Shown piece by piece: positions 1 through 44,281 of a DNA stretch of 44,281 bases (positions are counted from its first letter, which is position 1; each line of letters opens with the position of its first letter). This DNA comes from an uncultured Clostridia bacterium (GTDB lineage Bacteria > Bacillota > Clostridia > Christensenellales > UBA1242): assembly GCA_944332315.1 (NCBI GenBank), contig CALVJT010000018.1:1-44281 (forward strand). The letters are read 5' to 3'. Below the pieces are notes generated by a model. That model was not told the DNA's origin and made no database searches. It saw only the letters and a program-made list of their open reading frames with translations. The position numbers were made by a program, and so were the translations under genes.

Positions 1-155
1 ACATCATAGTCAGCCAAATTAAATGTTACAGTACCAGTTGCTGTTTTTGACGCTTGCAATGCCGAATATGTGCCGACAACAGCCACTGCTACGCATATAA
101 GTAGCGCAAACAGTAATGTCAATACAATTTTTGCAGACTTTGTACTTTTTGTCAT
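1..155 (-). CDS. 5' part of an exported protein with a SipW/TasA-class-like signal peptide (continues beyond window start)
   Basis: Read by hand: SD GAGG, then ATG at 155. Translates MTKSTKSAKIVLTLLFALLICVAVAVVGTYSALQASKTATGTVTFNLADYD (basic N-region, hydrophobic H-region, TYS...SKTATGTVTF). Not in the ORF track because it is truncated. Confidence 0.7.
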   Translation of the reverse strand, partial: MTKSTKSAKIVLTLLFALLICVAVAVVGTYSALQASKTATGTVTFNLADYD

Positions 156-396
156 ATCCAACCTCTTTTAGTTTATATTCAAAATAATTTTACACAAAAT
201 TACAAAATAAGTCAAACAATTTAGCCTATATTTTCAAATTTGACAAAATATTTAATTTGTTTATATTATTTGCTAATATTCGCATATTTATGCAAAAACA
301 AATTCAAATTACAACTATTTTTGTGCTTTTACAAAAATTGGTAGAATATTTAACAAAAAGTAGATAGAAACATAAATAGCATTATCGGCTACAAAA

Positions 397-1476
397 TTAG
401 GCAACATTTTGCAAATTAAATGGCAAATTGTTTTCATATATTTCATTAAACATACTGCGCTTATAATCTAGCACTTCTTGCTCAAACCAATCGTGATACG
501 ATTCTATTTTTTTATTAATTTCATCATTAACATAATCGCACTTTTCCTGCACAATCAACGCAAACTCTGGGTTGATATTAAACTCGCCAAGCATATTATC
601 GTAGTTTCCGTTGATATTTTGTATCATTTCGTTTATAGTTTCGTACATCTTTTGGTCATAATCTGATTGCAAAATTTGTAGGTTTACTATTATTATATAT
701 AAATTTTGGGATAAATCTTTATATTCGTTATAGGCACTATCAGCATTCATATCAGCTTGCATTTGCTCCCAAATATTTTCGTACTGCGAATTTAGGTTGT
801 ATTCAAACTCTTGATGTTCTAGGCTATCAAAATTTACATAAATTTTAATAAGGTCGGCAATATTTTTATCGTCAATGCTTTGCTCACTGCACGCATACTT
901 AACAGCAACCGAATCTAACAAATCTCCACGATCGCTTATTGTACTATTTAATTGATAACTTTTGCTCAACTCATTTTGAGCAGAATTTAGCCCTTTGCAA
1001 ATACTGCTTTTTGAATCTACATTGCTAGATACTACGGTAGAAATGTTAATATCATCCCCAGGGGCAATCATCCCCAAAGTTTCGGCGTTGTTTACAACAT
1101 CCACAATTGCTTCATCCACCGCACTATCTACATAATTGCAACCAAGCAAAAGTATTTGCGCCTCGGGGTTGAGCGCCTGCTGTTCTACAACCACATCATC
1201 CTGCACCACAAACTGCACTTGCGAGCCGAGCTCGAGCAGTATATAGGAGGTTGTACTCGAATTTTTTGGCAGAGTAAAAACTATGCTTGCACAAGTTACC
1301 GATAAAAGCAAGCACGCCATAACGGGCATAAGCATTTTATAAATGCGCCTTTTATAAAACGGAGTTTTAGCGTTTACGCTTACTGATATGCCACATTGTG
1401 CTTTAATTTCATCCAAAACTTGATTGTTTGGTTGTATATCCTTGATGCGTTTACGCAAAATTCTAATAATTTTCAT
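397..1476 (-). CDS. Membrane-anchored anti-sigma factor, RsgI-like extracellular domain
   Basis: One TM helix, followed by YILLELGSQVQFVVQDDVVVEQQALNPEAQILL, which resembles the RsgI periplasmic-domain motif (YVSxDINPSxEL...ALNxDG). Start overlaps the stop of the upstream sigma gene; SD AAGGAGG. Confidence 0.65.
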   Translation of the reverse strand: MKIIRILRKRIKDIQPNNQVLDEIKAQCGISVSVNAKTPFYKRRIYKMLMPVMACLLLSVTCASIVFTLPKNSSTTSYILLELGSQVQFVVQDDVVVEQQALNPEAQILLLGCNYVDSAVDEAIVDVVNNAETLGMIAPGDDINISTVVSSNVDSKSSICKGLNSAQNELSKSYQLNSTISDRGDLLDSVAVKYACSEQSIDDKNIADLIKIYVNFDSLEHQEFEYNLNSQYENIWEQMQADMNADSAYNEYKDLSQNLYIIIVNLQILQSDYDQKMYETINEMIQNINGNYDNMLGEFNINPEFALIVQEKCDYVNDEINKKIESYHDWFEQEVLDYKRSMFNEIYENNLPFNLQNVA

Positions 1477-2002
1477 AGTTTTCCTCCTTTAGCGATTTTT
1501 TTAATTTTTTTAGTGCTTGCTGATAGCGCCAAGTTATGGTATTGATGTTGCTATCTAGCATTTTTGCAATTTCTCGGCGCTTAAAGCCCTTTATTAGCGA
1601 AAGCGTCAAAATTTCGTACTCCTGTTCAGTAAGCACTTGCCTACAATCGGCAAGGATATCATAATCTTTGTGCGGTGCAAGGTTTTTATCGCCAATCATC
1701 ACCTCAACCACATCGTCATCTATATCCACAGTGGCGCACTGTTTTTTTAGTATGTTTAGCGCCTTATTTTTAGCAATGGTGTACATATAACTCAAAACAT
1801 TGCTATCCAGTTTAATTTTATCTAAGTTGCGGTACAACGCAATGTAAGCTTCCTGCACCGCCTCCTCCGTCAAGTCTTTGCGCCTCAATACGCCGTACGC
1901 CACGGTGTACATTAATCGGTAAGTTTGTGCATAAAATTCATCGAATACCGCAAGATTGCCCTCCTGCAACTGCTTCAAGAGAGCGGTTATCTTGTTTTGC
2001 AT
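1463..2002 (-). CDS. ECF-type RNA polymerase sigma-70 factor
   Basis: Region 2 (EEAVQEAYIALY, YMYTIAKNKALN) and region 4 HTH (GFKRREIAKMLDSNINTITWRYQQALKKL); 179 aa. Confidence 0.92.
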   Translation of the reverse strand: MQNKITALLKQLQEGNLAVFDEFYAQTYRLMYTVAYGVLRRKDLTEEAVQEAYIALYRNLDKIKLDSNVLSYMYTIAKNKALNILKKQCATVDIDDDVVEVMIGDKNLAPHKDYDILADCRQVLTEQEYEILTLSLIKGFKRREIAKMLDSNINTITWRYQQALKKLKKSLKEENYENY

Positions 2003-2121
2003 AAATATTCCTTAATCTCATTAAATTTAGTGTAATTGAACTTTATTGTATCACACTTTTGTAAATTATACAATGTAAATGCACTTTTTGTTGGAATTTA
2101 TTCAAAAATTGACAATTTTGC

Positions 2122-2152
2122 TACACAAAGCGCAGACTTTTTACATACTATG
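2122..2152 (+). promoter_or_regulatory. SigK-like sporulation promoter upstream of the vWA gene
   Basis: TACACA-N16-CATACTATG, close to the B. subtilis SigK consensus (ACA-N16-CATA-NNN-TA). Confidence 0.55.
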
Positions 2153-2178
2153 TAGCGTAGGGAAAATAGGAGTATAAA

Positions 2179-3549
2179 ATGGGAGTAATAAGTTCTAATA
2201 AAACTATAAACACAAGCAGTATTGGATGCGATGGCTCACTCCGCGTGAAACTTGCGTTTACAGCTGCCCCTGACATTGCTTCGAACCCAACGGACATAGT
2301 ACTTGTGCTAGACCGCTCGGGCAGTATGTCAGGCACGCCTTTATCGGATATGAAATTAGGTGCCAACACCTTTATTGATATTATCGATGAATCTACAGAT
2401 GGCTCACAAGATGGACAAATTGGCGGAGGTAGCCGTATTGGCATTGTAAGTTTTGCAACAACCGCTGTTGCAAACACGCAGTTGATAACATCAGTTGCCG
2501 ACCTAAAAACCGCTGTAGACGGGCTTATGGCTAACGGGCAGACAAACCACGCTGATGCATTTACTCAAGCAATAAATTTGTTTGACCCAAGCTCGCAAAA
2601 CGCAAAAGTTATTGTTATGTTTACAGATGGCAATACCACAGTGGGCGCACCGCCAGCACCGGTTGCTGAACAAGCAAAAAGCCAAGGCATAGTGATTTAC
2701 TGCATCGGCTTAGTGGGCTCGGATGGCGTTGATGTTGCTACACTAAACGAATGGGCATCCGACCCCGATTCAACTCACGTGGCTGTTACGCCAACATCGG
2801 CAGATTTAGAGGAACTCTTTGAGGACCTTGCAGCCAATATATCAAAACCAGGTGCTACAGATATTGTTATTGACGAAGTTGTTAATGACGACTTTTCTAT
2901 AACAAATCTCGAAACTCCAAACTTTGGAGATGCAAACATTGTAAACGCAAACACCATCCATTGGGAAATTGACCAACTAGGCGTAACTAGCACCGAAAGT
3001 GCAGTATTACAATTTGATATTCAACACACAGCACAAACTTCTGGCACAAAACAAGTTAACGCATCGGTAACTTATAACGATGCCGAGGGCAATGTAGTAA
3101 CATTCCCTAACCCAGAAGTGACAGTAAATTGTTGTGACCCTGATTTTCAAGTAGAATGTCCAACACCTATCGATTTTACTGCAGATGATTGCAACGCTAC
3201 TATCGATTACGATTTAGGCGAAAATGAACTTGAGGGTGTGGGACGCATTGTAACTTTAAGTACTACAATAAGGCGCGTATGCCCAGGTAAGCGCGTAGCA
3301 TTGGCAGTATCGCTTGCAGAACTCGATGACGAGGGCAACGAGTACGAACGCGGACTAAAAACTTACACCATACCCGCACATTCTTGCACGGGTTGCCAAG
3401 ATGTAAATGTCAGCAATATAAAATTTGTACTGCCCGAGGATATTAGCGTGGGCACCTGCAACACTATGTGTTGCCAAAGGTCCTTGCGCGCAAGAGTGAT
3501 ATCTCACTATATCGATTCTGGCTCCATCTGCGAGGATGACCAACAGTAG
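2179..3549 (+). CDS. von Willebrand factor A domain protein with Cys-rich C-terminal domain (putative spore-surface protein)
   Basis: MIDAS motif DIVLVLDRSGS, TNHADA, VIVMFTDG; SD AGGAG; no signal peptide; Cys-rich C-terminus (RVCPGKRVALAV...CQDV...CCQR). Confidence 0.85.
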   Translation: MGVISSNKTINTSSIGCDGSLRVKLAFTAAPDIASNPTDIVLVLDRSGSMSGTPLSDMKLGANTFIDIIDESTDGSQDGQIGGGSRIGIVSFATTAVANTQLITSVADLKTAVDGLMANGQTNHADAFTQAINLFDPSSQNAKVIVMFTDGNTTVGAPPAPVAEQAKSQGIVIYCIGLVGSDGVDVATLNEWASDPDSTHVAVTPTSADLEELFEDLAANISKPGATDIVIDEVVNDDFSITNLETPNFGDANIVNANTIHWEIDQLGVTSTESAVLQFDIQHTAQTSGTKQVNASVTYNDAEGNVVTFPNPEVTVNCCDPDFQVECPTPIDFTADDCNATIDYDLGENELEGVGRIVTLSTTIRRVCPGKRVALAVSLAELDDEGNEYERGLKTYTIPAHSCTGCQDVNVSNIKFVLPEDISVGTCNTMCCQRSLRARVISHYIDSGSICEDDQQ

Positions 3550-3617
3550 TTTTTTATAAAAATTACAAAATTTAAAAAACCCTTTTATAAAAAATATTGC
3601 AAATTCATTAAAAAATA

Positions 3618-3703
3618 TGCAAATTTTTATAATATAATTACTAAATTTTTATAATATAAATGCAAATTTTTATAATATAAATGCAAATTTTTAGCAATAT
3701 AAA
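3618..3703. repeat. Imperfect ~21-bp tandem repeat, about 4 copies (TGCAAATTTTTATAATATAAA)
   Basis: Copies begin near 3618, 3641, 3661 and 3682, with no unique spacers. Confidence 0.75.
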
Positions 3704-3821
3704 AGCATATTTTTATTAAACAATGCAATAAAAATTTTACCACCAAAACAACAACCAATAAAATATCACAGCAAAAAATCTTTATAAAAAATTAACAATT
3801 TTATTTAATATATTTATAAAG

Positions 3822-3855
3822 AAAAGACTTCGCTACCCCATAGTGAAGTCTTTTT
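3822..3855. terminator. Bidirectional intrinsic terminator between the convergent vWA and spoVB-like genes
   Basis: AAAAGACTTCGCTA-CCCCA-TAGTGAAGTCTTTT, with A/T tracts on both sides. Confidence 0.75.
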
Positions 3856-3992
3856 ATATTATATGTTTTTTGTTTTTAATAAATACAATGATTCCTGCAT
3901 TTTATATCACATAAAGCCAAAAAGCATTAGTAAAATTTATATATCTTATAAATTTTATAGTATTAGCCCTACTTGCTTGCACATCTATTAAT

Positions 3993-5546
3993 CTATTTTG
4001 TATTTTGTATGTGCGGAGGCGATATTTCTGGCGCCTTTTTGTTGGATTTAGAAAATTCCAGCAGCATTGCCTTTAGATCCACCACCTTAAACATCACGCA
4101 AAGCAGTATAAAGCTCAATGCGCCCGCGCAACTGCCAAATGCCAACGCAAAGAATTTAGGGCAAAACATATCAAATATATTAAATGTAAATATTGTAAAC
4201 AGCAGGCTTGGCACCGCAAGCAAGCTCATCGAAACTATTTTGGTCACAATATGTGTTTTTATTTGCAATTTTTTATTGATAAGGCTAATATTCATAGCGC
4301 TAGAAATTGTCATACAAGCCCCTGTGCCCACTATCAACGATACAATTCCTATTGTTTGCGTAAGTGATAAAATTATGATGACAAGTACTACCGCACCCGT
4401 TAGGTAGTTTATAAAAGATTTAGATTCCATTCCTAGCGCGTTTAGCACGGTAGACGATATATTGGATAGCGCAAGCGGAATCATAAGCCAAGCCGAGTAC
4501 AGCAAGTATAGCCCTGCGCGCTCGTTATTATATACAAACAGCCCTATATCTTGCCACATCCCCATATAAAGCGGAACTATCATCATCGAAATGAATATCG
4601 AAAAGGTAAATGCTATGTTTATTTGAGATACAACATTTTCCTTATTTTTTTGTGCATACTGCGATGATAGTTCAGGCAAAAGCACCATTGCTAGCGAACC
4701 TGTAAGCGTAGATGGCACAAACAGCAGTGGCATTGTCATACCAACCGCTATGCCAAACTCTGCTAGCGCGTTTTCGTTGCTCATACCAGCAAGCACTAAC
4801 TGCATAGGAATTATTATGGCTATAATAGGTTGTAGCGCACTTGTTGCCACGCGCACGCCCGTAATTGGGGTTGCACTTTTTAGAATTTTTCGGTACTGAT
4901 CGCGTGGGTTGCCCAATCGGTTGCCCTTTACAAAATAGTAAACTATCACCATCAACGCGCTAAACAGACACGCTATGGATAGCGAAAGCCCCGCAACTAT
5001 GCCACTGTTCAGCGTTTGCCCTACAGCGTACGCCAGCACAAAAAAGAACACTATGCGCAATGCCTGCTCGACAAACTCACTCAACCCCACAATAAAGTAG
5101 TTCTTTTTGCCCCACAGCGCGCCTCTAAATGATGAATATATTGCCGAAAATATCACCGATGGCAAAAGCGTTAGTATTATAAGCACGGTGCGCGGATCGG
5201 CAAAAATTTTTTCTAGCGGAGTATCAAATACAAAAATCAATAGACACAACACTATTGATAGCGATAAAGAAATTATCAATGTTGCAGTTGTGGCACGATT
5301 AACTGCTTGTCTATCCTTTTGCGTTTCGTATATTGCGGTGAATTTAGAAAGAGTGAGTGGCAAGCCACTAGAAACTAGCATCATAAGCACGCCCACTACC
5401 GACATTGCCACCTGATATATGCCCAGCATTTCTGCGCCCATTTCCCACGAAAGGTAGATTCTAAACACAAACCCCAGTATCCGCGTAAGAATGGAAAACA
5501 CTGTTATAAGCGCCACTGCCTTGATGATATCGCTAAATTTTATCAT
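3993..5546 (-). CDS. SpoVB/MurJ-family polysaccharide or lipid II flippase
   Basis: 517 aa, multi-TM; N-terminal ILTRILGFVFRIYLS..MGAE..GIYQ motif typical of the SpoVB family. Confidence 0.85.
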   Translation of the reverse strand: MIKFSDIIKAVALITVFSILTRILGFVFRIYLSWEMGAEMLGIYQVAMSVVGVLMMLVSSGLPLTLSKFTAIYETQKDRQAVNRATTATLIISLSLSIVLCLLIFVFDTPLEKIFADPRTVLIILTLLPSVIFSAIYSSFRGALWGKKNYFIVGLSEFVEQALRIVFFFVLAYAVGQTLNSGIVAGLSLSIACLFSALMVIVYYFVKGNRLGNPRDQYRKILKSATPITGVRVATSALQPIIAIIIPMQLVLAGMSNENALAEFGIAVGMTMPLLFVPSTLTGSLAMVLLPELSSQYAQKNKENVVSQINIAFTFSIFISMMIVPLYMGMWQDIGLFVYNNERAGLYLLYSAWLMIPLALSNISSTVLNALGMESKSFINYLTGAVVLVIIILSLTQTIGIVSLIVGTGACMTISSAMNISLINKKLQIKTHIVTKIVSMSLLAVPSLLFTIFTFNIFDMFCPKFFALAFGSCAGALSFILLCVMFKVVDLKAMLLEFSKSNKKAPEISPPHIQNTK

Positions 5547-5726
5547 AAGATAATATATTCATATGTGCATTTTTTTATGAAAGCACTTTTTAATGCATCC
5601 CATCTATAATATTTCTATTGCAAAGGCTTCTCTACTGCCTCTGCACCATAAATGCCACGCAACAATTCAACACAAAGTTTGCAACTAACTTCAAACATAC
5701 AAAAAAGTATGCCTCTAAAAGCATAC

Positions 5727-6020
5727 CTATTCATCTAAAATAATAAGTTGTTGACCTATAAAAAGTGGTGCAACGATGTTGTTATCTGCCTTAATTTTTT
5801 CCACGCTGACATTGTACCTTTCGGCAATTTCTCGCAAAGTTTCCAGCGGACGCACTGTGTGTATGGCTTTGGCACTAAACGGAATTACTAAGTAATCACC
5901 CTCCTCCACTTGAGTTTTGCCCTCGTTTGCCATACTCAAAATTTTGCAAGTAAGGTTGTACCTTTCGGCAATCTTTTCAAAAGTATCATTGTAACCCACT
6001 TTAATAATTAGTTTTTGCAT
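5727..6020 (-). CDS. Small protein with two LysM domains
   Basis: DTFEKIAERYNLT...L...N and ETLREIAERYNVSVEKIKADN...LFIGQQLII; SD AGGTGA. Confidence 0.88.
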   Translation of the reverse strand: MQKLIIKVGYNDTFEKIAERYNLTCKILSMANEGKTQVEEGDYLVIPFSAKAIHTVRPLETLREIAERYNVSVEKIKADNNIVAPLFIGQQLIILDE

Positions 6021-6161
6021 AATTCACCTACACTATTATATGCGCCTAATTGATAATTTTACACTGAAAGTCTTTTTTAGCAAAAAACAATAACCCATAA
6101 TGCCCCAACATTGATTTTACAGTCTAAAATTAAAAAGCATAGCACTTTGCTACGCTAACAA

Positions 6162-6980
6162 CTACTCTTTATATTTATTTATATAAAGTTGATATACTTG
6201 ATTTTTTGGCAAGTTGTACATTTTTGCTGTTTGTTTTATAGCTTCTTTAGGTTCGGTGCTTTTAAGACATTGCTCTAAGTACTCCTCCATACTCATTTGT
6301 TTTCGTTGGGGTATGCACCCCTCTACACACACAACATATTCTCCGCGTGCATCCGCTATTTGCATTTGGCCCAATGTTCCGCGCTCAACACTTTCGTACA
6401 ACTTTGTCATTTCGTGCATAACAGCGCATTGCCTATCCCCAAGCACTTGATGCAAAAACTGCAAGTCCTCGTTTATATTGTGCATACTGCTATAAAAAAT
6501 TAAGGTTGCCTTTATATCAATTATATTTTGTATTTGCTCCATTCGTTCCGATTTTTTATCTTTCAAAAAACCAACAAAATAAAAATTATCCGTGTTTAGC
6601 CCGCTCAAAATAAGCGCATTTATGCACGCGCACGCCCCAGATACAACAGTGTATTCAATGTTGTTTTTTATTAGCTCTAGAACTATTCGGTACCCAGGGT
6701 CACTTATGCAAGGCATACCCGCATCCGATATATATGCAATGCGCTTGCCCGCATTTAGTTTTTGCATCAAATTTTCCACTTTGCTTTTGGGGCTGTATTT
6801 ATGAAAACTCTGCAAAGGCTTGCTTATTTCAAAGTGCTTTAATAATACTACCGAATGTTGTGTATCCTCGCACCAAATTTCGTCCACACTTTTTAGTATT
6901 TCCACTGCCCTAAAAGTCATTTCGTCAAAATTGCCTATGGGCGTCCCTACAAAATAAAAATTGTACTCTCGTTTATCCAT
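6162..6980 (-). CDS. rsmI: 16S rRNA (cytidine1402-2'-O)-methyltransferase
   Basis: VGTPIGN, CEDT, SDAGMPCISDPG, ELTK-like EMTKLYE and RGEYV motifs; lies in the holB-yaaT cluster. Confidence 0.95.
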   Translation of the reverse strand: MDKREYNFYFVGTPIGNFDEMTFRAVEILKSVDEIWCEDTQHSVVLLKHFEISKPLQSFHKYSPKSKVENLMQKLNAGKRIAYISDAGMPCISDPGYRIVLELIKNNIEYTVVSGACACINALILSGLNTDNFYFVGFLKDKKSERMEQIQNIIDIKATLIFYSSMHNINEDLQFLHQVLGDRQCAVMHEMTKLYESVERGTLGQMQIADARGEYVVCVEGCIPQRKQMSMEEYLEQCLKSTEPKEAIKQTAKMYNLPKNQVYQLYINKYKE

Positions 6981-7319
6981 AACACTCCACTAGTTTATAA
7001 TTTTTTTAATTATTAATATCTTACTTTCTTAATTTTTATTAATGTTATCTATTTTATTCTTTTTATTTATTTCAAATTGGTTATTTAATTTATATATTTT
7101 GCTTTTTAATTTTGCATTTATTCAAATACATATATTTAATTTTAATTCAAATACATACTTTACCTAATAAAATCTACAAATATTGCAACAATCTACATAA
7201 AAATACATATTATAATGCATTAAATTTTTAACTTTATGTTAATTTTGATAATTCCAATAATTTAATATAATTACAAATATAAATAATGTATAATATTTTA
7301 CTAAAATGTGTGGTTGTTT

Positions 7320-8027
7320 TTATATTTCATTATCCACATTTTCACATTCGTTGTGCACGCTAAACTCTACGCCATCACTTGCGCCCTTAACCGCCTTTAC
7401 TAGCGCCAAACGGAAGCGAGAGCCCTTTTTAATAAATTCCACCACTTTAATTTTCATATCGTTCTCATTAAGGGCTTGAGCAACCTCAAAAAGTCGTTCG
7501 CTCTTACAAATAAAGTAAAAAGCACCCCCGTAGCGCAAGGCTTTGCCCGCAACGGTTGCAATTGTCAAAAAGTTGGTAGTAACTTCGGCGCGCGCAATGC
7601 GTTCGCTCTCATTTTGTTTTTTGAAGCCATTATCACTTTTTTCATAAGGCGGGTTACAAAGCACTACATCCATTGTAGATTTTTTTACATAATTAAAGGT
7701 GTTTGCTAAGTCATCATTAATAGGCACAAAACAATCTTGCAAATTGTTTACTTCAATGTTTTTAACTAATAAATCAAAAAGCACCTTTTGCAGTTCAATT
7801 AAATAGAACTTGCCCCTACCTTTATCTCCCGCCTGCTCGTTTTCGGCAAACTTATGCAAACTAACTATGCCACAGCCTGCGCACAACTCAAGTACATTAT
7901 CACTATTTTTGCATTTAGCAAATCTACTCAAACGCACACTATCGCTAGTAAAGCAGTAGGCATTTTTGTTTTGATAAACCTTGTAATCATTTATCAAAAG
8001 GCTATCCTCTCTTAAAATGTCGTCCAT
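7320..8027 (-). CDS. tRNA1(Val) adenine37-N6 methyltransferase family (YabB-like)
   Basis: YCFTSDSVRL, ELCAGCG SAM-binding motif, CNPPY, ARAE; conserved position between yaaT and rsmI. Confidence 0.88.
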   Translation of the reverse strand: MDDILREDSLLINDYKVYQNKNAYCFTSDSVRLSRFAKCKNSDNVLELCAGCGIVSLHKFAENEQAGDKGRGKFYLIELQKVLFDLLVKNIEVNNLQDCFVPINDDLANTFNYVKKSTMDVVLCNPPYEKSDNGFKKQNESERIARAEVTTNFLTIATVAGKALRYGGAFYFICKSERLFEVAQALNENDMKIKVVEFIKKGSRFRLALVKAVKGASDGVEFSVHNECENVDNEI

Positions 8028-8035
8028 AAATCCCC

Positions 8036-8893
8036 CTATTCGCCATCATCCTGTAGTTGATGTGGACACGCACCCGCAAATTCAATTGAATCATTGCATT
8101 TTAATAGCTCCTCAAGCGCACAATCTTTAATTGCAAAAGCATCGCCCTCTTGCACCTTTACCCTTACAATCTTTTTTATTAAATGATTGTAGTGCACAAT
8201 GCCCTGCGAGCCATCAGGTAGCATAACCTGCGAGCCCACTTTAGGCATAGTTTTCATAGCCTCTAGGTAAGCCGAATTTTCGTAGCCAAGACAGCACAAC
8301 AGCTTGCCACAGTATCCGTTTATTTTGTTCGGATTGAGTGCAATGCCCTGATTTTTTGCCATTTTTATAGATACTTTGCCAAAGTCTTCCAAAAAACTTG
8401 TGCAACAACATATTCTACCGCAAGCACCCACGCCCCCCATCAAAGCCACTTCCTCGCGCTCGCTAATCTGCCTCATCTCAATTCTAGTGCGCGCAAGTGC
8501 ACTTGCCAAACGCTTTACAAGCTCGCGGAAATCCACGCGAGTATCAGATGTAAAGTAAAATATAACCTTAGATGCATCAAAATTCACATAAACTTTTTTT
8601 AATTGCATATCAAGTGCAAGTTCTTGAATATGTTTGTTACACAAAGTCTGCGCATATTTAAGTTTAGATATGTTTTTTATCTGACTTTTTATATCGTGCT
8701 CATCGGCAACTTTAATAAACTTTAGGTCGCTAGTTTTGCTATCTTGCAAGCCTAAAACCACCGTTTCTACTAGGTGTTTGCCGTTGTCATCCTCCACAAG
8801 CAACTTATCGCCCACTTTTATTTGGCACCCCTGCGGAACCTCGATAGGCTTTACCCATAAAGTATAACTAGATTTTACTCCAACCTTATTCAT
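8036..8893 (-). CDS. ricT: PSP1-domain protein RicT/YaaT
   Basis: FYFTSDTRVDFRELVK, RIEMRQI, GGVGACGRICCC, KMAKNQ, KINGYCGKLLCCLGYE. Start placed at ATG 8893 because the SD AGGAG overlaps the GTG at 8899. Confidence 0.92.
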   Translation of the reverse strand: MNKVGVKSSYTLWVKPIEVPQGCQIKVGDKLLVEDDNGKHLVETVVLGLQDSKTSDLKFIKVADEHDIKSQIKNISKLKYAQTLCNKHIQELALDMQLKKVYVNFDASKVIFYFTSDTRVDFRELVKRLASALARTRIEMRQISEREEVALMGGVGACGRICCCTSFLEDFGKVSIKMAKNQGIALNPNKINGYCGKLLCCLGYENSAYLEAMKTMPKVGSQVMLPDGSQGIVHYNHLIKKIVRVKVQEGDAFAIKDCALEELLKCNDSIEFAGACPHQLQDDGE

Positions 8894-9044
8894 ATTCACT
8901 CCTAAACATATGCTTAAATTATAAATGTGTTGCTAGTTTACATATGTAATTTTTTACATTTTATTAAAAATTAATATGTATATTTTTTGATATGCCTTTT
9001 TATACATATGTGCAAAATAACAAGTATCCTGCACCCTTTTTAAA

Positions 9045-9101
9045 TTCTAGGGGATATTCCATCCCCTAGAACCCTAGTCCAAGGGCTCTCGCCCTTGACC
9101 C
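9045..9101. repeat. REP-like tandem GC-rich hairpins
   Basis: TTCTAGGGGAT-ATTCC-ATCCCCTAGAA (11-bp stem), then CAAGGGC-TCTC-GCCCTTG (7-bp stem), each followed by ACCC, in otherwise AT-rich DNA. Confidence 0.6.
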
Positions 9102-9298
9102 GTGGTCAAAAAACAACAAAAAATATGTTTTTGTGTACAAAACACAATAATATTTTACTTTTTTCTTACGAAAAAAGTAAATTACAAATTATATTGCGTT
9201 TTCTATCTGTAGTTTGTCTACAGCCTGAAATATTTTTTAAAATTTTTTGTTTTTATGAATTTAATGTTTTTATCTATTCAATTATACAATGTCTAATT

Positions 9299-10246
9299 TT
9301 ATGGCAAAAGTTTACATTTACAAGTTTCAATTAAAACATTATCAATAATTAAAGTAGTATTGCAAAATCTATCTATCATTTCAATAATCAAAATCAACTT
9401 GCTTTGCAGTGCCAAAATTGCATTTTTCGAAATTTTTTCCTTCAAACTTTCAAACTGCAAATTTTTATAATCACACTTGCCTAAAATTTGCACACGCAAA
9501 ATTTCCTGCAGAACATCGGCATAAATTTGAACAAATTTTAGCAAATTGCTTCTAAATTTATTTACCTTTACAGTGTAGCCCAAAATTTCGCTAGAGGAGC
9601 GCAAATTTGCCACAATATCTACAGCTAAATCAAACATTTCGCAAATTTCGGTATTTGTAAGCGCCTCCTCTATGCGCCCCATCTCGCCTCGCCCATAAAA
9701 TTTTGCTATTTCTTGCGTGCGCGCATCCACAGTGTACTCGCTAACCAAAATATTCAGCGCACTATCGCTAAGCGGTTCAAGCTCTAGCGTTTGACAGCGC
9801 GATTTTATAGTTGGCAATATGCCGTCCTCTTTTTCACTGCAAAGCAAAAAGTACACATTGGGCGGTGTCTCCTCAAGTGTTTTTAGCAACTTGTTTTGCG
9901 CCTGCACCGTTGCCGATGAAAAATTTTGTAGCACAAAAACCTTGCAATCAGCCTCCATAGGAAAGTAATTTAGCCTTTCCAGCACAAGCTCCACATCCTC
10001 AACCTTTAAGCCCTCACTTTTTGGCAAAAAGAAAACATCAGGATGCACCTTTTTTATAATTTTGTGCGCAACTTTTTCATCACTATCCCCACATATTGCA
10101 AGAATTGCAAAGCACGCGCCAAATATCTCCCGCGAAAGTTTATCTTTAGATAGTAGTAAATGGCAATGCGCAAGTTTGCCTAACTTATAATCATCCACCA
10201 GCTTTTGATAAGTTCGTGTAGTTTTTATAATATCGTATTTATTCAT
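9299..10246 (-). CDS. holB: DNA polymerase III subunit delta' (clamp loader)
   Basis: HPDVF, KVFVL, AQNKLLKTLEE, ILPTIKSRCQ motifs; upstream of yaaT. Start is uncertain (ATG 10246 chosen; the ORF extends to 10282). Confidence 0.9.
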   Translation of the reverse strand: MNKYDIIKTTRTYQKLVDDYKLGKLAHCHLLLSKDKLSREIFGACFAILAICGDSDEKVAHKIIKKVHPDVFFLPKSEGLKVEDVELVLERLNYFPMEADCKVFVLQNFSSATVQAQNKLLKTLEETPPNVYFLLCSEKEDGILPTIKSRCQTLELEPLSDSALNILVSEYTVDARTQEIAKFYGRGEMGRIEEALTNTEICEMFDLAVDIVANLRSSSEILGYTVKVNKFRSNLLKFVQIYADVLQEILRVQILGKCDYKNLQFESLKEKISKNAILALQSKLILIIEMIDRFCNTTLIIDNVLIETCKCKLLP

Positions 10247-10741
10247 ATTTTGCACCAGATTAATAATTTTTGTTAAAATCAAAACATTATGGCAAACACT
10301 ATATAGATAGTATTTGCTTTTTATATAAAGGCTTTTAACCTATTAATTCAATATAATTTAGCACTAAATTTGCAATACAATTTTCATCTTTGTCAGCATA
10401 AATACACAAAACACTCTCGGGTAATTATTAATATGTGCTAAACTAATTTATATTGTATCAAAATATAGCAAAAAAAGCAATCATACCCATTTATTTTACA
10501 AAAAATTCAATAATATAGTTTCAATTTTTAGTTTTTTTTGAGTTTCAATGTAAAAAAATATTATATGATGCATTGCACTAGCATAAAACAAGATACCTTA
10601 TAGTTAATTTGCGCACAACAGTAAAATTTTTCACAAAAAAAGGACTAATAGAATGCCCATCAGCCCTAAATAAAGTTTAATTTTTTAAGAATTTTTTATT
10701 CCAATTATTTGTATGATATTGAATTAATAATCTATAAAAAA

Positions 10742-11014
10742 TTACCATTGATTCGGTTCAATATCATTGCCAGCATTTTTACCTGCGCGCATAAGCTCTT
10801 GCTTAACCTCATCAATCTGCGAGTGTTTTAGTTTTTTCTTGAGGTATAACTTTTGTTTTTTTAAGTCCAAATAATGATTTAGTTGCACAGCAATTTTGCT
10901 TGTATGCTCCTGCAAAATTTCGCGCTCTGCCTTGCTCAACTGTTCGGTAGTCTTATCAATCTGCTTCTTTTCGTCCATAAATGTAGTATGCGCAATTTTT
11001 AGCATTCTATGCAA
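10742..11014 (-). CDS. Small Lys-rich hypothetical protein
   Basis: ORF with a helical/coiled-coil composition and no recognised motif; the start may be ATG 10978. Confidence 0.5.
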   Translation of the reverse strand: MHRMLKIAHTTFMDEKKQIDKTTEQLSKAEREILQEHTSKIAVQLNHYLDLKKQKLYLKKKLKHSQIDEVKQELMRAGKNAGNDIEPNQW

Positions 11015-11090
11015 AGCATTAATTTAATCATAACATTTTGTCTATATACTTGATAAACTTTCATACGATTAATTAAGTTTCCCCATTCGT

Positions 11091-11660
11091 TTATTTATTA
11101 TTTACCACTTTTGATAGTGATATAAGCAATAGCACTAGGTTGTTTAGCTCTTTATTGAGTTTAGATTTATCAAATATTGAACACAATAAGTTGACTATTT
11201 TACTGAGTATTTTGTTTTTGCTTACAAAATACAGCAGTGGCCTTTCCACTTCTTGTACTTCTTGCCCCAAGTACTCGCTCAAGCCGTAGTCATTATTATA
11301 ATACTGGCGCAAATCTTGTATTAAATCATTTAGCCATCTGCGCTCGTTTTCGTTTAAGCCCACATAGCTAATTTGCGGAGCGGGCGCCACGACATCATCA
11401 TTAAATGGTATTGACGCTTTGTTTTCATTCTCGGCTACTGTGCTTGCAATTTTTGCGTTTTGCGCTTGCGCATTCACTCCGCTATAAATAAAGTTATCCT
11501 CATTAAATGGTTGAACGGAATTTTCTCGCGCATCCATAAACTGCGCATTTTCTATCAAAACGCCGTTTAGTGATTCATCCTTGCTTGCTTTGTATGCTTG
11601 TGCCAAAGCCTCGTACTCTGTAGATGAAAAACCATCTAACCTATCATCAAATTTTTCCAT
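11091..11660 (-). CDS. Hypothetical protein
   Basis: 189 aa ORF with SD GAGG before the ATG; no recognised family. Confidence 0.7.
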   Translation of the reverse strand: MEKFDDRLDGFSSTEYEALAQAYKASKDESLNGVLIENAQFMDARENSVQPFNEDNFIYSGVNAQAQNAKIASTVAENENKASIPFNDDVVAPAPQISYVGLNENERRWLNDLIQDLRQYYNNDYGLSEYLGQEVQEVERPLLYFVSKNKILSKIVNLLCSIFDKSKLNKELNNLVLLLISLSKVVNNK

Positions 11661-12108
11661 AATAACCTCTATGCTATGTATATGCTATAATTTTATTTTT
11701 ATGCTTGCAAAAAGGAACTTACACTATTTTGCTTTATTCTACACTTTTATTTGCATCGGCAATATCAGCAACTTGTAGCAAAGAATTAACGCGGTTTTGC
11801 TCTATTTTTAGCCATATTTTGCACATTAATCACATAAGTTATAATATTTGACTATGCTTTATTTTTGTGCGTGCGCACTGCTTGTTTACTTAGCTAAGTG
11901 CTTTGCATCTTAATTTGTAGCCCAATAAACGAAATTATGCTATACACAATGTAAGATTAGTTTAAGGCTGCAGTTTTTTATTTGTGTGCTTACTAAAAAC
12001 CAGAAAATAACCTATCAAAAACATTGCTAAATTGCACATACATTTTCTATATCGAATTGCCTATTATAAAAAGCAAAGCCCACTTTTTAAGTAAACTTTG
12101 CTTAAATA

Positions 12109-12624
12109 TTACATATACGATTTATAAACATCCATATCGTCTAAAAGCGCCGATAAAATTTTTATATGTACACACTCGTCATCCGCAATGGTATATAGTA
12201 GCGCCTGCAAACTTTCGTTATCCACAAGTTGCGCGGTGTTTCTATAAGCGCGTACAGCGTTCTGCTCATCCTCGATATCTTTTTGCAATATACTTTTTAG
12301 GTCGGTATAATAAGCCACACTACTTGAATTATAGTCGCAACCCTCGCTATTTATGTAGCAAGGCTTGCCTCCAAACGCAATGATGGCCTCGCCCAATAAC
12401 TCGATGTGATGCATTTCTACAAGAGATATTTTTTCTAAAATATACGCCACCTCTTTGTTGCACTGCAATAGCACTTGATGCTGGTATATGTATTGCAAGG
12501 TAGCAGTCAACTCGCTTTCCAGCCCACTGCGCAACTCATATAGCAAGCGCACAACGCGCTCATCTGGTTTAGCCCCCACAATTTCGGGATACTCCTTGCC
12601 CGCTGTAAACTTAATATCTGCCAT
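12109..12624 (-). CDS. Ferritin-like (bacterioferritin/Mn-catalase-related) diiron protein
   Basis: ELTATLQY, EMHH, EDEQNAVRAY and DECVH carboxylate/His ligand pattern; SD AGGAGG. Confidence 0.85.
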   Translation of the reverse strand: MADIKFTAGKEYPEIVGAKPDERVVRLLYELRSGLESELTATLQYIYQHQVLLQCNKEVAYILEKISLVEMHHIELLGEAIIAFGGKPCYINSEGCDYNSSSVAYYTDLKSILQKDIEDEQNAVRAYRNTAQLVDNESLQALLYTIADDECVHIKILSALLDDMDVYKSYM

Positions 12625-12846
12625 AAACGCCTCCTATAAATAATATAGTACGCGGTATTTTGCAATTGTGTGATGTCAATAAAATAGCATTTTGTTTTTT
12701 ATAAGTTTTATAATTTTTAGATAGATAAAAATTTAGCAGTTGACTTTTTGAAAACCCCTACTAAAAATATCTAAACAGCGCTGAACCTTCAAGCACACCC
12801 AGAAGCAATCTTTTATAAAATTTGTTTTATAAATTTAGTTCTAACT

Positions 12847-13415
12847 TTATCTATTTTTTATCTCTAAGCCATCTTTGAAAGCGTTTCCAACCCTTTCGCC
12901 AATTTTATAATAGCCGTGAGTATAAGGGTCAAAAGCTATGGCATCTAAAAGCGAAATATCCACTTTATCGCCATTCAAAACACTTTCCTCGGCAGATACA
13001 TTTATAATTTTGCCAATAACACCGCACCCGTATTGCCCGCCTTGGTGTTTAACAAATTCACATTCTATGCAAATAGGAAATTCGCTTATAATCGGTGCAT
13101 CAACTGCATCAGATTTAACAGCAGTCAACCCGCTTTTTGCAAATTTATCCTTATCCACATTTGCCGAACTCATACCAAAATAATCTGCCTCAATAACATG
13201 TTTTGCATCAGCAAGGCTCACAGTAAACGCCTTTCTTTGCTTAATATTTTTTACAGTTTTATGAGATTCAGTCAAATTCAAAATAATATAATCGCGCTCA
13301 AGCATAGTTCCCCACGCAGCATTCATAACATCCACGCTATCATCCTCGTTATAAGTAGCTATCATAAGCACAGGCATAGGAAATATCACTTCAGTTGTAG
13401 AAATACTTTTTTCAT
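12847..13415 (-). pseudogene. Flavin reductase family protein with a 1-nt frameshift just after the start codon
   Basis: The body has PMPVLMIATYNED...NAAWG, IKQRKAFTVS and PICIEC. SD AAGGAGG precedes ATG 13415, but ATG-A6-GT reads MKKVFLQLK*; A7 would give in-frame MKKSISTTEVIFPMPV. Confidence 0.7.
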
Positions 13416-13502
13416 AATTCCTCCTTATTAACACTACTATTTTAACAAAATTTATTATTTTATACAAATAAAATTATATCACTTATTTAATTTTTTAAAC
13501 TA

Positions 13503-13534
13503 AAAAAGTATAGCTGCCACATACTATACTTTTT
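13503..13534. terminator. Intrinsic terminator downstream of the poly-G surface protein gene
   Basis: AAAAAGTATAG-N10-CTATACTTTTT. Confidence 0.7.
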
Positions 13535-13583
13535 GCTAACTTCTACACTTAGTGTGTGTAATTTATCTATTCCTTGCACGCCA

Positions 13584-15258
13584 CTATTCAAAAGCAGGCA
13601 TATTTATTGTAATATCTTCTTTGTAGACTATAGTAAATTCCTTTCTAGTCCACATCTCACCTGCATCTATCAAAGGCGAATAAGAATATAATGCCTTAGC
13701 ATACTGCGTAATTACACCCCCACTAGGAGAATATTTAAAAAATTCATAAATCCACCAGTCAAGATATATGTCATCAAATACATCACTTTGAGTATCTTGC
13801 CCGGCAATTTGTTGTGATTCCAAACCAAAAATGCTACCAATTTTACTGTATATGAAATACTCATTATATGGAATCTTATCTTCACCGATGATATTATTAG
13901 AACCCAATGCGTTCTTGAGCGCCAAATAAGCATTAGATCCGTATCCTACTATCTGCACACCATCGCCTTGCTTAAGGGCTAAATCAGTTACTAGTTTCCC
14001 TTCTGTATCAAAAATGGAGCCATCAATAATAGCAGTGCTAGAAGATGAGTAGTTCATTAAATTAAAATACACTGCATACTCTTCAGTCTCAGTAACATCC
14101 GCTAGAGAAGAGCGCTCTACTACATTCTGTGCATTGTTTTCAAATATAGCAGACACTAGTATCGCTGGAGTGCTACTCGAACCATAATATAATATTATAT
14201 TAGCAGCTTGGAAATCTGGGTCATAGTCATTAAATCTACTATACCAACCTAGTGCTTCCGTAGCACGAACTAGTTCGTCTTCGATATTGAATATATATAC
14301 ATTCCACTGCCCTTCTTCATTGCTTGTCTTACCCAAAAAACTATTAATTGTTCCATAATCTATATTGAGAGACCCAGTATTATCAGAGTATTTAGAAACT
14401 AGGCTATCCGTGGCATCATTCCACATAGAACTTGCCATCAATGCTTGGACAGGGTCATAAGTCGATACCCTATCACTATACCATTTTGTTAGATCTGATC
14501 CATCGCAAACATAAATAGAATATGTATCGTCTAATGCTAAGTTTGTATAAGAAGCACTTAGGTTAACCACAAAACTATTTCTGGCACAATCTCTATCAAA
14601 AGTATTCGTTGTATCTGCATACACTACCACTTCTAATTTTGTATCTGTAATATCTGTGCCAGTATATTTGAAGTTTGATAACTGTGATAGAATATCAAAT
14701 GTCACACCCTTACGCACTTGCGTACTGGAATTCGACACAAATGCATACCCTTCATCAGATGCCGTTTCTACGGGAGTGGACATACTTGTTGTTCCATCAC
14801 TAAAACTATATGTGCCTTCTGTGAATGAAACGCCAGAAGTTATACTCTCAAATATATATTCAATACGCATATAATAATTGATGTCTAAGTTATTGTCATC
14901 TATACTAACATTTAACGAATCACCAACATTATTAAATCTCACTATTCCATTTTCATTCTGTTCATTTGTATAAGTCATCCCTATGCCAGTATCATAATTC
15001 ATTGCTGGAGTGTCCCAGTCAAAGACAATAGAGCCTGAAGCAGTTTTTGAATCACTGAGCAGTGAATAGGTCATAGATATTGCTAAAACAAAACCTAATA
15101 CAAACATAAAAAACAACAAAAAGACAAAAGTCCTCTTTTGTCTTGTATTATCCTGTTTTTTTATACATAAATTGCCATTAATTATTTTTGTAGGTTTGGT
15201 TTGTGTATTCGAATCCTTATATACCCCCCCCCCCCCCAAACATTATATTTTTTCTCAT
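13584..15258 (-). CDS. Putative phase-variable exported/surface protein (SipW-class-like signal); out of frame at the poly-G tract as assembled
   Basis: SD GAGGAGG, then ATG 15258 reads MRKNIMFGGGGGI* with G14. G13 fuses it to the 551-codon ORF, giving 557 aa with a hydrophobic segment and TYSLLSDSKTASGSIVF. Confidence 0.75.
15224..15237 (-). repeat. Homopolymeric G14 tract (C14 on + strand)
   Basis: Counted directly: 14 C at 15224-15237, starting at codon 8 of the gene. Confidence 0.95.
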
Positions 15259-15284
15259 AACATTCCTCCTCTTGCATTAACTGT

Positions 15285-15314
15285 AGTATACCACAAAATT
15301 AAAAATTATTGCAA
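15285..15314 (-). promoter_or_regulatory. SigA-like promoter of the poly-G surface protein gene
   Basis: TTGCAA-N18-TATACT with an extended -10 TG. Confidence 0.55.
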
Positions 15315-15374
15315 TTAATTTAACAAATTTATTATAAAATTATAAAAATATAAATAATATTGAAAAAAAAATTA

Positions 15375-15402
15375 AAAAACTCATTCTTTTGAATGAGTTT
15401 TT
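15375..15402. terminator. Intrinsic terminator after rplL
   Basis: AAAAACTCATTC-TTTT-GAATGAGTTTTT. Confidence 0.85.
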
Positions 15403-15422
15403 AACTATAGAAATAGGATAGA

Positions 15423-15803
15423 CTATTTTAATTCTACTGTAGCACCAGCTGCTTCGAGTTTTTCTTTCATTTCCTTTGCAGCTTCAGGTGATACGCCTTC
15501 TTTGATTGTAGCAGGAGCGCCATCAACAAGCTTTTTAGCGTCCAAAAGTCCAAGTTCTGTAACTTCCTTAACTGTTCTTATGATAGCTGGCTTCTTTTCA
15601 GCGTCAACAGCTTTCAATACAACTGTGTATTCGCTCTTTTCCTCGCTAGCAGCTGGAGCAGCGCCACCAGCAACAGGAGCTGCTGCAACTGCAACAGGAG
15701 CAGCTGCGCTAACACCGAATTCCTCCTCTAAAGCTTTAACAAGTTCGCTAACTTGTGTAAGTGTCATACCTTTAATAACTTCTACAATTTCGTTGATTTC
15801 CAT
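15423..15803 (-). CDS. rplL: 50S ribosomal protein L7/L12
   Basis: [35 protein letters not shown] and [11 protein letters not shown] motifs. Confidence 0.98.
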
Positions 15804-15825
15804 AATAAATTCCTCCTAAAAAATT

Positions 15826-16344
15826 TTAATTTTTATTTGCAATAGCGTCAAGCGCATAAACTAGATTTCTTGTAGTAGCAGATAGCACACTGCAAAGTTG
15901 TTGTGCAGGTGCATTGAGTTGACCAAGCAACCTTGCCACCAGAACTTCTCTTGATGGAAGATCTGCAAGAGCCTTTACAGCATTTTCGTCTATGAATTGT
16001 TTATCGATAATACCAAACTTAATCGCGATTGTTGGATTATCCTCAAGTGCTTTTTTAGCCACTCTAGCAGCATCGGTTTCGTCATTATAACTAAATGCTA
16101 CAGATAAAGTGTTTTGCAATCTATCCTCATATCCGGTAATGCCAAGGTCGTTAAGCGCGCGCAAGAATAGTCTGTTTTTGTAGACTTTATAATCGCAGTT
16201 ATTTTTCTTAAATTCACGGCGCAATTTGATGTCGTTATTGACATTTAGGCCTCTGTAGTCGATAAAAATAATAGATTTTGCATTTTGAATCTTTTCTTTT
16301 ATCTCTTCTACAATAAGCTTTTTCTTTTCCTGATTAGCAGACAT
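15826..16344 (-). CDS. rplJ: 50S ribosomal protein L10
   Basis: DYRGL, YKVYKNRL, LADLPSREVL motifs; directly upstream of rplL; SD AGGAGG favours ATG 16344. Confidence 0.97.
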   Translation of the reverse strand: MSANQEKKKLIVEEIKEKIQNAKSIIFIDYRGLNVNNDIKLRREFKKNNCDYKVYKNRLFLRALNDLGITGYEDRLQNTLSVAFSYNDETDAARVAKKALEDNPTIAIKFGIIDKQFIDENAVKALADLPSREVLVARLLGQLNAPAQQLCSVLSATTRNLVYALDAIANKN

Positions 16345-16368
16345 TTCCATCCTCCTTTCTATAGTAAC

Positions 16369-16500
16369 AAAAAACTCTATGCCCCCTGAGATAGCATAGA
16401 GTAAAACCTTGCCCTGCGCAAAGTATCATTTACCTATATTATCTCCTCGGCAAGTATGCCATAGCATATTGTGGATAACTCCGCTTGCTGTCTTTGGCGA
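16369..16500 (-). ncRNA. L10 leader (ribosomal protein autoregulatory RNA) with attenuator hairpin
   Basis: The minus strand reads CCAAAGACAGCAAG...CTTGCCGAGG, matching the L10-leader core, then AACTCTATGC...GCATAGAGTTTTTT (terminator) before the rplJ SD. Confidence 0.8.
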
Positions 16501-16517
16501 TAGTTTTTTGTAAGAGT

Positions 16518-16546
16518 ATTATACATATTATTGTGCGCTTTGTCAA
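16518..16546 (-). promoter_or_regulatory. SigA promoter of rplJL
   Basis: Perfect TTGACA-N17-TATAAT. Confidence 0.9.
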
Positions 16547-16701
16547 GTATTTTTATAAAATTTTATTCATAGCATATTGCTTATTTAAATTAACATAATG
16601 TACTTTTATATAGCATTATACATTTACAAAAATTTTAATCACTAAATTACAAAAAATTTAGCAAATTAAATTGTTTATAAACAATAAATAATCCAATATA
16701 A

Positions 16702-18756
16702 CTATAATTTTTGAGCAACTTCCCATGCGCGCCATATTACTGTGCGCAAGTTGCCCACCTCGTAGGCATCGCCAACGATATGCGTATGCTTGCCTGCTTT
16801 TGCGATAGGTGCTGGGTTATAGCCCACAGATACAATAACTGCATCCTTTTCTAGCTCAGTTTCGTTGCCCGATTTATCAACTATTACTACCGAATTTTCT
16901 TTTATTTCTTTAACGCCACTTTCTAGGTACACAGGCACTTGCTTCCACTTAAAGTAATCGCGCAGGTACGACGAGTTTGCAAGGCACAGTCCGCGCACTG
17001 CCATAAGGTCATTTTTCATTTCCACTATAACAGGATGTTTGCCTTTTTTATGCAAATCGTAAGCAATTTCGCATCCCGTAAGTCCTCCGCCTATTATTAT
17101 AACTTTATCACCGATATCCTCATTCCCGCGCAAGTAATCTACTGCCTCTATAGCACTTTCAATACCGCTTATATGCAAAGTTTTAGGTTTTGCCCCCGTT
17201 GCAATTACCACCTCATCGGCATCAAGTTGATTTATATCATTAATTTCGGTATTAAACTCTACTTTAATATTGAGTTTTTGTATTTGGCGTTTATAGTACT
17301 CTATAAGTTGCCTATCCTTTTCCTTAAAATCGAACACAGATGCTGGCACAAACACGCCACCAAGGCTATCAGTTTTTTCGTAGATTGTAACATCGTGCCC
17401 GCGCAGTGTGGCAACGCGCGCCACTTCCATCCCGCCTATACCGCCTCCGATGACAGCCACCTTTTTAGGTTGTTTTGCGGGCTTGATTTCGAACTTTTTG
17501 CTTTGCATAGTTTGCGGATTTAGCGCGCATCTAGACATATGCTTTACATCGTCAAACGCTTGGTCATTAGCCACGCCTTTGTAGTGTGCCATAGTAAAGC
17601 AAGCGTTGTGGCAACAAATGCAAGGCAAAATATCTTCGGGTCTATCCTCAATTAGCTTGGTTACCCATTCAGCATCGGTCAAAAACTGACGAGCAAATCC
17701 CACGCCATCAAGTTTACCTTCCTGCACGGCTTGCGCGCCCACCAAAGGCTCCATTCTGCCCGCGCAGACAACGGGTATATCCACAAACTGTTTTATGTGC
17801 TCCACATCCTTTAAGTTGCAATTTTGTGGCATATATGCTGGCGGATGAGCCCAATACCACGCATCATAGGTGCCGTTATCGGCATTTAACATATCGTAGC
17901 CAGCATCCTGCAGATACTTTACAGCCTTTTCGCTTTCCTCCATAGTTCTGCCAACTTCGGTATACTCCTCGTCAGGCAAAGCGCCCGAATCAAAGCCTTT
18001 AGTTTTGCTTGTCACCGAGTACCTCAAAGAAACTGGATAATCTTGTCCGCACGCCGATTTTATTGCCTTTACCACATCCACAGCAAAGCGATATCTATTT
18101 TCAAAACTCCCGCCATATTCATCCGTTCTATGATTGGTGTACGGAGTTGTAAACTGGTCGAGCAAGTACCCCTCGTGCACGGCGTGAACTTCCACCCCAT
18201 CTACGCCCGCTTCCTTGCAAAGTTTGGCTGTTTTGGCAAACGCATCCACCATTTCCAAAATCTCCTGCTTTGTTAAAGCGCGCACTGTAACGCCCTCTGC
18301 CCATCGAGATGGCAACTCGCTAGGGCTTGCGCACAAATAAGAGGCATCTATAATAGGTTTGGCAATTTTGCCTAAAACCTTGTTTTTTATCAAAAGCAGT
18401 AAACTATCAGTTATGGCAAAGGAGCGTCCAAAACCCGCTGTCAACTGCACAAAAAGTTTTGCGCCCGTCTTGTGAATTTCAACCATATAATCCTTTAGTT
18501 TCTTAAACATCTTTTTGTTTTGATAAAGCCAGCGCCCACCAATAGTATCTTTAAGCGGAGCAATACCGGGTATAATCAACCCAACATTGTTTTTTGCGCG
18601 CTCCAAAAAGAAATTAGCCGATTCCTCATCAAACTTATTAGGCTCCATCCAGCCAAAAAGCGAAGTGCCACCCATAGGGCAAAGCACTATGCGGTTTTTT
18701 ATTTCTACATCCCCGATTTTCCAAGGTGTAAAAAGTGGTTGTAATCTTTTATCCAT
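16702..18756 (-). CDS. NADH:flavin oxidoreductase, Old Yellow Enzyme family with Fe-S and FAD domains (2-enoate/2,4-dienoyl-CoA reductase-like)
   Basis: KNRIVLCPM, GVEVHAVHEGYLLDQF, NHRTDEYGGSFENR, CICCHNAC...C cluster motif, VIGGGIGGME; SD AAGGAG at ATG 18756. Confidence 0.92.
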   Translation of the reverse strand: MDKRLQPLFTPWKIGDVEIKNRIVLCPMGGTSLFGWMEPNKFDEESANFFLERAKNNVGLIIPGIAPLKDTIGGRWLYQNKKMFKKLKDYMVEIHKTGAKLFVQLTAGFGRSFAITDSLLLLIKNKVLGKIAKPIIDASYLCASPSELPSRWAEGVTVRALTKQEILEMVDAFAKTAKLCKEAGVDGVEVHAVHEGYLLDQFTTPYTNHRTDEYGGSFENRYRFAVDVVKAIKSACGQDYPVSLRYSVTSKTKGFDSGALPDEEYTEVGRTMEESEKAVKYLQDAGYDMLNADNGTYDAWYWAHPPAYMPQNCNLKDVEHIKQFVDIPVVCAGRMEPLVGAQAVQEGKLDGVGFARQFLTDAEWVTKLIEDRPEDILPCICCHNACFTMAHYKGVANDQAFDDVKHMSRCALNPQTMQSKKFEIKPAKQPKKVAVIGGGIGGMEVARVATLRGHDVTIYEKTDSLGGVFVPASVFDFKEKDRQLIEYYKRQIQKLNIKVEFNTEINDINQLDADEVVIATGAKPKTLHISGIESAIEAVDYLRGNEDIGDKVIIIGGGLTGCEIAYDLHKKGKHPVIVEMKNDLMAVRGLCLANSSYLRDYFKWKQVPVYLESGVKEIKENSVVIVDKSGNETELEKDAVIVSVGYNPAPIAKAGKHTHIVGDAYEVGNLRTVIWRAWEVAQKL

Positions 18757-19036
18757 AGTTTTCTCCTTATTTATAAGGATAACTTTTTTTACTAAAAAAG
18801 TCAAACAAATAAATAGTTCTCTTTATTTTAGAAATTCTTTTTACGCAAGCTTAAAAGTATAATATTCAAATACGCATCTATAATAAAACACAAATACGCA
18901 ATTCTATATTCAACCATAATATAGGGCATATTTATAGTGCTAGCATTGTGAGATGCTTAAGCGTTAGATATCCCATACAACTAATATTGTTTTTTGTACA
19001 TTAAATAGATGTTTGTATTTTTTAGGTTCTTATTTT

Positions 19037-19126
19037 GGTTCTTTATTATTAACGGTAGTTATAGATTCAAACTTTTGCTAAACTCTTTTCGCTAAATTTT
19101 TGCTAACGCCCACGAATATTATAGAA
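19037..19126 (+). repeat. Dispersed intergenic repeat, copy 1
   Basis: 19057-19107 is identical (51 bp) to the reverse complement of 24627-24677; the flanks are also similar. Confidence 0.9.
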
Positions 19127-19176
19127 CCCTTATTTTTTCGCAAGCTACAAGTTATATCCTTTATTAAAAACAACTT

Positions 19177-19217
19177 TGTGGATAAGTTATCCACAAATGT
19201 GCACAAAATGTGGATAA
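19177..19217. promoter_or_regulatory. DnaA-box cluster
   Basis: TGTGGATAA 19177-85, TTATCCACA 19187-95 and TGTGGATAA 19209-17 (all perfect), plus the variant TGTGCACAA 19198-206; intergenic. Confidence 0.8.
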
Positions 19218-19418
19218 CTACCCACTTTTGTACTAACTTTGTTCTAAAATTGTGCAGTTTTGACAAACTTTTTAGTTTAGTTATTTACTATATTTTACAC
19301 TATTTGATTATTTAATTAACTATAATGATTATGCATTTAACTATTTTGCTTACAAACAATACTAATTTGTGTTGTTTAATTTTATAACAAAGTGTCAAAA
19401 ATAAAATAAGGTGATATT

Positions 19419-19925
19419 ATGTTTAATTTTATAATGTTAATTATTGTAATTGCTGGAGCATTAAATTGGTTTAGCATAGGAATGTTTCAGTTTGATTTAA
19501 TAGCAGGCATATTTGGCACACAGGCGCACTTTGGCAGTAGATTTTTGTACACAATTATAGGCATTGCAGGCATTTGGCTTTTAATTTACGCAACGGTAAA
19601 AAAAGGCAAACTTATTTTATTGCAACCAAAAGATAAATCAAAAAATAAGCAAGATAAACAATCTCCCGATAAAGAACTAAATGATGCGCAAGTAGCCACA
19701 TCTAATTCGGCAATTCCCCTTAATGTTCAAACACCACTAACGCAAGGCGCCATATCCACTTCTGCTACCCCACAAGCAAATAACATAGATACCATTATTT
19801 TAACTAATCGTAGTGCAGTAGATAGCACACCAGCGACAACGCAAACAATAACACCTACCCCCACAACTGCGCCCCCACCTAAACGAAAGGCATCTAAAAA
19901 ATCTAGCAAAGACAACACAGGCTAA
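19419..19925 (+). CDS. DUF378-family membrane protein with a low-complexity T/P/K-rich tail
   Basis: IAGALNWFSIGMFQFDLIAGIFG...SRFLYTIIGIAGIW motif; SD AAGGTGA. Confidence 0.85.
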   Translation: MFNFIMLIIVIAGALNWFSIGMFQFDLIAGIFGTQAHFGSRFLYTIIGIAGIWLLIYATVKKGKLILLQPKDKSKNKQDKQSPDKELNDAQVATSNSAIPLNVQTPLTQGAISTSATPQANNIDTIILTNRSAVDSTPATTQTITPTPTTAPPPKRKASKKSSKDNTG

Positions 19926-20162
19926 TGGCGCCTAAAGTTGTCTTTTTATATCTTACTAAAACATAAAAAAAGAATAAATAAAGTACATCCTAAAAGTTGC
20001 ACAAAATAAGAGATGTATTTTATGAAAAAGCGTAAACTAAAAAAGATACAAGCACACTTTTAGTCTTTAACATAATATTAAGGGCATATGTCCTTAATAT
20101 TGAGAAATGAAAGATAAAAAAACTAAAAAAATTAAAAGATTTGTATTTACATATGTAAAAAT

Positions 20163-20194
20163 AAAAAAGCCCTTGCATTTTGCAAAGAGCTTTT
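20163..20194. terminator. Intrinsic terminator after valS
   Basis: AAAAAAGCCCTTGCA-TT-TTGCAAAGAGCTTTT imperfect stem with A/T tracts. Confidence 0.6.
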
Positions 20195-20273
20195 CTTTGG
20201 GGTATAATAGCTATTTTATTCTGTTATAGTAAATATTTTTATAGTCTATCCAACATTTTTATATACAATGCAT

Positions 20274-22661
20274 TTACTCTATAATAACTGCGCGCTCATC
20301 ACCATTTTGATATTGTATATCCAAAACGCAACCTACGGCTTTGATATCGCCATCAAAAGTGCGCACATATTCTGGATACCCTTTAATTATCAATTTTGGT
20401 ATTTCGTATTTTAGCGAAAGATTATTTTCCGATTTATAGCGCCTTATGCTTGATACAATTTCTACCACCGCATCGCCCTGCTCTACAATATCCTCCACAG
20501 ATTCTAGCGGAATATAGGATATTTGCGTTTTGTGTATAGAAATTTCGCCCTCATATTTTTCAAAGTAATCTTTATAAATTTCCTCGCAAATGTGTGGCAA
20601 ATAAATTGCAAACATCTTTAGCATTTCTTTTAGCACCACAAAGCAAGCGTATTTAGCACTATCGGTTGCATCTTGTCCAAATATTTGCGGATTATATAAA
20701 CGGCGTTTTGCAATTTCGATATAATTATCGCAAAAATTCCAAAAATACTTTTCTAGTTCCGCCATAGCAAGCCCAATTTCGTATTTATCCAAATAAGCCC
20801 TAAAGCTTTTTTGCATTTGATTAAATTTTGCTATTATCCATTGGTCTATAGGCAGTAATGTAGGCTGTTTTACCACATAATCCTGCAAAAATGATAGCAC
20901 AAACTTGCTGGCATTCCAAATTTTATTTACGAGTTTGGCGCCGTTCTTAAACTCGCCCTCACTAAATATAATATCCTTGCCAAGGCTACCCGTAGCCGAC
21001 CAATAGCGCGTTACATCGGCAGATTTTTCGTTTATCAAACTTTCGGGTGAGAATTTAGCGTTGTTTTTGCTTTTAGAAATTTTGTTATCTTTATCGGCAA
21101 GCACAAAGCCCGATATCATAACATTTTCCCACGGCAAACAATTGGAGTGATAGAACGATTTTACTATGGTATAAAAATCCCAAGTGCGAATAATTTCGTG
21201 TGCATTAGTTCGCAGACTCATAGGCATCATTTTGCCATACCTATCTGTGCCCCAACCGCAGTTGATTTGCGGAGTTACAGAGGATGTATGCCAAGTATCG
21301 AACACATCGGTTTCTGCCTCAAACTCGCTTGCGCCACAGTGTGGACAAGTGCTTACTGGTGGTTTATCTACAATAGGGTTGCAAGGCAGTTGACTTTCGT
21401 CCGCAACAATAACTTGCCCGCAGTGCTTGCAGTACCAAACGGGAATCGGCACTCCAAAGTAGCGTTGGCGCGAAATACACCAATCGCGGTCGACATTAGC
21501 CACCCATTCAAAATATCTATTTTTCATATAGTCAGGGTACCAATGCACCTTTTTGCCCATTTCAATAAAATCATCCTTGTGGCTCAACAAATCAACAAAC
21601 CACTGTTTTTTAATTAAAATTTCCATAGGCGTGCCACAGCGCTCGTGCGTAGATACGGCGTGCACAAGCGTTTCGGACTTAATCAATTTTCCACTTTCCT
21701 GCAAATCATTTATAATTTGTTCGCGCGCCTGCTTAATCTTTAAGCCCGCATATTTGCCTGCAAGTTCGGTCATACGCCCGCCATCATCTATGGCAACTTT
21801 AATAGGCAAGTTGTGCTTTTCCTGCCACAAAAGGTCGGTTTCATCCCCAAATGTACAGCACATAACGGCGCCGGTGCCCTTTTCTTTATCCACTACATCA
21901 TCAGTCAAAACTGGCACCTCAAAGCCATAAAGGGGAACCTCAACTTTTTGCCCCACAAAGTCCTTATAACGCTCATCCTCGGGATGCACAAACACGCAGA
22001 CGCACGCGCACAGCATTTCGGGACGCGTAGTTGCAATTTCGATGCTCTTGTTTAGCGCCTTGCACTCAAAGTTCATGTAGTTAAATGTAGATTCTAGGTC
22101 CTTGCTTTCAAGTTCTGCCTGCGCTATAGATGTTCTACATTCGGTGCACCAAATAGCTGGTTTTTGCGCATAGTAAACATTGCCTTTTTTATATAAATCT
22201 AAAAACGATTTTTGCGATATTTTTTGCACTTCACTGCTAATTGTGCTGTACTTAAGGTCAAAATCTGCACTGTTGCCCGCCATTATGAACACGCGCTTGT
22301 AGTCATCTACATACTTGCTTGCCACATCCAAACAAATTTGTGTAAACTCCTCTCTTGGCAGTGTGTGTGCGCGTATTCCGCGCTCTTTTTCAACCAACCG
22401 CTCGGTAGGCAGTCCGTTATTATCAAACCCAAACGGATAAAACACATTGTAGCCAGTCATCCTTTTGTAGCGCGCTATAAATTCGCTTTGCGAGTACGAA
22501 AATATGTGCCCTATGTGTATGTGCCCACTCACTGTTGGAGGCGGATTATCTATCGAAAATATTGGCTTTTCAGAGTTTGGGTCAAATGCATAAACCTTGT
22601 TCTCCTGCCAATACTCCTGCCATTTAGGCTCGCTTTCCTTAAAATTATATTTATCTAACAT
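20274..22661 (-). CDS. valS: Valine--tRNA ligase, archaeal-type (type 2)
   Basis: PPPTVSGHIHIGH, FGFDNNGLPTER, DWCISRQRYFG, HEIIRTW, KISKS; ~795 aa with no C-terminal coiled coil; SD AAGGAG at ATG 22661. Confidence 0.93.
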   Translation of the reverse strand: MLDKYNFKESEPKWQEYWQENKVYAFDPNSEKPIFSIDNPPPTVSGHIHIGHIFSYSQSEFIARYKRMTGYNVFYPFGFDNNGLPTERLVEKERGIRAHTLPREEFTQICLDVASKYVDDYKRVFIMAGNSADFDLKYSTISSEVQKISQKSFLDLYKKGNVYYAQKPAIWCTECRTSIAQAELESKDLESTFNYMNFECKALNKSIEIATTRPEMLCACVCVFVHPEDERYKDFVGQKVEVPLYGFEVPVLTDDVVDKEKGTGAVMCCTFGDETDLLWQEKHNLPIKVAIDDGGRMTELAGKYAGLKIKQAREQIINDLQESGKLIKSETLVHAVSTHERCGTPMEILIKKQWFVDLLSHKDDFIEMGKKVHWYPDYMKNRYFEWVANVDRDWCISRQRYFGVPIPVWYCKHCGQVIVADESQLPCNPIVDKPPVSTCPHCGASEFEAETDVFDTWHTSSVTPQINCGWGTDRYGKMMPMSLRTNAHEIIRTWDFYTIVKSFYHSNCLPWENVMISGFVLADKDNKISKSKNNAKFSPESLINEKSADVTRYWSATGSLGKDIIFSEGEFKNGAKLVNKIWNASKFVLSFLQDYVVKQPTLLPIDQWIIAKFNQMQKSFRAYLDKYEIGLAMAELEKYFWNFCDNYIEIAKRRLYNPQIFGQDATDSAKYACFVVLKEMLKMFAIYLPHICEEIYKDYFEKYEGEISIHKTQISYIPLESVEDIVEQGDAVVEIVSSIRRYKSENNLSLKYEIPKLIIKGYPEYVRTFDGDIKAVGCVLDIQYQNGDERAVIIE

Positions 22662-23244
22662 AACTGATCTCCTTTGAGTTGCCATTTTTAATTGTTTCGT
22701 AAAGTTCAAATAAATCTATGTGTGCCATATCCTCTATAAATTGGCTCAATTTTGCGTTGTCGTACAGTAAACATCTAAAGTTGCCACCCACAAAATTTGC
22801 GTACCTATCTTTGACGTACTCAAGCTCTTTGTAAGAGCAATCGTACTTTACATTGTATTTACTATTTACATACGGCAAAGTGGCATCGTAGTTTTCGTAC
22901 AAAGCTTGCTTGAAATTAAAAGGCAATTTTGCTATCTTATCTAAATCTAAAAAAACATTAAAAAAGTAGTAGTCTACTACTAAATGCAAAAAGTAGCCTA
23001 AATCATAATCACTATTAATATCATTTTGCATTACATATTTGTGCAGATCTACTTTATTTTTGTATTGTAATACTATTGGCATATCTTTTGTAGCTATGCC
23101 ATAATGAAAATTCCCTTGTAAATTATTTATCTTTGCCAGTAAATCGGGTGCCACTGCACCATACATAAAATCATCAGAATAAAACTTATTGTGCAGTCTT
23201 GCCCATTCCTGCGCTATTGCTAGATGCACAGTAAAATTTGCCAT
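22651..23244 (-). CDS. Zinc-dependent phospholipase C-like metallo-protein
   Basis: HLAIA, GAVAPDL, HY and GYFLHLVVD motifs. The track's TTG start at 23319 is the -35 box, so ATG 23244 was chosen. The stop overlaps the valS start. Confidence 0.75.
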   Translation of the reverse strand: MANFTVHLAIAQEWARLHNKFYSDDFMYGAVAPDLLAKINNLQGNFHYGIATKDMPIVLQYKNKVDLHKYVMQNDINSDYDLGYFLHLVVDYYFFNVFLDLDKIAKLPFNFKQALYENYDATLPYVNSKYNVKYDCSYKELEYVKDRYANFVGGNFRCLLYDNAKLSQFIEDMAHIDLFELYETIKNGNSKEISYVR

Positions 23245-23290
23245 AAAAACCTTCTTAACACAAAAAAATCGCACACATAGTGTACGATAA

Positions 23291-23319
23291 ATTATAATAT
23301 AATTTGCTTTTATTGTCAA
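23291..23319 (-). promoter_or_regulatory. SigA promoter for the PLC-like gene and valS
   Basis: Perfect TTGACA-N17-TATAAT. Confidence 0.85.
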
Positions 23320-23388
23320 GCAGAGTGAGCAATTCCGAAAGGGTTTTGTTTAACAAACCAATATGTTCTTGCTTTACCTAAATTGAAT

Positions 23389-24468
23389 TCATTGTTTTTT
23401 TTGATTTTTTTGCGCTAGACTTGTATAATATTCATAGTTCTTTTTGGCATCCAAATCACTGGGCTTGCAATCAAGCGCTTTTTTAGCATAAAACGATGCT
23501 TTTTTGTAGTGTTTTAGCCTAAACTCGCAGTACGCAAGGTTATAATAAGGAATAAAATCGTAGCAATCTTTTAATATAAAAGCTCCGCTATCATAGTTAG
23601 GTTTACCTATTGCCTTGTGTAGCCAGTACTTGGCCTGCTCAAACTTGCCTTCGTTACAAAGATATAACGAAAGCTGACACAGTACTTCACTGCGCGGTTT
23701 ATCATATAAAAAACTAGAATATAACATTTGATATGCAAGCCTTATATTTTGCATACCATAGTAGCACTGCGCGCAGTTTAGACATGCCTGTATTTGATTT
23801 TCGACAAATGCGGGCTTTTGCAAAAAGTTTTGGTACTCCACAACTGCCTCTGCGTAGTTGTGTGTATAAAACAGCTCGTTTGCGTAGTAAAACTGCATGC
23901 GTGCAGTAAACGGCACGCCTTTAGCTTTTAGACGCCTATAAAAGTTAAGATTACGCAAAGGGTCGGACTGCTTTACCTTTCTATGCTCGATAGTAATATC
24001 CAAATGAACTACCTTGCCACTAGGCACAATAACTTCGTGTATAGGGTCTACAAACCTAAACTGTGGTGCGTTTTTTACTATGCGCTCGCGCTTATAACAA
24101 AAGGTAGTGTTGCCTGCCTCATCAAATGCTGTGGCATAAAGCATATAAGCAACATCAAAATCTGCATTTAACTTTTTGAACTCCAAAATTTTAGCTATGT
24201 TTGCATCATCAATGTAGTCATCAGCATCTAGCCACATAAGATACGGCTTTGTAGCCTTTGAAAACGCAAAGTTGCGCGCCTTGCTAAAATCATCTACCCA
24301 CTTAAAATTGTAAACTTTATCGGTAAACTTTTTTGCTATTTCAATCGAGGCATCGCAACTCCCGGTATCAACAACTACAATTTCGTCAGCAAACTTGCTA
24401 GCACAAGTTAGTATGCGCTCCAAAGTCTGCTCCTCGTTTAGCACTATAAAACAACAACTAATTTCCAT
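23389..24468 (-). CDS. Glycosyltransferase family 2 with C-terminal TPR-like repeats
   Basis: CFIVLNEE, VVDTGSCD, WVDDFSKARN, WLDADD, IHE motifs; helical Tyr/Ala-rich C-half. Confidence 0.92.
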   Translation of the reverse strand: MEISCCFIVLNEEQTLERILTCASKFADEIVVVDTGSCDASIEIAKKFTDKVYNFKWVDDFSKARNFAFSKATKPYLMWLDADDYIDDANIAKILEFKKLNADFDVAYMLYATAFDEAGNTTFCYKRERIVKNAPQFRFVDPIHEVIVPSGKVVHLDITIEHRKVKQSDPLRNLNFYRRLKAKGVPFTARMQFYYANELFYTHNYAEAVVEYQNFLQKPAFVENQIQACLNCAQCYYGMQNIRLAYQMLYSSFLYDKPRSEVLCQLSLYLCNEGKFEQAKYWLHKAIGKPNYDSGAFILKDCYDFIPYYNLAYCEFRLKHYKKASFYAKKALDCKPSDLDAKKNYEYYTSLAQKNQKKQ

Positions 24469-24473
24469 ACAGA

Positions 24474-24504
24474 TATTATATGAAGCATTTTTAATTATTG
24501 TGTG
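24474..24504 (-). promoter_or_regulatory. SigK-like promoter of the GT2 gene
   Basis: CACACA-N16-CATATAATA; the ATG follows only 5 nt later and no SD is present. Confidence 0.6.
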
Positions 24505-24608
24505 AAATCAATTATATCATTAAAAAACATTTTTAATTATATTGTTCGGCTTTATGCAAGCAAGCAACTATTGCACAAAGCACTTTATAATCTCTACCAG
24601 TATAAACA

Positions 24609-24706
24609 TTCTTTAATATTCGTGGGGTTAGCAAAAATTTAGCGAAAAGAGTTTAGCAAAAGTTTGAATCTATAACTCACTATACCCCCATTAATAATAA
24701 AGAACC
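24609..24706 (-). repeat. Dispersed intergenic repeat, copy 2 (inverted relative to copy 1)
   Basis: 51-bp exact match to 19057-19107 plus similar flanks; has an extra GGGGGTATAG segment that copy 1 lacks. Confidence 0.9.
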
Positions 24707-24789
24707 TAAACAAAAAAGGCCGTTAAAAATAACAACCCTTTATGTCTTATTTATCATATGCTATTCTAAAGTTTCAATACTATTCAGTA

Positions 24790-25332
24790 CTATTTATCAA
24801 AATCATCATCGTCGTCGTCATCGTCATCGTCGTCATCAAACTCGTCGTCATCATCATCAAACTCGTCATCGTCATCATCAAATTCGTCCTCAAAATCGGC
24901 GCCAAATTCGTCTTTTGCAAGTTCATCGATATCATCAAAGTTTAGGTCGGCAATATCGTCCATATCCAGTTCGTCCGTCAAGCCCGCATCGTAGCCATCA
25001 TCGATACTGCCCATAGAGGCCATTGGGCCAAGATTTTCATCCTCATCACTATTCGGTTCTACCCCTTCCTCGTTGATGTACTCATTCCACTCCGAAATAT
25101 CTATATCGTCAATATCGGCACCTTCGGCTTCCTTTTCGGCAGCGCAGGAGGCACACATAATTTCGTCCTCTGTGATATAATTAGTTTTACAAATAGGGCA
25201 AAGTTCTAATTCTACATCAAAGTTGCTATCACTCCTCGAATTCATTTCGTTGATGCAAACGCTGCAGTAGTCCTCGCCTTTTTTAATGTAGTTCAATTCA
25301 CATCTAGGGCATCTTTTATATACAGTTTTCAT
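24790..25332 (-). CDS. Hypothetical protein with two putative Zn-ribbon motifs and a very acidic tail
   Basis: CPRC...CSVC and CPIC...CASC; the C-terminal half is dominated by D/E, with a GAY repeat at ~24802-24880. Confidence 0.8.
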   Translation of the reverse strand: MKTVYKRCPRCELNYIKKGEDYCSVCINEMNSRSDSNFDVELELCPICKTNYITEDEIMCASCAAEKEAEGADIDDIDISEWNEYINEEGVEPNSDEDENLGPMASMGSIDDGYDAGLTDELDMDDIADLNFDDIDELAKDEFGADFEDEFDDDDDEFDDDDDEFDDDDDDDDDDDDFDK

Positions 25333-25486
25333 ATTAAAAAATCTCCATCAAGCCTTTACAAAAAAGGTTTAGTATATTTTAATTATTTTTATACAAAATG
25401 TAAACTATTTTACGCATAAAAAGTCAAAAAATTCACAATTTTTTCGTGAATTTTATTTGTTTTTTACCATATTTAGACAAATTTGC

Positions 25487-25975
25487 CTACATTTTAATAT
25501 CTAAGTCATTGTTGTGCGCTTGCAAATACTCCCTATGTAGGTGCTTAAGAACATCGCCCTCATCTTTGCTAATGTATTTTGCGTACTTTACTAAAATGTT
25601 TTTGCCGTAAACAGTTTTAAGCGAAGCACCGTTTTGAACAAGTTTTTCTGCCACATCAATTTGATTAGTTAAGCACGCAAGTTCCAATGGCTCCAAATTT
25701 GTAAAATCTCCAGATACCATTGTTCTGCCCGATGCCGTTATCGAGGCGCCATTTTTTAGCAAAACATCAAGACATTTTTTTGCCTTCAAATCTACAGCGC
25801 TAAACACAAAATTATCCTTAACACCAAACTTATAGCCCGCATCTACAAGCATATTTAGCGTACTATCGTCATCTCGCTCTATTGCTTCGTACACAATCGA
25901 TTTAGTATCTGTACCCTTTATCAATTTATGTAAAATATTTTTCAAAACCTCTTTATCGTCTTTGTTATTTGACAT
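25487..25975 (-). CDS. Ankyrin-repeat protein
   Basis: AVDLKAKKCLDVLLKNGA and PLELACLTNQIDVAEKLVQNGA ankyrin-like repeats. Confidence 0.75.
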   Translation of the reverse strand: MSNNKDDKEVLKNILHKLIKGTDTKSIVYEAIERDDDSTLNMLVDAGYKFGVKDNFVFSAVDLKAKKCLDVLLKNGASITASGRTMVSGDFTNLEPLELACLTNQIDVAEKLVQNGASLKTVYGKNILVKYAKYISKDEGDVLKHLHREYLQAHNNDLDIKM

Positions 25976-25976
25976 T

Positions 25977-27326
25977 TTAATTATCCTCTCTATTCAATGT
26001 TACCTCATAAATTGTTTTAGTATTTTCGTCTATTTTTATCTTTTCACTAATCTCCACACCCGCAATTACATAGACCTCGTTTTCACCCGCCAAAAGTGGC
26101 AAATTATCACGCAAGCGTGCAGGTACCTTTTTGTTTACAAGATAGCTTTTCAATTTTTTAGTGCCACCACCAAACTTTTCAAATACATCGCCATCGCGCC
26201 TAAAACGCCACATCACGCCTTTTGGCAATTTATCAGGGTCAAATTTAAGTTTGTTCGGCTCAATATCAGCATTGCTTGCCTTGCGTATAATCAAAGTGCC
26301 CAAACCATCTATTTTAATTCTGCCTGTTCTAAATACCCAAGCCTGAGTGCTTTTTTTAGGCACTTTTTTGAATATTGTTATGTAATCATATTCGCAAATG
26401 GCAAAAATTTTGTTTGGCAAGCTTACTTTAGAGCCATTTTCGCCCATTCGCGCAAGTGCTTTTATCATTTCGATATGTTTAGATTCGATATCTGCATAAA
26501 CATCTATGCTATGAAAGGCGCGCCTAATCATTCTATTCACAATAGGCTCGGGATATACAAAGTAGTTGCGAGGCAATTTTACAGTGTGTGCCTCTTTATT
26601 GACAATTACAGCATCCAGTGTTACAAGGCTATCTATGTACTCATCATCCTTGCGACAAATGTTGCCAAAGTTGGCAAGATTTTCCTGACAATTAGGGAAC
26701 TTTTCCTCAAGTTTAGGAAAAATCTCATTGCGGATAAAGTTTCTTGTATAAGAACTATCGTCATTTGTTTCGTCATCTACATAGTTTAGGTCATTTTCAA
26801 CAATATAATCGTTTATGGTCTTGCGAGAGATATTTAGCATAGGGCGTATGAATATACCCTCGCTAGACATTGCCATGCCACTGGCGCCCGCAAGCCCAGC
26901 CCCACGCAAAATGTGCATAAGCACAGTTTCGGCTTGGTCACTGATGTGGTGCCCAAGCGCTATTTTATCCACAATTCCCTTTTTTATCAAAGCGCGGAAC
27001 ATCTCGTAGCGCCCCTCGCGCGCTGCCTGCTCTAGCGTCAAGTGCCTTGTGCGCGCAAGGTTGTAGGAATCTATGACAAATTTGTAGCACCTGATGTGAT
27101 TTTCTTGACAAAAATCTACAACAAAGCGAGTATCGCGGTCACTAGTATCGCGAATACTGTGATTGATATTGATGCACACAACCTCTATATCCAAGTCCTC
27201 TTTAATCGTGTTTAAGTAGTGTAGCAAACTGATGCTATCTCTGCCACCACTGCAAGCCACGCCAATAATCTCACCGGGCTTTACAAGTGCCTTCATATTA
27301 TCCATAACTTTCTTAAAACTTTCCAT
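25977..27326 (-). CDS. tilS: tRNA(Ile)-lysidine synthetase
   Basis: SGGRDS PP-loop, EQAAREGRY, GHHISDQAETVLM, RPML, RNFIR, and C-terminal KKLK...VP...R...PLL. Confidence 0.96.
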   Translation of the reverse strand: MESFKKVMDNMKALVKPGEIIGVACSGGRDSISLLHYLNTIKEDLDIEVVCININHSIRDTSDRDTRFVVDFCQENHIRCYKFVIDSYNLARTRHLTLEQAAREGRYEMFRALIKKGIVDKIALGHHISDQAETVLMHILRGAGLAGASGMAMSSEGIFIRPMLNISRKTINDYIVENDLNYVDDETNDDSSYTRNFIRNEIFPKLEEKFPNCQENLANFGNICRKDDEYIDSLVTLDAVIVNKEAHTVKLPRNYFVYPEPIVNRMIRRAFHSIDVYADIESKHIEMIKALARMGENGSKVSLPNKIFAICEYDYITIFKKVPKKSTQAWVFRTGRIKIDGLGTLIIRKASNADIEPNKLKFDPDKLPKGVMWRFRRDGDVFEKFGGGTKKLKSYLVNKKVPARLRDNLPLLAGENEVYVIAGVEISEKIKIDENTKTIYEVTLNREDN

Positions 27327-27675
27327 AATTAACTCCGTTATATTATTATATACTATTTGCCTAAAAATTTCAATACCTTATTGCATAAAATATATCTTAC
27401 TTATAAAAAATACACAAATACTTGTTTTAATTTTATTGATGCACAGTTTAACATTTATTTATATTTATCAAAAAAAAGCATTAATCACACTGGCAATGCT
27501 TTTTCATAGAATATTAAAAATTGTTTTTAGTGGTTAGTCTCTAATTTATCTAATTATTTTAGAAGCAAATTTTTTGCTTTATGTAATATCCTTTAATTTT
27601 AGTTATTAGTTTTTATGTAGCTCAATATGCATTTAGTATGCATCATAAAACTTCTAATTATATGCACTTGCTGTT

Positions 27676-28341
27676 TTATTTTTCGGGTTCTGTTTGCGCA
27701 ATTTGACTGCCGTATGGAGTTATGATTATATCGGCATTTTTTACTATATTATAGCTGTGTTGGATGCCTATTGTTGCCATTCCGTGCGCTTTGCCTGCAT
27801 CTAGGTACACTTGCATATCCTCACACAGCACGCAATCGGTTGCTGGCACCCCAAAATATTCTTGACATTTATCGTAGATATCTAATTTATTCAACTTTTC
27901 ATCCATACAAGATATAATTCTTGTAAATTCCCCCTGCACCCCCCATTTAGATAGCATATTATCTATTAGCGGGCGCGTTTGATTGGACACCACAAACTTT
28001 TGTTTATCTTTATACGCCAAAATATCTTTGACATAATCAAACATAGGCACATAAACCTGTTTTTCTATGTCCATAAATATTCTTACATAATCAGAAACTT
28101 TGCTCAAAAACTCATCTCTATCAAAACTATCTGGGTACTGCTCTTGAAAATAATCGGCAATACTACTTATAGGACGCCCCACAATTTGCTTAAATTGCTC
28201 CTTTGTAAACTGTATGCCGTAGGGCTCTAGGCACTTTACCCAAGTTAAGTAGTTTAGTGGCTCGGTATCTGTGATAGTGCCATCAAAGTCCATTAAAATT
28301 ACTTTTTTATTTTTTATAATTTCATCGATCGATTTATTCAT
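27676..28341 (-). CDS. HAD-family phosphatase
   Basis: DFDGTITDT motif I, VVSN, CEDM...G...G. Confidence 0.9.
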   Translation of the reverse strand: MNKSIDEIIKNKKVILMDFDGTITDTEPLNYLTWVKCLEPYGIQFTKEQFKQIVGRPISSIADYFQEQYPDSFDRDEFLSKVSDYVRIFMDIEKQVYVPMFDYVKDILAYKDKQKFVVSNQTRPLIDNMLSKWGVQGEFTRIISCMDEKLNKLDIYDKCQEYFGVPATDCVLCEDMQVYLDAGKAHGMATIGIQHSYNIVKNADIIITPYGSQIAQTEPEK

Positions 28342-28511
28342 TTTTCACCTTTATATTTTATAAATTACTATTGCTTTTGTATAACATTATTTATTCAAAC
28401 TTTTATTAAAATTGCACATTATTGCTTTTTCGCAAGCAAAAAATTAAGAATTGTTTGTGTAATCAAATTTTATAGAACAGTCTTGCGCCCCCATTATCAA
28501 ACATCTAATAC

Positions 28512-30374
28512 CTATTTTTGAATCTTTTTTAGATATATTAACAACACCGAGATATCTGCGGGATTAACCCCACTAATTCTACTTGCTTGCCCTATTGTGA
28601 GCGGTTTTATTTTGTTTAATTTTTGCCTTGCCTCAATTCTTAAGCCATCTATATTCATATAATCTAAATTGGCATCCAATTTTTGATTTTCCGCGCGGTT
28701 GAGTTCTTTTATTTGCAACCACTGCCTTTTAAGGTACCCTTCGTACTTCACTTCAACATTAATTTCGCTCAACACTACGCTTGAAAATTCATCAAATAAA
28801 TGTAGGCATTCGTTAAGATTAAATATATCCACATTAGAGCGTTTCAAAAGATTTATAACTTTTGTGCTTTGTTCTATCGGCGATTCGTTTATCGATTGCA
28901 AAAACTCGTTTACTTGATTTGGTTTTACTGTTTTATCTAACAGCGCTCTTGCCCGCTCTAGTGCCTGCACTTTATCTTGATATATTTTGTACTGCTCATC
29001 TCCAACTAGCCCAACTTTTCTACCATACTCGGTCAAACGCAAATCGCAATTATCCTGCCTTAGCTGTAGCCTAAACTCTGCGCGCGAGGTCATCATTCTA
29101 TAAGGCTCGTTGGTACCTTTAGTAACCAAATCATCAATTAAAACGCCAATATAACTTTCCGAGCGCTTGAGCACAAGCGGTTCGCGCCCTTGCAACTTCA
29201 TAGCGCAGTTGATGCCCGCAAGCAAACCTTGCGCGCCCGCCTCCTCGTAGCCTGAAGTGCCGTTTATTTGCCCAGCAAAGTACAACCCCTCGATAGCCTT
29301 ACTTTCAAGTGTGGGCTTTAGCACAGTGCTATCTATGCAATCGTACTCAATGGCGTAGCCATCGCGCATAATAAAGGCGCGCTCCAGCCCCTGCATAGAT
29401 TGCACGGTGCGCTTTTGTATATCCATAGGTAGCGATGTGCCAAAGCCTTGCAAATACCATTCATTTGTGCTAGCGCTTTCGGGCTCCAAAAACAGTTGAT
29501 GGCGCTCTTTATCGCTAAATCGCATAACCTTATCCTCAATAGATGGGCAGTAGCGCGCACCCACGCCATTTATAGAGCCGTTATAGAGTGGTGCCCTATC
29601 GATGTTATCGCGTATAATTTTGTGCGATTGCTCGTTTGTATATACAAGGTAGCACGGGCGGATGTTTGGCAGTTTATTTTTTGTCAAAACCGAAAATGTT
29701 TGAATATTTTCATCCCCATACTGCACTTCAAGTTTATCAAAATCTATGGTGCGCGCATCAATGCGTGGTGGAGTGCCTGTCTTAAATCGGCGCAATTCAA
29801 AGCCAAGTTTTTTTAGCGAATCGCTCAAAAAACTTGCTTGCTTAAATCCACTCGGTCCAATTTCTTGAATATAATCGCCCGTTATGATGCGCGCCTTTAA
29901 GTACACCCCTGTGCACACTACAATGGCACTGCAAGCAAATGTTTCGCCCGAAGCCAATTCAAGCCCCACTACTTTGCCGTTTTCGACAAGTATTTGTTTT
30001 GCTTCGCCTTGTTTTAGATATAGATTATCTTGCATTTCAAGTGTGTACTTAGTTAGCTTGTGATACTCCACTTTATCTACTTGCGCGCGCAAGCTGTGCA
30101 CCGCTGGCCCCTTGCCCACATTTAGCATTTTTATTTGTAGCATAGTTTGATCGGCAGTGCGCCCCATCTGCCCACCGAGTGCATCCATCTCGCACACCAA
30201 GTGCCCCTTTGCAGAGCCCCCAATGCTAGGGTTGCAAGCCAAAAAGCCCACCGCCTCAAGATTAATTGATAGCACAAGCGTTTTTACATTTAATCGTGCA
30301 AGCGCTAAACCTGCCTCACTGCCCGCGTGCCCTGCACCTATAACTATGGCATCAAATTTTTCGTAATTTTCCAT
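28512..30374 (-). CDS. mnmG: tRNA uridine-5-carboxymethylaminomethyl(34) synthesis enzyme
   Basis: IGAGHAG, CNPSIGG, KGPAV, RFKTGTPPR, RYCPSIEDK, AGQINGTSGYEEA, MMTSRAEFRL; ATG 30374 chosen by homology and SD. Confidence 0.97.
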   Translation of the reverse strand: MENYEKFDAIVIGAGHAGSEAGLALARLNVKTLVLSINLEAVGFLACNPSIGGSAKGHLVCEMDALGGQMGRTADQTMLQIKMLNVGKGPAVHSLRAQVDKVEYHKLTKYTLEMQDNLYLKQGEAKQILVENGKVVGLELASGETFACSAIVVCTGVYLKARIITGDYIQEIGPSGFKQASFLSDSLKKLGFELRRFKTGTPPRIDARTIDFDKLEVQYGDENIQTFSVLTKNKLPNIRPCYLVYTNEQSHKIIRDNIDRAPLYNGSINGVGARYCPSIEDKVMRFSDKERHQLFLEPESASTNEWYLQGFGTSLPMDIQKRTVQSMQGLERAFIMRDGYAIEYDCIDSTVLKPTLESKAIEGLYFAGQINGTSGYEEAGAQGLLAGINCAMKLQGREPLVLKRSESYIGVLIDDLVTKGTNEPYRMMTSRAEFRLQLRQDNCDLRLTEYGRKVGLVGDEQYKIYQDKVQALERARALLDKTVKPNQVNEFLQSINESPIEQSTKVINLLKRSNVDIFNLNECLHLFDEFSSVVLSEINVEVKYEGYLKRQWLQIKELNRAENQKLDANLDYMNIDGLRIEARQKLNKIKPLTIGQASRISGVNPADISVLLIYLKKIQK

Positions 30375-30636
30375 ACTTTTATCCTTAATATATTCTAAAT
30401 AATTATGTACTATAAGTTTTAATTTTATCAAAAATGTGTTAAATATATTTTTTAAGCACTCCAAGGAGTATTTATATTTTTGACTCTATAATCAACAGAT
30501 GTTATTAATTTAACTTTACCTATTGTTTACAAATATTTACCAACACTTTTCATAGAATCTTTGTTTATATGCCAACATGTAGGCTTATTTCACATATAAA
30601 ATAAAACACTTATTTAAGCTCCATTTGCTTTTACAT

Positions 30637-30669
30637 AAAAACTACCGCAAGTTGAGCGGTAGATTTTTT
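30637..30669. terminator. Intrinsic terminator
   Basis: AAAAACTACCGC-AAGTTGA-GCGGTAGATTTTTT. Confidence 0.7.
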
Positions 30670-30865
30670 GCCTAAACACCAGCAAAATTTTATTGCTTTA
30701 TCTACAAAATATTTGCTAATTTTTATTGATTGCAAATAAAGTTTAGCTTTTTGCAGATTATTTGTAAAAAATTTGCACTAAACATTTTTAACATATGCTT
30801 TATTTTTTATGCACAATTATAAAGTTGCGTAAATTGTTTATACGCAAAATTCTTTATAAATGCAA

Positions 30866-31294
30866 TCATCGGCAAAGTTTTACTATAAATACTATCAGCG
30901 AAATTAGACATATCAACGCGTACACCGCAGTAACTATGATGCCAAATATGCTTGTAAATTCAACTTTTGCCTCATCCGTCCCATAGGAAACAGTAAAAGC
31001 ATTATCCACATTTAGCGTGCTCAAAAAACTAATAGGAGTATTTTCCAGCCCGCCAAGGATAATTTTGCCATCCTCAAATTTGTAGGTGACATCTCCTATT
31101 TCCTCTCCATCATACGATACTGTACATTCATCGCCAAAATGGAATGTCATTTCCACACTGTGCTCGCCATAAATAGGTATATCAAAAGTAGTGGTATACG
31201 GCCCTATGTTGTACACAAATAGCGGAAAGAAAAATGTTATTACAAGTAGCGCTGCACTTGCTATAAACAAAATAAAACTCAAAATTTTACCCAT
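30866..31294 (-). CDS. Hypothetical membrane protein (N- and C-terminal TM helices around a small beta-rich domain)
   Basis: SD AAGGAG before ATG 31294 (MGKILSF); hydrophobic termini. Confidence 0.7.
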   Translation of the reverse strand: MGKILSFILFIASAALLVITFFFPLFVYNIGPYTTTFDIPIYGEHSVEMTFHFGDECTVSYDGEEIGDVTYKFEDGKIILGGLENTPISFLSTLNVDNAFTVSYGTDEAKVEFTSIFGIIVTAVYALICLISLIVFIVKLCR

Positions 31295-31455
31295 AGTACT
31301 TCTCCTTTGAGTAAAGTATAGCACAATGCGATAATTAAATCAATACATTTTGCAAACTTTAATATGTATTAAATGTTAATAAATAATCATATAAAAACTA
31401 ATAAAACATTAACTTTTTATTTGTTAAAAATCTTATAAATTTTAAGAATTGTTTA

Positions 31456-32078
31456 TTACCTTATAAAATTAGTTTTTATTGTAGATGCTGCATTAGGCAC
31501 TGGCACGCCATGTGTTTTGCCAAGTTCATACACTTTAGCATCCAAGCCATATTTTTGCCTAAATTATACATAGTTTGCAAACCTTCTTTATCCTGCAAAA
31601 CCTGCTCTGGTGCATTGCCGTGCACCATATTCCAATAGGTAGAAGCAACCATGGGCATTTGACATATGCCCGCATATTTGTTTAGCACATCATAACTAGC
31701 AGTTGTACCTGCGCGCCTTGCTGTAACAACGCTTGCAAAGGGCTTGTGTGCAAAATTTATACCGCCCGCATAAAACACCCTATCTAAAACCGAAAGTATT
31801 CTGTCACTGGGGTGCGCATAATAAACAGGTGCCCCCACAATAAAACCATCGGCATCTTTGGCGTTTTCTATCCATTCATTAGCAACATCGTCATCAAACA
31901 CGCACTTGTGCGAATTTACGCACCCACCGCAAGCAATGCAATCGCGTATAGGCTTTGCTCCAATATCCAAAATTTGAGTTTCCACACCTTCCTCGTTCAA
32001 TGACTTTGCAACATAACTCAATGCGGTATATGTGCAACCATTGGGTCTAAAACTTCCATTAAATAATAGTACTTTTAT
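31456..32078 (-). pseudogene. Flavodoxin-family (iron-sulfur flavoprotein / FMN reductase-like) gene with an ATA start and a 3' frameshift
   Basis: SD AGGAGG, then ATA-KVLLFNGS...NGCTYTAL; CIACGGC...C and GAPVYY motifs. A 1-nt deletion near 31528 diverts the frame; the alternative frame ends GVPVP...TNFIR*. Confidence 0.75.
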
Positions 32079-32087
32079 AACAGCCTC

Positions 32088-32654
32088 CTAATTTACATCA
32101 AAGGGCGCGCCGTGCCCTGAATATATGTGTTTTATATTTTTTAGGTTCTTTATTTTATCTAGCGTTTCAAAAGTTTGCTCTCGGTTACCCGTTGGTAAAT
32201 CGTAGCGCCCATAGCCATTTTCAAACACTGCATCTCCGCAAAATAAGCAATCATTTATAATTAAGCCGATGCTACAATCGGTATGTCCAAACAAATTTAT
32301 AAAACTGTGTGACTCATTTAGTCCATCAATTTTGCAGTTTTCATCCACAAACACCACTCTATCGCGCGCGATATCTCTTAAGTTAGTTGCCCCAAACAAA
32401 TTTGCAACTGTTTGCGCGGTATCGCTGTGCTTTTCGTACGCCCTTTTAGACATATATACGCGCGCTTTCGGAAATTTAGTAAGATAATCTACTAAATATA
32501 TAAGGTGGTCATAGTGCGCGTGCGTAAGAACTATTGCCTGAATATCGCACTGCGGAAGCTCCGATATACTTGCCCCCGCATCCACTAAAATATTTATGTT
32601 TGAATTTATTAAATATACATTGCAATATTCGCCCAAAATAGTTTCAACTTGCAT
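32088..32654 (-). CDS. MBL-fold metallo-hydrolase (glyoxalase II-like)
   Basis: LVDAG, THAHYDH, GHTDCS, FCGD, GRYDLPTG, YSGHG. Confidence 0.92.
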   Translation of the reverse strand: MQVETILGEYCNVYLINSNINILVDAGASISELPQCDIQAIVLTHAHYDHLIYLVDYLTKFPKARVYMSKRAYEKHSDTAQTVANLFGATNLRDIARDRVVFVDENCKIDGLNESHSFINLFGHTDCSIGLIINDCLFCGDAVFENGYGRYDLPTGNREQTFETLDKIKNLKNIKHIYSGHGAPFDVN

Positions 32655-32772
32655 AAATACTCCACAAAATGTAAATCAATTTACACTAAAAATTAATATG
32701 GCAGATGCTAAAAATGATTAATATTTTTATGACTCTATTTTATTCATGGGAGTCAATTAAGCAGAAGTAGCT

Positions 32773-32806
32773 TAACTTGCTATACCCCCATTTATAAAAT
32801 AACCTA
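32773..32806 (-). repeat. Partial third copy of the dispersed repeat
   Basis: TAACTTGCTATACCCCCATTTATAAAATAACCTA versus TAACTCACTATACCCCCATTAATAATAAAGAACCTA at ~24673-24708. Confidence 0.55.
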
Positions 32807-32969
32807 TTTTATTAACATTTTTCTCTTTTAACAATTTCAATAAAATTAGATATAATCTATTAAAAATGCAGTTAAACTAAATAATTTAAGTAGTTAAACT
32901 GCAAAAATACTACTGGTTGTAGTTTTTTATAATTTAGTGCTAAACTCCAAAATTTGAGTATATTTTTTA

Positions 32970-33935
32970 TCAATAAAGGTCGCAAAATTCGCACTTTGTA
33001 CTTCTTAAAAAGAGATTGTCAAATTCAACCTTTAAGTCCTTATGATTAAATATTATGTTATATAGTGCGCTTGTTATAGGCATTGTTATGCCGTGCTCGC
33101 TTGCAAGCTTCATTATACCTTTTATGTTGCCTACGCCTTCGGCAGATTTACCAAAAGTTTCGCCCTTTACATACTGCTCGCCCCACATACGGTTGTGCGA
33201 ATACGGCGAAAATAATGTTGCCTCAAAATCGCCCAAGTGACTCAAGCCATAAGCAGTCATCACCTTGCCACCCATTGCTTGCGTGAGTTTTGCTATCTCG
33301 TATGTCCCGCGCGACATCAAAGCGCCCTTTAGGCAGGACATACCAATGCCATCCAGCATACCCGCTGCTATGCCCAGCACATTTTTGCCCGCCGAGCCTA
33401 TCTCGCCCCCAATAATATCATCTCCAATATAAAATCTAATTAGTGGTGAGGCAAATTTTTCGACAAGCTCTTTTGCAAGGTCCATATTGTACGCGTGTAT
33501 TATCATACAGTTAGGTGTGCCGTTTACAAAATTTTGCACATGCCCTGGTCCCACCCAAAGCGCAATGTTATTTTTATCTACGCCATGCTCTATCATAATT
33601 TCGCTGACGCGCTTACCTGTATCGGACTCAATGCCCTTCATACAAAGCACAAAGTTTTTACCACGCAAATCGTAGTTTTGCAGTGTCTGCATAAGGTTTG
33701 TAAGTTCCTGCGTCAAAATAGATATCACAATTGTATCGCAATCAAGCGCCTCATCAAGCTTACTTGTCAATTTTATATTGTCCTTTAAGGTCAAGTACTC
33801 GTTTTTGCCCGTATCCATCAAAGTTTTTAGATGTTGCGAATTCTCGCGCCCCCACAATGTTACATCGTGCATATCCGCCAAATACCACGCCAAAAATGTC
33901 CCCCATCTGCCACAGCCAAGCACACTCAATTTCAT
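32970..33935 (-). CDS. gpsA: NAD(P)H-dependent glycerol-3-phosphate dehydrogenase
   Basis: GCGRWGT Rossmann motif, MKGIE, GPGH, KNVLGIAAG, GLSHLGD, SHNR, AEG. Confidence 0.92.
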   Translation of the reverse strand: MKLSVLGCGRWGTFLAWYLADMHDVTLWGRENSQHLKTLMDTGKNEYLTLKDNIKLTSKLDEALDCDTIVISILTQELTNLMQTLQNYDLRGKNFVLCMKGIESDTGKRVSEIMIEHGVDKNNIALWVGPGHVQNFVNGTPNCMIIHAYNMDLAKELVEKFASPLIRFYIGDDIIGGEIGSAGKNVLGIAAGMLDGIGMSCLKGALMSRGTYEIAKLTQAMGGKVMTAYGLSHLGDFEATLFSPYSHNRMWGEQYVKGETFGKSAEGVGNIKGIMKLASEHGITMPITSALYNIIFNHKDLKVEFDNLFLRSTKCEFCDLY

Positions 33936-33940
33936 AATTC

Positions 33941-34432
33941 CTACTCCTTATTTTCCCCGATACTGCCAAACACTTGCTTTATAAATTCTAGTTGTTTATA
34001 GTAAATTTCATACCCAATTTGCGTAGAGTTTTTTAAGCACTCAATATAACTTTTACAAAACTTTAGTTTATCTATGTATTCATCTCGCAAAGCCTCATCC
34101 ACCATATCGTTCAAAATGTCAACAAAAGTACTATCATTCTGACTGAGCAGTTTTGCACTATGTAGCAAATCTTTTTCTAGTCGTTCAAAGTGATTGGAAT
34201 CAAGCAATAAAGGTTGCCTTTGCTGTTGCTTTTCATCATTCTTTTGAGATATCTTTTTTATTTTTGCCAAGCGTTTATCTAACTTTTTAGCTAGTTTTGC
34301 ATCCGAAATATTTTGCTTATCTTGTAAATTTGCATCTATTTTTGTAAGCAATTCGCTAAGTACCTTTATTCTTGCCTCGAACTTTGCGCACAAATCTCTT
34401 AAAATGACCTGCGCCTCATCACTGTTTAGCAT
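33941..34432 (-). CDS. Hypothetical helical protein
   Basis: 163 aa ORF ending 5 nt before gpsA; upstream TTGACA-N17-TATATT (34451-34479) and SD AGGAG. Confidence 0.7.
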   Translation of the reverse strand: MLNSDEAQVILRDLCAKFEARIKVLSELLTKIDANLQDKQNISDAKLAKKLDKRLAKIKKISQKNDEKQQQRQPLLLDSNHFERLEKDLLHSAKLLSQNDSTFVDILNDMVDEALRDEYIDKLKFCKSYIECLKNSTQIGYEIYYKQLEFIKQVFGSIGENKE

Positions 34433-34633
34433 ATCTTTCTCCTATTTAGTAATATAACAAATAAAAGCTCTTTTGTCAAGCAAATGCAGTTGCGCGCGTA
34501 TATTGCTAAATTAACTATAATAAAAAAACATAATAATTTAATCTTACACTTTCACACAAGCGTGAGCGAACAAAAAAAATAACAAAACAAAACAATAAGA
34601 ATAAAATTGCACTATTTTGTCCAATATATAAAT

Positions 34634-35122
34634 ATGATATCAACTCGAAAAAAATATTTATTTTTAGCAATGGTCATACTATTGACAAGCCTACTACTAT
34701 TAATTCCGCGCTATAACTACGCAATTTTATCCTATATAAAGGATGGTAGTACAGTTAGCATCTACACAACATCGCGCGTGGCAAACACTCCACAATTTGT
34801 AACACAAACAAGTCTAGGCTCGGGCGCCGTACTCGAATGCCCTAGCACAGTTGCTAAAAGCGTTGTGCAAAGCCTTGATAATATTGCGGGCATCAGTTTT
34901 TGCTTTGAGGGTGGCTCAAACGACATAGAGGAATTTTTAGATAAAGTGGATGCAGTAGTGCTGTGCATTGAAGATGTAGAAAACAATTTACAAACACTAC
35001 TCGCCTATTCCCCTAAATTGCAAAACAGCATTAAACTAGATAGCAAAACTGTAAACTTACAAATTGCAAAACACGGTAGCACTATAACAATAGGCTCACC
35101 CATAATACTAGGTGCATATTAA
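34634..35122 (+). CDS. YwmB-family (TATA-box-binding-like fold) protein with an N-terminal TM
   Basis: C-terminal YSPKL...NLQIA...ITIGSPIILGAY matches the YwmB signature; start uncertain. Confidence 0.7.
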   Translation: MISTRKKYLFLAMVILLTSLLLLIPRYNYAILSYIKDGSTVSIYTTSRVANTPQFVTQTSLGSGAVLECPSTVAKSVVQSLDNIAGISFCFEGGSNDIEEFLDKVDAVVLCIEDVENNLQTLLAYSPKLQNSIKLDSKTVNLQIAKHGSTITIGSPIILGAY

Positions 35123-35235
35123 TACTAATTTTGGGTATTAAAGTTTATAATGTTGGTGGTTAATATTCTAAATGATAGATGAATCCTAAATCAATACCCC
35201 AACATTGATTATAGAATCTTAATTTTAATATTATA

Positions 35236-35264
35236 AAAAACTCTATCACTAAAATAGAGTTTTT
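35236..35264. terminator. Bidirectional terminator between the ywmB-like gene and rmuC
   Basis: AAAAACTCTAT-CACTAAA-ATAGAGTTTTT. Confidence 0.8.
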
Positions 35265-35311
35265 GTTTTATTAGATAGATACATTTAATTATATATTAAA
35301 TTGTATGTAAT

Positions 35312-36670
35312 TTATTCCTCAATATCATCACTATCAAAGAGTGTTGGTTGTTCAATTTCCACGATAGGAGTGCCATCTATAACCGTTACAGTATCCAATT
35401 TTTTCTGTATTTTTTTAGATTTTTTAGTTGCGTCCTCGATAGTAGTAGAGGCTTCGTCCAATTTCTTTTGCGTTTTAGCAAGCAATTCTACAAACTTGAC
35501 AAATTCGGTTTTGAATGTAGAAAGCAATGCCCACACTTCGCTGGAGCGCTTTTCAATAGCCACGCTCTTAAAGCCCATTTGCAAACTGTTTATCAAAGCC
35601 GATAGTGTAGTTGGCCCGCACACAATTATATGGTACTCGTTTTGTAGCAGTTCAAGTAGCCCTGCATTTTTTACAACCTCGGCATACAGCCCTTCTAGCG
35701 CAAGATACATAACAGCAAAGTCGGTTGTAATAGGAGGTTCGATATATTTTTCCTGTATTTTTTTTGCTTCCTCTTTAATGCGCTTTTCAAGCGCTTTTTG
35801 TGCTTTATCCACCTCATCCTTATCGCCGTTTTGGCTGAGCTCGACAAGCCTTTGGTAGTCCTCAAGCGGGAACTTAGCATCTATAGGCAATAGCACTATT
35901 TCGTTATCGCCCTTACCAGGCAATTTTACAACATAGTCTACCGCCTCTCTCGAGCCCGCCTTTATTTGCACTTGCCCAGCAAACTGCGAGGATGCCAGCA
36001 TTTGCTCGAGGATATTGCCAAGTTGCACCTCGCCCCACACTCCGCGCACTTTTATGTTGCTTAAAGTGTGACGCAAGTCCTCTACGCCTGTGGCAAGGCT
36101 TTGCATCTCGCCAAGGCCTTTATGCACTTTTTCAAGCCTATCCGATATTATGGCAAAACTTTCGTTCAAGCGCTTTTCTAGCGAAGCATTGAGTTTTTCA
36201 TCTACGGTTTCGCGCATTTTATCGAGTTTTTCGTTATTATCTAGGTTAATTTTATTCAAGCTTTGGCGCACACCGACATCTAGGTTTTGCATACGCTGTT
36301 CGGTATTATTCAAAAGCACTATAAGGCGATTTTCCACCCTTTGAATGCTTTCCATTTGATTACTTTGGTAGTTGCGTATATTTTCGTTGTTCTCGCGCCT
36401 AAGGTCGTTTATTTGTTTCAGCAAGCTATCATTGTTTGCGTCTACAATTTTAGGCAGTTCCTCAGCGCGCCTTTCAAGATTATCGGTTATAAGCCTAATT
36501 TGCCCGAACTGACGGTCGCTTATTTTTTGAATATCGTCTATATCCGCACCACCCGCGCCTCCGCGAGTTTTTCGGAAAATTAGTACCAGCAACAGCACAA
36601 TTGCTATTGCCACCGCACCTAGAATCATCCAACCTAGTGTTGTAAGACTTATACAGATGTTAGATATCAT
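35312..36670 (-). CDS. rmuC: DNA recombination protein RmuC
   Basis: N-terminal TM, coiled coil, RGVWGEVQL, PIDAKFPLEDY, YIEPPITTDFAVMYL, GPTTLSALINSLQMGF. Confidence 0.96.
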   Translation of the reverse strand: MISNICISLTTLGWMILGAVAIAIVLLLVLIFRKTRGGAGGADIDDIQKISDRQFGQIRLITDNLERRAEELPKIVDANNDSLLKQINDLRRENNENIRNYQSNQMESIQRVENRLIVLLNNTEQRMQNLDVGVRQSLNKINLDNNEKLDKMRETVDEKLNASLEKRLNESFAIISDRLEKVHKGLGEMQSLATGVEDLRHTLSNIKVRGVWGEVQLGNILEQMLASSQFAGQVQIKAGSREAVDYVVKLPGKGDNEIVLLPIDAKFPLEDYQRLVELSQNGDKDEVDKAQKALEKRIKEEAKKIQEKYIEPPITTDFAVMYLALEGLYAEVVKNAGLLELLQNEYHIIVCGPTTLSALINSLQMGFKSVAIEKRSSEVWALLSTFKTEFVKFVELLAKTQKKLDEASTTIEDATKKSKKIQKKLDTVTVIDGTPIVEIEQPTLFDSDDIEE

Positions 36671-38031
36671 AATTTATCGTCTCCATCCTTGTTGACAATT
36701 TTTTCTAGTTCATTTAGCAAAAACTCTTTATCGTTGTTGCGGTTGCGTGTGGCAATTATCAGTGCACAATCAAGCATCGTGTTTATTTGATTTGGTGGTA
36801 GGTCTGGAAAGCGCGTAAGCAAATCTACAGGTTTTAGGTTGAGCTCATCAAAACTGCGCGGAATGTTGTTGGCTTCCATCAATTTATCGGTGATAGCAAG
36901 CCTTGCCAATTGCTCATCACTCATATTTTTTGTAAGGTGTGCGCGACTAATTACAATATCCGCTAAAAACGGATAAAAAAGTTGCACATAGTTCATATAA
37001 AGGCTTTTATCGTACATTTTGTTCAATGTAACTAGTCCATCCACAACCACCCTGTACTTTACTGCGATATTGCGCGGTAACATAAGCCCCTGCACACTCA
37101 ACATATCAAAGTAAAACTCTGGCGGAGTTTCGGTATGCGTTACGGCCTCGTAGCCCTGCGCAAGAGCGTAGATAAGGCACGCTACAACATCGTAATCAGC
37201 AAGACCAGCGTAGTCCTCTATCTGTACAACATCATAAAATGCATCCATATCTAGGTAGCTTTCAAGTGCAGTAAACACATTTGTAAGAATATCCAACTCA
37301 AACAGCCCCCTACAAAAATCATAGCCCGAAAATCTTTCATTCAACTTTTTATCCATTATGGATTGGTTGTAATTAAACACTTCGCGCATCTCTTTTGCCA
37401 CTCTTTCGTGCGCTATCTCATCAAGGAGTGGCGCGCGCAATTTGGCTTTGTTGTAGGTGGTGCGGGCTATTTTAAGGTCCTTTGTGTAAGCCAAGCGGAG
37501 CATACGCATTATTCTCAAACCATCGCTATCAAACACTTCCGAATTTATCAGCCTTAAAGTGTGATTTAGGCAATCATCTATGCCGTGGAACGGGTCGATA
37601 AACTCTTTAGTTTTTAGGCTATAGTATATGCTATTCACCGTAAAATCGCGCCTTTGCGCATCCACCTCTATCTCGCTTACAAACTCCACTTCGCTGGGGC
37701 TATGGCCATAGTCGTAGCGCTCCTTTCGTAGGGTAGTGTACTCAAAATGCACAGTACTGTTGCGCGTGCTTATTTTGTAGGTGCCAAGGCGCTTGTTGAT
37801 TAGCGTCCACTTAAAGCCCGAACCCTTTAGCAATTCCTCTACCTCATCAGGAGTTGCGCTGGAACAAAGGTCAATATCTGTGTTTTTTATGTTCAAAAAA
37901 GCATCGCGCAAGTATCCGCCCACTATAAAAAGTTCAAAGCCTTTATCCTCGAACAGTTTATTTAATGTGAGTAGGTCCTTAGGTATTTTTATTTTAAGTT
38001 TTCTTGCTTCTATCAAATTCTCGTTCATCAT
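36667..38031 (-). CDS. CCA-adding tRNA nucleotidyltransferase / poly(A) polymerase family
   Basis: VGGYLRD, DIDL, TTLRKE, DAQRRDFTVNSI, LRIMR motifs; 4-nt overlap with rmuC. Confidence 0.9.
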   Translation of the reverse strand: MMNENLIEARKLKIKIPKDLLTLNKLFEDKGFELFIVGGYLRDAFLNIKNTDIDLCSSATPDEVEELLKGSGFKWTLINKRLGTYKISTRNSTVHFEYTTLRKERYDYGHSPSEVEFVSEIEVDAQRRDFTVNSIYYSLKTKEFIDPFHGIDDCLNHTLRLINSEVFDSDGLRIMRMLRLAYTKDLKIARTTYNKAKLRAPLLDEIAHERVAKEMREVFNYNQSIMDKKLNERFSGYDFCRGLFELDILTNVFTALESYLDMDAFYDVVQIEDYAGLADYDVVACLIYALAQGYEAVTHTETPPEFYFDMLSVQGLMLPRNIAVKYRVVVDGLVTLNKMYDKSLYMNYVQLFYPFLADIVISRAHLTKNMSDEQLARLAITDKLMEANNIPRSFDELNLKPVDLLTRFPDLPPNQINTMLDCALIIATRNRNNDKEFLLNELEKIVNKDGDDKL

Positions 38032-38538
38032 TCGTCCTTTAATGTATAGTATTATATCAAATACATCAAATATTAACAAGCAAATTTAATTAAAACTTTA
38101 TCTTTGCACTAGCCCAAATAAAAAATTTAACAGTCAAACATTTAATATATTTATAAATCTTTACAAATTTTGGCAAAAACTTATCAGGCGTTGACAAAAA
38201 ATTACAATTATATAAATTTTTATATACGCTATGCCCACCCTTTACCCAAACAACCCACCAATTATTTATAAAAGATTTTATTATTATTTTTATGTTTTAT
38301 TTGCTTATTTATAGAATTTTTAAGTTATATATCTATTTTTGCTATATTATGTGTATTTTTTTGCATATTATGGTGTATTTTTTAATTATAAAGCAGTTTA
38401 CTTATTATATTCTCGCCATACCACATAAAATCTATATTTAATTGTGCACCATGAAAAAGCAAAGAATCTATAGTCAACGGTGACGATTCAGTTAAGTTTT
38501 AGTATACCCCATCATATCACATAAAATCAAACAATAAA

Positions 38539-38571
38539 AAAAGAGTTACCTATTAATAAAGCAACTCTTTA
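38539..38571. terminator. Intrinsic terminator after the MBG lipoprotein gene
   Basis: AAAAGAGTT...AACTCTTTT. Confidence 0.55.
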
Positions 38572-38575
38572 ATAA

Positions 38576-44281: not shown

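Follow-up and report, generated by a model that had tools for sequence, protein, structure and literature searches.

On the minus strand of the window, as we call the whole 44,281-nt stretch of DNA that was analysed, positions 13,584-15,314 hold a short leader with its own start codon and ribosome-binding site, a run of 14 G residues and a long open reading frame (ORF) that is out of frame with the leader (Table 1). The consensus scan for a promoter gave 9 of 12 matches plus the TG of an extended -10 element (TG at 15293-15292, -10 box at 15290-15285), and an equivalent TGnTAtAcT box is found 35-45 nt 5' of the start codon at most homologous loci (alignment A1). Every evaluable homologue likewise has a GGAG-type Shine-Dalgarno (SD) sequence, followed by a leader of 6-10 codons such as MKNRTKVL, MKIQKKIL or MNKRKLQ. 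The rplL terminator is located at 15402-15375, on the upstream side of the target gene, and a hairpin that by eye appears terminator-like is located 3' of its stop codon at approximately 13534-13502; the two enclose the gene and set it apart as a unit of its own. An initial annotation of this DNA had described the promoter, the SD, the start codon, the MRKNIMF leader, the G14 and the stop codon that follows it, and had assigned the gene a promoter and terminator of its own. Our reading of the sequence agrees on each of these points.

Table 1. Features of the target locus and its surroundings, in window coordinates.
Feature	Position	Strand	Basis
Cassette of 2,656 bp: target gene, its promoter and flavin-reductase gene	12718-15373	minus	Empty-site comparison
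Promoter: -35 TTGCAA (15314-15309), 18-nt spacer, extended -10 TG-n-TATACT (15293-15285)	15285-15314	minus	Consensus scan
Shine-Dalgarno GAGGAGG, 6 nt 5' of the ATG	15265-15271	minus	Sequence reading
Leader ATG AGA AAA AAT ATA ATG TTT (MRKNIMF), with ATG at 15258-15256	15238-15258	minus	Sequence reading
G14 homopolymer, candidate hypermutable switch, 21 nt past the SD-led ATG	15224-15237	minus	Sequence reading
TAA closing the leader frame at G14; 13-aa product MRKNIMFGGGGGI	15217-15219	minus	Sequence reading
TAA of the third frame (G15 state), 14 codons past the tract; product of ~26 residues	15182-15184	minus	Sequence reading
Main ORF, 551 codons plus stop, +1 frame relative to the leader	13584-15239	minus	ORF list, translation
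Terminator-like hairpin AAGACAAAAG-AGGA-CTTTTGTCTT (15144-15121), then T-rich run	15108-15144	minus	Terminator scan
Membrane-anchor/signal segment TFVFLLFFMFVLGFVLAISM (aa 37-57), then conserved motif TYSLLSDSKTASGSIVF	15069-15131	minus	Translation, alignment
Family-defining beta-sandwich module, aa ~75-230	14550-15017	minus	AF2, pLDDT ~80-90
C-terminal head, aa ~235-551	13587-14537	minus	phmmer, AF2, Foldseek

The length of the G run determines which frame is read beyond it. With G13 or G16, the ON lengths, the leader is fused to the main ORF as MRKNIMF-GGGG-VYKDS..., and the product has 557 aa with G13 and 558 aa with G16; the sequence MRKNIMFGGGGVYK spans the leader-to-ORF junction of this ON-frame product. 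G14 and G15 are OFF and lead to an early stop, the letters after G14 being GGT ATA TAA. In the assembled consensus (G14) the target gene is OFF and one G deletion away from ON. The fusion to the 551-codon ORF at G13 or G16, with 557 aa at G13, had been predicted in the initial annotation and follows from reading the frames, as does its remark that the TTG listed as the ORF start (at 15239) has no SD. Gene callers render the target as a truncated protein of 511 aa, and they render one homologue as 390 or 423 aa.

Runs of G this long greatly exceed chance, with 8 overlapping G10 matches in the window against 0.01 expected from shuffles. Across the genome the lengths of G/C runs are bimodal: runs of 5, 6 and 7 number 648, 96 and 11, runs of 8 and 9 number 5 and 2, runs of 10 are missing, and 28 runs measure 11-16. 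Approximately 22 of these 28 long tracts are positioned 19-27 nt past an SD-led ATG and ahead of a long ORF, always with the G on the coding strand. The target tract is one of about 28 slippage-prone loci that share one design in a 1.3-Mb genome, and the switch is better described in this way than as the independent second switch that it had been called at the outset; in sequence, the gene indeed shows no relationship to the window's other poly-G gene. Throughout the genus (10 genomes) G runs of at least 11 are abundant, whereas such runs are missing from 28 of 61 related genomes. Each of the 10 also encodes an intact MutS and MutL. The idea that a loss of mismatch repair accounts for the hypermutable tracts was rejected on this ground, and slippage would occur without a boost from such a loss. 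A hairpin directly 3' of the tract is common in the genome's major poly-G family. Such a hairpin was rejected as a part of the target locus, where none was found in that position (MFE 0.0).

As judged by homology, the target protein is no orphan: it has two paralogues in the genome (C55 and C68), its N-terminal part belongs to a genus-wide family and its C-terminal domain is widely shared. A search with the N-terminal module gave 26 further matches, spread over 8 of the genus's 10 genomes; the 51 other genomes gave 0. This module, which consists of a membrane anchor, a KTATGxIxF motif and an Ig-like sandwich, defines a family that is restricted to the genus among the 61 related genomes. When 20 family loci were fetched, 18 of them, from 8 species, were found to carry G9-G15 at the equivalent position, directly after the short leader. 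The 17 evaluable family genes divide into 7 in frame and 10 out of frame, to be read with the reservation that lengths of G10-G15 from Illumina consensus are error-prone, so that ON/OFF calls, including that of the target at G14, could be off by one; Illumina artefacts in G-tract length are described in PMC9187656. In-frame alleles run as ...L-GGGG-Y/V/D... straight into the ORF, and this read-through of the tract marks the ATG upstream of it as the actual start. In every family member the ORF frame stays open through the linker that joins the tract to the anchor. The recurrence of the tract with mixed ON and OFF states supports the poly-G switch reading of the initial annotation, in which tract length in related genomes had been named as a check. 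A homologue (P0024 cluster) is present in 8 independent metagenome assemblies, where its tract is G10 in two, G11 in one, G12 in four and G13 in one. Over 120 nt of flanking sequence these copies differ at one base, in the leader, and the full 429-aa product is obtained from G11 only.

The target gene itself was recovered from only one other assembly (L037), with 2 mismatches in the 3,140 nt downstream of the tract. With an unbroken ORF that is almost unchanged between the two samples, the gene is not a decaying pseudogene. The tract of L037 reads as G20, but it stands at the end of a 3.4x contig where the preceding 80 nt are of low complexity and unrelated, probably a chimera, and this G20 was rejected as evidence of length variation. 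As for further copies of the target, the homologue search returned the gene itself and one weak match, a scan of the genome contigs with the target protein had no match, and pattern scans of metagenome contigs for leader plus tract and for tract plus downstream sequence also had none. The cluster look-up for paralogue C55 returned a single sequence with no variants, and no literature was found under the sample accessions.

Long homopolymers in general promote transcriptional slippage and ribosomal frameshifting. The tract could on this basis have a constant length in the DNA, with slippage of RNA polymerase or of the ribosome on the G run giving a steady, low level of expression, and such recoding would agree with an undamaged ORF that the assembled consensus places out of frame. 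However, the P0024-cluster tract differs in length among assemblies whose flanks are one base apart, and seven family genes have in-frame DNA alleles, which together indicate that the length of the DNA varies and that in-frame DNA is a normal state. Furthermore, the ORF can be reached from G14 only by a net shift of +1 or -2, and a -1 slip enters the third frame, with its stop at 15184-15182. We therefore consider recoding at a constant tract length very unlikely; leaky slippage may add some background expression. It would be just as surprising if the true tract were a stable G13 altered by sequencing or assembly, or if the gene were an ordinary frameshifted pseudogene. It is the case that G-tracts are difficult for Illumina chemistry (PMC9187656) and that many contigs of the assembly end at G-tracts with low-complexity junk beyond them (C37, C53 and L037, for example), but the target tract is internal to a 44-kb contig and has unique sequence to either side. 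Of 20 homologous loci, from eight species and different assembly pipelines, 18 have a tract at the same codon position, and the tract lengths of 9-15 cover a wider range than a one-base error would. A pseudogene is also at odds with a 551-codon frame that is otherwise free of lesions and has been conserved in the second sample.

The product of the main ORF is predicted to run from a K/N/T-rich cytoplasmic linker through a membrane anchor and an Ig-like module to a beta-grasp-like head. Residues L61, K65, A67, G69, F73 and P78 are invariant in the family (alignment A2), and the AF2 model has a helix at aa 31-62. For the beta-sandwich module, Foldseek returned weak matches only, to Ig-like pilin, cohesin and adhesin structures (best E = 2e-3), and the fold likeness to pilin domains (5xcb, 6ixy and 3pf2) is weak, with E of at least 2e-3. 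The head is shared with stand-alone secreted proteins of ~340 aa (71 clusters by phmmer, E down to 1e-46). Its AF2 model (pLDDT 89.2, pTM 0.88) has weak tandem beta-grasp matches in Foldseek, among them 3u7z_B with a probability of 0.91, a target-normalised TM of 0.60 and E = 0.1, and 2pmv and 4kki were also matched weakly (E = 0.3-0.4); the model is suggestive of beta-grasp-like units. Structure prediction, which had been proposed for the ON product, thus gives a beta-sandwich module and a well-modelled head. The lack of a recognised enzyme motif is also supported, as Pfam (including the model for DUF4430/transcobalamin-like beta-grasp domains) has no match for the target or for five stand-alone head homologues and NCBIfam has none for the target. 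Profile searches of PDB sequences found nothing for the beta-sandwich module or the head. An LPXTG-type sorting signal is not present, since the target protein contains no [LIVS]Px[TSA][GANS] motif, and the protein has an N-terminal anchor instead. A likeness of the motif after the anchor, TYSLLSDSKTASG, to a TasA/SipW-type signal was considered and rejected as unsupported: the SipW-cognate signal TIGR04088 had no match at E <= 10 in N-terminal pieces of four family members, the camelysin/TasA Pfam models had none in the target, and the SipW-type peptidase present in the genome (TIGR02228, 91 bits) is unlinked to the family genes.

A second element that could participate in the switch is the terminator-like hairpin found inside the ORF, 79 nt past the tract, where the basic linker meets the membrane anchor. 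The hairpin has a dG of -14.5 kcal/mol (z = -3.95), a stability reached by only 1 of 200 shuffles. A stem of at least 7 bp with a T-run occurs within 330 nt past the tract in 9 of 20 family loci, and in 4 of 20 the stem is at least 8 bp; the corresponding values for random coding windows, which were not matched for T-rich anchor-coding sequence, are 4.9% and 2.1%. Where hairpins are found in the family, they are mostly placed at the equivalent linker/anchor junction. Phase variation of the frame might accordingly be extended, not replaced, by attenuation: the G-tract would set the frame, and the in-ORF terminator would fold only without a ribosome, which is the situation in both OFF frames, such that OFF cells would also stop transcription and internal initiation would be excluded. 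The 10-bp stem and T-run scored as terminator-like, the low fold z-score, the enrichment in the family and the mostly shared position are consistent with this idea, as are the OFF-frame stops (15217 and 15182) that precede the hairpin by 38-73 nt. On the other hand, 11 of 20 family loci lack the hairpin, paralogue C55 among them, and no more than 3 pairs of its stem are G-C. In the stem, codons for Lys/Arg (AAG, AGA, AAA) are paired with codons for Phe/Val (TTT, GTC). As these encode a basic patch with a membrane anchor behind it, protein coding alone could yield the stem. The control windows were, as noted, not matched. A precedent for the logic exists in pil1 of Streptococcus gallolyticus, where ribosomes cover a terminator hairpin or leave it free depending on the repeat length of a short leader upstream (PMC3894217). 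The target is similar in having a strong terminator-like hairpin downstream of its tract. In pil1, however, a small ORF with a GCAGA repeat forms the leader and remains separate, whereas in the ON state the target leader is continuous with the main ORF. No pil1-type separate leader ORF is present ahead of the structural gene at the target, and the hairpin, with its putative function, is inside the ORF and has counterparts in fewer than half of the family loci. On balance, we consider attenuation possible but doubtful.

The target gene and its promoter share a cassette with a flavin-reductase gene, and a 197-nt spacer replaces this cassette in empty-site alleles. Three conspecific contigs (L043, L044 and L045) encode an RplL that is 100% identical and lack the cassette, and in the closest species rplL directly adjoins a ferritin-like gene. 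Judging from these alleles, the target is an accessory, strain-variable gene. The accessory insertion suggested in the initial annotation stands insofar as the gene is absent from the closest species and from the conspecific contigs with identical RplL, but the gene does not stand alone, as the cassette also holds the flavin-reductase gene.

In Neisseria, pilC and other poly-G contingency genes have their tract in the signal-peptide coding region. The pilC-type loci of N. gonorrhoeae and N. meningitidis resemble the target in having poly-G a few codons past the start, in the export region of a surface protein, and the Neisseria poly-G loci are alike in being toggled by one G gained or lost and in being numerous within a genome. 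Reviews of homopolymer phase variation in Neisseria are PMC3960869 and PMC3723659. The target host, in contrast, is a low-GC uncultured Gram-positive-type member of the Clostridia and not a proteobacterial pathogen, the proteins are unrelated, the tracts are longer (11-16) and the leader-tract module is common to whole paralogous families. Campylobacter jejuni NCTC11168, with 29 poly-G/C loci of at least 7 repeats (PMC4965091), is comparable in its small AT-rich genome, its roughly 30 intragenic poly-G/C switches and the combinatorial surface variation expected from them. Its tracts are mostly inside genes for glycan-modification enzymes and at varied positions, whereas those described here are at a fixed position after the short leader of surface-protein genes. 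To our knowledge C. jejuni is without MutS/MutL-type mismatch repair, unlike the present genome, where both proteins are intact. A further parallel is Bifidobacterium breve UCC2003, a Gram-positive gut commensal in which slippage of an intragenic G-tract, by which two ORFs of a surface-structure gene are joined or separated, was shown experimentally for the sortase-dependent pilus genes bbr_0113 and bbr_1889 (PMC9187656). That genome has one or two such loci against about 28 here, and the target has no LPXTG signal, no sequence relation to pilins and only the weak fold likeness noted above.

All in all, the target is very probably a slipped-strand (homopolymer) phase-variable gene that encodes an accessory cell-surface protein. 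The mechanism is not new in kind; it is a classic pathogen-style switch in a commensal-type lineage. Transcription would proceed from the extended -10 promoter, and ribosomes would begin at the SD-led ATG and after seven codons enter the G run, decoding it as Gly. With G13 or G16 the leader would run on into the 557- or 558-residue protein, which is predicted to have a short basic cytoplasmic tail, one membrane-spanning/signal segment, an Ig-like stalk and a beta-grasp-like head. With G14 the frame would close after 13 residues and with G15 after about 26. G/C tracts of at least 8 bases switch by slippage in Neisseria, Haemophilus, Campylobacter and Bifidobacterium breve. By analogy with these known systems, replication slippage would gain or lose single G's at high frequency, so that each lineage would keep yielding ON and OFF cells. 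The target and the ~27 further tracts of like design would together give combinatorial surface diversity, for which phage, host immunity or niche adhesion are the likely selective agents. A broader and more speculative proposal, which we offer tentatively and would not expect to hold in full, is that the poly-G leader is a portable two-tier switch module, frame switch plus ribosome-masked terminator, used across unrelated surface-protein families of the genus. The phasome would then comprise 20-60 loci in a 1.2-1.3-Mb genome that has kept mismatch repair, and new heads, of which the target's beta-grasp-like domain with its stand-alone secreted counterparts would be one, would be captured onto the module and exchanged as strain-variable cassettes. 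If the two-tier module is real, OFF cells would express the gene neither as RNA nor as protein.

Homopolymer contingency loci are a textbook trait of a few host-adapted pathogens, and we know of experimental documentation in gut commensals for Bifidobacterium pili only. Here, a tiny 1.3-Mb genome of an uncultured member of the Clostridia carries about 28 tracts, and sister species have similar or larger numbers. The leader-tract design stands in front of surface proteins, with the target representing a second, unrelated family that it serves, and the target switch rides a strain-variable cassette and is joined to a widespread uncharacterised extracellular domain. For the annotation of microbiomes, this means that genes of this design are wrongly called truncated by gene callers, and that metagenome-assembled genomes with a single consensus mask surface heterogeneity relevant to phage resistance, immune recognition and colonisation.

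A minus-strand gene of the window, which opens with the leader MRKNIMF and runs into a G14 tract, is probably a slipped-strand ON/OFF switch, and the first reading of this locus is supported with refinements. The promoter, SD, ATG, leader, tract, and leader-frame TAA described in the initial annotation are all present on that strand. The frames also agree with its proposal that G13 or G16 would fuse the leader to the 551-codon ORF, which then reads MRKNIMF-GGGG-VYKDS..., and the third frame (G15) meets a stop at 15184-15182. The TTG given as the start in the ORF list sits in the edge of the tract and lacks an SD, as had been stated, and the database record holds a 511-aa product that starts inside the membrane anchor. 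G/C tracts of at least 8 bases undergo replication slippage at high frequency and give reversible switching. On this established knowledge, the G14 tract would slip at high frequency during replication, and ON/OFF switching of the gene would be reversible.

Features of the poly-G locus downstream of rplL
Feature	Position	Strand	Remark
rplL terminator	15402-15375		upstream of target promoter on minus strand
-35 box, TTGCAA	15314-15309	minus	18-nt spacer to extended -10
Extended -10 box, TG-n-TATACT	ends 15285	minus
SD, GAGGAGG	15271-15265	minus
Start ATG	15258-15256	minus	with six further codons forms leader MRKNIMF
G14 tract	15237-15224	minus	followed by GGT ATA TAA
Leader-frame stop TAA at G14	15219-15217	minus
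Main ORF, 551 codons	13584..15239	minus	+1 frame relative to leader

A six-frame search of 61 related genomes with the N-terminal ~215 residues gave hits in eight of the 10 genus genomes, whereas the 51 others gave none. Matches beyond the target itself number 26, at identities of up to 37%. Two paralogues in the target assembly (C55:1023 and C68:15466), both in frame there, share the target's membrane anchor and the motif SMTYxLLSDSKTAxG. The initial annotation had pointed to tract length in related genomes as informative, and 18 of the 20 fetched family loci carry a G run of 9-15 with ON and OFF alleles mixed. When aligned, these loci follow a single order of TGnTAtAcT box, SD, ATG, 6-10 codons, G run, and usually TA. 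Frames recomputed on full loci place seven genes in frame (C55, L009, L010, L011, L012, L018, and L019) and 10 out of frame, a ratio near the 1:2 expected under drifting lengths. All in-frame alleles read leader-GGGG-linker without interruption, which identifies the upstream ATG as the probable true start in the family and indicates that the tract would be translated.

Orthologues lacking any variation in tract length had been raised as evidence against a switch, and homologue P0024 (423 aa) varies. This protein represents a cluster of 22 near-identical sequences with gene calls of 390, 421, 423, and 429 aa, and its DNA was taken from eight independent assemblies and compared together with 120 nt of flanks. 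The flanks are identical over the 120 nt save for one T/C in the leader, and the tract lengths are G10 (two assemblies), G11 (one), G12 (four), and G13 (one). Such a spread is characteristic of a hypermutable tract. The SD-led ATG reads into the ORF with G11 alone, giving a 429-aa product; the 423-aa calls begin at a TTG without an SD, and those of 390 aa begin at an internal Met. These calls illustrate how gene callers mis-annotate poly-G genes.

The frame logic, the conservation of a tract at a fixed position, the length variation in a homologue, and the mix of ON and OFF alleles are all directly observed, and variation in tract length at the target locus itself is what we infer from the family. 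One other assembly, L037, contains the target gene; past the tract it shows two mismatches in 3,140 nt, and its flavin-reductase and ferritin-like neighbors are those of the window. Its tract reads G20, and the preceding 80 nt are unrelated, of low complexity, and located where a contig of 3.4x coverage ends; this G20 was rejected as a length measurement and ascribed to assembly breakdown at the tract. Illumina artefacts at G-tracts have been described (PMC9187656). Pattern scans of JGI metagenomes gave no match to the target locus.

The window holds eight overlapping G10 matches versus 0.01 expected from dinucleotide shuffles. Across the target assembly (1.33 Mb, 36% G+C, 77 contigs), G/C runs number 648, 96, 11, 5, 2, and 0 at lengths 5, 6, 7, 8, 9, and 10, and a further 28 runs are 11-16 long. 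About 22 of these 28 lie 19-27 nt past an SD-led ATG and ahead of a long ORF, and their G's are on the coding strand. Most such tracts are out of frame in the assembly consensus, and several contigs terminate at G tracts. Because ~22 of the 28 long runs share this layout, the target tract is one case of a genome-wide design and no isolated oddity, and the earlier description of the switch as independent gives way to that design. A major poly-G family with the leader MFFxxKKV-Gn accounts for most tracts in the genome. The target has no sequence match to this family or to the other poly-G gene in the window (44236), in line with the claim that those two genes are unrelated. That second gene lies at the window edge on the minus strand, with a G12 (44236-44247) 24 nt past the SD-led ATG of a 714-codon major-family ORF. 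Major-family tracts (contigs C2, C8, C21, C38, C39, C66, and others) have a short hairpin immediately 3' (e.g., TAGTTC...GAACTA or GTAGTA...TACTAC), with stem sequences that vary between members and z down to -3. Unlike the major family, the target gene has no hairpin immediately after its tract. At G000:C1:498-505 and G000:C37:4660-4671 of the target genome, TATAAT and six bases precede a G8 or G12, which puts these runs at a predicted transcription start or 5' UTR and not in a coding leader.

Each of the 10 genus genomes contains many G runs of at least 11, counted as 13 to 204 overlapping 11-mer hits. A few other genera in the family and order have them in moderate numbers (17-22 hits in G013, G018, G029, G032, G035, G055, and G058), and 28 of the 61 related genomes have none. 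All 10 genus genomes keep intact MutS and MutL; therefore, the tracts operate against a mismatch-repair-proficient background, as they do in Neisseria.

A 10-bp hairpin with a T-run lies 79 nt past the target tract (15144-15108; dG -14.5 kcal/mol, z = -3.95). Since both OFF frames stop upstream of it, this hairpin could end transcription when the ribosome fails to arrive, a second tier that would resemble the S. gallolyticus pil1 attenuator (PMC3894217). Hairpins of this kind are present at nine of the 20 family loci versus 4.9% of random coding windows. The stem, however, forms between Lys/Arg and Phe/Val codons where the basic patch meets the anchor, and the control windows were unmatched for such sequence. 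We regard this second tier as rather unlikely.

The three closest species have no gene between rplL and a ferritin/CotJC-like gene, after which come a 180-190-aa gene, holB, and a PSP1-like gene. In the window, these genes follow the cassette, and the arrangement past rplL is another one in more distant species of the genus. Contigs L043, L044, and L045 encode a 100% identical RplL, yet they are without the target gene. Their homology with the window stops at 15374 and restarts at 12717, so these empty-site alleles have 197 nt in place of 2,656 nt (12718-15373). From these breaks, the cassette comprises the poly-G gene, the promoter of that gene, and the flavin-reductase gene and is polymorphic among very close strains, which bears out the suggestion of an accessory insertion. 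Its G+C content (33.5%) is not far from that of the window (37.1%), and no flanking repeats or mobility genes were evident. The flavin-reductase gene (ORF 12847-13467, minus strand) has a good SD and ATG (13415-13413) followed by A6 (site 13386-13415), and this frame stops after nine codons (MKKVFLQLK*). The Flavin_Reduct ORF lies in the +1 frame with no SD-led start of its own, and one added A would join both. The start region is identical in the independent assembly L037, so the break is no assembly slip and could reflect a genuine frameshift, an unusual start, or a second switch based on poly-A.

The target protein has no Pfam or NCBIfam match, in agreement with the earlier view that it lacks a recognized enzyme motif, and no LPXTG signal. 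Structure prediction, which had been proposed for the product, gave an anchor helix, a beta-sandwich, and a head. With the family alignment, AF2 models the anchor as a long helix (aa 31-62) and residues ~75-230 as a beta-sandwich (pLDDT about 80-90), and Foldseek returns only weak Ig-like matches for this N-terminal module (pilins, cohesin, and collagen-binding domains; best E = 2e-3). The C-terminal 320 residues are an orphan by word-based search, and a full phmmer scan finds 71 clusters with E down to 1e-46. Most of these homologues stand alone at ~320-360 aa and have a signal peptide of their own; one of 1,028 aa also has BspA-type LRR, Listeria-Bacteroides repeat, and PKD domains, and a stand-alone homologue sits directly upstream of LRR/Flg_new adhesin-like genes. 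The ~347-aa stand-alone head P0075 (L041:6001-7044) lies 13 nt upstream of a 1,690-aa BspA-LRR/Flg_new protein and is divergent from a FecCD/Peripla_BP_2 ABC importer whose permease carries a fused PQQ-type beta-propeller. Modeled with 40 homologues, the head reaches pLDDT 89 and pTM 0.88, and its weak structural neighbors are tandem ubiquitin-like (beta-grasp) domains, DUF4430-like 3u7z, and the C-terminal domains of intrinsic factor and haptocorrin. We take the target to be a surface protein, either anchored at its N-terminus or secreted, with a family-specific stalk and a swappable head. A likeness to SipW-type signals found no support in an HMM test and was rejected. The target genome encodes a SipW/archaeal-type signal peptidase I (G000:C29:423-1562, minus strand; TIGR02228, 91 bits) that is extended at its N-terminus by ~220 residues of low complexity; this peptidase is above the family cut-off in eight of the 10 genus genomes and adjoins no poly-G gene.

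The mechanism proposed here is that of the classical homopolymer contingency switches, such as pilC of Neisseria, the C. jejuni phasome (PMC4965091), and the B. breve pilus genes (PMC9187656). Our literature search found no report of such a switch in commensal Clostridia. To this known mechanism, the target locus brings a second protein family, carriage on a strain-variable cassette, and a new combination of domains.
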